64,000 bases of DNA from a virus: IMG/VR virus record IMGVR_UViG_3300030329_003954, positions 1 through 64,000 of that record; one strand, given 5' to 3'. The notes beneath the pieces were generated by a model. The model saw only the letters and a program-made list of their open reading frames with translations. It had not been told where the DNA came from and did no database searches. Below are positions 1 to 64,000 of this stretch, piece after piece. Position numbers and translations under genes: made by a program. Numbering within the stretch: position 1 is the first letter of the stretch; each line of letters begins with the position of its first letter.

Positions 1-357
1 ATGGCTGGTAACCTTATCCCTATTCCTGGAGTGGGCCAGGGCATAGGTGCGCTTGCTGGCGGCATCATCGGCGGGATAATGGAGATCGTTGACCACACTA
101 AAGGCACAGAAGAAGAGCTTGCGAAGCAAAGGGCAAACGAAGAAAGAAAAGACAGAGAGCGAGCAGCGGCTAGATCTCAAGAAGCGTCTCAAATGCAGTT
201 CACTGCCGAATACATTAGAAGAAGCACAAGGGAAGCTCAGGTTTCCGATCCCAAAGTACAACAAATGCTCGTAGATAATCTGCGAGAAATTCGAAAAATG
301 AACAACCTACTAGCGGCTAGAGGTAATAAGGGCACACTCCCAATCGGGGATCAGTAA
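1..357 (+). CDS. C-terminal part of a probable tail tape measure protein (5' end outside the window)
   Basis: Gly-rich IPIPGVGQGIGALAGGIIGG followed by a helical tail; lies directly upstream of baseplate genes. Confidence 0.55.
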   Translation: MAGNLIPIPGVGQGIGALAGGIIGGIMEIVDHTKGTEEELAKQRANEERKDRERAAARSQEASQMQFTAEYIRRSTREAQVSDPKVQQMLVDNLREIRKMNNLLAARGNKGTLPIGDQ

Positions 358-362
358 TAAAC

Positions 363-1433
363 ATGGTAAGTTTTTTAAAAGATTTATTCAAAGGCTTTGA
401 TGGGAAGCTTAATAAGAACAAGCGACTTCTTCAAGAGAGAGCCCACTTAACTCTAGAGTTCCCCCACAGCGAGGATAGAGTTATTAGAACCTTCATCCCT
501 TTTTTGGAGAACCCTTCGATAAAGGAGAGAGGCAAAGCTAATCTTAATGAGTATAACCTAGTTGGTCGAGCCGGTCAATTGTTCTCTTATGGAGGGGCTC
601 AGTCGAGAAGGTTCTCAGTAACGTTTAACTTTAGCTTATTGCACTTAATTGAAGTCAATCTTGAAGAGGGCATAACTGATAAATTTACCAGACAATTTAA
701 AACTTTTTTCACTGAGAGGGAACAGGCTATTGAACTATTTTCACTTGTGAATGAAATAAACACCGAAAGAGAGGCACAATCTCTGGGGCTACAAAGTGTA
801 GAGTTCACAGATCAGAATGTAAAAAATATTACCAAGAAACTTAATGAAAAGCAGAGAGTGACAGATATTAGTATTGAAGATCCTCAGGGCAAAGGAAGAA
901 ATCACGCACAAATCAACAGAAAATACTACCGGAAGATAGCTGGTTTAATAACTAATCAAGAGCCTTTCTTTGATGCTGAAGCAGTTGTAGACAGCTTGCT
1001 TCCATTCACGGTTAATGATGAAGAGGAAGATCAGGATAACGTAAAAACATTAAATGATTCCATAGATCTCATTTATGTTTGGTTAAACTTAATTAGAGCT
1101 TCTGTTCTCAACCGATCAGACAATACGATTTATGGGCCACCCATTGTTAGGTTAACTCATGGCGCAATGTATAACAATATTCCATGCCTAGTAGAAAACT
1201 ATGACATAAATATAATAGAAGAAGCTGGATATGAAGTCACAACTCTCACTCCCAAAAGACTAGAAATTACCATGAACATGGTAGAAACAAGAACTGGTGA
1301 CTTTGGCGATTACGCTGCTGGCAGGGTCGTGACTGGAGATAACCTAACTGGTTGGGAGTCTATTATAGGTAATAATGAATTAGACCCATACAACGGAATT
1401 GTTGGTCAATCTGGAGATTTTAATGACTTATAA
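363..1433 (+). CDS. Baseplate tail-tube initiator / tube-like protein (gp48/gp54-like)
   Basis: NLVGRAGQLFSYGGAQSRRFSVTF and GPPIVRLTHGAMYNNIPCLV resemble tube-fold baseplate proteins; lies between tape measure and LysM gene. Confidence 0.55.
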   Translation: MVSFLKDLFKGFDGKLNKNKRLLQERAHLTLEFPHSEDRVIRTFIPFLENPSIKERGKANLNEYNLVGRAGQLFSYGGAQSRRFSVTFNFSLLHLIEVNLEEGITDKFTRQFKTFFTEREQAIELFSLVNEINTEREAQSLGLQSVEFTDQNVKNITKKLNEKQRVTDISIEDPQGKGRNHAQINRKYYRKIAGLITNQEPFFDAEAVVDSLLPFTVNDEEEDQDNVKTLNDSIDLIYVWLNLIRASVLNRSDNTIYGPPIVRLTHGAMYNNIPCLVENYDINIIEEAGYEVTTLTPKRLEITMNMVETRTGDFGDYAAGRVVTGDNLTGWESIIGNNELDPYNGIVGQSGDFNDL

Positions 1434-1713
1434 GAATCACTTAAAAGCGGGCTTTAGGGAGACTACTCATCGAGATAAGAAAGTTGTATCTTCTTTAAAC
1501 TCCACTGAGTTTCAATCTTTTTTAAAAAGCTTAACTGAGTCCTCATACAAAGTCGGCACTATCCCTCCTGGATTTGAGCATAGAGCGGATAAAATTGCTG
1601 ATCTATTCTACGAGTCTCCTGATCTTGATTGGCTTGTTTGTTGGGCTAATAACGTTTCTGATCCTTTTCAGCAATTAAACGCTGGAGATCGTATTAAGAT
1701 ATTAGACCTGTAG
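1423..1713 (+). CDS. Baseplate wedge protein, LysM/gp53-like
   Basis: HRADKIADLFYESPDLDWLVCWANNVSDPFQQLNAGDRIKI; start moved to ATG 1423 with GGAG upstream. Confidence 0.75.
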   Translation: MTYKNHLKAGFRETTHRDKKVVSSLNSTEFQSFLKSLTESSYKVGTIPPGFEHRADKIADLFYESPDLDWLVCWANNVSDPFQQLNAGDRIKILDL

Positions 1714-1714
1714 C

Positions 1715-4444
1715 ATGAAGTCCTTCCCTTACAACGCGATCATCACAAAGTCTCCTGAAGTGATAGACTCCTTATTTTTCCCCACGAACAGGCAGAGGAT
1801 AAGTTTTGATCAATTTATAAGGGACTTACCAGAGGAAGATAAATCAAACCTTCTTGTTCTATCGCCAGGAAGAGGTTATGGCTTTTTAGAGCTTGACATA
1901 AACTTTCCTGAAGGTGGGGGTGTTAATAACTATGTTAATCTTAAGATGGTTGATACTTCAGAAATTGTTGATTTCTTTGTTGTTGATAGACATCCCGTGG
2001 ACAATGAAGTTATTAGAAGATTAGAAAGATCTGATAATTTTTTTAAAGACAAGATCCAAAAGCTAATAAAGAATTCAGGAAGGTTTTACTTGTCTTTTGG
2101 TGTTGGTGATGATCTTAGAAAATGGTCTGGCCCATACTCAATGCAGATTAGCAATGCGGTCATGAACGTAAATGCTGATGGAGTTAGGGAGATTGATTTA
2201 GGCTTTATTCCAAATCCTGAAAGTATTAAAGTATTCACAAACAGATTTTTTAATGACGCTGGTTACGCTCAGTTAGAATCCAAATTTGATTCTAAATCTA
2301 GAAAGAACAAAGAGATAGAAATAAGGACTGATTGTATTTTTGATGTTGAAAACGGCAGTCTCCCAGTTCGAAAGCCAGGGGGAGATAGTAGATGGAATTA
2401 CTGGGTTAGAAGAGTAGTAGCTGGATATTTAAACAACCTATACCCAGGCACGCCTGTCGGAAACATACTACCCTTATTTGGAACTGATCTTGATAGGCCA
2501 GCCGTAGGATCTAGTGATATAACTAATGGGATAATTAATATACCAAATGTAAATGAAAAAACAATTCTGGATCACGCTAAAAACTTAGCGAAGTTGGGGA
2601 TACTAATTACCGTTGAAGAAGAAGTTAAAGAATCTAAACCCAAAAAAGATCAAACTGAAAAAGTCTTACAGCAAAAGAGAGGACCTAACTCTACTATTGA
2701 TTCTGGCACAGTGGACTCTCCTGTGGATGCATTTAAGCAAGAAACAATTCCTGTTGACCCTGCATTTAAATCAGGCACAATTTCTGTAGACGCCGCACCT
2801 CTTGACCCATCAAGATTCGTAGCTGGAGAGTCGGACAATGAAAGGACAAATCGCATTGCTCGTGAGAGAAGAGAACTGAACTCATTAACCAGAGGGGGAC
2901 GTAGTATCCCAAGATCTAGCCAACCACCCTCTAGGGAAGAGATTCTTAATCGTTTAGCAGATGGGATATCACAGCCGGTGGTCGAATCTAAAGTAGCAAG
3001 ACAAAATCCAGACTATCTAGCAGAGACTGACAATCTTCTACCTCCAGTCATTAAGAAAGCTAAAATGACTATGATGCATAGGTGGAAAGCCGAGGACACC
3101 TCAGACTCTCTAAACACTTTAATGGCTCCCCTCTACACTTTTTACAGAGGTGTGAGACAACGTCGAAGCAAGAACATTCAATTTACAATGTTTGAAGAGA
3201 CAGACTCACACATTCTCAAATTCTTGAAAGAGTCTAATGTGATAGAGGACGAAACCAAGCCCGTAATTGTTTTTGGTGAGAAAGAGATAATTAAAAACCT
3301 AATGTACCCTGCTCAGGAGTATGCCACTGTAGCTGCCGCTCATGAAAATAATGAGTTCAAAGACTTCCAAGGCTCTGCTGCTGGAAGTGAAGTTGGATTT
3401 GAATCAACTTTTACATACAACCCCACGGGCCGCTTGGGTGATTGGCCTAGGTATTCTAAGAAATTTGTAAATCACTTTTACAATTCTGTCAGAGGCCGCA
3501 CTTCTTCTTTCGGGGAGGCGATCGACTTTGGACCTTTCACTAAATCATTGAAAGATAAGGTAAAAGGCAGTGATTTGGTTTTCATGCATAATGTAAAAAA
3601 CACAAATGTTTTAGACGTTAGGTTTGAGAATGTAGGGTATTACGCGAGTTTATTAAGTTTAGCTGCGGAGTCTAAACTATTATCGGTGGCAAACAACAAA
3701 GCAACTTCTGAAATAATATCTGATAACAGATTGGGCTTATCGGAGATAGCTGAATACGTTTCTAAGAAAACAAAAGACATTCCAAAAGACGATATTAAGT
3801 TAAACGTCTTGGAGATGTTAAAAAAAGATAAAGGGCTTAAGAGACTTGTATTTTTAAAAGATGATTTAAAAAATACAAAAGTCGTAGACTTTTTAGATGT
3901 TATCACGTTCTTAGTAACAGGTGATGCCCTCCCTTCCCCAGGCCCCGTTGTAAAGGTACGACCTGGAGAGAGGCACAAAGTTTATGCTGATGTTCTAGAG
4001 GATATAAGCAAGTATACTATAAATGCAGATGTTAGAACCGTTCCATTCTTTAATCAACCCAAGCTTTTTGGAAGAGAGTGTTTTCTTTTTGGATTGAGCA
4101 ATAAAGTTGTCGGATCCATTCTAGATAAAACAAAAACATACGCTCCCTTTACCGGAAGATATCTAGTAGTGGGGACTAGACACTACATGTCTAGCAATGA
4201 TGCATTTTCAAGTTTTAAGTTGTTAAGAATAGATGCAGTGGGGAATCCTACTCAAGAGTCATTGGACATTTTAAACATGACCATTGGTGAGTTTGTGGGG
4301 GAGTTTATGAGTTACATGAACGTGAGGGTAGGAGAGGAGGAAGACCTAGAAAAGCTTGCTCAACGTGGTGAAGAGCGCGGTCTGTTTATTAAACCGGCTA
4401 TTCAAAGGTTTGTTAACTATTTTAAAAACTTATTTACGGATTAA
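1715..4444 (+). CDS. Baseplate hub protein (gp27/gpD-like) with a large central insertion
   Basis: C-terminal TGRYLVVGTRHYMSSNDAFSSFKLLR is typical of hub proteins; lies between LysM and spike genes. Confidence 0.55.
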   Translation: MKSFPYNAIITKSPEVIDSLFFPTNRQRISFDQFIRDLPEEDKSNLLVLSPGRGYGFLELDINFPEGGGVNNYVNLKMVDTSEIVDFFVVDRHPVDNEVIRRLERSDNFFKDKIQKLIKNSGRFYLSFGVGDDLRKWSGPYSMQISNAVMNVNADGVREIDLGFIPNPESIKVFTNRFFNDAGYAQLESKFDSKSRKNKEIEIRTDCIFDVENGSLPVRKPGGDSRWNYWVRRVVAGYLNNLYPGTPVGNILPLFGTDLDRPAVGSSDITNGIINIPNVNEKTILDHAKNLAKLGILITVEEEVKESKPKKDQTEKVLQQKRGPNSTIDSGTVDSPVDAFKQETIPVDPAFKSGTISVDAAPLDPSRFVAGESDNERTNRIARERRELNSLTRGGRSIPRSSQPPSREEILNRLADGISQPVVESKVARQNPDYLAETDNLLPPVIKKAKMTMMHRWKAEDTSDSLNTLMAPLYTFYRGVRQRRSKNIQFTMFEETDSHILKFLKESNVIEDETKPVIVFGEKEIIKNLMYPAQEYATVAAAHENNEFKDFQGSAAGSEVGFESTFTYNPTGRLGDWPRYSKKFVNHFYNSVRGRTSSFGEAIDFGPFTKSLKDKVKGSDLVFMHNVKNTNVLDVRFENVGYYASLLSLAAESKLLSVANNKATSEIISDNRLGLSEIAEYVSKKTKDIPKDDIKLNVLEMLKKDKGLKRLVFLKDDLKNTKVVDFLDVITFLVTGDALPSPGPVVKVRPGERHKVYADVLEDISKYTINADVRTVPFFNQPKLFGRECFLFGLSNKVVGSILDKTKTYAPFTGRYLVVGTRHYMSSNDAFSSFKLLRIDAVGNPTQESLDILNMTIGEFVGEFMSYMNVRVGEEEDLEKLAQRGEERGLFIKPAIQRFVNYFKNLFTD

Positions 4445-4445
4445 A

Positions 4446-5531
4446 ATGAAAATAGTAAAAGGACAAGTTGTATCGAATGTTGACGGAACTAGGTCAGGTG
4501 TGTTCATGGCAAAGTTTCCTAGCATAAACGCAGGGGCTCATCCAGTTACTTACACTTCACCGTTTTTCAAAGTAAACGCTGGAGGTTTTCTTGCGATACC
4601 CGAGGTGAACGATGAAATTTTAGCAGTCTTTAATCCTGATCCACCAGACGATGAGCAGATGTTTTACTATCATTCTACCATCGTATCTAAGAAAAACCTA
4701 AGCTCTGAAGAAGAGAATTCTAACTTCAAGGTTATACCAGACAATGATAGGCAAGTTTATGGTGATAAATCAAAGCCAGTCATGCAGCATTTTACAAATC
4801 ATGCAGGTGCTGGATTATACATCCATAGAGAATTTACAGCGTCTAAAATCAGCAATAACGTCACCATGCGATCTGAAGGTGGTGAAGAGGTGAACGTGGG
4901 TCCGGTGGGTGTTCAAATACGAAATGCTGATGGAGATTCCATTATTTTAAATGGGGCGGAGCCTAATGATGCTTACGCAGCTAGATCTCTCTCGATCGAG
5001 ACCAGGGGATCCCAGCAGTATAAATGCACTGGCTCAGATATTAACATGCGTATTGTAGACGGTGGAGATATTAATATTGAGAACAACTCAACAGGACTTA
5101 TGTCCTTGGGTAAGTGGTTTGGTAATATCAGACTAAAAAGTAGGTTTCGTAATATTGATTTAGCAGCCCTTGGTCCTGCAAGTCATGTAAATATCTATAC
5201 ACTTGGAGCAACCATTCAAGTAGATGGAACAGGAGCAGTGAAAGTTTTAGCAGCAGGAAATATAGATTTTAATAGTGCTGGCTCGATTAATCTTAATGGA
5301 GCTTTGGGCGTTAATATCTTTGGAGGTCAGGGACTTAATTTAGGATCAACAGGTTCAGTGGCCCTAAATGGGGCTAGCATCCTTCAGAATGGGATTCCTC
5401 TATTATTCTCGGCAGGAGCACCTGGATCCGATTTTACTAATAGCACACCCGTCCCTGGCGGTGCTGGCATACCTGCTCCTCCACCAACTTTCACACCTAA
5501 CGATTATCTTGATCCTGGAGGTGCAGTTTAA
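4446..5531 (+). CDS. Baseplate central spike (gp5/gpV/VgrG-like OB fold plus beta-helix)
   Basis: GGFLAIPEVNDEILAVF OB-fold motif; short Gly-rich beta repeats; no lysozyme domain seen; start moved to ATG 4446. Confidence 0.7.
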   Translation: MKIVKGQVVSNVDGTRSGVFMAKFPSINAGAHPVTYTSPFFKVNAGGFLAIPEVNDEILAVFNPDPPDDEQMFYYHSTIVSKKNLSSEEENSNFKVIPDNDRQVYGDKSKPVMQHFTNHAGAGLYIHREFTASKISNNVTMRSEGGEEVNVGPVGVQIRNADGDSIILNGAEPNDAYAARSLSIETRGSQQYKCTGSDINMRIVDGGDINIENNSTGLMSLGKWFGNIRLKSRFRNIDLAALGPASHVNIYTLGATIQVDGTGAVKVLAAGNIDFNSAGSINLNGALGVNIFGGQGLNLGSTGSVALNGASILQNGIPLLFSAGAPGSDFTNSTPVPGGAGIPAPPPTFTPNDYLDPGGAV

Positions 5532-8128
5532 TGGCATTTGATGCAAAAACGTTTTTAGCAGGTGGAGGCAGTATATCAAATTTAGCCACCTCTTTTGGTA
5601 TTCCTAGTTGTGCTCTCGGTCTTGCCAGCGATGTTCTAGGTTTAATCCCAACCCCCATTCTTTTGGCTCTTCGTCAGGCGATGGTGGCGGCAACCCAAAT
5701 AGCTGATGCCATTATAAAAAGAATTAACTCTTACATTAGAGATCTTTTAGGTATTTCACTGTTTCCTAATAGAGATGGATTTTTTGGTTTCTTCTCAAAT
5801 TCCTCTAGATTTGGATTAGATCTATTTGCTGGTATTACAGCGGCAATAGGAGCATTCCTTGCCGTGGTAGGCACGATTCAAGCATTAGAGACAAAGCTTG
5901 AAGAGGCCAAAAAGTGCATGAAGTCCTTCAAGGATTACTTGGACTTTACAGGAGGTAACGCTGCCAAGAAAAGGGAGGAACTGGCAGATCTAAGTCCTGA
6001 GATTTACAAAGAATTAATAGATTCTCAGTTTTCTGTTTATCTTGATCAAGCTCAACAAGCTCAAGACTTTATAGATGAGGCAAACGCTCAAATAGCTGTC
6101 ATTGATGGCATCCTTCTTGCTAGAACTTTAGATCCCTCCTTGGAGCCTGGGGAGGAAGACGAGATCACCGAATCGGTATTTCGCCTTGAAGCTGGTCCTC
6201 CAAAGTCAACATCTGGTAAATTTATCCTATCCGTTGACGGGTTATACTACGATTCTCAAACCGATGGAATTCAACCTGCCCTCCTTGAGCTTGCTGAAAG
6301 AGAGGACGACCTTAAATTTAAAGAAAGAGGATTTACCAACGGAGATCTTTGGAAACTTGAATTTGATCCCAGCTTAGGTGGTAGAGGCATTCCCTTAACA
6401 TCCAATGACTTAAGATATTATTTCAATAGTATATTAGATCCTGATCAAGTTGATAACTCACGGACAATTACAAAGTACTACAATCAGGATGAGCTTCTAT
6501 TAAGCTTAGAGGGGCAGAAAGATAGAAGAGTTTTCGATGTTTCATCTGAGTTACAAGAGTTAATTGATGACAACTCATCTCAAGCGATTATTGATAATAT
6601 GCGTCAAGTAATGTTTTCTGATACCGCTCAGTTCCAAGACAGAATCAATAAACGAAAGAAGCAAATTGAATTAGCTGTTAAGATTCCCACTTTCTTAGGT
6701 AAGGGTCCTCAGTATACTCCAGGTAACGTCCCTGTCAACGACTTCTCGTACTTAGCTGGGTCTAACTTTTTAGTGGATATTGAAAATCAACGTAAAATTA
6801 CTTTAGATCAAACTGATGTGACAGGCGTAGTATTACCACTAGAAGTTAAATTTACTGAGAAGATTGAAACTACGGACACGGTGTTCCTTGATCATATTCT
6901 TCTTGCTAATGTTGCCAGGGGTGAAACAGTCGCATCTCCTTTAGAGCCTTCTGCCGCTTCGTTACAAATAACGGATAGGATAGTGGAGGATGATTTGTTT
7001 GCTCTATACAATTATCTATCAGTTGAAACTGATAACCCCTCAGGCTCTAACTTTGGAAATCACAATTCAAGCCGGTTAGGAGTTGATGTTAACTCTCAAA
7101 TAGTTGGTGATTTCTCCAGCATTTTCGATAGGGGTCTGGGTGTTCCCTTCTTTAGTGGAGTCTCCTTTCCTAAGGAGGGATCATCTGAAATTGAAAGCAT
7201 GGGTAGTTATGTTAAACTTCCTGAAAACTCTGATTTTCAAGATTTCCTCTACAACACCAATGGAGCCACCTTTGAATCTTGGGTACATATGCCCGATTTA
7301 GATGGGACTACGTATGGTTGGAATATGCATGATAACAGTACGCTAGGATTATATAGATTAATTCTTGCTAATGAAAATGTAGGGTTGTCCGAGTCCAAAT
7401 CTCCTCAACCTAATATTAATAAATTACAAGCAGATAGTGGCACTGGTATTGTTCGGGGTGCTATACTTGGGTTTACACGAGACAGGAGATTTACATTGGG
7501 ATTGGACCCTAGCAATGATAATGGGGATAACGATATAGCTAACCTGTCTCTTGTTCTAGCTCCCACACAATCCTACGATTCCTCTAGCGCAGGATTTATT
7601 ACAAATAGTCAGAGAGATTGTAATAGAACTTCTCCCTATGGTTTGACGGTTCCTGTCTTCGATACCTTTAATGGAAAGTCACTATCCAGTTGTGGCAATT
7701 CCTTTGTGCAATTATCGGTGTCGTTAGACCCTCAAAAGGATGAAGTCAGAGTCTATGCTGACGGCGTCAAGCTGATGACATCTAGTTATCATGACGTTTT
7801 CCCAACTACAAGAACGGGGCAAACTTACAAAGCCCCTTCCATAAAACAGAACAATTCTTTTGAATATTCAGGAGGCCCTTCATTGGACACTTACTTTACT
7901 CCTTGGATTCTCGGAGGCGGATATACAGACGGATTATCAGCAGGCAACTTCATGGGAGGTGAGTTTGGCGGTAAAGTAAGCGGTTTGAAGGGTTACTTAG
8001 GATGTACTAGATTTTACTCAAAACCTCTTGATGACAGCGAGGTGCTAAATAACTACAAAGCAACTCAGAACTTCTTTAAGAATGTTGAAGTACCCAACTC
8101 TATGTGGGAACCCCTTGAGATACCGTAA
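5531..8128 (+). CDS. Virion/baseplate protein with a C-terminal LamG/concanavalin A-like domain
   Basis: ATFESWVHMP...VRVYADGV...WILGGG...LKGYLGCTRFYSKPLDDSEVLNNY; N-terminal hydrophobic helices and coiled coil. Confidence 0.6.
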   Translation: MAFDAKTFLAGGGSISNLATSFGIPSCALGLASDVLGLIPTPILLALRQAMVAATQIADAIIKRINSYIRDLLGISLFPNRDGFFGFFSNSSRFGLDLFAGITAAIGAFLAVVGTIQALETKLEEAKKCMKSFKDYLDFTGGNAAKKREELADLSPEIYKELIDSQFSVYLDQAQQAQDFIDEANAQIAVIDGILLARTLDPSLEPGEEDEITESVFRLEAGPPKSTSGKFILSVDGLYYDSQTDGIQPALLELAEREDDLKFKERGFTNGDLWKLEFDPSLGGRGIPLTSNDLRYYFNSILDPDQVDNSRTITKYYNQDELLLSLEGQKDRRVFDVSSELQELIDDNSSQAIIDNMRQVMFSDTAQFQDRINKRKKQIELAVKIPTFLGKGPQYTPGNVPVNDFSYLAGSNFLVDIENQRKITLDQTDVTGVVLPLEVKFTEKIETTDTVFLDHILLANVARGETVASPLEPSAASLQITDRIVEDDLFALYNYLSVETDNPSGSNFGNHNSSRLGVDVNSQIVGDFSSIFDRGLGVPFFSGVSFPKEGSSEIESMGSYVKLPENSDFQDFLYNTNGATFESWVHMPDLDGTTYGWNMHDNSTLGLYRLILANENVGLSESKSPQPNINKLQADSGTGIVRGAILGFTRDRRFTLGLDPSNDNGDNDIANLSLVLAPTQSYDSSSAGFITNSQRDCNRTSPYGLTVPVFDTFNGKSLSSCGNSFVQLSVSLDPQKDEVRVYADGVKLMTSSYHDVFPTTRTGQTYKAPSIKQNNSFEYSGGPSLDTYFTPWILGGGYTDGLSAGNFMGGEFGGKVSGLKGYLGCTRFYSKPLDDSEVLNNYKATQNFFKNVEVPNSMWEPLEIP

Positions 8129-11100
8129 TGCCAAAAATTAATCCTGATATCCCTGCAAACTCAGTTCAGTACTTCTCCAATGCTAGAGGAGTTAATTATC
8201 TCCCTTCGTTAGACTCAGAGTGGGAAAAGAGTGGATACCTACCTAGACCAGATTTTGTTACAGCGTTCGATCTTAATGCTAAAGGTAATTCGGACGGTTT
8301 GCCACCTCCTGCTCTCTTCACAGAAATTGGCGTTGCTGAGTCCAAAATTTTTGTAGGAGTTAATCCGGCATCAATATGGTATTACTATAATGAAAGTGAT
8401 CATGAGAAGGGATTAATTAAGTTAAAAAAATTAGGAATTAACTGTATACGAACTCCTTTATTCTATGACATTTACCATTTCAATGCCACCAGTTATTTAG
8501 AGAATGTAAAAAGTTTCTTAAAAATGTGCGACCGGCACAATATAAGAGTTCAGTTTGTTTTATGGGATTCTGAGCAAAGCACCAGAACTATTAGCTCTGT
8601 TAGCGGACTAGCTGCATTATCCGAGCAAGCAACACCAAATCTTACAACGGCATTAACTCTGGAGAAAGCTAGAAACCCTAATATTACTTTAGCAGCTTCC
8701 CCTTCATTTTTCAATGCATCGGCTGGCCCTTACATAGATGCTTTAGCTAGCTCTGTCTCATCTTATCAGTCTATGTGGTGCTTTGATTTGTGCAATAAGC
8801 CTACATCAGAATTTCTTAATTTAGCGGTATCTTCTCAAGCAAGACTTAATCAAAATTTATCATCAACAAACATAAAGTATACATTCTCCCCTAAGGATGG
8901 ATTAAATATATTTAATGACACAGATTACTTGGACAATGGTCGAGGCACTGGCCCGAGTGGTTCTTATGGTATTGAAGATATTAAGACGTTTTCTAGTTTG
9001 ATTGACTTTGTATCAGTTCCTTTTATTGCAAATAATGATTATGCATTTAACAGATATTTAAATGGATCTATAAGTGGAACCTCTTCTTCAGGTATAAATA
9101 AACCTTTCATGGTTTACGCGGCCTACGATCCTGAAGTTTCTCAGAATCTTAATACAACCTTAGATGTTCTTCAAGCTAGTTCTGTTGGATACTTCAATAA
9201 TTTGGGTGTTATTGACTCGCCTTTTAGTTTTGGATTTGATAAATTAAAATTTGGAAACATTTACTCTGATGGGGAGTATCGAGATCTTAAAGCTGCAAAC
9301 TCCCTGCTTCTTAAAGCTCAAGATGCTAATTGGTTCAATAGGAGGGATATATCTAAAGCTGCTAATCTTAAAGAAAAACAAGAAAGTTCTTTCTCGGGAA
9401 CTTCCAATGAACTAACAACTTTAGATAGCTCTGTATCCCCGAAAGCGGTCCAATCGTGGGACATCCTTAAAAATTATTACGTAAACGCTGGTCCTAATCT
9501 TCTTGAAGGGCTCGGTAGATCTGATAAAGCTTCTCAGAAATTTAAAGCTGGATTTGATTCTGAATTTAGTCAATCAGTAAATCACAATGTGATGGCTTCC
9601 TCGTTTAACGATAACAGCTTAGAGGAAAATCTTAGGATACTTTATAATTTTGATACTCACTTTCCCCCTCTGTCTAACTTCACTTTTTCTGTTTCGGGTG
9701 ATAATTGGCAAAAGATTAATGAGTCAATGGTCATAAGAAATGGATTTTTACAATCCCTTGCCAAGTTTGTGGTTGATTATGATTCTGATACCGTGGGGTA
9801 TGCGGAGCTTAGAAACAGCACATATGATACGAACCCAATTCCTGATTATGAAAGGGGCGTATTGACGGAATTAATAGAGTTTATGACGGACTCCTTTACT
9901 ATACAATCAGGCGGTAAAAAGGGCGAAGTTTGGACTAGAAATCCAACTACTACAAAAATAACAGATCTGTCATCTACCTTTACCTACGAATATGCTTATG
10001 CTTTCTATGGAGTTTCAGATAGCGGGACGGACTTTTCTAACTACTATGATAATTATTACGAGAAATTAGTAAACCAACTTAAGAAATGCTTAATGTGGAT
10101 ATTTTGGAAGGGGACCACAGATACTGAGTTTAAGATTGTCAGTGATTCCTTCCTAAGCGATATATCTTTTGTAGCTTCCTCAATAAGTTCTGTTGAGATT
10201 TATGATTCGACCGTGACTGCTAATGATACCTACACTCCAGGAAACCTGAACTCTGTAAAGTCACCTCTCTACACCGTTGAAGTTTACAACCCATCTACAA
10301 GTCTTTGGGCTTCTTCCTTTGTGACAGTTGTATCAGGTCAGGCAAGACAGATAACAAGCGAGCAAGCTACGGGTCCTTTCTCTTCTTACGGTATAGGGGT
10401 TAGTGGGTCTAACGCCCCGATTAGCTTTACAACTTTCGGAACGAGTGGTATCGCTAAGGTAAGAGTTAAGAAAACTAACGCGCAGTCAATTACATCAAGT
10501 GAGGTGTATCCTAAGAGAAGCTCTAAGATTAGACAACCAAGCATTTTTACATTTGGTGACGCATCTACAAGAGGTATTGAGTTTACTACTTACATTGGTG
10601 ATAAGTTATATATTGAAATAGACGGCAATACAAGTGCTCCTTTGTGTATATTCGCGGATCCTTTCAAACCTGCGATACCTTCTGGACTGACAACCTATGC
10701 AGGCCAGAACAGAGCCACCTACAGTAGAGAATCCAATCTCAATTTAACTTCTGGCACAAATTCATACAACACAGTTAATTGGGATGTTAGTGCTAATCGG
10801 TTTACCTCATACCCTGATAGTCTTTACTTTCCGCCAGGGGTGCATGACCTAAGTGCAGGACTTCCATTATCTTCTAACACGGTTGTGTACATTGATGCTA
10901 ACGCTTATATCAAAGGTGGATTTGATCTTGTAAGCGGCTATGATTGTAGATTCTTAGGTAGGGGTCTGATCTCAGCAGAGATGTATCCTAGACAACCCTT
11001 TATAGAGTCTGTTAAATCTGATATTTCAGACGACGCTGCTGGCTTTTATATGCCCATAGGCATTAGTGTATCTTCTGTATCCGAACAATACCCAGGAGCA

Positions 11101-12015
11101 ACAAGCAGTGAATGGCCTGGAGCAGTAGTAGAGGGTTTAGTTTTAGCTAATCAGGCATTCTATGGGACGGGTCGTTATGCTTGTAATTCATTTGACAATT
11201 GTAAGCATTTATCTCCTTACACCTTTAACTCTGATGGTTTAAAGAGTAGTCCGAAGTGTCAATATAGCTTGTACGGTGTCACAAACTCCATGATGTTATG
11301 CGGTGATGATACCATGACTCCGTTTACCTACCTTTACAGGGCTCCTTCGTATTACAGAAATAACTTTGTAGGAAGCTTTAGATCCTCTGTTGTAGCAACT
11401 TATTTTGGTGGAGGTCTCATTAATAGAGCAATAATTAAGGATATTGATATCCTTAACTACAGTTGGTCAGGCTCTGTTACTGATGCATCCAAAACACCTA
11501 TTACAGGGAATGCCCTTATCAACATGTTTACCGATTTTGAGGATGGTTTAACCTTTGATTGTGGTTTGGGCAATGTTGAGATATCTAACTGGGATCTTCA
11601 TCAAGGAGATGGTTCCGCTATCTACATGGGAATGTATCATATTGCGAATCAAAACTATATATACCAGACCAGGGATGGGAGTGCTTGTGGGGTTGTGTCA
11701 GGGATTAATATCACTAACATTAATCTGAACCCTTCAGCGTTGAACCCTCCTGATTCACTTGCAACATCAAGTGCTATTTACGGTCTTTCTGCGGGTCCGA
11801 CACCTGCTCAGACGGCAGCAGGCTCACCTCAATCAGCCAATAGGCCAATGAATATAACGTTTACCAACTTTAAGATAGGTTCTGACACATTCTTAACAGA
11901 CACTAACGTAGACGACTTTACGTTATGGTACAACCCTGTTAGTGCCACTCTTTCCGTTACCGACCCAGACTCTGCTTCTGGCGCAGGATCAAACATAGTA
12001 TTTAAGACAACCTAA
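8128..12015 (+). CDS. Tail-associated carbohydrate-active protein: degenerate GH5-like TIM barrel plus GH49/GH28-like beta-helix
   Basis: RGVNYLPS, GINCIRTPL, FDLCNKP in the N-terminal part; LYFPPGVH, VYIDANAYIKG, GRGLIS, NSDG, GDD in the C-terminal part. Confidence 0.65.
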   Translation: MPKINPDIPANSVQYFSNARGVNYLPSLDSEWEKSGYLPRPDFVTAFDLNAKGNSDGLPPPALFTEIGVAESKIFVGVNPASIWYYYNESDHEKGLIKLKKLGINCIRTPLFYDIYHFNATSYLENVKSFLKMCDRHNIRVQFVLWDSEQSTRTISSVSGLAALSEQATPNLTTALTLEKARNPNITLAASPSFFNASAGPYIDALASSVSSYQSMWCFDLCNKPTSEFLNLAVSSQARLNQNLSSTNIKYTFSPKDGLNIFNDTDYLDNGRGTGPSGSYGIEDIKTFSSLIDFVSVPFIANNDYAFNRYLNGSISGTSSSGINKPFMVYAAYDPEVSQNLNTTLDVLQASSVGYFNNLGVIDSPFSFGFDKLKFGNIYSDGEYRDLKAANSLLLKAQDANWFNRRDISKAANLKEKQESSFSGTSNELTTLDSSVSPKAVQSWDILKNYYVNAGPNLLEGLGRSDKASQKFKAGFDSEFSQSVNHNVMASSFNDNSLEENLRILYNFDTHFPPLSNFTFSVSGDNWQKINESMVIRNGFLQSLAKFVVDYDSDTVGYAELRNSTYDTNPIPDYERGVLTELIEFMTDSFTIQSGGKKGEVWTRNPTTTKITDLSSTFTYEYAYAFYGVSDSGTDFSNYYDNYYEKLVNQLKKCLMWIFWKGTTDTEFKIVSDSFLSDISFVASSISSVEIYDSTVTANDTYTPGNLNSVKSPLYTVEVYNPSTSLWASSFVTVVSGQARQITSEQATGPFSSYGIGVSGSNAPISFTTFGTSGIAKVRVKKTNAQSITSSEVYPKRSSKIRQPSIFTFGDASTRGIEFTTYIGDKLYIEIDGNTSAPLCIFADPFKPAIPSGLTTYAGQNRATYSRESNLNLTSGTNSYNTVNWDVSANRFTSYPDSLYFPPGVHDLSAGLPLSSNTVVYIDANAYIKGGFDLVSGYDCRFLGRGLISAEMYPRQPFIESVKSDISDDAAGFYMPIGISVSSVSEQYPGATSSEWPGAVVEGLVLANQAFYGTGRYACNSFDNCKHLSPYTFNSDGLKSSPKCQYSLYGVTNSMMLCGDDTMTPFTYLYRAPSYYRNNFVGSFRSSVVATYFGGGLINRAIIKDIDILNYSWSGSVTDASKTPITGNALINMFTDFEDGLTFDCGLGNVEISNWDLHQGDGSAIYMGMYHIANQNYIYQTRDGSACGVVSGINITNINLNPSALNPPDSLATSSAIYGLSAGPTPAQTAAGSPQSANRPMNITFTNFKIGSDTFLTDTNVDDFTLWYNPVSATLSVTDPDSASGAGSNIVFKTT

Positions 12016-12016
12016 A

Positions 12017-12460
12017 ATGCCTATTTCAAATAATGTTACTGTTCATGGTAATGTAACACCTCGTCAAATAAGAAGGGTTGTTTCAATAGAAGATCCTAAA
12101 TTTCAGGGTTTAAGATATCCCATACCCCTAAACCCAGAGAATGGATATTTTAGCAAAGCTTCAGGTCTACCTCTAATAAAGTCCAATTTATCCTCACTGA
12201 TAAAAACTGGAAGGGGTGAAAGATTCATGCGTCCTGATCTGGGGTGTAATCTTAGGAAATTCCTAATGGAGCCTCTGGATGAAGTTACTTTCTCCATGAT
12301 AAAAGAGGAAGTCGTTATCTCGATACGTAGATATCTTAGCACAGTTGCAATAGGCAAGCTACAAGTTTTTGAAACTCGTAGCGGTCAGTTAAAGGTCAAT
12401 CTTTTCTGTTCGATCAGGGACGCTATTGCTTCCGCATTTAATATCGGAGTTAGAATATAA
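12017..12460 (+). CDS. gp25: Baseplate wedge / sheath initiator, gp25-like
   Basis: LIKTGRGERFMRPDLGCNLRKFLMEPLD. Confidence 0.9.
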   Translation: MPISNNVTVHGNVTPRQIRRVVSIEDPKFQGLRYPIPLNPENGYFSKASGLPLIKSNLSSLIKTGRGERFMRPDLGCNLRKFLMEPLDEVTFSMIKEEVVISIRRYLSTVAIGKLQVFETRSGQLKVNLFCSIRDAIASAFNIGVRI

Positions 12461-14064
12461 TGGTTGTTTTTTCAGGAACAGTTGAATCAGACTTTTTAAA
12501 GCTGATACCGTCCAAACTAGATAATAAAGAAAAGCTTATTGATTTTAGTGCTTCTGACTTTGAAAGTTTAAGAGAAACTTTAATAAAATACACTAAGGCT
12601 ACTTTTCCGTTAGATTACAATAATTTTGAGGCATCCGACTTTGGTGTTTTACTGATTGAATTAATGGCGGCAATTGGCCATATTCAATCCAACAAATCTG
12701 ATTTTCTAGCTAATGAGAATTACATAGGGACCGCTAGAAGTAGAGACAGTGTAAAAAGACTTTTAGAGCTTATAGGTGTCCGTATGAAGGGGCCTATCTC
12801 TGCGGCTGCCAACGCCGCACTATCTTATACTACAGGGACTGTAGCCGCTCCCGCTTCTCTTACGGTAGATGCATCAAATCGTGTAACCACTATTACTTCT
12901 CCCGAGGATGGAGGCACATTAACTTATACTCTTTATAAAGTTAACAATAATGGAACGGTTGATCTAACTGATCCTTCAGAAGATCTAACATTCAGTGTGA
13001 GTGCCTCTGGTGGAAATGTTCTTATCACAGATGCCGTTTTACTTGAAGGAGCCCTTGTCGTCGAGACTGGCACTTTCACATCTCCTGAGGCTGTCAAATC
13101 TATTAATTTATCACAATTTCCTTATGTCGAGAAAAGTGCTCAAGTTTTCCTAACTGGGAATACAGAGTCTCAGGGCATCTACAAAGAAGAGGAAAATGTT
13201 TACTTTGCTTCAGGGGCCACAGATAAAGTTTTTCAAGTTACAACTGATGAGAATTTTAAAGCATCGATCCTCTTTGGTGATGACAGTGTAGGCAAATCTC
13301 CAGCCATAGGAGACAGCTACGTGGTGACCTACCGTGTGGGTGGTGGTTCCCGTGGGAACATAGCAGAAAGTTTTATTAACTCACAAATTGTTGGCACTTC
13401 AGTTTCGGGTGGAGATAGTGAACAGGTTACAATGATTCTTGAGAACACAAGCCTTGCAACTGGTGGTAGAGATGCAGAGACAGTAAATCAAGCTAAGAGA
13501 TACGCACCCTTATTATTTAGAACACAAGACAGGCTTGTAACTCTGCCAGACTTTAAAGGTTTCGCTAATTCTTTTGCATCCAATTATGGATCAACAGGTA
13601 AAGCTACAGCATCAGTTAGGAGAGCTTTCTCATCTGCTAATATTATTGATTTATTTGTTCTTGAAAGAGCCTCAGACAGTCAATTGAGAAGAGCAACTCA
13701 GGAATATAAGCGTCAGTTATTGGAGGCAATAGACGGTAAAAAAATGCTGACTGATGAAGTTGTTGTAGTTGACGGATTAATTAGAACTTTAGATTTAGTG
13801 GTCACTTTGAATATTGATGAAAAGTTCAGAAGAGGTGAGGCTCAGTTACTTCAGTCTGCAAGAAGATCAATTCTGAATTACATGAATATTGACAACACAG
13901 ATTTCTCTGAGCCTTTTGTGCCTCAGGATCTTATAAGAGTTCTCTTAAAAGACGAAACCAATATTAGATATGCGGAAGTTAACAATGTTGATAGGCCCAT
14001 AAATGTTGGGTTTAATGAAATTATTCAACTGAACAATCTAACCCTACGAGTAGAGTACGTTTAA
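12460..14064 (+). CDS. gp6: Baseplate wedge subunit gp6 / baseplate J-like
   Basis: DFESLRETL, ANENYIGTA, FGDDSVGKSP, YRVGGGSRGN, GGRDAET, QDRLVTLPDF. Confidence 0.9.
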   Translation: MVVFSGTVESDFLKLIPSKLDNKEKLIDFSASDFESLRETLIKYTKATFPLDYNNFEASDFGVLLIELMAAIGHIQSNKSDFLANENYIGTARSRDSVKRLLELIGVRMKGPISAAANAALSYTTGTVAAPASLTVDASNRVTTITSPEDGGTLTYTLYKVNNNGTVDLTDPSEDLTFSVSASGGNVLITDAVLLEGALVVETGTFTSPEAVKSINLSQFPYVEKSAQVFLTGNTESQGIYKEEENVYFASGATDKVFQVTTDENFKASILFGDDSVGKSPAIGDSYVVTYRVGGGSRGNIAESFINSQIVGTSVSGGDSEQVTMILENTSLATGGRDAETVNQAKRYAPLLFRTQDRLVTLPDFKGFANSFASNYGSTGKATASVRRAFSSANIIDLFVLERASDSQLRRATQEYKRQLLEAIDGKKMLTDEVVVVDGLIRTLDLVVTLNIDEKFRRGEAQLLQSARRSILNYMNIDNTDFSEPFVPQDLIRVLLKDETNIRYAEVNNVDRPINVGFNEIIQLNNLTLRVEYV

Positions 14065-17000
14065 TGTCAGGTAAAACTTATTTAAAAAATAATAAATTTT
14101 TCCAAAGGAATTACTTTGAGGCATTAAAGTATATCCTACCAGAATACCTATATGAAGACGATGTATCGGGGACACCTAAAGCAGATGACCCTATAGACAC
14201 AATAATCAACAGCCACATTGATATAGCTTCTAACTTTGGATCTGTTATAAATGTAAGCGCAGTTGAGAATACTGCCTTTAGCTCGATAAATACTATAAAC
14301 GGCATAGCGCCTTATTTTATTAAGCAAAATGAATTAACAAATATTAATACTGAAAACTTTGAAAATAATATTCTATCTTTTTTTGGAAAAAAATTCAAAG
14401 ACTTTGCCTCTCAAGATAGTTTCTCTGATTATGTTGAAACAACCTTACTACCCGCTATAGAGTTAAATAATCCAGATCCAACCATATTTGCCAGTCTTGG
14501 TAGTGCGTCGAGCACTCACAATTATTTAATTTCAAATCTATCTTGGATGTATTTCTTAAATACTTCTGGGCAGTATTTTGATCCCTCATCTTATGTTAAA
14601 GATTCTATAGTAAGCAGCCTTTTTGAAGGCAAATCTTTTAATCTGGCTGATGGAATTAACGGTCTTAGTGAGTTTCTTTGGAAGAATGCTTCATCAGCAT
14701 ACTACCCTTCAGATTTATTTTCCAGCGGAACTAGATCTGATTTAAGTGGAACACAACAGTTAGATAAGTTAAAAACGTGGAATGAGATTATTTATTCCCC
14801 TCTATTCGCAGACTCCTCAGACTTTAGAGTTAGAGACAAGTTTACAACATATATTGAAAGCAATCTAAAGTCTGCTAAAAAAATTGAGGATGGGCCTTTT
14901 GCAAGATTGATAAGAGCTTTGTCTTTCTTTGCGTTTGATGTAAACAACGACACTGAAGAAATATCAACCCTTTATGATTTAGATGATTGCCCAGACGAAT
15001 ACCTTCCCTTAATTGCCCAACTAATCGGCTGGGACTTATTTGGAAATAGACCTGAAAGATGGAGGCTTCAGCTTAGGAACGCAGTCCCTATCTATAAGGC
15101 CGTAGGCACTAAAAAAGCTGTTCAAAGTACAGTCGATACGATCTTTCCAAAAGACAGTTTTCCAATTCAAGGTAAAATTACAGAGCTTTGGGAGTCTTAT
15201 GTTCCCTTTCTAATTTATTATTCTTTGGCTACTGAATCTTCTAAATTTAGAAGTTTTGAAAGCTACACCCCCGGTGATGCTACCGCTTTGAATATTGAAA
15301 AATATTCAACCTCTAGCATGGATGATAATATTAGATTAGCAGTAGATCAAATATTGTTGGAGATTATCAGACAATTCCCAAATAATTTCCCTATTAATTC
15401 ATGGTTGTCTGAATTTAAGGGCACATTTACTTATAGAGGTAGAGACTTTTCCATACCTCCTTTTGAGGAGTATCCCTATTACGTAAACACTGAGTTGGAT
15501 GCTGATATGGTCACCTTCATAGCAGATAGGTTGGCTTGTTATGGTGTTAGGGAAGAGTTTGCAATAGATGTAAGTTCGTATATAACAGACAACGCTTTAA
15601 ATGTTGAAGATCAGCCCAGGTTAGGGTCTTGGCTAATATTTACATCGGGATACAATGCTCCTCCAAATTTTGATAATTTGGTTAGGAATTTAAACGATAA
15701 TAGATTTGATTATGCATCTCTTTGGTCCGGCAAATCATCCCACTTTAAACTTGTCCTGGAGGCAAGTGATTTTGATTTCTCAAAGAAAAACTTAAATACC
15801 ACAGGGACTGGAGATGCTGTTCAATTTGCTTCGCAAGCTGTTGGTAAAACTGCACCGGCTCACTCCATTCCTTTAATTTCATTAGAAGTCTCAGCAGGAC
15901 CAGACAACCTATCGTTTGAGGCAAGTGCGTTACCTCACATATACCAGGATCGCGAGCAGATTAAAGTAGCTGCTGGTAATAACACTTTCACATCTGGACT
16001 TTTCTTCAATAGCTATATGCGTGGTGTTAGGTCGGATGGTGACGTATTCCCTAGATCAGATACACAATCTCTGGTGACTTCTAGGTTCTTAAGTGCTTCT
16101 AGTATTGACTCAATACCAAGAAATACATCCAGAAGAAGATCCTTTGAGAAGATAATGCCCTTTAACGGTTATTATGATCGAACTGGATTTAACATGCCCG
16201 TTTCGTTTGGTGCTTCCTCAGGACCTAGCGCGATTCCTTTGGGATTAATCCCAAGTTCGCTATCTTACACTCCCGTAAGCAGCCATATTAATCTCCCTCC
16301 AATATACGCTCAATGCGAAGACTTGAATTCTATTAATAGTTATTTTGAGTATGATGTAAGTAACACTCAGAATACTAGAGGAAAGACAGATGTATTTCAA
16401 TCCAACGCAGATCGCACTACCGACCGTGGCCAGCTTCCAGGTATTTATGCTGCGATGCATAGAATCGGGGAAGGCAAAAAATACTTTAAAGCTTTGGATG
16501 ATATCATCCCTGATTTGAATGAATACTTGGAGGCGTTAATTTATATCTTACCGCTTCACGCAAGTAACCCTGACGAATCTGCTGTAATTCTTAGTGAGAT
16601 AGAGCGAGTTCGAGCCCTAGTTAACGGAGACTTTAGATCTCTTATTACTAGTGGCACCAACGCAGATGCTGCTGGTTACAAATTCCCAGAGTCTATAAAT
16701 GATTATTACAATTTTGAATTTGGGAGAGATTTCCACAGGCTTTACAAAACATATCAAGAAAACTTTATTTGGCACAGATTAAGCCCCGATATTCAAAAGC
16801 AGGATGGTCCGAATATATTCTCACACACTTTTGGACCTCTCCTTTATAATCACGACTTTGAAGAGCTTGGAACTGTGAGAGCGTTGGTTGCATCCTCTTT
16901 CGCCAACCCTACAAGGATAGATGTATCTAGTGTTCCGTTTACAGGGGTGGGATCTTTCGCCGCTGAAGGTGATTCCCAAATGTATCTGGAGACCTTTGAA

Positions 17001-18065
17001 CGTGTTTCCTCTGGCATTCTAGAGGCCGTAGAACTGGTTCTAACGTCTGGTGTGACGGGTGAAGGGTCATTCTCTATCATAGATGTCCCAGGTTCTCAGA
17101 GGGCTTCCTATGAGGACCCTTACTTGTTTGATAATACTTTGGTGTTAATGAGGTCAGGAAATGGCGCAGCCACTAGGTTGAGGTTTGATATTTCAAAATA
17201 CCCAACACCAGCCTCCTACCCAATCAATAAAAATTTCTTATCTCCAGATCACGATTTTAAAGTTAATTTACATAGCCTTACCAGCAGGGATTCTGGGACA
17301 ACTCTAGGCGGTCGGAGCGTGGGGATATGGATTCACACGAAACCTGAGAGTGGTATGATGTGGAGCTTTACACCAAAGGGTGAATGGGTTCAACATAACC
17401 AGTTGATAACTAGATCGAGCATGATCAACAATTTCGCTCATACCAAACAGTTGCCATTTAAAAATAATGTTCCAAACTCGACCAACTCAACAGATTTTGT
17501 ATGCTTAAATCAAGTTACTACAAACCGAACATCCCCTGTTATTGGTATTGGCGAGGAGGACTTTGAGGACTTTGAGGTTACCTTCAACACTCGCAATAGA
17601 GATTTAAGGCTACCCGCTGATTATCAAAAAACATACAAGCAGCTACATCGACTGAATCAAAACTATGTTGTTGAAGTCTTCATGGCTCCTGGTGCTGCTA
17701 TGGATGAGTTCATGCTTGTTGATAGTGTTGAGATTCAGGATTTAACTTTGAAGAAGCTTTCTGAGATCTTTGCAGCAGGTAAACTAAGCGACCCCCTGTG
17801 TGTTTTAAAGGAACTTAAGAGGGAGTGCCAAGAGTATCGCCTTGAGCTTAGTAAGCAAGACCTTTTTGATATCTTTAAGCACTTCAATAATATCGCGGGT
17901 AAGAACGCTGCCACAGCATACGCTAGCCGAGACAAGACTAAGACTGCGACTATAATGGAATCTGAGGGTGGTTCAAAGATTGATTACAGGCTACCAGATG
18001 AAATGCTTTCGGTAACTTACTCGACGCGAGGGAACTACAAAGCTGAGGTTAAAATTACGATATAA
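14064..18065 (+). CDS. Large baseplate wedge protein with a P2 gpI / gp7-like domain
   Basis: DLDDCPDEYLPLIAQLIGWDL...WRLQLRNAVPIYKAVGTKKAV; follows gp6. Confidence 0.65.
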   Translation: MSGKTYLKNNKFFQRNYFEALKYILPEYLYEDDVSGTPKADDPIDTIINSHIDIASNFGSVINVSAVENTAFSSINTINGIAPYFIKQNELTNINTENFENNILSFFGKKFKDFASQDSFSDYVETTLLPAIELNNPDPTIFASLGSASSTHNYLISNLSWMYFLNTSGQYFDPSSYVKDSIVSSLFEGKSFNLADGINGLSEFLWKNASSAYYPSDLFSSGTRSDLSGTQQLDKLKTWNEIIYSPLFADSSDFRVRDKFTTYIESNLKSAKKIEDGPFARLIRALSFFAFDVNNDTEEISTLYDLDDCPDEYLPLIAQLIGWDLFGNRPERWRLQLRNAVPIYKAVGTKKAVQSTVDTIFPKDSFPIQGKITELWESYVPFLIYYSLATESSKFRSFESYTPGDATALNIEKYSTSSMDDNIRLAVDQILLEIIRQFPNNFPINSWLSEFKGTFTYRGRDFSIPPFEEYPYYVNTELDADMVTFIADRLACYGVREEFAIDVSSYITDNALNVEDQPRLGSWLIFTSGYNAPPNFDNLVRNLNDNRFDYASLWSGKSSHFKLVLEASDFDFSKKNLNTTGTGDAVQFASQAVGKTAPAHSIPLISLEVSAGPDNLSFEASALPHIYQDREQIKVAAGNNTFTSGLFFNSYMRGVRSDGDVFPRSDTQSLVTSRFLSASSIDSIPRNTSRRRSFEKIMPFNGYYDRTGFNMPVSFGASSGPSAIPLGLIPSSLSYTPVSSHINLPPIYAQCEDLNSINSYFEYDVSNTQNTRGKTDVFQSNADRTTDRGQLPGIYAAMHRIGEGKKYFKALDDIIPDLNEYLEALIYILPLHASNPDESAVILSEIERVRALVNGDFRSLITSGTNADAAGYKFPESINDYYNFEFGRDFHRLYKTYQENFIWHRLSPDIQKQDGPNIFSHTFGPLLYNHDFEELGTVRALVASSFANPTRIDVSSVPFTGVGSFAAEGDSQMYLETFERVSSGILEAVELVLTSGVTGEGSFSIIDVPGSQRASYEDPYLFDNTLVLMRSGNGAATRLRFDISKYPTPASYPINKNFLSPDHDFKVNLHSLTSRDSGTTLGGRSVGIWIHTKPESGMMWSFTPKGEWVQHNQLITRSSMINNFAHTKQLPFKNNVPNSTNSTDFVCLNQVTTNRTSPVIGIGEEDFEDFEVTFNTRNRDLRLPADYQKTYKQLHRLNQNYVVEVFMAPGAAMDEFMLVDSVEIQDLTLKKLSEIFAAGKLSDPLCVLKELKRECQEYRLELSKQDLFDIFKHFNNIAGKNAATAYASRDKTKTATIMESEGGSKIDYRLPDEMLSVTYSTRGNYKAEVKITI

Positions 18066-19123
18066 TGTTTGTTCAAGGGTTTGGAGAAGTTTTAGCTGAT
18101 GTCTTCACGGTTAATCCGGCAATTGCCGATTTACCCAGTGCATCGGCAATTCTTGATGCTTCAAACTACACCTTTCAAGCTGTAACCTTCGGTAAGGAGT
18201 CTGACGGGTTTAGTAGACACTCTCACGTAGTCTCATCAACTCAGCGTATCGATCTTAATGCTGCCTCGTCAATTAGTGGCTATGATAGTGGCGTATTGCT
18301 AATTGTAAATAAAGGCTCCTCTGATCCTAGTAGCACCTCATCATACGTGGTCAGTGCAGAGTATGATACGCCTGCATTTAGAAAGGCCGTTACGACCTCT
18401 AGCTATTACAACTCTGTACCCAATGATCCCTTCCCCTCAGATACTAGGCTTGAGCGTGGGTCAACATTATCTACGAATTTGTCCTCTTTCTCAGCAGTTG
18501 TAGGTGGTGAAATTGCTGTAAGTTCATTGCCTAATTTAGGACATTATCCCAACGCTATTTTGAATCCACAGCTAAGTTCAATATGGAATAAGGTCGGCGG
18601 ATTTGCTCCCTCTGGTGGTGCGTCGGCGTTCTTCTACGATAAAGACGAAACCATAGTATTCGAAACCACATTAAGCGGTGCCTTTAACACCAGCGGCTTA
18701 ATGGATAAAAACGGCTACTTGACGGTTTCTCCAGACTCAGCATCAGCAGGCGTCAACTACACACAAGGGGCGATTGTAACCTCAAGCACGGACACCTTGG
18801 TTACCAGCGGCCAGCTAATATTAAGAGCTAGCGTTTCTGGTGGCGATGCAATTTCATTAGTATCATTTGGCAGTTTTAAGCATGTTGGAGTTTATTGCTT
18901 AGATATGCAGCAAATGTTATCTACAGGGTTAATGCCCCCTTATGACTGGGACGCTCTAAATAATAACAGGAAGTATAAGCTGGTGGCTAAATCAACCATC
19001 TTGGACAATCCTTTAGTTCACAGGGATGTAGCCCCAGCGGGCTCCTCAAATGTCGAATCTGGGTTGGCTCACTGGTTGGCTTCCAACTCTGTATTAATTT
19101 CTTTAAATTTTGATTTCAAATGA
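18065..19123 (+). CDS. Putative baseplate/tail structural protein
   Basis: 352 aa, Ser-rich, translationally coupled within the baseplate operon. Confidence 0.45.
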   Translation: MFVQGFGEVLADVFTVNPAIADLPSASAILDASNYTFQAVTFGKESDGFSRHSHVVSSTQRIDLNAASSISGYDSGVLLIVNKGSSDPSSTSSYVVSAEYDTPAFRKAVTTSSYYNSVPNDPFPSDTRLERGSTLSTNLSSFSAVVGGEIAVSSLPNLGHYPNAILNPQLSSIWNKVGGFAPSGGASAFFYDKDETIVFETTLSGAFNTSGLMDKNGYLTVSPDSASAGVNYTQGAIVTSSTDTLVTSGQLILRASVSGGDAISLVSFGSFKHVGVYCLDMQQMLSTGLMPPYDWDALNNNRKYKLVAKSTILDNPLVHRDVAPAGSSNVESGLAHWLASNSVLISLNFDFK

Positions 19124-19737
19124 TTAAGTCTCTGACAAATCAGTTAGGTATTAAGGGTCATTTAACGGTTCACAAGATCGTTGATGGTCAGGAAGAACTT
19201 GTATATGACGAGGATAATGTCATTGTTTCAGGATTTGGCTGGGCACTTTCTCACCTTTACGGTAAGGTAGGCTCAGATAGTATCACTGATTACCAGATTG
19301 ATAGATTCAAGTTAGGTGTTAGTGGTAACGCTGAGTTGCAGGTTAGCACCACAAACAATCTGTCTGGGGAATTATCCTCTATTACAGAATATTTAGGGAC
19401 CACGGGAGATAGTAACCTGGAGATTGTGTCTGGTTTTAGGTGGGCTGATAACTTTGCCACCACAACTCTTGAACCTTTTGCAAAAATTCCTTTTAGCAAA
19501 GTAACCAAGGTCGATGATAGGACTGTTAGATTTACTATCTTTGTAGATGAGGATTCTTGCAATAATCTTACTCGGCATGGAGACGTTGTTAATTTAAATG
19601 AAATTGGATTGTTTATTAAGAATCCAAAGGCAAGTGCTACGGAGACATCCATTCTTGCCGCTTACAGATATTTTAGTGACATTAGAAAAACATCAGACTT
19701 TGCTCTAGTTTTTAGATGGACAATCTCATTCGGATAA
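19120..19737 (+). CDS. Baseplate / tail-fibre attachment protein
   Basis: N-terminal DNVIV, NEIGLF and C-terminal KTSDFALVFRWTISF are typical of fibre-collar domains. Confidence 0.6.
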   Translation: MIKSLTNQLGIKGHLTVHKIVDGQEELVYDEDNVIVSGFGWALSHLYGKVGSDSITDYQIDRFKLGVSGNAELQVSTTNNLSGELSSITEYLGTTGDSNLEIVSGFRWADNFATTTLEPFAKIPFSKVTKVDDRTVRFTIFVDEDSCNNLTRHGDVVNLNEIGLFIKNPKASATETSILAAYRYFSDIRKTSDFALVFRWTISFG

Positions 19738-19738
19738 C

Positions 19739-22700
19739 ATGTTAAACCCAAGCGACGTATACGTACAAGGAGGCTCTGACAACCTTTTAGCCTGTTGGAC
19801 TGATAAGGTTACTAAGTATGACGCCAGTTCATTCTATAACTTTGAGCAGGACAATCTACCTCTTCATGATTTAGATGAGCGAACGACTCTTCTCTGGGAG
19901 AAGTTTGGCCATCCAACGTCTTCCCTAACTGGTATGTCGTTCGTGGTTTCTGCTGATGCTGTCTCATCCTGCAACCCTTTGTATTTTACCACACTTAGTG
20001 CTTGCATCAACGCTTTACCTGAAGTTATTAACTATCCGATATTAGTTGAAGTCGCTAGCTTTGGTGACCTTGGCACTCTTAATATTTCTAACAAAGCATT
20101 TGGACCTAATGGGTCCTTAGAAATTATCAATCGAAATAGTGCTTTCGCAGGAGCCATGGACCTTTCGGGTAACGTTATGTCAGCAGAGCAGTACGATACT
20201 GCATACACAGACTTCAATCTTGCCTCAGCAGTAGCTCCTACATCGGCAGCAAGCGGCGCTTCCGGCCCAGGGCTGGCTTTCGATATGCAATCTGCTCAGA
20301 TTTTCTCTACAGGTCAATACATTTCTTCTGCTGTTAACCGTTGGACAGATCTTAGATACAACTACAATGCTCCTTATGTTTTCTCCAAGAAAGTTAGAGG
20401 AACACAACTGAATAGATTAACAGGATCTCTAAGTAGCACTATAGCTCCCTGGGTTAGCAGCCTTGGAAGTTATGCTGCCGCTAATTCTTTTAAGTTTGTA
20501 CCTTTTGATAAAAATAGAGCGACAGCAGGCGGAGCAGAATCTAATATCAATGTTTATGATGCCAGCACACTTAATATCATAACTAACACTGATATCAATT
20601 GGGGTGATGGTAGAGACTTCTTCGACTCTGGATCTGATTCAACAGCAAGTAAGGATGTCGCCGCTGCCGCATTTGCATACTTTAATAACCTAGCCTCCAT
20701 TAAGGTTCACGATTGTAACGGTCCTATATTTATTAGGAATTTCAACGTTGATGGTGAGAACTCTAGAACTCGTGGTATCGAGATTAAGAACTCAACAGTA
20801 AACCTGGAGAGGTGTTCAGTTTCTAGATGCACCGAGGCTGGGCTGCACACTGACAACTCAGAGGTTAACTTACTTAGAGGTTTTGTAAGCTACCGTAACT
20901 ACGGATTTGACAATGCCACCAGAACAGGTATCCCATATCGCGGCAAGCGTGAAACTTACCAAGTCATGGGTTCGTACGGCGCTGGTATTCGAGCAGTTAA
21001 CTCTCATGTTAACTTCAAATCGACATATGTTAGAGACCTTGATAAATCGCTTCAAGCAAGTGCATCTCTTGGTTTAGGCGCATACGATGGTTACGTGGGT
21101 GGATTGCCTGCTCCTTCTCTTGAAGCTCTATACTGTTTATCAAGAAATGACATAGGTATTGATGCTGTTGACTCTAACATTACAGGCGGTCGCACTGAAC
21201 TTAATGGTAGTTCTTTAGCCTCCTACAATGATGCTACTCAAATCTTCTCAGAATTAAGCACCGAAGCAGGTATTCGCCTTAACAACAGTGTTCTAAATTA
21301 CAGTGGTAGATTACTTGTAGATGGTAATTATTTTGGATTAGACTCTGTAAACTCTAAAATGTATGTTGATTCGTTCGCAGCTAGATTCAATCAATCAACT
21401 GCATTGAATCTTGTGAACTCAGACTTTGCATACAATAAAGACTTGTATGGTGGTCTTCTCCAATCCGACACCGATCACGTTGAATCCTTCTTGCAATCTC
21501 AAGTTGCTTTTATAGATAACGGTCAAGCTATAGCGTCTGATAACTCTGTCGTCAGACCCTTGTACACAAGCTCGATGCCTTCTACTTATAAGATGGTGTA
21601 TGCCAGTGGTTGTTTTGGCATGGAAAATGATTCCACCAAGATTTTACCCACTGTTCATTTAAAGGGCGGATCTGATGCTGATTTTATCCACACTCACTTA
21701 GAGCAAGTGGTTTCTGGTGGTACAGGCGCTGCTCAATATGGACTTCTCGCTAATGTCGAAGACAACTCAACTATGACCATGCGAGGTTCTAACGATTACG
21801 CTAATATCCTTATAGGTCCTGGTGGAAGGTTTGAAAACTCTAAAGTCGCTGGCATATATGTTAACAACGGATCCACGATTAAAGTCCAAGGACCTACATC
21901 CCTGGTCAGAATGGGTGTTAACATTTTAGCTGAGGACAGTTCGAACATTGAGATGACACCTCACCAGACTAACAAAGGTGCATTACTGGTGTCATCATTC
22001 AATCTTTCGGACTCGAACAACCACACGATGGTTGAACTACACTCGACTAGAGCTTGCCTAGTAGCTAATAAAAACTCAAATATTTTCCTTGAGAATTTAG
22101 GAGATTACTCAGATAAATGGGTCAGCGGAGCTTATGGTAGTTCTATTAATATTGCTCAAGATTATGTGAGTCTCTCTGCCGCAACCTTTGCCAGTGGTGG
22201 ATTCTTACAGTTCTACCCTAATGCTAACACTGACCCTATTGCTGGTGGTCTTGTGGTTAGTGACTTTATCTTACCTACTGGAGATAGTAGATACACTTTT
22301 GTTGACGGTACTAATCCTGCTCCTCGAAAATTTGCACATGATGTGGCTAACGACATCTCAGGTATTTCTACAGGAGGTATGTGTGTTCGAGCCGTTGAAA
22401 ATAGTGTTGTTCATGCTAATAACGTTCACTTCCCCGCTACATGGCATAATACTTCCTCAATGGTTTATGACCTCGTCGGCACGGCTCCATTGCTAGGTCC
22501 TAAATGTTCTAGATTGTTTATCTGGAACATTGCTGATGACTCTCTCTTGAAAGCCTCTTACTTGTCAGTAAACGGTAAGCACCCTAGAGATGCCGGATAT
22601 CATGGCCCCTCGGGTGTATACACCAGTGGCGTTGCAGGGGGGTTTGTAGCTTCTGGAGCACCCCATGCAACACCCGATACCAGCAGTCTTTCAGTTCTTG

Positions 22701-23242
22701 ATTACTATGGGCATGGTCCCGCTAACCCATTTGGTAAGTCTGTTAGTGGCGAAAACTTTGGAGCGTTTAGACTATACTTCTCTGTAGATCCTGTAACTAA
22801 CTTTATGGTTGCGACTGAGCAGGAAGGGCTTAGTCATAATTCTCTAGCAGGCTGGGCTAGGCAAATATTCGCTCAAGGATATAACTTCTCAGGAAACCTT
22901 GTTGCTTCAGGTGACGCTGATTCTACATACTTCTCAGCGGTAGAGAATAATTTAGGTATTTTACAGCGACAAAATGTTTCTACTAGAGTAGTTGAGCCCT
23001 CAGGCTTCTACTACGCATCAGCGATGTTGACAACCCCAAATAATGTAAAAGCGGTTCTCGATGACTCTGCTCTCAATAGCTTTGCTAACGCAAAGCATAA
23101 TACGGTTGGTAAGTCTGGGTTGGGCAAAGTCGTGCAGGGCTATTATGCAGCTAGTGGATTCGGTGGAGACTCTTACAATGATTATGCTTATGGTAAGGGT
23201 ATCGCATCCATAAATAACTTTGATCTTAAGAAGGATAACTAA
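19739..23242 (+). CDS. Tail spike/fibre with a right-handed parallel beta-helix (pectin lyase-like)
   Basis: FTTLSACINALP then repeated G-I-x-x-x-N-S-x-V units; N-terminal EQDNLPLHDLDER. Confidence 0.65.
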   Translation: MLNPSDVYVQGGSDNLLACWTDKVTKYDASSFYNFEQDNLPLHDLDERTTLLWEKFGHPTSSLTGMSFVVSADAVSSCNPLYFTTLSACINALPEVINYPILVEVASFGDLGTLNISNKAFGPNGSLEIINRNSAFAGAMDLSGNVMSAEQYDTAYTDFNLASAVAPTSAASGASGPGLAFDMQSAQIFSTGQYISSAVNRWTDLRYNYNAPYVFSKKVRGTQLNRLTGSLSSTIAPWVSSLGSYAAANSFKFVPFDKNRATAGGAESNINVYDASTLNIITNTDINWGDGRDFFDSGSDSTASKDVAAAAFAYFNNLASIKVHDCNGPIFIRNFNVDGENSRTRGIEIKNSTVNLERCSVSRCTEAGLHTDNSEVNLLRGFVSYRNYGFDNATRTGIPYRGKRETYQVMGSYGAGIRAVNSHVNFKSTYVRDLDKSLQASASLGLGAYDGYVGGLPAPSLEALYCLSRNDIGIDAVDSNITGGRTELNGSSLASYNDATQIFSELSTEAGIRLNNSVLNYSGRLLVDGNYFGLDSVNSKMYVDSFAARFNQSTALNLVNSDFAYNKDLYGGLLQSDTDHVESFLQSQVAFIDNGQAIASDNSVVRPLYTSSMPSTYKMVYASGCFGMENDSTKILPTVHLKGGSDADFIHTHLEQVVSGGTGAAQYGLLANVEDNSTMTMRGSNDYANILIGPGGRFENSKVAGIYVNNGSTIKVQGPTSLVRMGVNILAEDSSNIEMTPHQTNKGALLVSSFNLSDSNNHTMVELHSTRACLVANKNSNIFLENLGDYSDKWVSGAYGSSINIAQDYVSLSAATFASGGFLQFYPNANTDPIAGGLVVSDFILPTGDSRYTFVDGTNPAPRKFAHDVANDISGISTGGMCVRAVENSVVHANNVHFPATWHNTSSMVYDLVGTAPLLGPKCSRLFIWNIADDSLLKASYLSVNGKHPRDAGYHGPSGVYTSGVAGGFVASGAPHATPDTSSLSVLDYYGHGPANPFGKSVSGENFGAFRLYFSVDPVTNFMVATEQEGLSHNSLAGWARQIFAQGYNFSGNLVASGDADSTYFSAVENNLGILQRQNVSTRVVEPSGFYYASAMLTTPNNVKAVLDDSALNSFANAKHNTVGKSGLGKVVQGYYAASGFGGDSYNDYAYGKGIASINNFDLKKDN

Positions 23243-25905
23243 TGGCTAACGAAATTAGATATTACCAAACACCTTTCACTTTTATCAGCCCTGTTAGGCA
23301 TTTCAAGGCTAACGACCCTTACTACTATGAGGTTGATAACATTCCAGTCAAACAATTAGAGGAATCTCAAAACTTCCTCAAGGACCAAGTTGACGGTATC
23401 ATTGCTCGTCAGAACAATAAGCAGGAAATAGAAATCGATAGAAGTGGCTTTTCTGAATTAAAGCCTTTTGCTACTGGCAATGATAGGAAGGTGAAAGTTA
23501 AGCCCGGTAAATTCTCAGCTAGAATTAACAATGCTTTTGCCCTGACTCCACTCCAGGTAATTCAACAAATTGGAGGCTTTAGTAACACGAGAAACGCTGA
23601 TGGCACAATTTCAGATTTGAATACTTACCAAGTTCAAACAAACATAGGCACCGCCGCCGCCGCTGTTCTTGAAGAATTCCAAAAGGGTCTTCTAGGTAAT
23701 GCTTTGAATATGAACGGTCTCGCAGAGAGAGCTTTTGTTTTTCCCTTCTTTACTGAATCAGGCTTTCATTTAGCTCAGGGGATAGCTGTGTCTGGCACCG
23801 ACTCTCCTGGATATTCTCAATTTGATGGTGACTTTGATGCTGATGAAAGACCACTATATCCTAACTTTATTGGTGCTATCTTAAAGCACAGCACTCCTGA
23901 GACCACTAGAAATTTAACTCTCATAAAAAACGTTTTTGACGGAGATGAGAACACCGATCCTCAGGGAACTGAGCAAGGCCGTTTGGAGTCCGAGTTTATA
24001 AAGAGATGGAGAGGCGCGATTAGGACATCGATTGTGGATGTTCCTGAACAGCTTGAAATTACTGTTCCCGACTTTGATGAAAACGATTTCTTTTTCTTGG
24101 ATTCAGCAGGCACTAAACAAACTCTTGCTGCTAATCAAAGAATAGATCTTCTCTTTATTTACTCGAAGGGAGTTGATGAGGAATCAACCACAATTCCTAA
24201 GTTTGATAGTAATGGTAATCCCACAAACTTAACTACGGCAACCTTAGGTATTTTAAAAGGGGCTGGTATTGGTGTCTCTAGGCAAACATCCGTCAATTCT
24301 AATAATACCGATGATCGAGTAAACCTCCAAACCCTTGATGGTGTCCCAATTATGTTGGCTCATCCTGGCGATGAAAATGGAACTAATAATGGCTTTGCAA
24401 CTTCGGCGGGTATAATTAGAGGTTCGTTCCCGTCTCCTGATGATTTGATGAACTTAGCCCCCGCGCTATCTGAACAGTTGGAGACTGCTGCGTTTCAATT
24501 GATTGGACAGTCTATTCTTCCAATCGCTTACATTAGAGTTCAAGCTGATTCTGGACCTATTGCTGATCTAATTACCGAAGAGGATATTATTGATATTCGT
24601 CCATTCTTTAGGACGACTGAATTAGCCTATAACGAGCGTGCGGGCATCGCCGCTGCAATGCCTCAAGCTTCAATAGCTAATCCCGTTGTCACCGAAGCGG
24701 GTTTAGAGCGAGTTAGGAAAGAAGTTTATACGGATTTAGACGATAGACTGGGAGCTATTGAGGGATCTATTGTTACCGTCTCAACTAATGTAGGGAACAT
24801 TCAAGGTCCTGGAAATTCTGGTGCTAGAACAATCGCGGCTGGTAATGTTTTAGGTGGTTATTGGGGTCCTGAGGGCGCTCTTATTAAACAAGCTAAACGA
24901 GATGCGGCAGGCGGATTAAGAGAAGCTCAGATGAACCAACTAGTAGATTTAGTGGAATCCGAGTTTGGTTATCCTGAAGGATCTATTCCTTTCCGCCCAA
25001 ATTGGGATAAGGCGAAATGGTATTCTAACGGTCAATTCACTGGAGATCAGATATGCGATCACATTAATGTTGGCAATGCAACGATCACTGAGTTCGCTGG
25101 ACCTGATAACGATGTTAAGTATTTACCTCCCTGGCAAAGCGCCACGGGTAATCAACAATCCACAGTTGATGCACTCAGAACTCAATTTGGATTTGATCCA
25201 TACGCCATCTACTCATGGGGGATCGGACGCCCTGGACTACTTCCAGAACCGACCTTCAGCCCTGGTGGTCGCCGGGGTATACAAAGAGGTCTTGTAGGTA
25301 TACCTTTTGGCCAGATAAAAAACATAAACGCTAGAAATATTCAAGTTAATTTTGTCACTAAAAGAATAAAATTAAATTTAGATGCCACTCCTTGGGTAAA
25401 AGATTATCACGTAAAAGTAAATCTTCTACATTGTAATCCCCTTGGACAAGGCGAAAAAACAGATTTAAGGCAAACTTCCAATGTTTGGGTTCAAAAATTT
25501 AAAGATCACTTTGTAATTTGTGTGGCTTGGGCTGGTGGCGATTTACCTCTCACTAACGCGGAAGATCACTGTCCTTGGAAAAACAGAAATCTTCCCAGGA
25601 AGTTCGCAGGATTTGTCATGCCACAAATGCCAATTATAAGCAATGGCACGTTCAGTCAGGGTGGGTCCTCTAAAATTAAACAATCCTTGAATCTTAGTCA
25701 AAGTGAAGCAGATCGATATTTCAATGTAAGATTGGGTGAGAATAGCCATACCTCTGAGCCCAACTTCTTTAACACACTTGTACCAGTTCTTTACCCATCT
25801 GTGCAATGGGAGGTAATCGGAGTGGCTGATGATTACCTTACAAACTCCCTAGGCCCGGGAAGAACTAAAATGAGAGAAAAAGACCCAACTGTTATTTGCA
25901 GCTAA
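23242..25905 (+). CDS. Putative tail fibre / virion structural protein
   Basis: N-terminal YEVDNIPVKQLEES resembles the preceding gene; LPIAYIRV...IIDIRPFF; short coiled coil. Confidence 0.5.
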   Translation: MANEIRYYQTPFTFISPVRHFKANDPYYYEVDNIPVKQLEESQNFLKDQVDGIIARQNNKQEIEIDRSGFSELKPFATGNDRKVKVKPGKFSARINNAFALTPLQVIQQIGGFSNTRNADGTISDLNTYQVQTNIGTAAAAVLEEFQKGLLGNALNMNGLAERAFVFPFFTESGFHLAQGIAVSGTDSPGYSQFDGDFDADERPLYPNFIGAILKHSTPETTRNLTLIKNVFDGDENTDPQGTEQGRLESEFIKRWRGAIRTSIVDVPEQLEITVPDFDENDFFFLDSAGTKQTLAANQRIDLLFIYSKGVDEESTTIPKFDSNGNPTNLTTATLGILKGAGIGVSRQTSVNSNNTDDRVNLQTLDGVPIMLAHPGDENGTNNGFATSAGIIRGSFPSPDDLMNLAPALSEQLETAAFQLIGQSILPIAYIRVQADSGPIADLITEEDIIDIRPFFRTTELAYNERAGIAAAMPQASIANPVVTEAGLERVRKEVYTDLDDRLGAIEGSIVTVSTNVGNIQGPGNSGARTIAAGNVLGGYWGPEGALIKQAKRDAAGGLREAQMNQLVDLVESEFGYPEGSIPFRPNWDKAKWYSNGQFTGDQICDHINVGNATITEFAGPDNDVKYLPPWQSATGNQQSTVDALRTQFGFDPYAIYSWGIGRPGLLPEPTFSPGGRRGIQRGLVGIPFGQIKNINARNIQVNFVTKRIKLNLDATPWVKDYHVKVNLLHCNPLGQGEKTDLRQTSNVWVQKFKDHFVICVAWAGGDLPLTNAEDHCPWKNRNLPRKFAGFVMPQMPIISNGTFSQGGSSKIKQSLNLSQSEADRYFNVRLGENSHTSEPNFFNTLVPVLYPSVQWEVIGVADDYLTNSLGPGRTKMREKDPTVICS

Positions 25906-25913
25906 TTTAAATC

Positions 25914-28900
25914 ATGACTGACCCCGAGAATCCTTTAATCTTCCCTTGTGGTAGAGGGGTCAGACCCGGTACTCAAGGCCCTGGATTTGGCGGTCAAGAG
26001 CCAACTACAACACCTCCGGTGTTAGTGCCTAAACCTCCAATAGAGCCTATACCACCTTACATCCCTCCTGACATACCGCCTCAAGAACCGGCAGTAAAGT
26101 GTGTTAAGATTAGTCCTGGACAAGGCGCTCCAAGCCCTGATCCGGGATTTACGTTTACCAATCCCCCCTACAGGCAATGTATGCCTTGTGATGGTTTGCC
26201 GAATACCATAACGGACCCTAGAACGGGTCTTCGTATTGGCGATCCAAATAATCCATCGCCGGGAGATGCAGGATGTATATATGTAAGTCTGAATGACTGT
26301 AGGCCAAATTGTTTAAATCCTCAAGAGAGAGTTCGTGAGCCGGGGGACGTTGTCCCACCAGGCGGTGGCGGCGGCGGCGGGCAAACGGGCCGCCCCGGTG
26401 ATGTCGTACCTCCATCTCGCGGCCCTCTTAAGCCAATAACTTCCAATCCTGGGGGCACACGATTCCCCGGTCTTCCTCCTTTCCCCCCTGCTCCTCCACC
26501 ACCGCAAGGCCCTACGACTGGTGGTATTATATATTACAGATGCGAGGTTGTGGCTCTGGGTGTTTGTCCTGGGGAAGAAGGATTACCTCTGAATGAGGCT
26601 ACTATCACATCGGTGTTTACCGAGTGTCGAACGTGTAGTCCAAATATTGTAAATGCTAATGGGTCAGTTGAGCCTGATCCTACTTGCAATTTTTCTAGTT
26701 TAGCCTTGTGTGAAGCTAACTGTATCTCACCCACGTTTACAAACCTCCCATGCCCACCGGAAGTGTCCACTCAGGAGCCAGACCCAACTTTAGGGACCAC
26801 TACAACGTCTGAGCCTGGAGGTTCAACGACTGATCCTGCAAGAGGCCAAGGTGTTTCAATCTCTCAACCAACTCCTCCAGCTTTAGGGACCACTACAACG
26901 TCTGAACCCACAACACCTCTTGGAGATCCTATTGTTATTGTGCCATTTTCCACAGCAAATGAGCCTAGTGTGATTGCTCCTGGGCTACCACAGACTGTCC
27001 AACCTCAATCGCCATCAGTAAGTACAAACACTACCAATCAAGCTAATCAAATAATCAGTAACCAGCAAGCTGTCAACGGCAACCTCATAACTGTAAATGA
27101 GATGGTTGAAGAAGAAAACTACGTAGACATTGAAAAAGGTATATCGGAACCCTTTCTATTTGATCCTAATTTAAATTTCTTTAAAACTGAGCCAACCCAG
27201 GAAACCATTATTGTATCCAACAACCTAAATTTAAATGTATTCAAATCTGAAGTGACCGAAGAGGTTGCTAATTTACTTCAATCCAAAAATTCTACTGGTC
27301 CTTGGGATGAGATAACTCTTCAAAATTTATCGGACGATAAGTTGCTAATCAGCTTGAACCCTCTTCTATCAAATACTTTTCAATATTTAAGGTACCCTGG
27401 TGGTCAACCAATCGGTGTTTCTACGTTATTGAATGTCGTAAGAAAACATTTACTTGAGGGCACCATTGATGAATTCGATCCTAATTACTACTTACAAGCT
27501 GCTGAGGGGCAACTAAATCAAAAGTTTGATGTGTTGGAAAGACCGAAGGACAAAGAGCTAGCCGACCGTCTAGCCATTAAATTTCTAACTAACGCTGCTA
27601 ACACCTACGAGAATAGTAAAAATTCCTCGTGGAGAAACTTTCAAATCAATAGAGTTAGACCCCTTAATGAAGACGTTAAATTACAGGTGGCTGTTACAAC
27701 TTTAGACGGCACAGTAAAAGATTTAAATATACCTAATGATGGTTTTGAAGTTAGCACACTTAGTGCGGTGGGTCAGGTAACTATCCCAGCTTTGGGTGCT
27801 CCAAACAAACTAAACATTGGAGATGGTGGCGGTTATTACATTGATGCTTTAAAGTCTGGTAATGAGGCAGACGCTGTGTACACAGGTAATATTATACCTG
27901 ATTCATATTATGCCCCTCCGTCAGTTAGATTGAAAGTTCTAGAGATGCTGGATATAGATCCAGCCATCACTATTACGGCATCATCAATTCCAAATCAACA
28001 TGAATTTATCGCGGGAGATCTCGGTGCCTCTGCCACAAAGCCTCTGTATTTCATTCTTGACCTAAGTTCTGTTAATGGAAATTATGCTAGCAATTCGTTG
28101 GTTGAGAATTATAGCGGAACTTACACACTGCTCACCGCTTCCGCAGACATTCAAAGACACGTAAACAATAACGCTTTGAATACCCCTATGCTTTCTATTG
28201 ATTACAGAGATCCAATATACAGATACATTCTTGATACTTCTGGATTTACGGCATCACTCAACGACTTCAACCTTAATGGATTTAAAGACAAAGGGTTCTC
28301 TTCGATAGGATCGCGTTTTGTTAAAAATATACCTTTTGGATTTGTAGTAACTCCAGTTGCTGGTGGTAAATATAATCCATTTAACGGAAATTCAAATCTG
28401 AAAACTCACGGTGAGACTCATGTAAGATCTCTCTCTGTACTACCTGCAACAGATGCTTTCATTGACGGAGGTAATCCGCCCATGTTCAGATCTTATAGTT
28501 TAAATGTTGTAAGCGGAGTAAATAGTGTCGGTAATGGTGAAGAGGAGAGTGATCAAAATATTGGGTATCAATATTTGGAAGAAGATTTCACACAAACCTT
28601 CTATTCCGCCAGTTCCGACGAATATGGCACTAGCTCCACGCCTGTATCCGCTCAAGGCACGGCTTACATGCTTAGAGAGGTTATTGATTATTTGTCGTCA
28701 ACCTATAGCACCACAACGCTAACTTGGTATGACGTTTTCAGTAGGATGCCCATTAATAAGATGGGTCAAGTTTTCTACGACAGTGATAAAGATTTAATAC
28801 TTAAAATTGCAAATGGCCTAAGGGGCGGCATCAAAATAGAAAATATCGAGGCGGGATTTAATACCTCGTCTAGGATTATTGCGGAAGACTCTAAAACTAT

Positions 28901-28946
28901 CGTATCCTCGGAGGATAGGAAGAACGTTAGTAAGATTAGAGTATAA
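25914..28946 (+). CDS. Virion-associated protein with a Pro/Thr-rich stalk and two Cys-rich modules
   Basis: 1010 aa; CIYVSLNDCRPNC and CNFSSLALCEANC; poly-Pro/Gly/Thr linkers; last gene of the tail operon. Confidence 0.5.
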   Translation: MTDPENPLIFPCGRGVRPGTQGPGFGGQEPTTTPPVLVPKPPIEPIPPYIPPDIPPQEPAVKCVKISPGQGAPSPDPGFTFTNPPYRQCMPCDGLPNTITDPRTGLRIGDPNNPSPGDAGCIYVSLNDCRPNCLNPQERVREPGDVVPPGGGGGGGQTGRPGDVVPPSRGPLKPITSNPGGTRFPGLPPFPPAPPPPQGPTTGGIIYYRCEVVALGVCPGEEGLPLNEATITSVFTECRTCSPNIVNANGSVEPDPTCNFSSLALCEANCISPTFTNLPCPPEVSTQEPDPTLGTTTTSEPGGSTTDPARGQGVSISQPTPPALGTTTTSEPTTPLGDPIVIVPFSTANEPSVIAPGLPQTVQPQSPSVSTNTTNQANQIISNQQAVNGNLITVNEMVEEENYVDIEKGISEPFLFDPNLNFFKTEPTQETIIVSNNLNLNVFKSEVTEEVANLLQSKNSTGPWDEITLQNLSDDKLLISLNPLLSNTFQYLRYPGGQPIGVSTLLNVVRKHLLEGTIDEFDPNYYLQAAEGQLNQKFDVLERPKDKELADRLAIKFLTNAANTYENSKNSSWRNFQINRVRPLNEDVKLQVAVTTLDGTVKDLNIPNDGFEVSTLSAVGQVTIPALGAPNKLNIGDGGGYYIDALKSGNEADAVYTGNIIPDSYYAPPSVRLKVLEMLDIDPAITITASSIPNQHEFIAGDLGASATKPLYFILDLSSVNGNYASNSLVENYSGTYTLLTASADIQRHVNNNALNTPMLSIDYRDPIYRYILDTSGFTASLNDFNLNGFKDKGFSSIGSRFVKNIPFGFVVTPVAGGKYNPFNGNSNLKTHGETHVRSLSVLPATDAFIDGGNPPMFRSYSLNVVSGVNSVGNGEEESDQNIGYQYLEEDFTQTFYSASSDEYGTSSTPVSAQGTAYMLREVIDYLSSTYSTTTLTWYDVFSRMPINKMGQVFYDSDKDLILKIANGLRGGIKIENIEAGFNTSSRIIAEDSKTIVSSEDRKNVSKIRV
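26788..26905 (+). repeat. 25-bp exact direct repeat CTTTAGGGACCACTACAACGTCTGA at 26788-26812 and 26881-26905
   Basis: Read directly from the sequence; encodes LGTTTTSE twice. Confidence 0.9.
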
Positions 28947-28975
28947 TTTTATAAAATTTATTCAGAGAAATTGAG

Positions 28976-28981
28976 TACATA
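28976..28981 (+). promoter_or_regulatory. Putative late promoter variant TACATA upstream of the head cluster
   Basis: AT-rich intergenic region, followed by AGGAG SD and ATG 29000. Confidence 0.45.
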
Positions 28982-28999
28982 GTAATACAGGAGTATATT

Positions 29000-29365
29000 A
29001 TGCGTTACATTAATGTTGAAGATGACTACGTCGGTAAGATTCTTGCCGCCAACCAACTCGTTGAATCGAAAGAGGTGAACGAGGCTCAAGAAGTTGAGAC
29101 CGTTGAAGAGGCTTGTGAAGAAGGCCATGTTTGCCCGCTGTGTGAGTCGGAGTTAGATGCCCCGATCTCGGAAGAGGCGATGCAAGAGTGTGTGGACTTC
29201 ATCCTTGGCACCATCAACGAAGCCCTTGAGCAAGATGGTGAGTTCCTTGAGGAAGACGAGGACCTCGATGAAGCCGAAGATAACGACGACGAGGACGAGG
29301 ACGACGACAAGAAGAAGAACGGCAAGAAGAAGGACGACGACGAAGATGACGACGACGAAGAGTGA
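29000..29365 (+). CDS. Small, very acidic protein with CPLC motif (putative prohead core/assembly protein)
   Basis: Strong SD; Asp/Glu-rich tail; HVCPLCES. Confidence 0.6.
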   Translation: MRYINVEDDYVGKILAANQLVESKEVNEAQEVETVEEACEEGHVCPLCESELDAPISEEAMQECVDFILGTINEALEQDGEFLEEDEDLDEAEDNDDEDEDDDKKKNGKKKDDDEDDDDEE

Positions 29366-29374
29366 GGTTAAAAG

Positions 29375-29824
29375 ATGAGTGCTAGCACTAAAGATCTTTT
29401 AGCCCTCTCCGAAGGCATCCTAGCTCAAACTCCTCCCGTGAAGGAGGCGTCTGTCCCCACTGTGGAAAGTCCAGTCATGGCGAGTCCTATGGTGGGGAGA
29501 CCTGTCGAGGATGGTGGTATAGAGTCTGTCGTTGTACCCAACTCTTATGTTGATCAGATTGTTGGTTTCAGTAACGCTTTAAACGAAAGCTCTGACCCCG
29601 AAAAGAAACAAGAAATGATGCCTGTGTTTGAGCCTATCTCAGAGGCAGGCATACTGAAAGAGAGGCTTGAAACTTTAGTAGAGCATCTTAAGCAATTGTT
29701 GAAAGAAGCGAGAGATGTCATGGAAGAGATGACAACCACTGGCATGATTGGCGTTAACCTAGTTGCTAATAAGAAAAAGAAATATGGATCTCGTAAACGT
29801 AATAAAAGAAACAAGAGCAAGTAA
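29375..29824 (+). CDS. Putative prohead core/internal protein
   Basis: GAGG SD; acidic body, EEMTTTGMIG motif, basic tail; upstream of the protease. Confidence 0.5.
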   Translation: MSASTKDLLALSEGILAQTPPVKEASVPTVESPVMASPMVGRPVEDGGIESVVVPNSYVDQIVGFSNALNESSDPEKKQEMMPVFEPISEAGILKERLETLVEHLKQLLKEARDVMEEMTTTGMIGVNLVANKKKKYGSRKRNKRNKSK

Positions 29825-30182
29825 AGCTCGGGGGTCTGCTGAAGGTAGATCTAAAATGAAAAAGGGTGGGGCTAAAACCAAAGCCTCTAAATCCCGTGTT
29901 AAAGTTTACGACTCTATTACAACTGCTTTAAAGAAAGGCTTTGTTGGTCAAATCTTCTCTACAAAAAATTCAAACCGTCTTTATGTCATTACTAAGCGTA
30001 AGTGGGGTAAAGATGATGAGCAGGAAGTTGGAGGTCGTGTTGCCAAAGGATTCTCTCCCGGCACCATACCCTCCAAGTTTTCAGATGTGAAGAAATATGC
30101 CGTCAGAACTCTGGTCAGGCATGGTAAGCAAAAATCCAGTAAGTTCAAGAGCAAGAAATACTGGTCTCGCAAGCAGAAATAG
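29784..30182 (+). CDS. Small Lys/Arg-rich putative internal head protein
   Basis: Starts MDLVNVIKE (possible I-x-E cleavage) and is then highly basic. Confidence 0.5.
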   Translation: MDLVNVIKETRASKARGSAEGRSKMKKGGAKTKASKSRVKVYDSITTALKKGFVGQIFSTKNSNRLYVITKRKWGKDDEQEVGGRVAKGFSPGTIPSKFSDVKKYAVRTLVRHGKQKSSKFKSKKYWSRKQK

Positions 30183-30190
30183 GATTTATT

Positions 30191-31426
30191 ATGTTACTCG
30201 TCGAGTGCAATGTTTTAGAAAAGGTAGAAGTTATTAATGAAGGCAAAGAGGGTAACACCCGCCTTCGTCTGCGAGGCAAGTTCCAACAATGCGATGAGCA
30301 GAACAATAACGGAAGAATCTATCCTAGAAAGATTCTGGAGGGCCAAGTTAAAGCCATTCAGGAGAAGATCGGTGATCGCTCTTTAGTTGGTGCTCTCGAT
30401 CACCCAGCCAATGATGCTATTCACCTTTCGCAGGCTTCCCACCTTATCACTGGTTTGAATGTTGCTAAGGATGGCTCCGTCATAGGTGAGTGTGAGATTC
30501 TCTCGACTCCCAACGGCAAGATTGTTGAAGCTCTTATTAATGACGGTGTGAAGATTGGGATCTCCAGCCGTGGTGTCGGTAGTGTTACAGAGGGCATCAA
30601 GGGTAAGATTGTCAACGAAGACTTTAAACTTATCACGTTTGACCTTGTATCGGATCCGTCCACACGAGGCGCTTTCCCTGAGCTTTCTGAGTCTATGCGT
30701 GAGAACAGTCAGCGTGCTCAAGAGATTGTCTCCAAGCACAAGAAAGATCGAGTTCTGCTCACCATGCTGGAGAGCAAGATCAGTGAGGCTTTGAAGGGCA
30801 AGCAGAAGAAGCTTGATAAGAACAAGAATAACAAGATCGATTCCGAAGACTTCAAGATGCTCAGAGGTGAAAAGAAAGATGACGATAGCATGGACGAAAA
30901 ATCGTTTCCTGATTTAAGTGGTGACGGCAAGGTCACGATGAAGGACATCCTTATGGGCCGTGGTGTCATTAAGAAAGGTAAGAAGAAAAAGTCTATGGAA
31001 GAGGGGAGTATTAAAGATGATCCAGAAGCTTTCAAGAAAGCTAAGGCTAAAGCGAAAGCTAAAGGCCAGCAAACAGAAATGCCCAAACCCAAAGAAAGCA
31101 TCGACATTGGAGCGGTGGCAGTTGAAGGCCTAAAGAAAGTTTGCTGGGGTGATCGACACGATGAAGGCGAGACGAAAAGAATGAATAAGCGCAGAAGACA
31201 AGCCATGGATACACGAGCCGGAGCACAGAGGCCAAGTCTTGACACGCCAGATACGGCCCGCTCAAAAGCTTATGATGCTCTCAAAGGTGACTTTAGTCGA
31301 GTGGCAAAATCCTACCTTAAGGCCAAGGAATATGGCAGAAGCGGTGAAGCAGCAGCAGCCAGAGCACGCGCTAGAGCGACCGGAGTGAGAGCACCTGTAA
31401 AGCCCAAAAAACGAAACAATCAATAA
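30191..31426 (+). CDS. gp21: Prohead core protease with a long C-terminal extension
   Basis: NNNGRIYP, GALDHP, GISSRGVGS, LITFDLVSDPS. Confidence 0.93.
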   Translation: MLLVECNVLEKVEVINEGKEGNTRLRLRGKFQQCDEQNNNGRIYPRKILEGQVKAIQEKIGDRSLVGALDHPANDAIHLSQASHLITGLNVAKDGSVIGECEILSTPNGKIVEALINDGVKIGISSRGVGSVTEGIKGKIVNEDFKLITFDLVSDPSTRGAFPELSESMRENSQRAQEIVSKHKKDRVLLTMLESKISEALKGKQKKLDKNKNNKIDSEDFKMLRGEKKDDDSMDEKSFPDLSGDGKVTMKDILMGRGVIKKGKKKKSMEEGSIKDDPEAFKKAKAKAKAKGQQTEMPKPKESIDIGAVAVEGLKKVCWGDRHDEGETKRMNKRRRQAMDTRAGAQRPSLDTPDTARSKAYDALKGDFSRVAKSYLKAKEYGRSGEAAAARARARATGVRAPVKPKKRNNQ

Positions 31427-31442
31427 ACCCAAGGAATGAACC

Positions 31443-31928
31443 ATGTCAAAACATGAAGACTATGACGATTACAACACCGGAAAGCAGACATTTATTGTGA
31501 AAGACGAAAAGGCAGCACTGAAGATGAAGCGGGAGGAGGCGAAAGCCGCCCGTGATAAGTATAAGGCTGTCGTAGCTCGCGAGAGAGAAGAAAAGGCTGC
31601 TGAACGTGCTATTCAAAGAGATAAGATTCAACTTGAATTAACTAAGCTGAAGCTGTCTCAGAGTGCTAGTGAGAAAGCTCGTACTAACATCGCTCTCACA
31701 ACGCCTGCTCTTCTTGTTCTGTTGATTGGTGGCTTCATTGCCATGCTTGGCACAGGCTCTATCCCTGATGATCAAGTATCAGTTGCTTCAGCATTGTTAA
31801 CTCTTGTAGCAACCGCTTTAATGCAAAACTTACGATCCATCGTGTCTGAAGGTGCTGCTGAAGCATCTGATGCCAATGGCAACGGTAATGGTCGTGATGA
31901 CAAAAAGTCTAAGGAATCTAAGAAATGA
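31443..31928 (+). CDS. Membrane protein: N-terminal coiled coil plus two TM helices (holin-like)
   Basis: ALLVLLIGGFIAMLG and VASALLTLVATALM hydrophobic segments; charged C-terminus. Confidence 0.5.
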   Translation: MSKHEDYDDYNTGKQTFIVKDEKAALKMKREEAKAARDKYKAVVAREREEKAAERAIQRDKIQLELTKLKLSQSASEKARTNIALTTPALLVLLIGGFIAMLGTGSIPDDQVSVASALLTLVATALMQNLRSIVSEGAAEASDANGNGNGRDDKKSKESKK

Positions 31929-32482
31929 CCGACAAGTCTAAAGTTTTAGACAAGATTGCAAAGGAGTTGGACAAGGCTGTCGAACTCCATGCCAGTCAAG
32001 CTAAAAGGATTAGAGCATTATTGAATAAAAAAAGCGAAGCCAACGAGTCTCTCATCTACGAAGACTTACGTAAATGGGTTCAACAACGCTGGGTTGATAT
32101 CGGTGCTCCTAAGAAAGGTGGCGGTTTTAAACCCTGCGGTCGTCAAAAAGGTGAGAAACGCAAGGGGTATCCAAAGTGTGTGCCCGCTGCGAAAGCTGCT
32201 CGTATGAGCAAAGGTCAGAGAAGATCTGCTGTTAAACGTAAAAGAGCAGCAGGAAATCCAGGAGGTAAACCTACCATGGTTTCTACATTTAAGAATAGAG
32301 CTAAGAAAAGAGAAGCCTTTGAAAGGCTTGGTCAAATAATTGAAGGTAAGTTATGTCCTAAGGGAAAAGCTGCTGCGAAACGTAAGTTCGCTGTCTACCC
32401 TTCGGCATATGCTAACATGTACGCTTCGGCTGTTTGTAGTGGCAAGGTAACCCCTGGAGGTAAGAAGGGTAAGAAAAAATAA
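31925..32482 (+). CDS. Basic, Cys-containing putative internal head polyprotein
   Basis: EDLRKWVQQRWVDI...CGR...YPKCVP and CPKGKAAAKRKFAVYPSAYANMYASAVC modules, each preceded by I-x-E. Confidence 0.55.
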   Translation: MTDKSKVLDKIAKELDKAVELHASQAKRIRALLNKKSEANESLIYEDLRKWVQQRWVDIGAPKKGGGFKPCGRQKGEKRKGYPKCVPAAKAARMSKGQRRSAVKRKRAAGNPGGKPTMVSTFKNRAKKREAFERLGQIIEGKLCPKGKAAAKRKFAVYPSAYANMYASAVCSGKVTPGGKKGKKK

Positions 32483-32508
32483 TTGGTATTAAAAACATAC
32501 TAATACCC

Positions 32509-32522
32509 TACATACCTACATA
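32509..32522 (+). promoter_or_regulatory. Tandem TACATA late-promoter-like elements upstream of the scaffold-capsid operon
   Basis: CCCTACATACCTACATAGAGG-N6-ATG. Confidence 0.45.
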
Positions 32523-32532
32523 GAGGTTTAAC

Positions 32533-33186
32533 ATGTCGCAACAAAAAGATATTTTAGATTCGGTTGCTGAGTATCTTCCTGAGGGTCTGGATGAAAGCAC
32601 CCTTGAAAAGGTATCTGAGCTTGTCGCTGTGATCATTGAACAGCGCGTCGAAGAGCAAGTTAGTGACCTGTCCACGAAGGTCCAATCTTTTATTCGTGGT
32701 AACATTGAGAAGCTGAAAGAGCAAGCCCTTAAAGAGCTTGAACTTGAAAACGAGACGTTCCGTAACGCTCAAATGTTCGAAACCGTCCGCTCGATGTTTG
32801 CACTAGAGAACACCCAGCAAGATGAAATGAACGGCATGGAAGTTCTCGCGTCCCTTGGCGAGCAGCAGGAAGAGAAGAACCAAGCTCTGCTCCGTCAGGT
32901 TGATAAGCTCCTTAAGGAGAACGTTAACCTGAAGCGTCAGTCTAAGGTCGCAAATGATAAGAACCAAAAGTTAGAAGAGGCTTTGCAAACAATCCATGGT
33001 GAAATGGAAAGTCTGCAAGAATCTAATAACGCTGAGAGGCAACTCTCGGAAACGGCACTGGTCATCAGTGAGGATAACTTCAAAGTGAAGGAAGCTGATG
33101 AAAAGTTAAATGAAAACCACGCTGGCCACGGTAATGAGTGGATCAATCAAGGCGTGTTAGCAAAACTCAACAGTTATAGAGGTTAA
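32533..33186 (+). CDS. gp22: Prohead scaffold protein, gp22-like
   Basis: Acidic coiled coil directly upstream of the major capsid gene. Confidence 0.7.
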   Translation: MSQQKDILDSVAEYLPEGLDESTLEKVSELVAVIIEQRVEEQVSDLSTKVQSFIRGNIEKLKEQALKELELENETFRNAQMFETVRSMFALENTQQDEMNGMEVLASLGEQQEEKNQALLRQVDKLLKENVNLKRQSKVANDKNQKLEEALQTIHGEMESLQESNNAERQLSETALVISEDNFKVKEADEKLNENHAGHGNEWINQGVLAKLNSYRG

Positions 33187-33188
33187 TT

Positions 33189-34880
33189 ATGACCGCAATT
33201 GATAGAAACGATTTACTGAAGCGTTGGGAACCACTCCTTGAAGGTATCGGGGATGATCACATCGCGTACCAGACTGCTCGTCTCTTTGAAAACCAAGCCA
33301 AAGAATTCACGAAGCAGACTCTGAATGAAGAATTAAGCCCTGCGGCTACGACCACAGGTAAGATCGGCACTTTCCAAAAGTTCGCCTTCCCGCTGATTCG
33401 TCGCACCTACCCTGAGCTTATGTTCAACAAGATCGGTGCCACGCAAGCGATGGACGGCCCGGTGTCGCAAATCTTCTACATGGGCAACTCGCGTGCTCTG
33501 GGTGGTGATATCGAGCAAACGATGTACTCGAAGTTCAACATCACTCCGCGTAACCTGACTGCCACGAAGATTGGTTCTTACGATGGTTCTGCACCAAGTG
33601 AACTGCTCGATGATTGGACCACTGGTGGCACTTTTGCTAGCGGTTTACAAAACAGAGCTAGCACCAACTCAACCTCTAGCTTTGATAACGTCGCTTCGTC
33701 CTTCGATCTGTCCAACGTTATCAGTGATGTGAACGGTTCGCCCTCGACCACGATGGGTGGTAAGCTTGCTTCGTTCCCGAGTGGCACCTCGATCCTGGGT
33801 TACGCTGTTTCCGCCGCTGAAAGGTTGAAGAGCAACGAGATTCCTGAGGTCAACCTGCACATCCAAAAGCAAACGGTTCAAGCGCGTGAGCGTAAGATGA
33901 GAGCCCTTTGGACTCTGGAAGCTGCTCAAGACCTGAAGGCTTACCACAACCTGGATATGGAAGCTGAACTCACGGATCTGCTGTCGAAGGAAATGAACCT
34001 TGAAATCGACCGTGAACTGATCGAAGACATCCGCATGCTTGCTTACGGCCCTGCCGCTGTCGGCTCACTTGGTGGCTGGACTCTCGATTCGCTTTACCAA
34101 GGCGGTGCTGATAACTTCACCGGCATGGGTGGTACGGGAGCTAACAATACTGGCCCTGGTGGCACTTTTGTTGCTGGCGCTTACGAATACGACTTCTCGA
34201 CGGCTCTGACCAACGAGGACAAGACTCCTGCTGGTCAAGGCGGTGGTATGGATCGTAAGTACTCGAACATCTTCGTCATGGACCTTAAGCAGTTCATTGA
34301 AGGTTCGCAGACCAACCTTCGTCCGAGACACCTCGGTGAAGTGTACTCGAATGTCCTTGCTCTGATTAACTTCGCGAGCACCGACATCTACAAGACGACC
34401 CTACGTGGGCCGGGTAACGTCCTGGTTTGCTCGCCTGTCATGGCGTCGATGCTGGAGTCGGCTGCGAAGCTTGAGGGTGGTATCGATCGCACTGAAGGTC
34501 CGACCAACATGGGTGCCAACCAGATCTCTTACGCTGGTAAGTTCGCTGGTAAGTACGACATGATCATCGATCCGATGTTCCCAGAGGACGAAATCATTGT
34601 TGGCTACAAGGGCAACAACGCGATGGACGCTGGCTACTTCTACTGCCCGTACATCCCGCTGCAAACTCTGGATACCGTTACGGATCCTGAGACCTTCCAG
34701 CCGAGAAAGGGCATCCTGACTCGCTACGGCAAGGTTGCGGTTCAACCCGCCTCGCGCTTCTACCGCGTCATTCGTGTTATCGGTCAAGGTAGTGACTTCC
34801 TCACGCCGCAGATCTTCAGAAACACGGGCCATGGTGGCACGGCGTTCGCTGGTGACTACGCTGTGGGTGGCGATCTCTAA
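33189..34880 (+). CDS. gp23: Major capsid protein, T4 gp23 family
   Basis: AFPLIRR, QAMDGP, RKMRALWTLEAAQDLKAYH, EIDRE, DAGYFYCPYIPL, FQPRKGILTRYG. Confidence 0.97.
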   Translation: MTAIDRNDLLKRWEPLLEGIGDDHIAYQTARLFENQAKEFTKQTLNEELSPAATTTGKIGTFQKFAFPLIRRTYPELMFNKIGATQAMDGPVSQIFYMGNSRALGGDIEQTMYSKFNITPRNLTATKIGSYDGSAPSELLDDWTTGGTFASGLQNRASTNSTSSFDNVASSFDLSNVISDVNGSPSTTMGGKLASFPSGTSILGYAVSAAERLKSNEIPEVNLHIQKQTVQARERKMRALWTLEAAQDLKAYHNLDMEAELTDLLSKEMNLEIDRELIEDIRMLAYGPAAVGSLGGWTLDSLYQGGADNFTGMGGTGANNTGPGGTFVAGAYEYDFSTALTNEDKTPAGQGGGMDRKYSNIFVMDLKQFIEGSQTNLRPRHLGEVYSNVLALINFASTDIYKTTLRGPGNVLVCSPVMASMLESAAKLEGGIDRTEGPTNMGANQISYAGKFAGKYDMIIDPMFPEDEIIVGYKGNNAMDAGYFYCPYIPLQTLDTVTDPETFQPRKGILTRYGKVAVQPASRFYRVIRVIGQGSDFLTPQIFRNTGHGGTAFAGDYAVGGDL

Positions 34881-34906
34881 GATCTAGCACTCAGCTAACA
34901 ACGGAA

Positions 34907-34939
34907 GAAAGGGCTCAGTTTTATACTGAGTCCTTTTTT
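34907..34939 (+). terminator. Intrinsic terminator after the capsid gene
   Basis: AAAGGGCTCAGT-loop-ACTGAGTCCTTT followed by a T run. Confidence 0.85.
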
Positions 34940-34944
34940 CATTT

Positions 34945-34956
34945 CTAGGGTAAATA
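34945..34956 (+). promoter_or_regulatory. Putative late promoter CTAGGG-TAAATA
   Basis: Core of the T4 late consensus TATAAATA, 8 nt upstream of ATG 34965. Confidence 0.6.
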
Positions 34957-34964
34957 TATTTGTT

Positions 34965-35837
34965 ATGCCTGAGTATGGAGACAAAGTAGTAGTACCAGTC
35001 GTTAGATCCTACGGATCTTCCTACGGCACATATGGTGGTAATCGCCTTAAAGATTACAAAAGTCCGAAGGATACTGATTTAAATAATAAGGATGCCAAGG
35101 ACGTAAACGAGTTTAAGACCTTTAACAGGACTATAAAAGACTACGTTCTGGCAAAGCTAGGGCATCCAGTCATTGATGTTGAACTTGATGACTTTCAAAT
35201 TCAAATATGTGTGGATGAAGCCATCTCTAAATTAGAGTATCATGCTCCTGATTGGATGACACAGTACGCTGTCTTTAAGACAGAAGCAAATAAGAATGTT
35301 TACGAACTTCCTCAAGAGATTGCAGACAACTTAAATGACTGTTGGTATCGCAGAGATTTTTTCAAGTTTGGTGCAAACCCTGGCTCACTTGAGTTTGATT
35401 TTGCTATCATGTTCTTTACGAATACTGGTTTATTTAACAATTACAATGTTAGCCAGTATCTTCTTATGCAGCAATACCTAAAACAAGTTAAGAATGTTTT
35501 AGGTCAGATGTCTACATGGCAACTCGTTAACAACAAGTTTCTGCATATTTGGCCAGTGCCCGAGAACAACGACGAGGATGTTCTCTTAGAGTTTAGAGCT
35601 TTTGATCCTAATACTCTACACCATGCGTATAAGAGTTGGTTGCAGAGATACACTTTAGCATTAGCCAAAGAAATTCTAGGTGGTATCAGAGGTAAATATG
35701 CGACTCTTCCTGGCCCTGGCGGTGGCACGAGACTGAATGGTGCTGAATTATCTGCTGAAGCTCAGAGAGAGAAAGAGATGCTTGTAGAGGAACTCAAAAC
35801 TGAGATCGAACCACCTGCGTTATTTGATATCTTCTAA
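34965..35837 (+). CDS. gp13: Neck protein gp13-like (head-tail adaptor)
   Basis: LAKLGHPVIDVELDDFQI, WLQRYTLALAKEILGGIRGKY, LPGPGGGTRLNG. Confidence 0.88.
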   Translation: MPEYGDKVVVPVVRSYGSSYGTYGGNRLKDYKSPKDTDLNNKDAKDVNEFKTFNRTIKDYVLAKLGHPVIDVELDDFQIQICVDEAISKLEYHAPDWMTQYAVFKTEANKNVYELPQEIADNLNDCWYRRDFFKFGANPGSLEFDFAIMFFTNTGLFNNYNVSQYLLMQQYLKQVKNVLGQMSTWQLVNNKFLHIWPVPENNDEDVLLEFRAFDPNTLHHAYKSWLQRYTLALAKEILGGIRGKYATLPGPGGGTRLNGAELSAEAQREKEMLVEELKTEIEPPALFDIF

Positions 35838-36382
35838 TGTCTAGATTTAAGGTAAATACCCCTCCTACAAATTTTCCAACGGAGAGGGACACTAGGTTAT
35901 CGTTATTCAAAAAGAAGAACGATAAGAATCTCTTTAATATGGTGGACTACGAAAACATTAAGTTGTCTGGTTCACGAATTAAAGTGTTTGAATACATACC
36001 CTCTAATGACATTGATGATGTGTATCAAGAATCCAGACAGAAAACAATTGCTCAAGAACCAGTAACTGTTTGGGCTCACTATGATCCTCGACCAATAGAG
36101 GAGAACCTTTCTCAATTTGGTGTTGAGATGCAAATAGATCAGGTGTTTGTATTTAATAAATCTTACACGGAAAACTCCTTGGGTAGATCAATCGCTATTG
36201 GTGACGTTCTTCAACCTGAGTTTCAAGAGATGAAGTTTGAAGTGTTTGAGGTTCAAGAGGATAGCTTTGAAGCCTATGGTGTTTATCACTTAATGGTACA
36301 CGCGAAACTCCTCAGAGACTCTCAAGACATTCACAATCAAGATTTCTTTGATCGTCCTGATCAGGTAGGAGGCAGATACTAA
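35837..36382 (+). CDS. gp14: Neck protein gp14-like (head closure)
   Basis: IDDVYQES, LSQFGVEM, IGDVL...FEVFEV; follows gp13. Confidence 0.75.
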   Translation: MSRFKVNTPPTNFPTERDTRLSLFKKKNDKNLFNMVDYENIKLSGSRIKVFEYIPSNDIDDVYQESRQKTIAQEPVTVWAHYDPRPIEENLSQFGVEMQIDQVFVFNKSYTENSLGRSIAIGDVLQPEFQEMKFEVFEVQEDSFEAYGVYHLMVHAKLLRDSQDIHNQDFFDRPDQVGGRY

Positions 36383-37065
36383 TGCGTAAGGAATCACTTA
36401 AAAGCGACTTGAGTGTGCGAAACAAAATAGTTGATCTTACATCAACCAAGCTTTTGCCTGTAATTGATAACGTCTATAAAGAGAGCCTTCGTAGCATGTT
36501 ACACATCTTTGGTAACATGTACTACATTGATGGTAACGGGAATAGAATTAAGATCAATTGCTCGCATGGTAACCCTGAAAGAATAGCGGGTCGCTTAAAG
36601 GCAGATAATACGTTAATTCTCCCTATGATCACAGTTGTGGAGACTCAAACAGAGAGCGATCAGAATAGGATGAGATATCAAAACATCATAAGTGAGAAAG
36701 CTTATGATCCTAAAAAACGTAGAGCCACACGAGTCCTCAGCTTACCACCCAGACCAATAAATATTACGTATGAGGTCAATCTGTGGTGTAAGTACAAAGC
36801 TGATTTAGACATGATTAGGTCCAATATCTTCTCGATGTTTAGCCCTGATTTAAACATTGAAACCCTCTATTCGGTCCATAATAAAGCCTTCATAAATAAC
36901 GAACGAGAGGTCGGAAATGTTACCGCGTCTGACACTGGGGACAGGATCCTTCAGAAGACCTTGTCCATCACTTTAGAGACCTACATACCCAGTCCTAAGT
37001 TTGCGTTTACAAATACGGGTGAAATTGAGGAGTTTAATTTCAATATCACCCTCGATGAAAGCTGA
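36382..37065 (+). CDS. gp15: Tail terminator / sheath stabiliser gp15-like
   Basis: LILPMITV, PRPINITYEVNLWCKY; gene order. Confidence 0.75.
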   Translation: MRKESLKSDLSVRNKIVDLTSTKLLPVIDNVYKESLRSMLHIFGNMYYIDGNGNRIKINCSHGNPERIAGRLKADNTLILPMITVVETQTESDQNRMRYQNIISEKAYDPKKRRATRVLSLPPRPINITYEVNLWCKYKADLDMIRSNIFSMFSPDLNIETLYSVHNKAFINNEREVGNVTASDTGDRILQKTLSITLETYIPSPKFAFTNTGEIEEFNFNITLDES

Positions 37066-37085
37066 AATTAACTATTTTTAAATCT

Positions 37086-37100
37086 CTAGGGTAGTAAATA
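37086..37100 (+). promoter_or_regulatory. Putative late promoter CTAGGGTAG-TAAATA for the sheath/tube operon
   Basis: TAAATA at 37095-37100, then AGGAG SD. Confidence 0.6.
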
Positions 37101-37116
37101 TAGTAGGAGCTTTTAT

Positions 37117-37368
37117 ATGAAAATTGTTAAAAATACAAGTATGCAAGGTTTAAACATACCCTTCGGAACACCGGATGGTACTAAAACTTTTTTCTTGGCT
37201 CCTAAGGATAGGCTTGAAGTTCCTCCTACATGGAAAAGCAAGATTGCGGAGAACTTGGTTCATCGCAGATTAGTAAAAATAATCAACATCGCAGATCCGG
37301 CTCCCAAGCAAGCAGTGCCTGTCCAACCTAACCTTAAGAATAAAAAAACCATCCGTAAAAGTAGTTAA
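37117..37368 (+). CDS. Small basic hypothetical protein upstream of the sheath gene
   Basis: 83 aa ORF with AGGAG SD. Confidence 0.65.
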   Translation: MKIVKNTSMQGLNIPFGTPDGTKTFFLAPKDRLEVPPTWKSKIAENLVHRRLVKIINIADPAPKQAVPVQPNLKNKKTIRKSS

Positions 37369-37370
37369 TC

Positions 37371-39413
37371 ATGGCAATTCCAACCAGTCCATCCGTTGTA
37401 GTTCTTGAAAATGATATTTCGATTTTCACCCCGAATATCAACTCAAGCGTTGTAGGCATAGTCGGCTTCGCTAACAAAGGTCCGATCAATAAGCCCACTC
37501 TTATTACGAGCCAAGAGAATCTCATTAGAAAGTTTGGTAAACCAGACACAACCCTTTTGGGCCAAGGGCTTGAAGGCGCTCTTGAAGTGTTAGAAGCTAC
37601 TAATCAATTGTACTTTGTTAGAGGTATTGATACTGATTCTGCTTCCTCTTATGCCTCAGCCGCTATTACTGTTGGTGCGTCTCCGGCAGTTTTAGTTAGT
37701 GGCTATGTTCCCAGCGTCAACGCCTCCTCTATCCTGTATCAAACGAAGAGTAACGACGGCACAAAGAGTGCCCAGGGGGTTGTTACTCTCGTAAGCTCGA
37801 CAGACACAGTTGGAGACACCTCTGCGGTTACCCGTGCAAAGATTTTTGAAAAAGCATTTGACCCTGGCATTGTTGGGAATCAGGATGTCTTTGCATTTGT
37901 TGATGGCAATGATGTTTTCTTGGGTTCCCGATTCGCAGGTTCCGGTGCAACTCTTCAATTATCGGCTAACTACCTCGATGGACACGATCAAGAACCTTTA
38001 GGTTTCTCAGGTCTTAATATCATGGGGGTTGCCGATGAAGGCTTCTTACCAGATAATTATGGTGTTAGTGGTAACAATGTGACGGTCAGCGGCTACAGTT
38101 CTTCTGACGTTGCTCTCAATGCATACTCAATCTACCCTGGCATGGGTTACAACTTTAGTAGCCTTAGGGATGGCTCAACACAAGGAATTTCAATTGAGCT
38201 TAACAACGTCTCGGTTAGGGATCAGTTGGTGATTAATGACAGCGGCTCTCAAGTTGAATCCTACAATGCGATTGAGCTTGCTGCTTCAAGTGCCAATTCT
38301 GTTGAGTTCTTACTTAATGTTGATGAAGACAATAATGAGTCGGAATACGTGTTTGTGGAGCTTGAGAAAGACACAAGTGATTATGAGGCTCCTTCCTCAT
38401 TCGGCGTGACAGCAGCGGCGGGTGGCTTCATAGGTGGTTCAGCCTTGGATAACAGGCCAGACGCTACACCTAGATTCTTGAAACTTGTTGATGGCGACTA
38501 CAGATTTATTGACGGGGATAGTGGTGCTACTAATGCAACGTCCTTAATTGGAACGGCTGCAAAGAAAACTGGAATCTATGCTCTCGATGATGATTCTTTA
38601 AACATCTCGATTGGTATTGTTCCTGGTGTTACCGATGATGCTGTTCAAAATGCCTTTATTACTTTGGCTGAGTCTTCCAAAAACTTCTTAGCCTTAGTTG
38701 CTCCGCCGTTTGGGTTGGATGAGGTTCAAGATGCGATTCAATGGATCAACGGTCAAGACGCTGCAACCAGAGCAACTGCACTGAACTCCTCTTACGCTGC
38801 CGTTTACTGGCCGTGGGTTCAGATCTTCAACGCCTTTGCGGGTGCAGAAGAATACTATGATCCGTCGATCTTTGCTGCTAGACAGTGCGTCTTCACAGAT
38901 GCTGTCTCGGAGCCTTGGTTTGCTCCGGCTGGTTTCCGAAGAGGGCGTTTAACTAAGCCTACGGACGTTGAGATCGCTCTTAACCAAGGCGATAGAGATG
39001 CCCTTTACTCTAACTCGATCAACCCGATCACTAAGGATCCAACCACGGGTATTACAATCTTTGGTCAGAAGACCACGCAAAGAGCACCAACTGCTCTTGA
39101 CCGAGTCAACGTCCGCAGATTGATGATCTATACTCGTAAGGTTCTGCTTGAGCTTGGTAAGCCCTTCCAGTTTGAGCCTAACGATCAATTCACATGGGAA
39201 CTGGTCGAGGAGTCGATCAACCCGTTCCTCGACGACCTTCTGGCTAGAAGAGCCATCGTTGAAGGTTCTGTTAAGTGCGACTCGACAACGAACACTCCCG
39301 CAAGAGTTGATAGAAATGAGCTTTGGTGCTCGGTGACAATCAAGCCTACGAAGGCTGCTGAAACGATTGTCTTCGAGGTCAACCTCACTAGCCAATCGGC
39401 AACCATTAACTAG
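37371..39413 (+). CDS. gp18: Tail sheath protein
   Basis: SPSVVVLENDIS, GFANKGP, YAAVYWPW, PWFAPAGFRRG, IFGQKT, DRVNVRRL, FEPND. Confidence 0.97.
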   Translation: MAIPTSPSVVVLENDISIFTPNINSSVVGIVGFANKGPINKPTLITSQENLIRKFGKPDTTLLGQGLEGALEVLEATNQLYFVRGIDTDSASSYASAAITVGASPAVLVSGYVPSVNASSILYQTKSNDGTKSAQGVVTLVSSTDTVGDTSAVTRAKIFEKAFDPGIVGNQDVFAFVDGNDVFLGSRFAGSGATLQLSANYLDGHDQEPLGFSGLNIMGVADEGFLPDNYGVSGNNVTVSGYSSSDVALNAYSIYPGMGYNFSSLRDGSTQGISIELNNVSVRDQLVINDSGSQVESYNAIELAASSANSVEFLLNVDEDNNESEYVFVELEKDTSDYEAPSSFGVTAAAGGFIGGSALDNRPDATPRFLKLVDGDYRFIDGDSGATNATSLIGTAAKKTGIYALDDDSLNISIGIVPGVTDDAVQNAFITLAESSKNFLALVAPPFGLDEVQDAIQWINGQDAATRATALNSSYAAVYWPWVQIFNAFAGAEEYYDPSIFAARQCVFTDAVSEPWFAPAGFRRGRLTKPTDVEIALNQGDRDALYSNSINPITKDPTTGITIFGQKTTQRAPTALDRVNVRRLMIYTRKVLLELGKPFQFEPNDQFTWELVEESINPFLDDLLARRAIVEGSVKCDSTTNTPARVDRNELWCSVTIKPTKAAETIVFEVNLTSQSATIN

Positions 39414-39421
39414 TAATAATC

Positions 39422-40009
39422 ATGGTAGATAGTTTTTTAAAGAACGACTACAGAGCGAACTTTGAGCCTGGGAAGAGCCTTCCTAAGATCTCCACGAAGC
39501 TCGACGCTGTAAGATCGTATCAGTTTGAAGTGAAGTTCTTTGGTGTTCCGCCTGAGTTCATCGGTACCCAACAAGTTTTAACTGCTGCTGCGAAGCAAGT
39601 CAGTCCGGTTGGTGGTGCGGTTGATGACATCGTTGTTGATCGTCTTAATGATAAGATGTACTACCCTGGTAAGTTCACGCCTGAGGCTGTCACGATCACC
39701 TTTGATAATCAGTTATTGACTCAAACCACTCCTGCTCTTTGGAATTGGTTTAAGACAATCTATGATCCGATTTCGGGTGACATGACCAAGCTGGCTGCTC
39801 CTGGTGGTCCTGGGAACAGATCATTCAAGGCTAACAAACTTACTATTCTTGAGCTTGATAACACTAACGAGCCACATGCCTTCATCGAAATGTATGGTGT
39901 GTATCCCACAGGTGTTAGATACTCGGAGAAGAACTACGCCACGAATGATTTCTCCACTGTCGAAGTGACCTTCCGCTACGACTTCGTGGACTACGACAAG
40001 ATCAACTAA
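39422..40009 (+). CDS. gp19: Tail tube protein
   Basis: YYPGKFTPEAVTITFD, LWNWF, GVYPT, VEVTFRYD; follows the sheath gene. Confidence 0.9.
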   Translation: MVDSFLKNDYRANFEPGKSLPKISTKLDAVRSYQFEVKFFGVPPEFIGTQQVLTAAAKQVSPVGGAVDDIVVDRLNDKMYYPGKFTPEAVTITFDNQLLTQTTPALWNWFKTIYDPISGDMTKLAAPGGPGNRSFKANKLTILELDNTNEPHAFIEMYGVYPTGVRYSEKNYATNDFSTVEVTFRYDFVDYDKIN

Positions 40010-40029
40010 CCTCTTAGATCTAATTCGGG

Positions 40030-40064
40030 TAGCCTTCTCCCTAAATAAGGGAGAGGGCTATTTG
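40030..40064 (+). terminator. Hairpin/terminator after the tube gene, with TAAATA spanning the loop
   Basis: TAGCCTTCTCCCT-AAATA-AGGGAGAGGGCTA-TTTG. Confidence 0.7.
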
Positions 40065-40065
40065 T

Positions 40066-40077
40066 CTATTATAAGTT
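40066..40077 (+). promoter_or_regulatory. CTATTAT -10-like element 5 nt before ATG (leaderless-type)
   Basis: CTATTAT-AAGTT-ATG; no SD. Confidence 0.55.
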
Positions 40078-42435
40078 ATGGATAAAAGAGATTTACTAAA
40101 AAGGTTTAGCAAAGTTCACAACAAAAAATTAAGATTGTTGGAACAACAGGATGACCCTCGCATTCAACAGGCTGAGGGTCTTCTCGCAAACATACAATTC
40201 TCTCAGGATCCTACATCGCCCTACTTAAATGTGGGGCAAACCCTAGACGGTAAAACAGTAAAGTACAATCCAAAAAGCGGAAAATTGACAGGGGCAAATA
40301 GCTTTCAAAGGGCTACTTATCTTAATGGGAGGTTAAGTCCCCCAGAGGGTAAAAATCCTGAGGATGCTTTCAATAAAATGATAGGCTACCTTGTTGATGA
40401 GGCAAGCCCTGAAGCAGATCAACCTGTTATTGACCCTGTCTTAGATGAAAAGTTAACTGAATTAGGTGTAGACATAAAAGATCCTGAGTTAGTTCAACCC
40501 CTTATAACTTTGCTGGATAAAGCAAAGGCTAGCAACGTTGGTCGTGATGGCGGTAAAAACGCTAGAAATCTTGTGAGATCTTTAGTGGCTGATTATCCAG
40601 TTGTGGTAAAAGAAGGGGAATTCTACAGAGTCGAGCCGAGAGAGTCTAGTGTGGAAAGAGCTTTTAATTTAGCTGAGGCTCTCAACGGTATAGGATCCGA
40701 AGGTTACTGCGAAAGGTTTCAACGCACTGACAAGGGTGACATGGTAGTGTATACTGACTCTGGTGAAGGGCAAGAAGGGACTGTCTTCAGTAAAGGTAAA
40801 GCCAGAGCAATAGCTAACATGATCAGTGATTGCGATGACATTAAGGAGATCAATATAATACAGGAAGCCGCCGAAAGCTTGGGAGGCGAAAGTAATATAC
40901 GAGGTAATACTTTAGAGTATCCCCCAGACTTATTCGCATTAAGTAGAACCTACTTCAAGAATAGAGAATCGCTTACTGAGGAACAACGTAAGAGATCTGA
41001 GAAGTTAATTAAAGACGTAGCACTTAAAATTGAAACAGGGATTAGATCCTTAATCGAAAATCGCGAAACATGGTTAAGGACAGCTAGAGATGCTGCCATC
41101 CCACTAGAGAGCCAAGCTGAGTTTGATAAACTGATGAGTTTGTTGGAAGACAATGGTAGGAATATTCAGGCTTCATTTCATGTGGCTTCCTTATCCAATA
41201 AAGAAAGGCTACCTGATTTATCGGTCAGATCTGGAGAAGTTACTAAAAAAGGTAGGAAGCAAGACTCAGTAGAGATTTGGTATGAGGAGGGTGCAGCTAA
41301 AAAAGCTTTAGATCAGGAGAAGCTAGAAGCTGTTGATGCTAAAGATCTATTCGATAGCCTCAACAAAACAGATTACTACAATGAGTTAGTTGATGCTGGT
41401 TACTTAAAGCCAGGGCAGCAAGTGTATGTGGGTGAGATTAGTTACAAAAACTATATCGCAAATGCTAACACAATTATGGGGAGCTTTTCAGATAATAACA
41501 CTGGGGATTTTATGAGCGGTAACGCTAAAGACAACCCCGTATGGAAAACTTTCACAAAAGAAATAAGTTCGAAGACGATGGCTCAATATCGAGGTGAGTT
41601 TGATGCTATTCACAAAGAGCAGATGCAGATTAGGAAAGAGATTAACTCATTATCGAATAACATAGAGACAGAAGTAAACGGGAAAAAGGTGACAGTTAAA
41701 GCTTTAAACGAGATTATCAAGACCACACTGAACAACATACAGAAGAACTCTACGTTCACAGACACGCAACGAAACCAATTATTCAATAAACTAAGTAAAC
41801 AAGCTACGGCATACAAGAATTCTAAAACTAATAAAGAAAGAAAAAAGATAGAATCTCAAATGAAATCCGCTCTTCTCATGCCTGCGTTAATGAGTAATCT
41901 AAAGGAAAGAGGTCCGCACAATAAGGCTGTGCAGATTTATGCATTAGGCTTAAACTATGCTGCGGGGGCCTCATATAGTAACAACACTGTGTTGCAGACA
42001 AACATGCTCAACGAAGGTATTAGCTACACTACTACTCAGAACAAAGCTTATCAAGAGATTGCAAAGTCTATTAGGCTCAACAATGATTCATGGGATTTAA
42101 ATATCACTCAGAGTGGGTTATCCTTTACTAGGGCGGGTAATAAAAAATCTTCAATCTCTCTAGCGATGACAAGAGGAAACCTACAGTCTAAAAAATCTGA
42201 CACACTGACGAGAGAGGGTAAGAAGATAAGATTCCTTGGTGCGGGTGGTGAGAGACGAACTGTTTCAAAAAAACCTAACCCATTAGGAGCAGCAGATACT
42301 TCTAATCCTGATAGGTTAGCTCCTTATGATAAATTGATCACACCAAGAGAAAGCTTGATGTGGGATGCATTGAACAAACTTCATGAAGCTTTAGGCGTCA
42401 TCAAGGAAAAAGTAAGAATCATCAATGTTGACTAG
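40078..42435 (+). CDS. Large hypothetical protein, possibly virion-internal
   Basis: 785 aa ORF; N-terminal DLLKRF...LRLLE resembles the capsid propeptide. Confidence 0.5.
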   Translation: MDKRDLLKRFSKVHNKKLRLLEQQDDPRIQQAEGLLANIQFSQDPTSPYLNVGQTLDGKTVKYNPKSGKLTGANSFQRATYLNGRLSPPEGKNPEDAFNKMIGYLVDEASPEADQPVIDPVLDEKLTELGVDIKDPELVQPLITLLDKAKASNVGRDGGKNARNLVRSLVADYPVVVKEGEFYRVEPRESSVERAFNLAEALNGIGSEGYCERFQRTDKGDMVVYTDSGEGQEGTVFSKGKARAIANMISDCDDIKEINIIQEAAESLGGESNIRGNTLEYPPDLFALSRTYFKNRESLTEEQRKRSEKLIKDVALKIETGIRSLIENRETWLRTARDAAIPLESQAEFDKLMSLLEDNGRNIQASFHVASLSNKERLPDLSVRSGEVTKKGRKQDSVEIWYEEGAAKKALDQEKLEAVDAKDLFDSLNKTDYYNELVDAGYLKPGQQVYVGEISYKNYIANANTIMGSFSDNNTGDFMSGNAKDNPVWKTFTKEISSKTMAQYRGEFDAIHKEQMQIRKEINSLSNNIETEVNGKKVTVKALNEIIKTTLNNIQKNSTFTDTQRNQLFNKLSKQATAYKNSKTNKERKKIESQMKSALLMPALMSNLKERGPHNKAVQIYALGLNYAAGASYSNNTVLQTNMLNEGISYTTTQNKAYQEIAKSIRLNNDSWDLNITQSGLSFTRAGNKKSSISLAMTRGNLQSKKSDTLTREGKKIRFLGAGGERRTVSKKPNPLGAADTSNPDRLAPYDKLITPRESLMWDALNKLHEALGVIKEKVRIINVD

Positions 42436-42912
42436 ATCACTAAGTCTAAACATTGCAACTTTAACATCACCAACAGAACCCACAAAGCTTGGACCCTTAA
42501 CTGGCAGGCTTAACTCGTTGGTTATAGCTATTGGCTCCTTTCGATTCTGACCAATAAGCAACAAAAACTTTCTTGAAGATTTCTTGGAATCTCGATGAGA
42601 TTGAGCTATCATCTTTGAAATTGTTGATTTAGGATTTAATAAATCACTTACTTGTTCATCATTATATCCTTTCTTACATTCAATAATGAATCTAAACTTT
42701 TCAGGAGTTATTAAGTCTCCATATACTTTCAAGTATTCAGGCAACTTGTGAGTTGTAGCAAAGGCCCCAGATCCTGGGGTGCGACAGAACTCTTTTGTGT
42801 CAAATCTCTCGTTCAGAGTCTTAGCAATCTTGTTCTCGAACCTGTTACCTTTAGCTCTTGAGTTTACCTTTTTCTTTTTTCTTAATGGCGATACATCAAA
42901 ATCGTCTTTCAT
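42391..42912 (-). CDS. Holliday junction resolvase (Hjc-like PD-(D/E)xK nuclease)
   Basis: NSRAKGNRFE, RTPGSGA, GDL, IECKKGY. Confidence 0.8.
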   Translation of the reverse strand: MKDDFDVSPLRKKKKVNSRAKGNRFENKIAKTLNERFDTKEFCRTPGSGAFATTHKLPEYLKVYGDLITPEKFRFIIECKKGYNDEQVSDLLNPKSTISKMIAQSHRDSKKSSRKFLLLIGQNRKEPIAITNELSLPVKGPSFVGSVGDVKVAMFRLSDLVNIDDSYFFLDDA

Positions 42913-42940
42913 TTTAAAACCTCTAGACTATAATAGCTGC
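42913..42940. promoter_or_regulatory. Bidirectional promoter centred on CTATAATAG
   Basis: + strand TATAAT-6nt-ATG(42941); - strand TATTAT-6nt-GAGG-7nt-ATG(42912). Confidence 0.65.
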
Positions 42941-43303
42941 ATGGATAAAGTATCATTATCGTTTAAGGATACCAAATTTAAATTAGTTGAACGCAGTAGA
43001 GGACGTATGAAAATTCAGATTAAGTTTTCCAAGGAAGAAGCCGAGGGCTTCAAGAACTTTTGTAAACTCAAGCCACCAGAACTTGAGGATGACACCTTTT
43101 ATAAGCAAATCTTCTTTGCTGGTTGTAACGCAATGACTGAGCAGATTCAGTCGTTGGTTGAAGCTCATAAAGCCTCTCAGGAGGAAGGAGTGACTGAGGA
43201 TGTAGCAGGGGTTGAACCTCTCAGTCCTGATGGAAAAGATCTTATTCAAGAAGACGATGGTCACCAAGATGAGCAAACAGAAGAACAACTTCAAGACAAA
43301 TAG
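42941..43303 (+). CDS. Hypothetical protein with an acidic tail
   Basis: Start moved to ATG 42941 (MDKVSLSF...) to avoid antisense overlap; matches promoter spacing. Confidence 0.6.
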   Translation: MDKVSLSFKDTKFKLVERSRGRMKIQIKFSKEEAEGFKNFCKLKPPELEDDTFYKQIFFAGCNAMTEQIQSLVEAHKASQEEGVTEDVAGVEPLSPDGKDLIQEDDGHQDEQTEEQLQDK

Positions 43304-43640
43304 TATCCAAAACTCGAAGCATTTGAGTTCTATTGTAACTTCAAATATTGAGAGTAAGCAAAACTCGTACTACCTTATCACCAACACATGGGATAAGGTT
43401 TGCAATCATTTCAACGATAGGCTTCCGTCAGATGGCACTACGGATTTAAACGTTGTAGACATTTTTAATGTGCCTAATGCCCTGGACGTAATTAAGTCCG
43501 CGATTAAATCTCATAGAGAGACAATATCAACATCCTGTCTCTCGCGTTATGACCAACTACCCATGTTGGTTGTGATTCATAAGTCCTTCCCAAGAGTCGT
43601 ATCTTATAATGGCTCAGTTGGCGCAGAGATTGGAGTCTAG
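43269..43640 (+). CDS. Degenerate thioredoxin-fold protein
   Basis: YYLITNTWDKVC (WCxxC position), LNVVDI, QLPMLVV (cis-Pro position). Confidence 0.45.
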   Translation: MSKQKNNFKTNSIQNSKHLSSIVTSNIESKQNSYYLITNTWDKVCNHFNDRLPSDGTTDLNVVDIFNVPNALDVIKSAIKSHRETISTSCLSRYDQLPMLVVIHKSFPRVVSYNGSVGAEIGV

Positions 43641-43990
43641 ATAGAGCTTGGATCCTTAGGAGTACCCATTTTATGGCTCCTATAGGATTCAAGTTTTTCG
43701 TTATACTTCTTGTTCTTGGAGTATAGAAGGCGTAGGTTATTCAGTATTACTGTTGTGAAGTAATTGAAAGCCTGCCCAGATTCCCTGTTGAAGTTTTTGA
43801 GTACTTTAAGTATAAGTAGGAAGCATTCCTGTTTAGCTTCTTCATGATCAACATTAAACTTGAAAGACAACATGAGTCTATTGATTAATATGTCGAACAT
43901 GTTGAACAGTTCATCCTCGTTAGTTCGAATATCAAGTTTGAATTCTTGGATCAAATCCTCAAATCTTTTGTTGTCAATATAATAACTCAC
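43637..43990 (-). CDS. gp55: Late-transcription sigma factor, gp55-like (short)
   Basis: YIDNKRF and NFNRESGQAFNYFTTVILN match the gp55 YVNNKEF and NF....FAYFTQI motifs; GTG start. Confidence 0.75.
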   Translation of the reverse strand: MSYYIDNKRFEDLIQEFKLDIRTNEDELFNMFDILINRLMLSFKFNVDHEEAKQECFLLILKVLKNFNRESGQAFNYFTTVILNNLRLLYSKNKKYNEKLESYRSHKMGTPKDPSSI

Positions 43991-44007
43991 TTACCTATCA
44001 TAGTCTT
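43991..44007. promoter_or_regulatory. 17-bp symmetric bidirectional leaderless promoter
   Basis: + strand TATCAT-6nt-ATG(44008); - strand TATGAT-6nt-GTG(43990). Confidence 0.7.
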
Positions 44008-45042
44008 ATGCCACAACTAAGTTTCCAGGGTGTCAACTCCAAGTGTGAGGGTTGCCCTGCGTTGAAGATGAATCTACCGACGCATACGATCTTGGACTAT
44101 GAGTACAAAAACACTCCAGTAGACATCCTCTTCATATCTGATTCAGCAAAGATGTTTGAAGGTGAGTTTACCGCCTTTCGACCGCAAGAGTACAGCATCA
44201 TCCAGCGTGAGCTTGCCAGATTTTCAAAGGATTGGGATGTTGGCTATACAACCGCTGTAAAGTGTCCCAATATTACTTCTGAGAATCTCAGCACTGGTAT
44301 AAAAAAATCATGTAAGATTCACCTACATGATACAATCGATCACTACAAGCCTCGACTTGTCTTCGCTTGTGGAAAGGTCGCGACCACCCTTTTATATGGT
44401 AAAGCAAAGGAGGAGAGTAAGATTCGAGGCAAGGTTGATACCTTGGCAACGGAGACTGGGACAGAGTTCCAGGTTGTCCCAGTTATTCACCCGTTCCAAG
44501 TCGTGGCAGAGCCTAAGAACGCTTATCTTTTCAGGACCGACCTAGAGAATGCTCTAAATAACGAGCTATTAGGGAAGGCTACAGACGCTCAAGTGGACCA
44601 TACTCTTGCTTTGAGCATAGGGGAATTGGACGAGGTAAGTGGTGATTTTATTGATACCAACATGGATCTTGCTGTGGATATTGAGACTACGGGTCTCAAT
44701 TTTCTTGAGGATACAATTCACACAATCTCAATGACGCTTGTCAATCGCGATAGTGGTGAGCTTGGCAGAACCTTAGTATTACCCATTGATCATAAAGAAG
44801 CAAAGCTTGGTTATAAGGTGAAAGGTGCTTTTATGCGATTCATCTGTCAGGCTATGGCGAATAAAAATAACAGAAAGATATTGCAGAATGCGGGTTTCGA
44901 CCTTAAGTTCTTGAAGAGGTATGGTGTCGAAGATGTGTATAATGTTTACGACACTAAACTCCTCCAACACCTATACAAAGAGGATGTTCCTAAGTCGCTT
45001 GCTGATCTCGTGTACTACTACTTCCCAGAAGAAAAGTTCTAA
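44008..45042 (+). CDS. polA: Family A DNA polymerase part 1: UDG family 4-like Fe-S domain plus 3'-5' exonuclease ExoI/II
   Basis: CEGCPAL...AVKCP...SC, VFACGKVA, IHP; DIETTGL; QNAGFDLKFL; YDTKL. Confidence 0.85.
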   Translation: MPQLSFQGVNSKCEGCPALKMNLPTHTILDYEYKNTPVDILFISDSAKMFEGEFTAFRPQEYSIIQRELARFSKDWDVGYTTAVKCPNITSENLSTGIKKSCKIHLHDTIDHYKPRLVFACGKVATTLLYGKAKEESKIRGKVDTLATETGTEFQVVPVIHPFQVVAEPKNAYLFRTDLENALNNELLGKATDAQVDHTLALSIGELDEVSGDFIDTNMDLAVDIETTGLNFLEDTIHTISMTLVNRDSGELGRTLVLPIDHKEAKLGYKVKGAFMRFICQAMANKNNRKILQNAGFDLKFLKRYGVEDVYNVYDTKLLQHLYKEDVPKSLADLVYYYFPEEKF

Positions 45043-45566
45043 TGCTAACAGTTGAAGGTAAGAAGTTTGATTGGAAGAATATCCCATTGATTCAATGCGT
45101 TGAGGGTAATGCAAAGGATACCTATGCCACCGCAAAGGTGTATGTAAAACTACTCGAAGAGGTTCGTCAGAAGAAGTTAGAGCACCTATACGAGAAGTTA
45201 ATCGCACCTCTGACAGTTGCCTTTCGTGACATGGAGTTTGAAGGATTGCTTATCGATGAGGATAAGCTCAACGAGTTGGATCAGCAACTTCAAGACAAGC
45301 TCAAACTGGCTGACATTGCTTTGCGAGACGCTGCTGGTTTGGAGGAGGACGCCAACCTTAATTCCACTAATCAGCTTGTGAAAATTATCTATTCATTTGA
45401 GAAGAATGATGAAGGTGAATGGATTCAAGTTGACGACTTCGGTCTTGGACTGTATCCTTTCGAGTTTACTAAAAAGGGCGCACCTTCTACCAACGAAGAA
45501 ACGTTGACTAAGGTGAAAGCCATGGTTGAAGAAGAGTTCACAGCGAGAGGCTTGAAGGTTGAATAA
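45042..45566 (+). CDS. polA: Family A DNA polymerase part 2: ExoIII helix plus N-terminal thumb
   Basis: NAKDTYAT, DMEFEGLLID, NLNSTNQL, TKKGAPSTNEETL. Confidence 0.85.
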   Translation: MLTVEGKKFDWKNIPLIQCVEGNAKDTYATAKVYVKLLEEVRQKKLEHLYEKLIAPLTVAFRDMEFEGLLIDEDKLNELDQQLQDKLKLADIALRDAAGLEEDANLNSTNQLVKIIYSFEKNDEGEWIQVDDFGLGLYPFEFTKKGAPSTNEETLTKVKAMVEEEFTARGLKVE

Positions 45567-46623
45567 CGAAGAAGTAAGCATCGCCAAGGCAGTCCTGAAC
45601 AACATGTCGAATGACCAGTTGAAGGCTGCTAAGAAGTTCTTTGATCGTTTCTCGGAGTATAAAAAGCTGACCAAGCTTCACTCTGTTTACATTGAAGGTG
45701 CTCGCACCGCACTACAGAATACTGGTAACAGTAGAATGTATGTGAAGTATAACATCGATGGTACGGTTACAGGGCGAATCTCAAACTCTGGTGCCAACGT
45801 TGGTAGGAAGAAGACTGATAAAATTGGAGTGTCCTTCCACACTCTTCCTCGTGAGTCACTTGATGTAAATATTCGTGATTACGTGGTAGCCCCAGAGGGT
45901 CACGACTTTATCACGATCGACATGAAAGCCATGGAGCTAAGAGTTCTCGCTCATGTTGCCAATGAGGAGAACATGATTCACGCCTTTAAATCTGGCGTGG
46001 ACTTGCACAGCTATTCTGCTGGATTGACGTTCAATAAGGACCCCAAAGATGTGAGTAAACTTGAACGACAGATCGCGAAAGAAGTGAGCTTCTTAACAGT
46101 GTATGGCGGAACTGCATACACTCTTGCTTCGAAGCGTAACATTCCAGAGGATCGCGCTGAGGAGATTATCAATAGTTGGCTAGCGGCTTTCCCAGGTGTA
46201 GGCCGATACATGAACACTATCGACGAATACATTAAACAGTTTGGTTACGCTAAGACCATCTTCGGTCGTTATCGCCACCTCCCTAATGTCCGCTCACCAT
46301 TCAAGGGCGTCCGTCGCGAGGCGTTCCGACAAGGTTTGAACTTTACAATTCAATCTGCCGCCAGCGATATCCTACTGTGCGGTATGCTTGGTGTGATTGA
46401 GAAGCTTAAGGGTATGAAGGCTAAAGTTGTAGCCACTGTTCACGACTCAATTGAACTCATAGCTCCTAAAGAAGAGACTAGGAGGGTCGTTGAAATTGTT
46501 AGCGACGAGCTTGAAAACTACCACTATCTAAAAGACAACTTCAACATTCACTTGAAGGTACCGCTGGGTGTTGATGTTGAAGTTGGTTCTAGCTTTGGTA
46601 ATGGTGTTGAGTATGAACTTTAA
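45559..46623 (+). CDS. polA: Family A DNA polymerase part 3: palm/fingers catalytic domain
   Basis: GTVTGRISNS, DMKAMELRVLAH (motif A), RQIAKEVSFLTVYG (B), NFTIQSAASD, VHDS (C); TTG start with GAGAGG SD. Confidence 0.92.
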   Translation: MNNEEVSIAKAVLNNMSNDQLKAAKKFFDRFSEYKKLTKLHSVYIEGARTALQNTGNSRMYVKYNIDGTVTGRISNSGANVGRKKTDKIGVSFHTLPRESLDVNIRDYVVAPEGHDFITIDMKAMELRVLAHVANEENMIHAFKSGVDLHSYSAGLTFNKDPKDVSKLERQIAKEVSFLTVYGGTAYTLASKRNIPEDRAEEIINSWLAAFPGVGRYMNTIDEYIKQFGYAKTIFGRYRHLPNVRSPFKGVRREAFRQGLNFTIQSAASDILLCGMLGVIEKLKGMKAKVVATVHDSIELIAPKEETRRVVEIVSDELENYHYLKDNFNIHLKVPLGVDVEVGSSFGNGVEYEL

Positions 46624-48113
46624 CGACCTAGGTAATCCATCACTCCTAGCCATTTAGGGGCAGTGCTCTTGTGTTGAGTTTGCCATTCTAAAAGACCGAA
46701 AGAGCCGTATCTCCCAAAGTCTCCTGTGAGCCTATACAGCATAAAGAGATCGGCTCCCTCACTAAACCACTCATCGAGATCGATGTAGTAAAGCTGCCGC
46801 ATACCTGGATCTCTGTTGGCTGCTACAAATAAGTTTGTAAGCGTTTGATTGTTTTGTGCGGCACCTACACCTACAAGATGCTGACCCCCTTCGTAGGCAA
46901 GCAATCTCAAGCCTCTTTGGTTTGTGTCAATTTTATTTTGCCTAGTGAACACATGGTGATTATTGACTATGTTTGCCTGACAGAGGGTGAGAAGATAGGG
47001 TATCGAAAAGGTCGGAGCTAGCGGAACGTTGTTTAGATTCCCAAAACCACCGCCAAAGTAAGGGGCGACCGCAAATGCATCAGCACTTTCATATGCATTC
47101 TGCCAGTCCATGATCTGCCTATTAATCCAAGGGTTAACACTCTGACCTGCAAGCACTCGTACAAGTCTCCTGTCATTTAACTGATTATACATGTTAGAGA
47201 ACAGGTTGAAAACTTCCACTGATCTTTGAGAATAAAATAACCAGCCAGCGTGCCAAGGCTGTGGATTAAGCCCCAAAGCCATGCCTTCATTTTGTGCGTA
47301 AGTATTTTGATCGAAGATTCCGTTCCATACTTCATTACTATATTCCAAATAAATTGTAAGTGATGGGTCTAGAGCGATTCGACATAATAAAGCAAGATAC
47401 TGAACATATAGGTCGTTTGCCATGTGAGGCACACAGATCCACATGTTCTTACATGTCTTGTTGCACAGATCAATCATGTACAACGGGTGGACACCTTCTG
47501 ATGTAGCCTGCGTGTAATTATAAAAGTTGGTAGCATCATACCAATTGATCACAGGATTATCGTTGGTCCTACCCCAATTCATGAACCTAATCGTATCGAA
47601 AGGCTCCAAGCTCTTCATGAAATCAGGATGAAATATTCTTTGTGAGTTATCATATCCAGGTAAGTAGACTCTAATATTTTCAATGGGCTGGACGATGTCA
47701 GTAATTCTAAGTGTAAAATACCCATCGCTTGGGACCTGTAAATTAATTTTAATGTGGCCTTGAGTCTGTTGAACTATTGTAACAGAACCATTACCTCCTG
47801 CTAAGGGTTGGACAGTTCCGACACCGTCGTATCGAATATTGTAGATGCCGTCAGGGTAGTTGGGAGAACCATTGGAGAATATGATAGATTCAATCCACTG
47901 ATTAGACTGAAGACTCTGAGGCCATCCCAACTCATCTGTAATGACTGTTGGGCCTGTGCCCCATGAGAATGGACTTGCTTGGTGGCTTATCCATTCACGG
48001 GAGCTTTTAAAAGCGTCTACGAAGGGAGTCTGCTGGTGCCAGTCAGTGACTGTCTCTAAATTAATACCAACAGGGCCTTGTGGGGCGAGAGCGAGCAGCA
48101 TTGAAAGTAGCAT
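46620..48113 (-). CDS. Secreted glycoside-hydrolase-like (clan GH-A, 'cellulose-binding protein' type) protein
   Basis: Signal-like MLLSMLLALAPQ; IRFMNW, MWICVPH, YLEYSNEVWN, AYEGGQH. Confidence 0.7.
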   Translation of the reverse strand: MLLSMLLALAPQGPVGINLETVTDWHQQTPFVDAFKSSREWISHQASPFSWGTGPTVITDELGWPQSLQSNQWIESIIFSNGSPNYPDGIYNIRYDGVGTVQPLAGGNGSVTIVQQTQGHIKINLQVPSDGYFTLRITDIVQPIENIRVYLPGYDNSQRIFHPDFMKSLEPFDTIRFMNWGRTNDNPVINWYDATNFYNYTQATSEGVHPLYMIDLCNKTCKNMWICVPHMANDLYVQYLALLCRIALDPSLTIYLEYSNEVWNGIFDQNTYAQNEGMALGLNPQPWHAGWLFYSQRSVEVFNLFSNMYNQLNDRRLVRVLAGQSVNPWINRQIMDWQNAYESADAFAVAPYFGGGFGNLNNVPLAPTFSIPYLLTLCQANIVNNHHVFTRQNKIDTNQRGLRLLAYEGGQHLVGVGAAQNNQTLTNLFVAANRDPGMRQLYYIDLDEWFSEGADLFMLYRLTGDFGRYGSFGLLEWQTQHKSTAPKWLGVMDYLGR

Positions 48114-48131
48114 ACCTTTATATAGGCATGG

Positions 48132-49085
48132 CTACTTTCTTATTCTTCTACCTTGTTTGTCGAATTTGAGCACGCCCATATCCTTCATCAATTGAATGTT
48201 GGCTGCCCCGGTCTTTTTACCCATCGCTCTCTTCTTAGCAGCGATCTTAGACTCCTGACCTCTGACACCCATTTTGTTGACATTCTTTTTGGACATAGGC
48301 TTCTCACTAGTGCCTTTCTTAAAGTTTTCTTTACCGCCCTTTACATCCTTTTTTACCGGGATTTGACGAGTCGGAGCACTTGGGCCTTCCGCACCTTTAG
48401 CAGGTTGAATTCTTTCTCTGCGGAACTTGCCACCGCTTCTTCCAATAGCGGCTCTGCGGCTAGGGTTCTTCTTCTTTGACACAGGCTTAGGATCTTTTTT
48501 AGCCTTTTCCTTCTTGTATGCCTCGGGATCACCTCCAGCCTGCTGAATTGAAGCAGGTGTGGTTTTCATTCGAGGATCGTTTTCTTCTTTAACACAGTTG
48601 GGGACCATCTTTTTACCCTTCTTCTTTAATCCTTTCTGAGTCCAGCCGACCCAACACCTTTCAGCTAAATCTAATCTTGCATTTTTCACACGACGAAGCA
48701 TTGCCTTGGGAACAACTTTAGGCTTTCCTTCGTTGAGTAACTTATTCACGATCATTTCACTCATTCTGTCTAAAGCGTCAGAGTTTATATCGGTTGAACA
48801 ATTCCATCTACGACGAGCCGCCTTACCACGCTCACCTGTCCATCCTCTACTTCTAGCACAGAATGACTTCCGACGTTTAGCCGCTTTGCTGCCGGGTTTC
48901 AGTTTGGAGGGAGGTGTGGTCACAGCAGTCTTCAGTTTAGAGCCTGGGTTTTGACGACGATACTTCTCAACACCTTTCTGTGTCAACCCAGCACCGCTTT
49001 TAGTAGACCTCTTGTGCCCACCCTTCTGTGTCATACCAGACATATCACCTTTTTCTAGCAAAGCTTGCTTAAACTTTCCAACCAT
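48132..49085 (-). CDS. Highly basic modular protein, putative internal head protein
   Basis: GAGLTQKGVEKYRRQNPGSKLKTAV...RRKSFCARS and CWVGWTQKGLKKKGKKMVPNCVKE modules; L-x-E sites; TAAATA and GGAG upstream. Confidence 0.6.
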   Translation of the reverse strand: MVGKFKQALLEKGDMSGMTQKGGHKRSTKSGAGLTQKGVEKYRRQNPGSKLKTAVTTPPSKLKPGSKAAKRRKSFCARSRGWTGERGKAARRRWNCSTDINSDALDRMSEMIVNKLLNEGKPKVVPKAMLRRVKNARLDLAERCWVGWTQKGLKKKGKKMVPNCVKEENDPRMKTTPASIQQAGGDPEAYKKEKAKKDPKPVSKKKNPSRRAAIGRSGGKFRRERIQPAKGAEGPSAPTRQIPVKKDVKGGKENFKKGTSEKPMSKKNVNKMGVRGQESKIAAKKRAMGKKTGAANIQLMKDMGVLKFDKQGRRIRK

Positions 49086-49115
49086 GGCTATAATACTCCT
49101 ATCCTATTTACCCCT
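49086..49115. promoter_or_regulatory. Overlapping divergent promoters: CTATAAT (+, thyX operon) and GGGG-TAAATA (-, late)
   Basis: TATAAT 49089-49094 on +; TAAATA 49110-49105 on - with GGAG SD. Confidence 0.55.
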
Positions 49116-49892
49116 ATGATAGACTTTCTTCAAGATAAAAAGAGTTCCGTTTCTTTGGTTGATCGCATGATGGCTGACTCAGCCCTTAAAACTGTCAACG
49201 CAGCTAGATGTTCTTATGATAATGAGAAAGACCTATTTGATGATAGAGATAGGAAGCTTACAAATTTTCTGTGGAAACATGAGCACACATCTCCCTTCCG
49301 TCACAGCTACTATACATTTCAATTGAAGCTGCCAATTTTTGTGGCTAGGCAGTTAATGAAATATCAGGTTGGTTCGGGGTTTAGGTCAGTAGAGGCTGAC
49401 GGAAGGGAGATATTTATTGAGGAGTTTGATCATTTGTATGATATTGACAAGGGCTGCTCCTGGAATGAAGTCAGCGGTAGATACACTAGGACATCGGATG
49501 ATTATTATCTCCCGACAGAGTTGAGATCTAATCCTCCTCATGGAAACAAGCAATCATCTGAGGAATATGAAAACCCCATGGATGAGAATACCATGGGTTA
49601 TATGTATCCAGGTGAGATTATTGAATATATGGATCAGCTATGCACTAATTCCCTACACATGTATAATCGAATGATTAAAAACGGTGTAGCTAAAGAGCAA
49701 GCAAGAGGCATCCTTCCCCAATGCATGTATACCAAGGCATACTGGACTCTCAGCCTGCAAAGTGTTATTTGGTTCTTGCATCAACGTCTAAAGCCAGACG
49801 CTCAGTATGAGATTAGGATGCTGGCTGAAGGCATCTACGAATTGATGAGAGATGATCTTTGCAAACTAGGCATTACAAAGGAGAGTCTGTGA
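49116..49892 (+). CDS. thyX: Flavin-dependent thymidylate synthase
   Basis: VNAARCSY, HTSPFRH, PIFVARQ, WNEVSGRY, KEQARGILP, AQYEIR. Confidence 0.92.
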   Translation: MIDFLQDKKSSVSLVDRMMADSALKTVNAARCSYDNEKDLFDDRDRKLTNFLWKHEHTSPFRHSYYTFQLKLPIFVARQLMKYQVGSGFRSVEADGREIFIEEFDHLYDIDKGCSWNEVSGRYTRTSDDYYLPTELRSNPPHGNKQSSEEYENPMDENTMGYMYPGEIIEYMDQLCTNSLHMYNRMIKNGVAKEQARGILPQCMYTKAYWTLSLQSVIWFLHQRLKPDAQYEIRMLAEGIYELMRDDLCKLGITKESL

Positions 49893-50941
49893 AGAAATGC
49901 CTGATCATTGGAGACACTCACTATGATACCAAATGTGAAGGCTATCTCCAAAGCCAAATAGAATCTACGATTAGGCTTGTCAATGAGCACAAGCCAACTC
50001 ATATTGTTTTCCTTGGTGACATCTATCACCATCGAAAGCCTTCACCTGATGTGATCGTAGAAACTCATAAGATGTTTCAGAAACTGGCTCTTATCCCAGG
50101 TCTAAAACTCATGTATGTGCTTAGAGGGAACCATGATTCGCAAAATAGAAACGATGACGGGTTGACTGCGCTGGAAACACTTTGCTACCCAGGGTCAAAA
50201 GTGCGGCTTGTCCAGCAGACTCACGTTGATACTAATCTTAAGTTATTACTAATACCACACTATGAAAATGAAGAAACGATTAAGGAACACTTACGTAGAG
50301 GACCTGATGATAATTATATCGCTTTCGGCCATTTCAGCTACTGTCCTGATCACCTTGGCATTCGTGGCTTTAACTCTAGCCTTACGCTGAAAGACTTTGA
50401 ATGTCGTACAATTCTTGGTCACATTCATAAGTATTTAGAGGATGAGCACGTAACTATTCTCGGAACTCCCTGGTCTACAAACTTCGGAGAAGCTGATAAT
50501 GAACATTACGTTGGCATCCTAGAGGAAACTCCTAACGGCTGGGGGCCACTTAATAAATTTAAAGTAGGATTTGGACCTCGCTTCTACGAGGCCCCCTACG
50601 ATGCTCTTGAGGCAATGGAAGAGGAGATCTCAGATCCGAGCTACTTTACTCTTCTGCGCGTTACTATTGACAAGTTCTCAGAGGATCCACCTTCTCTTCT
50701 TCGCGCTGACATTGCTAATAAATTTAAAGTGGCTTATGTCGATTTAAAGTTTCAACCCGTTTATGATGATACTTTGAACGAGAGATTGTCGGGCTATGAT
50801 CCTAATGTGCCTTTAACTGTAATTGATGCAGATATCATTGGGAAGTATATCGAAGAGCAATGCTCCACAATACCTAAGGAGAGATTAGAGGAAGGGCTAA
50901 ACCTTATCAAAGATTATGCAGATCAAGAAGATCACAGCTAA
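49889..50941 (+). CDS. gp47: Mre11/SbcD-like nuclease (gp47-like)
   Basis: GDTH, LGDIYH, GNHD, GH, GHIH metallophosphoesterase motifs; GTG start with GGAG. Confidence 0.88.
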   Translation: MKKCLIIGDTHYDTKCEGYLQSQIESTIRLVNEHKPTHIVFLGDIYHHRKPSPDVIVETHKMFQKLALIPGLKLMYVLRGNHDSQNRNDDGLTALETLCYPGSKVRLVQQTHVDTNLKLLLIPHYENEETIKEHLRRGPDDNYIAFGHFSYCPDHLGIRGFNSSLTLKDFECRTILGHIHKYLEDEHVTILGTPWSTNFGEADNEHYVGILEETPNGWGPLNKFKVGFGPRFYEAPYDALEAMEEEISDPSYFTLLRVTIDKFSEDPPSLLRADIANKFKVAYVDLKFQPVYDDTLNERLSGYDPNVPLTVIDADIIGKYIEEQCSTIPKERLEEGLNLIKDYADQEDHS

Positions 50942-52517
50942 AAACTTCTACTCATTCAAACATTTAGACCTAAACTTCTCGGACCTCGATGGGATAACCA
51001 GGATCCTGGGTCGGAACAAAGATAGTGGAGGATCCAATGGCGCTGGCAAGAGTGCTCTGTTTGAGGCTGTCACCTGGGGCATCTATGGCACCACGATTCG
51101 CAAGTCTACCGAGGCGGCTCTAGTTAACGCTCAGGCTGGCAAGGATTGCTCTGTATGCGTTGAAATTGAAAAGAAGGGTATTGGGACCATCGTAATTACG
51201 AGGTCTAAGAGACCCACTGGTTTGGACGTAGAAGTTAACGGCACCTTGGTAAACAAGTCTAATGCGACTCAAACTCAAGAGGCATTAGAGGAATTGCTTG
51301 AGAGCGACTACAAATCTTTCCTTGCATCAGTGGTGTTTGGTCAACACTCTACATTCACCTTTCTCGATTCGACCCCAGAAGATAAGCGTAAGATTATTAA
51401 GAACTGTTTTAACCTTGATGACATTTTCTCAAAGCGTGCATCCGTTAAGCAATTAAAGTCTTCGTACCAAGGCGAGTTAAAGGTAATTGGAACTCTGTTA
51501 GCTAATCTTATCAACGAGAGAGATAAGTTGCAGGCTGAAGTCCCTGATGAGAAGTATAAGCTCATGAAGCTCCCAAGCCTGGAGAATATTCTAAAAGATG
51601 AATCCAAGATCGCTGAAAATGAGAAACACATACGAGAGTATCAACGAGCGATAAAAAAAGAACGTGACCGTCTTCGTAGAGTTAACGATGCAATTAAGGA
51701 AGGAGTCTACGAGGAAGAAAAAGAATGCCATGTCTGTAAAAGCACTTACTCCAAGTCTCAAACAAAAAAGGACATAGCGGAACTTAAGAAAGAAGCGAAA
51801 GAGTTAACAAGCCAACTTAAAGATAAGGAGATCTTGGTAAAGGACCTCAGAGACATTAATGACACATCAAAGCCGAAGATTTCTTCGTCTGAGTGGGCAA
51901 AATACAATAAGAAAAATAAACAGATTGAGAATGCTCAAAGTAGCATACATAGATTATCCCAAGTGTCAGCGCAGTTAGAGGAATATGAAGCCAAAAGACT
52001 TGAGCTTGATTCTTTACTTGAGGTTATGAAGTTCTGGGAGATTGCTTTCTCAGAAAAGGGGCTTATTCGTTACATCATTAGGAACATTTTGGATTACTTT
52101 AACTTACGATCTAACGAGTATGCTTCAATCCTTACTGGTGGACAGTTCTCTTTGGAGTTCAACGATGAACTGTCAGAAACCATTTGTAACAACAACGTAG
52201 AGACCAAGTATATTTCTTTATCTGGGGGTGAGAAAAGGAAGGTCAACCTAGCTATAATGCTTGCCCTTCAAGATCTTAGCTCTAAGATTTCGAGAACTGA
52301 TTGCAACCTCTTGTTCTTTGATGAGGTTTGTGATAACATCGACAATCCTGGTATCTTGGCCGTTAACAGTCTTCTTCGCACTTTAGAATCCCAGAACCCT
52401 GAGAAGAAGGTCTTAGTGATTACACATAATAACTATTTACAGGAACTTCTGGGGGATACGAACGCAATTACAGTTAGAAAACACAAAGGTATTAGCAAGA
52501 TTAGCAATGGCAATTAA
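50916..52517 (+). CDS. gp46: Rad50/SbcC-like ATPase (gp46-like)
   Basis: NGAGKS Walker A, CHVC zinc hook, LSGGE signature, FFDE, ITH. Confidence 0.92.
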   Translation: MQIKKITAKNFYSFKHLDLNFSDLDGITRILGRNKDSGGSNGAGKSALFEAVTWGIYGTTIRKSTEAALVNAQAGKDCSVCVEIEKKGIGTIVITRSKRPTGLDVEVNGTLVNKSNATQTQEALEELLESDYKSFLASVVFGQHSTFTFLDSTPEDKRKIIKNCFNLDDIFSKRASVKQLKSSYQGELKVIGTLLANLINERDKLQAEVPDEKYKLMKLPSLENILKDESKIAENEKHIREYQRAIKKERDRLRRVNDAIKEGVYEEEKECHVCKSTYSKSQTKKDIAELKKEAKELTSQLKDKEILVKDLRDINDTSKPKISSSEWAKYNKKNKQIENAQSSIHRLSQVSAQLEEYEAKRLELDSLLEVMKFWEIAFSEKGLIRYIIRNILDYFNLRSNEYASILTGGQFSLEFNDELSETICNNNVETKYISLSGGEKRKVNLAIMLALQDLSSKISRTDCNLLFFDEVCDNIDNPGILAVNSLLRTLESQNPEKKVLVITHNNYLQELLGDTNAITVRKHKGISKISNGN

Positions 52518-54411
52518 ACAATTGGATAGTATAGGTCAAGAAATTTTCATGTCTCGTTACGCTTACCCAGGCGAAACGAAATATTCAGAGAGATGTAAGG
52601 CGATGGCGAAGCACATCGCATCTGTTGAAGGTGATGAAGAAATTGAAAAGTATGAGAAGAAGTTCTACGACGCCCTCAGCACTGGTGATCTTGTACCTGG
52701 GGGTCGTATTATTTATGGTGCTGGCCGTAGTCAGCAAAATCTTCTCAATTGTTACGCTATTGAGCCTGACGACAGTGTAGAATCTATCGGTAAGACCATT
52801 CAAGATATGTATCGCATCTCCTGTGGGGGTGGTGGCATTGGTTTTAACTTCTCTAAGATTCGCCCGAAGGGCGATGACATTGGTAACGTGAAGAACTCTG
52901 CTCCTGGCTCTGTGTCGGTGATGCAAATGATTAACGAGGTAGGAAATCATGTTAAAGCAGGTAAAAACAGACGAACAGCACTTATGGCAGAACTTAATGT
53001 GGATCACCCTGATCTACTGGACTTTTTGCATATTAAGCTGGATCTTTCTCAGTTAACAAACTTCAACATCTCAGTTGCGATTACTGATAAGTTTATTGAA
53101 GCATGTGAAAATGATGACACTTGGCAGTTTAAGTTTGGCAACCGGGATTACAAGGTGTACTCGGCAAACAGAATCTCCAGTGATGGACACAGTGAGGTTA
53201 TCAACATTGTCGCACTGTCTGAAGAGGATGCTCTTGGTCGTGCGAAGCAACACCATCTTCGTGGCTGGGATGACCAATTTGAGGATGTTCAGGAAGTTCA
53301 ATTCAAGGCTATTGACCTGTGGAATCGACTGTGGAAGAATGCTGTGAAGTCTGGTGAGCCGGGTATCTTTAACCTGTCGCTGACAAATCGTTACACCAAC
53401 ATGTCCTACTTCCTTCGCATGAATGCCACTAACCCTTGTGGTGAGATTCCATTAGACTCTTACGCCAATTGCTGCTTGGGTCATATCAATCTGTCCAACA
53501 TGGTGAACGAGGATTCTAGCGATTTGGATTGGAATCGGCTTGCTAGGACTATTCGCACTGGCATTCGATTCCTCGACAATACTCTAACTGCAAATCACTA
53601 CCCTATTGAAGAGTGTAAGATTGCAGGTGATCGCTCCCGCCGTATTGGTTTGGGCACGATGGGTTTGCACCACATGCTTATCAAACTTGGCATCAAGTAT
53701 GGCACGGACAAATGCATTGAGTTTATTGATCGACTCTATACCACGATTCGTAACGAGTCTTACCTTGCGTCGGTTTACATCGCCCGTGAGCGTGGCTCTT
53801 TCCCCGAGTTCAATGCTCGCAAATACCTGAACGAAGAGTTCGCTAAGACGCTTCCGGCTCGTATCAGGATGCTTATTAAGGAGCATGGCATTCGTAATGC
53901 TGTCATGCTTACTGCCGCTCCCACGGGTACTGTCGGTATGATTCACGGTGCGTCTACGGGTATTGAACCCATCTTTGCCCCGATGTATGATCGCCGCTAC
54001 CGTGAGGGTAATACTTGGAAGTCTCAGATGGTTCTCGATCCTCTGTTCAAAAAAGATCTAGAATCTGGTGGCAATGGTCGTCACATTGTAGGATCCTATG
54101 ATATTACTCCTGAGCAACACATGGCTGTTCAGGCATGTATTCAAAAGTATGTGGACAATGCAATCAGTAAGACTATCAATCTCCCTGAAGATGCTGATTA
54201 CGAAGTTGTTTCCAAAATGGCTTTGAAGTATGCTCCTTATCTTAAGGGCATGACTGTCTATCGTGCGGGTTCGAAGGGCATGGAGCCACTCAAAGCCCTG
54301 CCACTTACTGACGAAAATATTGCCAAGGCTAAGGAACTTATTGCAAGCGATCAAGCTGAATCAGAAATGGCTGTGGAAGCCTGCAAGATTGGTGGGGAGT
54401 GTGGAGCCTAA
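52507..54411 (+). CDS. nrdJ: Ribonucleotide reductase, probably class II (B12-dependent)
   Basis: PGGRI, LLNCY, NFNISV, TNPCGEIPL, CCLGHINL, APTGT; no beta subunit adjacent. Confidence 0.8.
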   Translation: MAIKQLDSIGQEIFMSRYAYPGETKYSERCKAMAKHIASVEGDEEIEKYEKKFYDALSTGDLVPGGRIIYGAGRSQQNLLNCYAIEPDDSVESIGKTIQDMYRISCGGGGIGFNFSKIRPKGDDIGNVKNSAPGSVSVMQMINEVGNHVKAGKNRRTALMAELNVDHPDLLDFLHIKLDLSQLTNFNISVAITDKFIEACENDDTWQFKFGNRDYKVYSANRISSDGHSEVINIVALSEEDALGRAKQHHLRGWDDQFEDVQEVQFKAIDLWNRLWKNAVKSGEPGIFNLSLTNRYTNMSYFLRMNATNPCGEIPLDSYANCCLGHINLSNMVNEDSSDLDWNRLARTIRTGIRFLDNTLTANHYPIEECKIAGDRSRRIGLGTMGLHHMLIKLGIKYGTDKCIEFIDRLYTTIRNESYLASVYIARERGSFPEFNARKYLNEEFAKTLPARIRMLIKEHGIRNAVMLTAAPTGTVGMIHGASTGIEPIFAPMYDRRYREGNTWKSQMVLDPLFKKDLESGGNGRHIVGSYDITPEQHMAVQACIQKYVDNAISKTINLPEDADYEVVSKMALKYAPYLKGMTVYRAGSKGMEPLKALPLTDENIAKAKELIASDQAESEMAVEACKIGGECGA

Positions 54412-54968
54412 TGCCTTACTATAACTATTACTGCGTGGAGTGTGACAAAGAAGAAATGCGTCACATTCCTTTGGTGGATGACGTATTCACTGAACAAGTT
54501 TTAGTTAGTAGCCTCAGTCAGGAAGAGATTGATGCTCTCCCTGACTGGGACGATCCTAGGGATTATGAAGTTTATAAGGAAGTTAAGTATGGAGATATGC
54601 CACCTGATGTGGTAGACTGTCTCTGTGGAGGCAAAGGCGAGCGTCTGGTTGACGGAGCACCAATGATTAAGCATGGTAGAAACTCTTACCAAGCAATGAA
54701 GGAACGTCAACGCTACCACACTGAAGGTATGGATAAAGTGCAAGCAGAAAAGTTCTATAAAGAATCTTGCGAAGCAACAAAAGAAAGAATTAAAACAGGC
54801 GATCAGCACTACAAGAGGGTGGTTCCTAATTGGAAAGTCCTTGAGAAGGAAGGAGTCGTCAAAAGAACTAGCTCTGATCAAGCCACAAAGAACAGAGAAA
54901 TTTTAAAGCAAGCAAACATTCAAGCAACAAAAGACGGTACCATCGGAAAAGCAGCTAGGAAAAAGTAG
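54411..54968 (+). CDS. FmdB-like zinc-ribbon protein with an internal insertion
   Basis: MPYYNYYCVEC...CLCGGKGERLV. Confidence 0.55.
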   Translation: MPYYNYYCVECDKEEMRHIPLVDDVFTEQVLVSSLSQEEIDALPDWDDPRDYEVYKEVKYGDMPPDVVDCLCGGKGERLVDGAPMIKHGRNSYQAMKERQRYHTEGMDKVQAEKFYKESCEATKERIKTGDQHYKRVVPNWKVLEKEGVVKRTSSDQATKNREILKQANIQATKDGTIGKAARKK

Positions 54969-54977
54969 ACCCTGACC

Positions 54978-54989
54978 CTATCATAAACT
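54978..54989 (+). promoter_or_regulatory. CTATCAT -10-like element 5 nt before the helicase ATG
   Basis: CTATCAT-AAACT-ATG; no SD. Confidence 0.6.
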
Positions 54990-56300
54990 ATGCCCTACCA
55001 TATTAGCGACAACACCAAGCGTGGTTGTCTGTACCTTCTCAAGAAGGACATTGAGTTCTTCTCTGAGATCGTTCCACTTCTAAAGGCTGATTACTTCGAC
55101 TTTCCTGCTTACAAGAATGTTTTCTTGGGGGTAAGGAATTACTACGATAAGTATCGAAAGCTGCCCTCTGACTCAGTTCTGCCAGACTACATTAATGCTA
55201 GCGTCTCTGGTGCGGCTGACACTGGTATTGATTACGAGAATACCATTGCAGAGATCAACACTATCGACAAGTCTTGCCTTGGTGACCGTGAATTCCTTCT
55301 CGACACCGTAGAAGAGTTCGCTCGCCAAAAGGCAATGGACGGTGCGGTTCGTAAAGCGATGGTCATCCTAAACGAAGAGGGTGAAATCGCAGAGGTTGAG
55401 GAGCTTGTAAAGAACGCGCTACTCGTAAATCGCAACGTAGACGTTGGCCAGGACTACTTTGAAGAAGTTAACGCTCGCCTATACAGATCTTACCAGGATA
55501 ACAACCAGCGAAAAATTTCTACAGTCTTCGCTACCCATGATAGGCACCTTGAAGGTGGTTTAGCAGCTAAAGAGCTTGCCATTGTGGTCGCACCTCCAGG
55601 TGTTGGTAAGTCACTATACCTTGTGAACCAGGGTGCTCATGCCATCTATGAGGGTAAGAATGTCTTGTATCTCTCATTGGAGATGAGCCAAGATAAGATC
55701 GCAGGACGATTCGACTCTGTGCTCACAGAGATTCGTAATGCTGATCTCAAGAAGCCTCATGCTCAGTTGAAACTTAAGGATCGCCTTAAAGAAGTTCAGA
55801 AGAAAACCAACGGCAGGCTGATTATTAAAGAATTCCCAACGGGTGCATCTAATGTAAATCAGTTGCGAGCCCTGCTGGTACAGTTGCGACTTCACAAGGA
55901 CTTCGTACCTGATCTGATTATTGTAGACTACCTGGAGCTTCTACGTCCAAACCGTATTATTGATTCTGAGTATCAAGCTCAACAGAGAATCGCAGAGGAG
56001 CTTCGAGGGCTTGCGGTCGAGCATAATTGCCTTGTCTGGACAGCCTCTCAAACCAACCGTCAGGCACGCCGTGTCAACATTATCACAGACGCAGAGCTTG
56101 GCGACTCCTATGGAAAAATCCGCCCTGCTGACTGGGTCATCTCTTTGAATCAGACTCAAGAGGAGTATGATGAGGGTCAAATGCGGGTCTTCGTTATTAA
56201 GGCTCGTGACTCGAAACAGCACTATCTAATTAATATTGGGATCGACTACACGACCCTTCAGATGAGAGAACCATCACATGAAGAACAGCAAGCCGAGTGA
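54990..56300 (+). CDS. gp41: Replicative SF4 helicase (gp41/DnaB-like)
   Basis: APPGVGKS, YLSLEM, IKEFPTG, IIVDYLELL, WTASQTNR. Confidence 0.93.
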   Translation: MPYHISDNTKRGCLYLLKKDIEFFSEIVPLLKADYFDFPAYKNVFLGVRNYYDKYRKLPSDSVLPDYINASVSGAADTGIDYENTIAEINTIDKSCLGDREFLLDTVEEFARQKAMDGAVRKAMVILNEEGEIAEVEELVKNALLVNRNVDVGQDYFEEVNARLYRSYQDNNQRKISTVFATHDRHLEGGLAAKELAIVVAPPGVGKSLYLVNQGAHAIYEGKNVLYLSLEMSQDKIAGRFDSVLTEIRNADLKKPHAQLKLKDRLKEVQKKTNGRLIIKEFPTGASNVNQLRALLVQLRLHKDFVPDLIIVDYLELLRPNRIIDSEYQAQQRIAEELRGLAVEHNCLVWTASQTNRQARRVNIITDAELGDSYGKIRPADWVISLNQTQEEYDEGQMRVFVIKARDSKQHYLINIGIDYTTLQMREPSHEEQQAE

Positions 56301-56679
56301 TTTCCCTTTTATAAAAGACAAAAAACATATCTACAATAAATTTGTAGATAAAGAAATCGGTGAGATAGAACTGGGGTGGGCCACGTTCACCTTTGAGCTT
56401 CACTCAGACTTGCATCAGGACGATCAGAAAGTTGACGGCGTATGCTGTTGGGATGAGCGTGCAATAAAATTAGAGATGAATCTCTCTGATTTCGATGCTC
56501 GTGAGACTATAATTCATGAAATCTACCACTGTATGCTAGAAGGTGTAGGATTAGACGAGAAAAACTTTGACCAGCAGAGGATGTTTATGTCTAATGAGCA
56601 GCTTGTGGTAGCCCTCACTAAACAGACCATGTTAATTCAAAAGTTTAACCCCAAATTATTCGCAACAATTTATGCTTGA
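56278..56679 (+). CDS. Small HExxH zincin-like protein
   Basis: ETIIHEIYHCMLE...NEQLV. Confidence 0.6.
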   Translation: MKNSKPSDFPFIKDKKHIYNKFVDKEIGEIELGWATFTFELHSDLHQDDQKVDGVCCWDERAIKLEMNLSDFDARETIIHEIYHCMLEGVGLDEKNFDQQRMFMSNEQLVVALTKQTMLIQKFNPKLFATIYA

Positions 56680-57094
56680 TCCAGAAAACATTACGCAGGA
56701 ATCCTACGAAACCGCTATTAGGGACGTAGGGCAAGTGGCCCGTGATCCAAACGAGGTCGCCAACCAGCTTCGTGAAATCTCAGCACTCTACGGCTATTAT
56801 TATGGTGTCATGATTAAGGTCAAAAGACTCCTAGACAACGCTGAGGATGCTTTGGAGAACTATAAGGCATCTGCTCGTACCGCCAAAAGAAGCGAAGGCG
56901 TTAAGCTGACTGCTGTCGCCGCTGAAGATTACGTTCAGTCGCTTGAGGTGACTGGAGAATTAAACAACGAATTTCGTCGTCTCAAGGAAAGCTACGGCTA
57001 TGCTAAGGGTATCTGTAGCACCTTGGAGATGAAGAAAGATATGCTTGTCCAGCTTTCCGCTAACAGTCGGCAGGAATCCAAGCTTTACCAGTAA
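56672..57094 (+). CDS. uvsY: Recombination mediator UvsY-like protein
   Basis: 140 aa all-helical protein between helicase and SSB; LYGYY, KLTAVAAEDYV. Confidence 0.55.
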   Translation: MLDPENITQESYETAIRDVGQVARDPNEVANQLREISALYGYYYGVMIKVKRLLDNAEDALENYKASARTAKRSEGVKLTAVAAEDYVQSLEVTGELNNEFRRLKESYGYAKGICSTLEMKKDMLVQLSANSRQESKLYQ

Positions 57095-57140
57095 CTTGTT
57101 AGAACTCGATTGCAAACCAACAGCCTAAAGGAGAAATAAA

Positions 57141-57965
57141 ATGGCAAAAACACTAGCAGAACTTCGCGAGATGCACAAGAAGATTATGAACGACGACAAG
57201 CCACAAGGTGGTGGCGGTGGTCAGGGCGTATCTAACTGGGCTACGTTCCAGGAAGGCGATAACTTCGTCCGGTTCCTTCCCGGTAAGGATGACCCGTTGG
57301 AATTCTTTGTGGAAGGCGCTGTCCACAAATATCAAAACAGCGAGGGTCAATGGCGGAACTTTAAGTGTCGTAAGACTCAGGGTGAAAAGTGCCCTGTGTG
57401 CGACTTCTACTTTGACCTGTGGCGTCGTCACAAGGAACTGAACCTGGGTAAGGATGCGACTGGCAAGAACGTCAAGTCGAAGTTTGGTGACCTTGCAACT
57501 CAACTCAAGGCAAAGCCGAGATTTTACTCGATCGGTGTAGTGCGTGCTCTTGAGGAGGCTGATGAGGATCCAGTCAAGTACATCGCCATGAGCAAGCAAT
57601 TGTTTGATCGTGTGATGTCGGCCATGATTAACGAGGACTTCCAAGATGAGGATGATCCTGATAACAGCACGATCATTGATTTGGAGCGTGGTAACGACTT
57701 CAACATCCGCATCACCAAGCAAGGTCAATGGCCTAGCTTCATCGAGTCTAATGCTAAGTACAAGAAGACTCGCGCTGGAACACCCGCTCAGGTTGCTGAG
57801 TGGATGGATAATGAATTGAACCTCCAATCTCTTGTTGAGATTGGTAGCTATGAGGAGGGCAGGGAACTTGTAATGAACCTTGAAGCCTCTCTCAACCCCG
57901 TTAAGACCGAGACCACCTCGGACGCTCCACCTTGGAGTGATGACAAGGGAGATTTGCAAGTATGA
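57141..57965 (+). CDS. gp32: Single-stranded DNA-binding protein, gp32-like
   Basis: VRFLPG, CRKTQGEKCPVC, IIDLERGNDFNI, acidic C-terminal tail; AAGGAG SD. Confidence 0.85.
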   Translation: MAKTLAELREMHKKIMNDDKPQGGGGGQGVSNWATFQEGDNFVRFLPGKDDPLEFFVEGAVHKYQNSEGQWRNFKCRKTQGEKCPVCDFYFDLWRRHKELNLGKDATGKNVKSKFGDLATQLKAKPRFYSIGVVRALEEADEDPVKYIAMSKQLFDRVMSAMINEDFQDEDDPDNSTIIDLERGNDFNIRITKQGQWPSFIESNAKYKKTRAGTPAQVAEWMDNELNLQSLVEIGSYEEGRELVMNLEASLNPVKTETTSDAPPWSDDKGDLQV

Positions 57966-58519
57966 TGAATAAGAAATTTTGGTTGACAGGCTTTTTCGTT
58001 ACAGTATTTGGCCTTCTGTGTACTGGTTGTGCGTTAGCGGAGAGTCTCTTCTCTGATAAAGTGGTTACCACCATTGGAAACGTGCGTCCCGAAGCTCGCG
58101 CTGAAGCCGTTCCGGCTGATTTAGGTATGCTTCCTCCAGAGGTTGCAGGCAAGATGGCAGCTAAAGGTGAGACTTTAGTTCTCGTAGACAAGGCCCACGT
58201 TTTGGACCCCACAGGGGATGTCGTGGATGTGATGGATCCTGGTTCGGAGGCTTTGGACTCTGCAATCAGCATGGCTCTTGGGGGTCTGAATACAGTCTTC
58301 CCGGGTGTTGCTGCTCTTGAGGGTCTTGGCCTTCTCTTCTCAAAGAGAAAGCGTAAACACTACGGTGCTGCTGTTAAGGCTGCTGTTCCTGGCAATGGCA
58401 AGATGGAGTTGAAAGATGCCGTGATGTCGCTTGGTAAGGCTATTGGTGCGGCTCACAGTTCGGATGGTTCGAAGAAGGTCTTCGAAGAAGAAGATAAGAA
58501 ACCTACGGCTTCAGCATAA
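57962..58519 (+). CDS. Putative lipoprotein / membrane protein
   Basis: MMNKKFWLTGFFVTVFGLLCTGC signal plus lipobox-like Cys; second hydrophobic segment. Confidence 0.6.
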   Translation: MMNKKFWLTGFFVTVFGLLCTGCALAESLFSDKVVTTIGNVRPEARAEAVPADLGMLPPEVAGKMAAKGETLVLVDKAHVLDPTGDVVDVMDPGSEALDSAISMALGGLNTVFPGVAALEGLGLLFSKRKRKHYGAAVKAAVPGNGKMELKDAVMSLGKAIGAAHSSDGSKKVFEEEDKKPTASA

Positions 58520-58544
58520 AAAAACAAAGGGCGAACCAATGTTT

Positions 58545-58579
58545 CTAACCCAGGTCCTTGGATCTGGGTTAGTTTTTTT
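58545..58579 (+). terminator. Intrinsic terminator
   Basis: CTAACCCAGGTCC-TT-GGATCTGGGTTAG-TTTTTTT. Confidence 0.88.
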
Positions 58580-58591
58580 ATACTCATAGGA

Positions 58592-58604
58592 CTATTATGT
58601 CCCT
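58592..58604 (+). promoter_or_regulatory. CTATTAT -10-like element 6 nt before the first glycosyltransferase ATG
   Basis: CTATTAT-GTCCCT-ATG. Confidence 0.6.
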
Positions 58605-59768
58605 ATGCGTAAACTGAAGATACTAGTTGTATTCGCAAACCACGGAGGGTGTAGTTACTATAGGCAATTAAGTCCCATAGGAATGATGTCTCAGGAATTA
58701 AGTGATAAGGTTGAAGTTAGATTCAACGACAACCCTTTAGAGGTGGACCCTGAAAAGAACTACGCTCCTCCAGCAGAGAAGCTCAATGACATGAATTGGG
58801 CTGACATTGTCTTTGTCGCAAACATTCTAAAGTATGGAGGCCCCTATACCGCTCGTGTTGTTGGGATCGCTAAAGAATTAAAGAAGTTTGTTCACTTTGA
58901 CACAGATGACTTGCTGACCGATCTTTATGAAGAGCATCACTTATTTGAAACCTACAGAGACAACAAGCTTGGTGAAGTTACAAAGTATTGCTATTACAAC
59001 GCTGACCTAGTGACTGTTACGTCTGCTAAGTTTGCTAATAGAATTAGACCTTTCATAGGTAGATGTTTAGCTGTAGTTAAGAACAACCTAGATTACCAGC
59101 TACCTGCGTGGAACCACCCAAAAACCAAAGCGAAGTTTACAAGAATTGGTTACGCGGCAGGTATTCACCACCGGGGTGATGTTAAGGTCTTCAACGCCAT
59201 CCCTCACCTTGTCAATCAAAAGGTTGGCAAGGAAAATGTGCAATGGAATTTCTATGGCCACCCACCCCCAGACCCCAAGAAGCCTAAGGATAGTTGGGAG
59301 GCTAAGGTCTGGCCTGAGTACCTCTCACAGCTTCTGAGGGGCTTCAAGGGGCACAAAAACTATAACATCCACTACGCGCTACCTCCTGATGCTTACGGAC
59401 GTTATTACGCGGATATGGACGTTGCGATAGCACCCTTGCAGATGAACAACTTTAACGATTCTAAATCAGATATTAAGGTGGCTGAATGCTCTCGGTACAA
59501 GATTCCGCTGGTTGCCAGTAACGTTGGCTGCTATGAAGATACAATTATTAACGGTGAGACAGGCTATTTGATTGATCCTGATGCTCCTAAGAGTGAATGG
59601 ATAAGGATACTTACTAAACTTTGCAAGGATAAAAAGCATCGTATTGAATTGGGTAGAAACTTACATGAACGAACAAAGGATTTGTTTGATGGGCGAAAGT
59701 CGTGCCAGGGGAGGTATGACTTGTACATGCAAGCAATGCAGCAAGTGGGGTATAAATTAAATGATTAA
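58605..59768 (+). CDS. GT-B glycosyltransferase (GT4-like)
   Basis: GCSYYRQLSP, FDTDDL, IAPLQMNNFNDSKSDIKVAE, VASNVGCY...GETGYL. Confidence 0.85.
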   Translation: MRKLKILVVFANHGGCSYYRQLSPIGMMSQELSDKVEVRFNDNPLEVDPEKNYAPPAEKLNDMNWADIVFVANILKYGGPYTARVVGIAKELKKFVHFDTDDLLTDLYEEHHLFETYRDNKLGEVTKYCYYNADLVTVTSAKFANRIRPFIGRCLAVVKNNLDYQLPAWNHPKTKAKFTRIGYAAGIHHRGDVKVFNAIPHLVNQKVGKENVQWNFYGHPPPDPKKPKDSWEAKVWPEYLSQLLRGFKGHKNYNIHYALPPDAYGRYYADMDVAIAPLQMNNFNDSKSDIKVAECSRYKIPLVASNVGCYEDTIINGETGYLIDPDAPKSEWIRILTKLCKDKKHRIELGRNLHERTKDLFDGRKSCQGRYDLYMQAMQQVGYKLND

Positions 59769-60528
59769 ATTTGTTAGTGGTTGGGGTGGTCCTGGCGGTT
59801 CCACCATCGCTTTTAATAGTCTTGTAAACGCTCTTAATGCGAAGGGTATCAAGTCTTGTTTTTACACTCCGCATAAGTGGGAGGGTATAACCTGTGAATG
59901 GAAGCATCATGATGAGGTGTCTCCTTTAAAAGAAGATGTGTTTGTATACCACTACATGCGTGTGACTGACAAGTTGCCTGTTAAGAAACAGATACTATCT
60001 TGCCATGAGACAGAGATCTTCCCGATCAAAGAGATGAATGACTTGGTGTTTGATGACGTTCACTTTGTCTCTAACTTTCAAAGAGATTGGCACGGTATCG
60101 ATGGGCATGTTATCCCGAACATTGTTCAAAAATACACGCCCAAAGATAATAAATTTAAAGTGGCTGGTATTATTGGTAGCGTAGATGAGAACAAAAGAAC
60201 TCACGAATCTATCGAGAGAGCCCTAAAGCATGGGCACGACGATGTTAGAATTTATGGAGCGGTTACCTCTCCTGAATATTTTAACGATAAGGTGTTGCCT
60301 TTGCTTGGTAACAAAGTCTCCTACAGAGGCGTCTCCACGGACATGCAGTCAGTGTATGATGTATTAACTGATGTCTTCCACTCTCCAAAGCTTGAGACCT
60401 TTAACTTAATCAAGCCTGAGTGTAAGAGTGCAGGAGTGAAATACCACGGCAACGAGGGTAATGACACCCAGGCTGAGTACTGGGAAGACGATAAGGTTCT
60501 TGAAGCATGGATCGACTTATTGAACTAA
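59761..60528 (+). CDS. GT-B glycosyltransferase-like protein
   Basis: GPGGST, VHFVS, VIPN, HSPKLETFNLIKPE. Confidence 0.65.
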   Translation: MIKFVSGWGGPGGSTIAFNSLVNALNAKGIKSCFYTPHKWEGITCEWKHHDEVSPLKEDVFVYHYMRVTDKLPVKKQILSCHETEIFPIKEMNDLVFDDVHFVSNFQRDWHGIDGHVIPNIVQKYTPKDNKFKVAGIIGSVDENKRTHESIERALKHGHDDVRIYGAVTSPEYFNDKVLPLLGNKVSYRGVSTDMQSVYDVLTDVFHSPKLETFNLIKPECKSAGVKYHGNEGNDTQAEYWEDDKVLEAWIDLLN

Positions 60529-61121
60529 CTAAAACTAAGAACTACGTCATCAATGTAGACTCATCAAAGGAGTCCATGGCAGAGTGTAAAAATGTCTTGG
60601 ACCAGCTTGGTGTGCCTTTTGAGAGATCATCTGCTAACACTACGTCTTCACCATCAAATCCCTACGGTAATCACTTTGTGGGTTGTGGCTTGTCTCACTT
60701 GCATCTTCTGAAAAACATGAAGCCGGGGACTGTAGTGTTTGAGGATGATATTGTGCCAACAGACGCTTTCAAGTTAAAGTTTTCAGTGCCTGAATATACT
60801 GACGCTGTCTATTTAGGGGTGTCTAATCATGGCACAATTAGGAATAATAATTTTGGATATCCTGGTATCGTGATGGCTACTCAAGAGACACCAGAATTTA
60901 AAAGAGTGTATAACATGTGCGGAACTCATGCCATGTTGTTCTTGAGTCAGAGATACATCGACGCTGCTGCTGAAGTTATTGAATCTTATCTTAATGACTT
61001 CATTCCTTGCGATGTGGCGTTAGCTTCCATACACAAGGACTTCAAGGTTCTAACGCCAAATAGCCCTTACTTCTACCAAAAAGATCAACCAGATCTTACT
61101 AACTTCACATTGAAAGTATGA
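60507..61121 (+). CDS. GT25-like glycosyltransferase
   Basis: YVINVD, GCGLSH, VFEDD, THAM, CDV. Confidence 0.75.
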   Translation: MDRLIELTKTKNYVINVDSSKESMAECKNVLDQLGVPFERSSANTTSSPSNPYGNHFVGCGLSHLHLLKNMKPGTVVFEDDIVPTDAFKLKFSVPEYTDAVYLGVSNHGTIRNNNFGYPGIVMATQETPEFKRVYNMCGTHAMLFLSQRYIDAAAEVIESYLNDFIPCDVALASIHKDFKVLTPNSPYFYQKDQPDLTNFTLKV

Positions 61122-61903
61122 GTAATATAATCACTTCAGATGTTATTGGGCCATCACCTGGATGTGCAGGTATTGGCAATCAGCTATTTCAAATAGCCTC
61201 AGTTCTAAGTTACTCAAAAGACAATGGACACAAGGCAATCTTCCCAATCATAAAGAGTCCAAACCATGGGGGCTACTTCAATAACTTCTTAAGGAGATTA
61301 TGCACCGACGAGTCCGAGGGTCATGCCTTCGTATTCACCGAGTCTTCATTTGAGTTCGAACCTATTCCAGTGGTTAATAACTCAGTTTTTATTAAGAATA
61401 GTTACCTTCAAAGTCATCGCTACTTTCAACACAATAGAGACCACATTCTAAAAATGTTTGAGATGACCGATGAGGATTTAAACTATCTGAAGAGCAAGTA
61501 TAAGGTAGATGAGTTTACGACTGGAATGCACATCCGCAGAGGAGATTACCTAGAGCTTCCTTATTCAAACTATCATGCTGATCTGACGAGCACAGACTAC
61601 TATGAGAGAGCCTTAGACTTGCTCAAGCCATCCAACCTACTCATCTTCACTAACGATAAGGAGTGGGCAAGAGAGAGGTACCCAGGCCATGTAATAGCTG
61701 ATGAGGATAAGGATTATATGGAGATTTACCTCATGTCCTTGTGTCAGAACAATATAATTGCTAACTCTAGCTTCTCTTGGTGGGGAGCTTGGTTAAACAA
61801 TAATCAAGGTAGGAAGATTGTTGCTCCCACCAAATGGTTCGGGCCTTTAAACGCTCATTTATCAACAAAGGATATGCATCCGAAGGATTGGATTTTAATA
61901 TGA
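61118..61903 (+). CDS. GT11 alpha-1,2-fucosyltransferase-like
   Basis: GIGNQLFQIA, YLQSHRYF, HIRRGDY, NIIANSSFSWWGAWL. Confidence 0.92.
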   Translation: MSNIITSDVIGPSPGCAGIGNQLFQIASVLSYSKDNGHKAIFPIIKSPNHGGYFNNFLRRLCTDESEGHAFVFTESSFEFEPIPVVNNSVFIKNSYLQSHRYFQHNRDHILKMFEMTDEDLNYLKSKYKVDEFTTGMHIRRGDYLELPYSNYHADLTSTDYYERALDLLKPSNLLIFTNDKEWARERYPGHVIADEDKDYMEIYLMSLCQNNIIANSSFSWWGAWLNNNQGRKIVAPTKWFGPLNAHLSTKDMHPKDWILI

Positions 61904-62598
61904 AAATAGCTTTCGTAATTGTAGCGACCAATGACTATGTGAAGTTTGTTAACCCCCTGTTAGACTCTATTCACAAGTACTTTCTAAAGAATCACGATAG
62001 AGATTTCTTCGTGTTCACGGATAACGTGAATCATCCTTTGAATCACGATGCTGTCGCATTAAAGATTGAGCCGAGGGGTTGGCCTGGAGATTCCTACTAT
62101 CGTTATCACTACTTCCTAACAATAAAGGATAAGCTAAAGGACTACGATTACATTTACTATTTAGATGCAGATATGCTTGTCGTTGATCATGTTGGCGAAG
62201 AAGTCCTTACTGATCTTTTAGGAGTTCAGCATCCCGGCTTTATAGTTAACAAGCAAGGTACACCAGAGGATGTACAGACAGAATCCACAGCCTATCTTAA
62301 GAAGGAAGAGGTGTCACAATACTGTTGTGGAGGCTTCCAAGGAGGTTCCGCTGACGAGTATCTTAAGCTTTGTGAAGTGGTGTCAAAAAATATTGACAAG
62401 GATGACTCTAAGGGCATATTAGCAATATACCATGATGAATCACATGTTAATAGGTATTTCGCGGATAATCCTCCAACGAAAATCTTAGATGCAGGTTATT
62501 GTGCTCCTGAATCAGCTTGGTCGATACCATTCCCCAGCATGATATTAGCGTTGGATGTTTCTGTAGATCAGATATTAAAGAAGGATTCCCGTGGATAA
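61900..62598 (+). CDS. GT6 (ABO-type alpha-1,3-Gal/GalNAc transferase)
   Basis: IVATNDY, FVFTD, GWP, DADM, HPGF, GGFQGG, HDESHVNRYF. Confidence 0.9.
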   Translation: MKIAFVIVATNDYVKFVNPLLDSIHKYFLKNHDRDFFVFTDNVNHPLNHDAVALKIEPRGWPGDSYYRYHYFLTIKDKLKDYDYIYYLDADMLVVDHVGEEVLTDLLGVQHPGFIVNKQGTPEDVQTESTAYLKKEEVSQYCCGGFQGGSADEYLKLCEVVSKNIDKDDSKGILAIYHDESHVNRYFADNPPTKILDAGYCAPESAWSIPFPSMILALDVSVDQILKKDSRG

Positions 62599-63232
62599 TT
62601 ATCTAAAAGGAAAGAGAGTAGCCTTGGTTGGCCCTGCTAAATCGATTGAAGGGAGCAACAATGGTGCTTACATAGATTCTCATGATGTGGTCGTTAGATT
62701 GAATCATGCTAAAATTGGTAATCCGTTAGACTCAGGAACCAGAACAGACATCATCTATTATGATGGTTCCTACCATGATTATGGAGATACAAAGCTTAAA
62801 TATCTCGTTTGCTCTTATCCTCCTTCGGAATGGTTCTTCAATGAACGATGTCTGGAAACTTGCCATGTGTATGGTTACACTTATTTAAACAAGCACGAGA
62901 TAATAGATTCGGATCTGTATTCTAATATTAAAACAAGCTTGAATGAAAACAATAAGAGCAGACCTAATACTGGCCTAATTGCCATGGTGGATTTGCTGAA
63001 CTATGATATCGATAGCTTATTTATCACTGGATTGGACTTCTACCGCACCAGTTACGCTAAAGAGCATCCTGATTACGGGGATACCGATTTGGAGAGAATA
63101 AGCGAAATATTCAAAATTGGAGACAATGGGGACTATCATGATATCGAAGGTCAATTTCAATACTTTTTAAACAACGTAGCGACTGACAAACGTTTGAAGG
63201 TGGATGACTTTCTTAGCGATTATTTACCGTAA
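62591..63232 (+). CDS. GT29 sialyltransferase-like protein
   Basis: VALVGPA...GAYIDSHDVVVRLN (sialylmotif L), PNTGLIA...ITGLDFY (S), HDIEGQ (VS-like). Confidence 0.7.
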   Translation: MDNYLKGKRVALVGPAKSIEGSNNGAYIDSHDVVVRLNHAKIGNPLDSGTRTDIIYYDGSYHDYGDTKLKYLVCSYPPSEWFFNERCLETCHVYGYTYLNKHEIIDSDLYSNIKTSLNENNKSRPNTGLIAMVDLLNYDIDSLFITGLDFYRTSYAKEHPDYGDTDLERISEIFKIGDNGDYHDIEGQFQYFLNNVATDKRLKVDDFLSDYLP

Positions 63233-63234
63233 AC

Positions 63235-64000
63235 ATGTTAGACATTGAACACTTTGATCACAAGTTTAGAACTATAATATCAACTCCTGAGTTTGACGAG
63301 TTGAAGAAGTTATACAGTGAGGCAACCCATGTTTTTTACTTTGGACACGGTGGCAACATGTCAATCGCGGAGCACGCTGCAATTGACGCTTCACGCCTGA
63401 CGGATAAAAATATCGTGGCACCTGCGGGTGGAGTTTTATGCACCTCAATTCAGAGCGATACTAATTTTAATGATTGGTTGATGCACTGGTTGGATATGCG
63501 TACTCGTGGTTTAGATAAGAGTAAATGCCTTGCAATAGGTATGTCTTGCTCAACCAGCGGCAAGTCCTCAGACTGTTTAGCTACTGCCTTAAACTGGGCA
63601 TCTAATAACGGTATAAAATCTTGCTTGTGGGCGGCTCAACCGAAAGAAAAAGACATCAATTCAGATGTTCTTCAAATTATACAGAACGTGAAGTATTATC
63701 ATACTTCTGAGTTAATGTCATTAGCACTAACTTACGAGCTTATTCACGGTGCGGGACATACGTGCCCCAGCATATCCAAGAAAGCTAAAAGCAGACGTTT
63801 TGATTGCTTAGGTATTAAATCAGAAGTTGAAGAGGGTACATTATACAATCAGCAGGTGCCCCCAGGTCTTGAAGAAGAACTTGATACATTGGCCATCGAC
63901 TTTGATGGAGTCATTCATACCTTTGATAAAGGGTGGCATGATGGCACTTGCTACGGTGATCCAATAGAGGGCTCGTTAGAAGCTATTAAGGAGCTAGCTA
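63235..64000 (+). CDS. SIS-domain (GmhA-like sugar isomerase) fused to a HAD phosphatase; 3'-truncated and absent from the ORF track
   Basis: Manual translation: MLDIEHF...FYFGHGGNMSIAEHAAID...IGMSCSTSG...YHTSE...LAIDFDGVIH...PIEGSLEAIKELA, open to the window end. Confidence 0.75.
   Translation, partial: MLDIEHFDHKFRTIISTPEFDELKKLYSEATHVFYFGHGGNMSIAEHAAIDASRLTDKNIVAPAGGVLCTSIQSDTNFNDWLMHWLDMRTRGLDKSKCLAIGMSCSTSGKSSDCLATALNWASNNGIKSCLWAAQPKEKDINSDVLQIIQNVKYYHTSELMSLALTYELIHGAGHTCPSISKKAKSRRFDCLGIKSEVEEGTLYNQQVPPGLEEELDTLAIDFDGVIHTFDKGWHDGTCYGDPIEGSLEAIKELA

Follow-up and report, generated by a model that had tools for sequence, protein, structure and literature searches.

A UDG-Exo-PolA DNA polymerase of a marine T4-like phage, divided over three genes and probably assembled from three separate subunits

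How a single DNA polymerase can be laid out over three consecutive open reading frames, and whether their products act as separate subunits or are joined into one chain, is the question raised by a locus of an uncultured marine T4-like phage (a myovirus), of which a window of 64,000 nucleotides, the whole stretch of DNA, was analysed. All features of the locus described here are encoded on the plus strand. ORF1 (344 residues, 44008..45042) contains a UDG-like domain of the family-4 type and the N-terminal two thirds of the 3'-5' exonuclease domain with the ExoI and ExoII motifs. In ORF2 (174 residues, 45042..45566), the putative bridging subunit, the last exonuclease helix with the ExoIII motif is followed by the helices that open the palm, by thumb helix H, and by one half of an insertion at the thumb tip. 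The other half of this insertion lies in ORF3 (354 residues, 45559..46623), together with thumb helix I, the fingers, and the catalytic palm. ORF1 and ORF3 are in the same frame and ORF2 is at -1. An initial sequence-only reading had joined the three ORFs into one collinear UDG-Exo-PolA enzyme, and this is confirmed by Pfam profile matches and by a single DNA polymerase profile, phrog_17, to which the ORFs align one after the other (positions 546-785, 796-920, and 929-1237). It is very probable, based on sequence comparison and modelling, that these are three separately initiated genes encoding one UDG-Exo-PolA replicase, and that their products assemble non-covalently as a heterotrimer. Four nucleotides upstream of the ATG of ORF1 there is a promoter-like motif, CTATCATAG (43995..44003), which may serve as its promoter.

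ORF1 matches the Pfam UDG profile (PF03167) with 30.6 bits (cutoff 24.3), which places a UDG superfamily domain N-terminal to the exonuclease, and the DNA_pol_A_exo1 profile (PF01612) with 42.9 bits. A PDB sequence search with ORF1 gave no match. The ExoI motif is DIETTG (44677..44694, with D224 and E226) and the ExoII motif is NAGFD (44887..44901, N294 to D298). D224, E226, and D298 are invariant in 28 relatives, as are Cys13, Cys16, Cys86, and Cys102. The match to the exonuclease profile covers positions 22-128 of 173, where ORF1 stops, and ExoIII (GNAKD) sits on ORF2. These motif positions bear out that the first break falls between ExoII and ExoIII; it is located in a variable-length loop ahead of ExoIII.

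ORF3 matches the Pfam DNA_pol_A profile (PF00476) with 243.5 bits (cutoff 34.3) over positions 57-380 of 381, and Taq, Bst, and Klenow with E-values of 1e-33 to 1e-44. Its identity to cultured phages is about 31% at best. Polymerase motif A is DMKAMELR (45919..45942; D121, E126, L127, and R128 invariant) and motif B is RQIAKEVSFLTVYGG (46066..46110; R170, K174, F178, Y182, and G183 invariant), so that both family A patterns, D..ELR and R...K...F/Y..YG, are found. Motif C (46441..46449) reads HDS in place of the usual HDE and keeps the catalytic Asp, with the Glu changed to Ser; H295, D296, S297, and E299 are invariant in the clade. Residues 32-341 of ORF3 align to Klenow chain positions 305-596, and residue 20 aligns with Taq 521, the start of thumb helix I. 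The Klenow and Taq alignments of ORF2 and ORF3 thus agree with the earlier placement of the second break inside the thumb and locate it at the thumb tip, within a clade-specific insertion of about 35-40 residues, for which helical packing of the two halves is predicted.

The match of ORF2 to DNA_pol_A (profile positions 2-70, 17.3 bits) is under the 34.3 cutoff, and ORF2 aligns to the end of the exonuclease domain, the palm, and the thumb of Bst and Klenow (residues 12-157 to Klenow chain positions 164-293). Its AF2 model (pLDDT 82, pTM 0.52) consists of extended helices, and a Foldseek search with this model gave only weak PolA matches (E 0.02), as expected of a non-globular fragment. When a library of 1.84 billion proteins was searched with ORF2, about 95 of the best 100 matches were stand-alone proteins of 150-180 residues that aligned end to end, and such homologues are present in JGI, ENA, Logan, NCBI, and Tara assemblies. 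The ExoIII motif GNAKD (45105..45119) retains the Asp and has a Gly instead of the canonical Tyr. G22, N23, and D26 are invariant or nearly so, Gly22 being invariant across the split clade. The carboxylates of a DEDDy exonuclease are all kept (ExoI DxE, ExoII NxxxD, and D26 of ExoIII), and the Tyr that DEDDy PolA exonucleases have in ExoIII (YxxxD) is not. With this Tyr absent and HDS instead of HDE in motif C, catalytic details may differ from those of other PolAs.

Comparative data and a controlled complex prediction support the proposal of a heterotrimeric replicase whose exonuclease site would be completed in trans. The complex prediction gave a score of 0.91, compared to 0.71 for the best of three controls; our own alignments were used, and this pass may reflect a memory of solved single-chain PolA structures. 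The mark set for the complex score is reached by 58 of 80 solved complexes and by two of 110 mismatched pairs. Contact agreement between runs was at least 97%, with partner pLDDT values of at least 82. In the proposed assembly, the first piece would provide the UDG-like domain and the ExoI and ExoII carboxylates. The second would act as a bridge, its first helix completing with the ExoIII Asp the exonuclease fold of the first piece, and its remainder opening the palm and forming thumb helix H. The third would contribute thumb helix I, the fingers, and the catalytic palm. The overlapping stop and start codons would couple translation (TAATG at the first junction and TTGAATAA at the second), and the products would join without covalent linkage.

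Because ExoIII lacks the canonical Tyr (GNAxD, with the Gly invariant), we rate proofreading by the split site no higher than plausible. It could be that the heterotrimer forms but that its exonuclease site has lost all or most of its activity and has no role other than that of a structural scaffold, in which case there would be no proofreading in trans. This would fit the invariant Gly throughout the split clade, given that single-chain relatives keep YxxxD in this column, and also the finding that PolAs require the exonuclease domain for stability even if it is inactive (Czernecki 2023, PMC10201439). However, the metal-binding residues D224, E226, D298, and D26 are invariant down to about 30-40% identity, which is unexpected for a dead site, and a polymerase replicating a genome of about 100 kb would be expected to proofread. 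We regard a dead site as rather unlikely and keep to the assembly with a potentially active site. Because the 174-residue subunit would complete both the exonuclease site and the thumb, if this reading is true, the three-subunit layout might even be functional: depending on how the bridging subunit is supplied or exchanged, the replicase could gain or lose proofreading or processivity, and the clade-wide loss of the ExoIII Tyr would then indicate an exonuclease site rebuilt around an inter-subunit interface. This is a speculation to which we give little probability.

At the first junction, the TAA stop of ORF1 overlaps the ATG start of ORF2 by one base (TAATG, 45040..45044). The sequence-only reading had compared this to the structural operon, in which one-base stop/start overlaps are indeed present at eight other gene borders. 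At the second junction, TTGAATAA (45559..45566), the TTG start of ORF3 (45559-45561) and the TAA stop of ORF2 are part of an eight-base overlap. The Shine-Dalgarno-like GAGAGG (45545..45550) is located eight nucleotides upstream of the TTG, just as first read. AGAGG is retained in close relatives, and most of the distant ones have GAGGA or AAGGAG. Because this site also codes for a conserved Arg-Gly, its Shine-Dalgarno role can only be presumed. Among the relatives, 67 of 84 have a stop/start overlap of the same kind at the first junction (TAATG, TGATG, or TAGTG), ORF2 is detached in 12, and the remaining five have other overlaps or spacings. In the related locus L016, TAATG is changed to TAGTG so that stop and start are altered together, and in L030 the junction reads TAATATG with a different frame offset. 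Other genes are found between the first and second pieces in 12 relatives, some of them on the opposite strand (small genes in L094, L099, L106, and L109), and L068 has an HNH_3 endonuclease gene at this break (E 4.9e-10). At the second junction, a start codon (GTG, TTG, or ATG) is present at the -5 position in 59 of 86 relatives and has moved in the others, of which one has the pieces detached; the frame offset differs in L034, L067, L081, and L117, and in L105 a P-loop kinase-like gene lies between the second and third pieces. Neither junction ever lacks a start codon, and detached ORF2 copies are preceded by a promoter-like motif similar to that of ORF1, CTATTATATAG-N2-ATG. The conserved layout, the kept or swapped start codons, the intervening genes, and the promoter-like motif of the detached ORF2 show by comparison that the pieces are three separate cistrons.

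The same observations bear on programmed ribosomal frameshifting, by which a -1 shift near the A_AAG tetramer (45033-45036) and a +1 shift at the ORF2 stop would yield a single polypeptide. The tetramer is present as noted initially, there are 12 open codons in the -1 frame upstream of the ORF2 ATG, and the shared frame of ORF1 and ORF3 with ORF2 at -1 would suit such a double shift. However, relatives have GAGAAG, GAAGAA, or GAGGTC instead of A_AAG, an X_XXY_YYZ heptamer is absent, and Rfam detects no frameshift element. In many relatives the ORF2 frame is closed one to four codons before the ATG, the frame offsets vary in the five loci with deviating junctions (L030 and those named for the second junction), and in 12 relatives ORF1 is separated from ORF2 by other genes, some on the other strand. 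Recoding at A_AAG is thus rejected, the tetramer not being conserved, the offsets being variable, and the pieces being separable by other genes, and we consider frameshifting very improbable.

That the three pieces are joined as proteins by split inteins, or as RNA by an intron, would have precedents in fractured phage genes of marine metagenomes, which have split inteins and a free-standing endonuclease (PMC2677866), and in the introns of LUZ24-type polymerase genes. The junctions leave no spare sequence for this, given the overlaps of one and eight bases, and the extra stretches of about 16 and 30 residues at the second break are too short and do not contain intein motifs. The earlier impression that neither intein nor intron is visible holds, as Pfam finds no intein or Hint domain and Rfam no intron family in the window, nor any intron family in L068, L094, or L105; at E-values up to 0.1 the only Rfam match was a chance miRNA-like one in L094. 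Covalent joining of this kind is therefore extremely improbable. A sequencing or assembly error or a decaying pseudogene is hardly conceivable. Indel errors could in principle produce two frame changes that compensate each other, but the same breaks occur in about 90 independent contigs, both junctions are free of indels in the contigs of four other runs that cover them, and conserved catalytic motifs are kept in all three pieces.

The separate cistrons are also supported by their distribution. Both breakpoints are shared by the relatives, as had been proposed for comparison: all 35 close loci covering the region, with ORF3 identities of 73-99%, have three ORFs, and so do all 52 distant ones, in which ORF2 identity is 32-52%. 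No continuous ORF was found in close relatives among the loci examined. The three ORFs persist in independent marine assemblies even where ORF2 identity is as low as 32-43%; for the distant matches, gene neighbourhoods were read from IMG/VR loci. The arrangement, present in about 90 independent related contigs that stem from many samples and assemblers, is far beyond chance. A blastn search with the region and a tblastn search with ORF2 against 50,697 phage records found nothing. Two-piece relatives exist, which start at the same MLT residue. In a tree from a quick search, with long outgroup branches and the root assumed on the single-chain forms, the split clade has an SH-aLRT support of 100 and the tripartite forms make up one clade (88) within a two-piece grade. 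This suggests that the first break came first and the second later, inside the clade-specific thumb-tip insertion. Judging from these comparisons, the three-ORF split is an ancient feature shared by a large marine clade and not peculiar to the source phage. The breaks may have originated through gene insertion at these sites, as the HNH endonuclease gene at the first break of L068 suggests; a homing-endonuclease origin is inferred from this one relative, the window itself having no such gene.

PolAs in two pieces cut at the exonuclease/polymerase boundary are already known, and three pieces with intra-domain cuts differ from these. S-SBP1-like T7-like cyanophages have a split exo/pol PolA (Czernecki et al. 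2023, PMC10201439; clade B in PMC12695635), for which frameshifting was excluded by comparison and the predicted complex superposes on uninterrupted relatives (PMC10201439). They are alike in having adjacent overlapping genes from the fission of a family A polymerase gene, but consist of two pieces cut at the domain boundary, whereas the enzyme described here has three pieces with cuts within the exonuclease domain and the thumb, an additional UDG-like N-terminal domain, and is carried by a myovirus. LUZ24-like Pseudomonas phages (Bruynoghevirus) also have a PolA annotated in three ORFs (gp25, the exonuclease subunit, and gp34 and gp36, parts of the polymerase) with an endonuclease gene between two of them. 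However, their breakpoints are not homologous to ours: LUZ24 gp25 contains the whole exonuclease domain with ExoI, ExoII, and a YxxxD ExoIII, so that in LUZ24-like as in S-SBP1-like phages a complete exonuclease domain is split from the polymerase, which is not the case here. The interruption between gp34 and gp36 carries an endonuclease VII gene and was reportedly described as an intron. In the OM43 phages MEP401 and MEP402 (PMC10580990), a marine PolA is split within the polymerase domain, and a small ORF lies between the parts; related metagenomic genomes share this split, and the authors suspect an intron (PMC10580990). There are only two pieces, the first with an intact exonuclease domain, and the phage lineage is different.

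T4-like phages are known to have "genes in pieces" for essential replication enzymes, whose subunits are translated separately and reassemble without inteins, such as the Aeh1 nrdA split by mobE and the split gp43 (PolB) of Aeromonas phage 25 (PMC3045599, PMC2677866, PMC2988022). These have a free-standing homing endonuclease at the break, which is absent from the window and matched by the HNH gene at the homologous break in L068. They belong to other enzyme families (RNR and PolB) and have two pieces, whereas the genes of the source phage overlap and have no endonuclease. UDG-PolAs, which like the source enzyme have a UDG superfamily domain N-terminal to the exonuclease, are single polypeptides with a YxxxD ExoIII in N4-like cluster 17 and SPO1 (Czernecki 2023). 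Neither a three-piece PolA nor a cut between ExoII and ExoIII was found in the open-access literature.

If the pieces assemble as predicted, the PolA fold tolerates natural fission at two intra-domain sites, one of which runs between catalytic residues that make up the proofreading site. A widespread marine myovirus group has kept the three-piece form stably over long evolution, and this form extends the few known split PolAs, which have two pieces cut at the domain boundary. Its two breaks are natural break points for engineered split polymerases, and the insertion there of foreign genes, one of them for a homing endonuclease, suggests a route to gene fission. For annotation, the 174-residue piece stays under the Pfam threshold, and surveys using polA as a marker will see truncated genes in this clade.

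The three consecutive ORFs at 44008-46623 (+), of 344, 174 and 354 aa, together encode one family A DNA polymerase (PolA). On the DNA polymerase profile phrog_17, ORF1, ORF2 and ORF3 occupy positions 546-785, 796-920 and 929-1237, respectively, with neither overlap nor gap. According to Pfam, ORF1 contains a UDG-like domain and positions 22-128 of 173 of the exonuclease profile, ORF2 matches positions 2-70 of the PolA profile, under the gathering score, and ORF3 matches positions 57-380 with 243 bits. These placements confirm the proposal of the sequence-only reading that the collinear ORFs form a single UDG-Exo-PolA. Its first break was also correctly located between ExoII and ExoIII, because ORF1 carries ExoI (DIETTG) and ExoII (NAGFD) but not ExoIII (GNAKD, 45105-45119), which is on ORF2. 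ORF3 bears motifs A, B, and C of the polymerase. In the same loci ORF1 is 52% identical and ORF3 73%, and ORF1 thus evolves faster than ORF3.

To locate the breaks in the fold, the pieces were aligned with single-chain UDG-Exo-PolA proteins from a large library (P0100, P0114, P0119, and others). Break 1 is within a loop of variable length, with the helix after ExoII on one side and the ExoIII-bearing segment on the other. Break 2 falls between a conserved PSTxxE.L helix and the (L)xEY(R/K)KxxKL helix, which corresponds in the alignment to Taq 521-547 and to Klenow from about 628 onward (thumb helix I). Therefore, break 2 is indeed inside the thumb, at its tip, where the split clade has about 35-40 additional residues that the single-chain forms do not have. 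In T7 gp5, the thumb tip is the site of the thioredoxin-binding insertion.

UDG-PolA fusions have already been described (PMC10201439), and split PolAs are already known as two pieces. In S-SBP1-like T7-like cyanophages the cut is at the exo/pol boundary, and frameshifting was ruled out there by the same reasoning as here (PMC10201439; PMC12695635). In contrast to this domain-boundary cut into two pieces, the window has three pieces, with break 1 between ExoII and ExoIII and break 2 at the thumb tip. The two-piece PolA of the OM43 phages MEP401 and MEP402 is cut within the polymerase domain (PMC10580990). In the LUZ24-like phages, which also have a two-piece PolA, we checked that gp25 carries all three Exo motifs, whereas ExoIII of the window is on ORF2. 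Among the open-access papers searched, we found none that describes a PolA in three pieces or one with a cut separating ExoII from ExoIII.

An IMG/VR scan with ORF3 yielded 37 loci with 73-99% identity, and all 35 that extend far enough upstream have the three ORFs. A second scan, starting from aligned distant homologues of piece 2, resulted in 52 more contigs with ORF2 32-52% identical, all tripartite wherever sequence is present. Thus, three ORFs were found in every locus of these two scans that covers the region. Junction 1 is TAATG in the window (45040-45044), and 67 of 84 relatives show a 4-nt stop/start overlap there. It has changed to TAGTG in the related locus L016, so that stop and start were altered jointly, and to TAATATG in L030, by which the frame offset is different. 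At junction 2, for which the TTG at 45559 with GAGAGG 8 nt upstream had been read correctly, 59 of 86 relatives have a start codon 5 nt ahead of the stop of ORF2, and GTG, TTG, and ATG interchange there. In other lineages the start is shifted, to between -41 and +5, and in some cases the frame offset differs too. The layout is kept and the start codons are replaced or moved but present, in agreement with real gene boundaries. Met1-Leu2 of piece 2 (columns 1-2 of its alignment A1) do not vary across 40 sequences with identities as low as 28%, and because this holds even where ORF2 and ORF1 do not overlap, Leu2 is constrained at the protein level.

The alternative that had been offered is recoding, for which an A_AAG tetramer (45033-45036) and an open -1 frame are both present. 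However, the tetramer is unconserved among the relatives, frame offsets differ, the pieces can be separated by other genes, including opposite-strand ones, and no frameshift element was found, which rules out frameshifting. Inteins and introns, not visible in the earlier reading either, are ruled out because there is no intein domain, no intron family match, and no spare sequence at the junctions for one. Sequencing error is ruled out by the three ORFs in all covering loci of the two scans and by indel-free junctions in contigs of four further runs (two studies).

A distance of 42-618 nt separates ORF2 from ORF1 in 12 relatives. Among the inserts are an HNH_3 endonuclease gene exactly at break 1 (L068:2388-3014, 206-209 aa, Pfam E 4.9e-10), for which neither intein halves nor an intron hit were found, and, in L094, L099, L106, and L109, a family of small genes (100-170 aa) on the opposite strand between pieces 1 and 2, which have the motif GESIWNTY.xM in common and lie in 300-570 nt gaps before position 3001. 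A P-loop kinase-like gene (L105:3486-4058; Pfam P-mevalo_kinase E 6.7e-12, weak dNMP kinase match) separates ORF2 from ORF3. In the two-piece relative L119, the UDG-Exo gene is followed by a 92-aa ORF with no assigned family (2729-3007) and then by the gene in which pieces 2 and 3 are fused. Where ORF2 is detached, the sequence leading into it is CTATTATATAG-N2-ATG, which is similar to the CTATCATAG-N4-ATG before ORF1 in the window. The motif CTAT(T/C)AT(AT)AG, 2-4 nt ahead of the start of the window's ORF1 (43995-44010) and of detached ORF2 copies (before the ATG in L074, L094, L096, L099, L106, L109, L114, and L116), looks like a promoter for leaderless or near-leaderless mRNAs.

ORF2 has 182 matches (E up to 0.001) among the 1.84 billion representative proteins of the library. 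Some 95 of the top 100 matches are stand-alone proteins of 150-180 aa, aligning end-to-end with 30-55% identity and all starting with ML, and the gene is found in JGI, ENA, Logan, NCBI, and Tara assemblies, on contigs of up to about 124 kb. The library proteins P0034, P0108, P0113, and P0138 (515-563 aa) start at the same M/V-L-T/S residue and extend to the polymerase end; having break 1 but not break 2, they are two-piece forms. The gene upstream in L119 and L120 comprises UDG and exonuclease to profile position 128 of 173, the same as in the window. In a maximum-likelihood tree (quick search, 41 rows, with the root placed on nine single-chain relatives, of which several have long branches) the split forms make up a single clade (SH-aLRT 100), and the tripartite forms have a clade of their own (88) inside a grade of two-piece forms. 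The thumb-tip insertion is continuous in P0034. In the simplest history break 1 would have been followed by the thumb-tip insertion and then by break 2 inside this insertion. T4-like phage genes become 'genes in pieces' by a known route (PMC2677866, PMC3045599). The foreign genes at the two breaks, among them that of a homing endonuclease, are consistent with it, and the polymerase of the window may have originated in this way.

The overlapping stop and start codons and an upstream GA-rich Shine-Dalgarno-like sequence would be expected to couple translation and to yield the three chains in similar amounts. For one complex prediction, ORF1 residues 190-344, ORF2, and ORF3 were each given an alignment of 28 rows built in this analysis, and the co-folding passed. 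ORF2 scored 0.91 against the other chains, versus 0.71 in the best of three controls, in which only ORF3 was swapped and ORF1 was still there; both controls with ORF2 replaced gave 0.00. Among solved complexes 58 of 80 attain the pass mark, compared with 2 of 110 mismatched pairs. Contact agreement between runs was at least 97% and partner pLDDT at least 82. ORF2 19-46 is predicted to contact the ExoI/ExoII region of ORF1, and ORF2 48-98 and 155-173 to contact ORF3 2-66 and 102-112. Because single-chain PolA structures have already been solved, the pass could reflect likeness and not independent evidence. Folded alone, ORF2 is modelled as extended helices (pLDDT 82, pTM 0.52), which would suit a bridging piece without its own core. 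Comparison and complex prediction both support the reading of the three products as a heterotrimer.

Proofreading is likely retained in the split enzyme, because the four exonuclease carboxylates are invariant. ExoIII is GNAxD throughout the split clade (alignments A1, A4), with an invariant Gly where ExoIII normally has Tyr; in the single-chain relatives it is YxxxD. Motif C (46441-46449, alignment A3) is HDS instead of the usual HDE, with an invariant Glu two residues on (HDSxE). In the UDG-like domain (44008-44562) Cys 13, 16, 86, and 102 are invariant, like in the Fe-S family-4 UDGs, and SDS is found at the position of the first catalytic motif of these enzymes.

The window belongs to a 91-kb IMG/VR virus record and encodes a T4-type major head protein and a tail sheath; its phage is therefore an uncultured marine myovirus. 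Very large ORFs (865-1333 aa) follow each other in a row at 1715-28946, linked via one-base stop/start overlaps and without PHROG match at E 1e-5. A 497-aa ORF (46620-48113, -) converging on the polymerase operon has no PHROG match and, judged by eye only, looks like a glycoside hydrolase.
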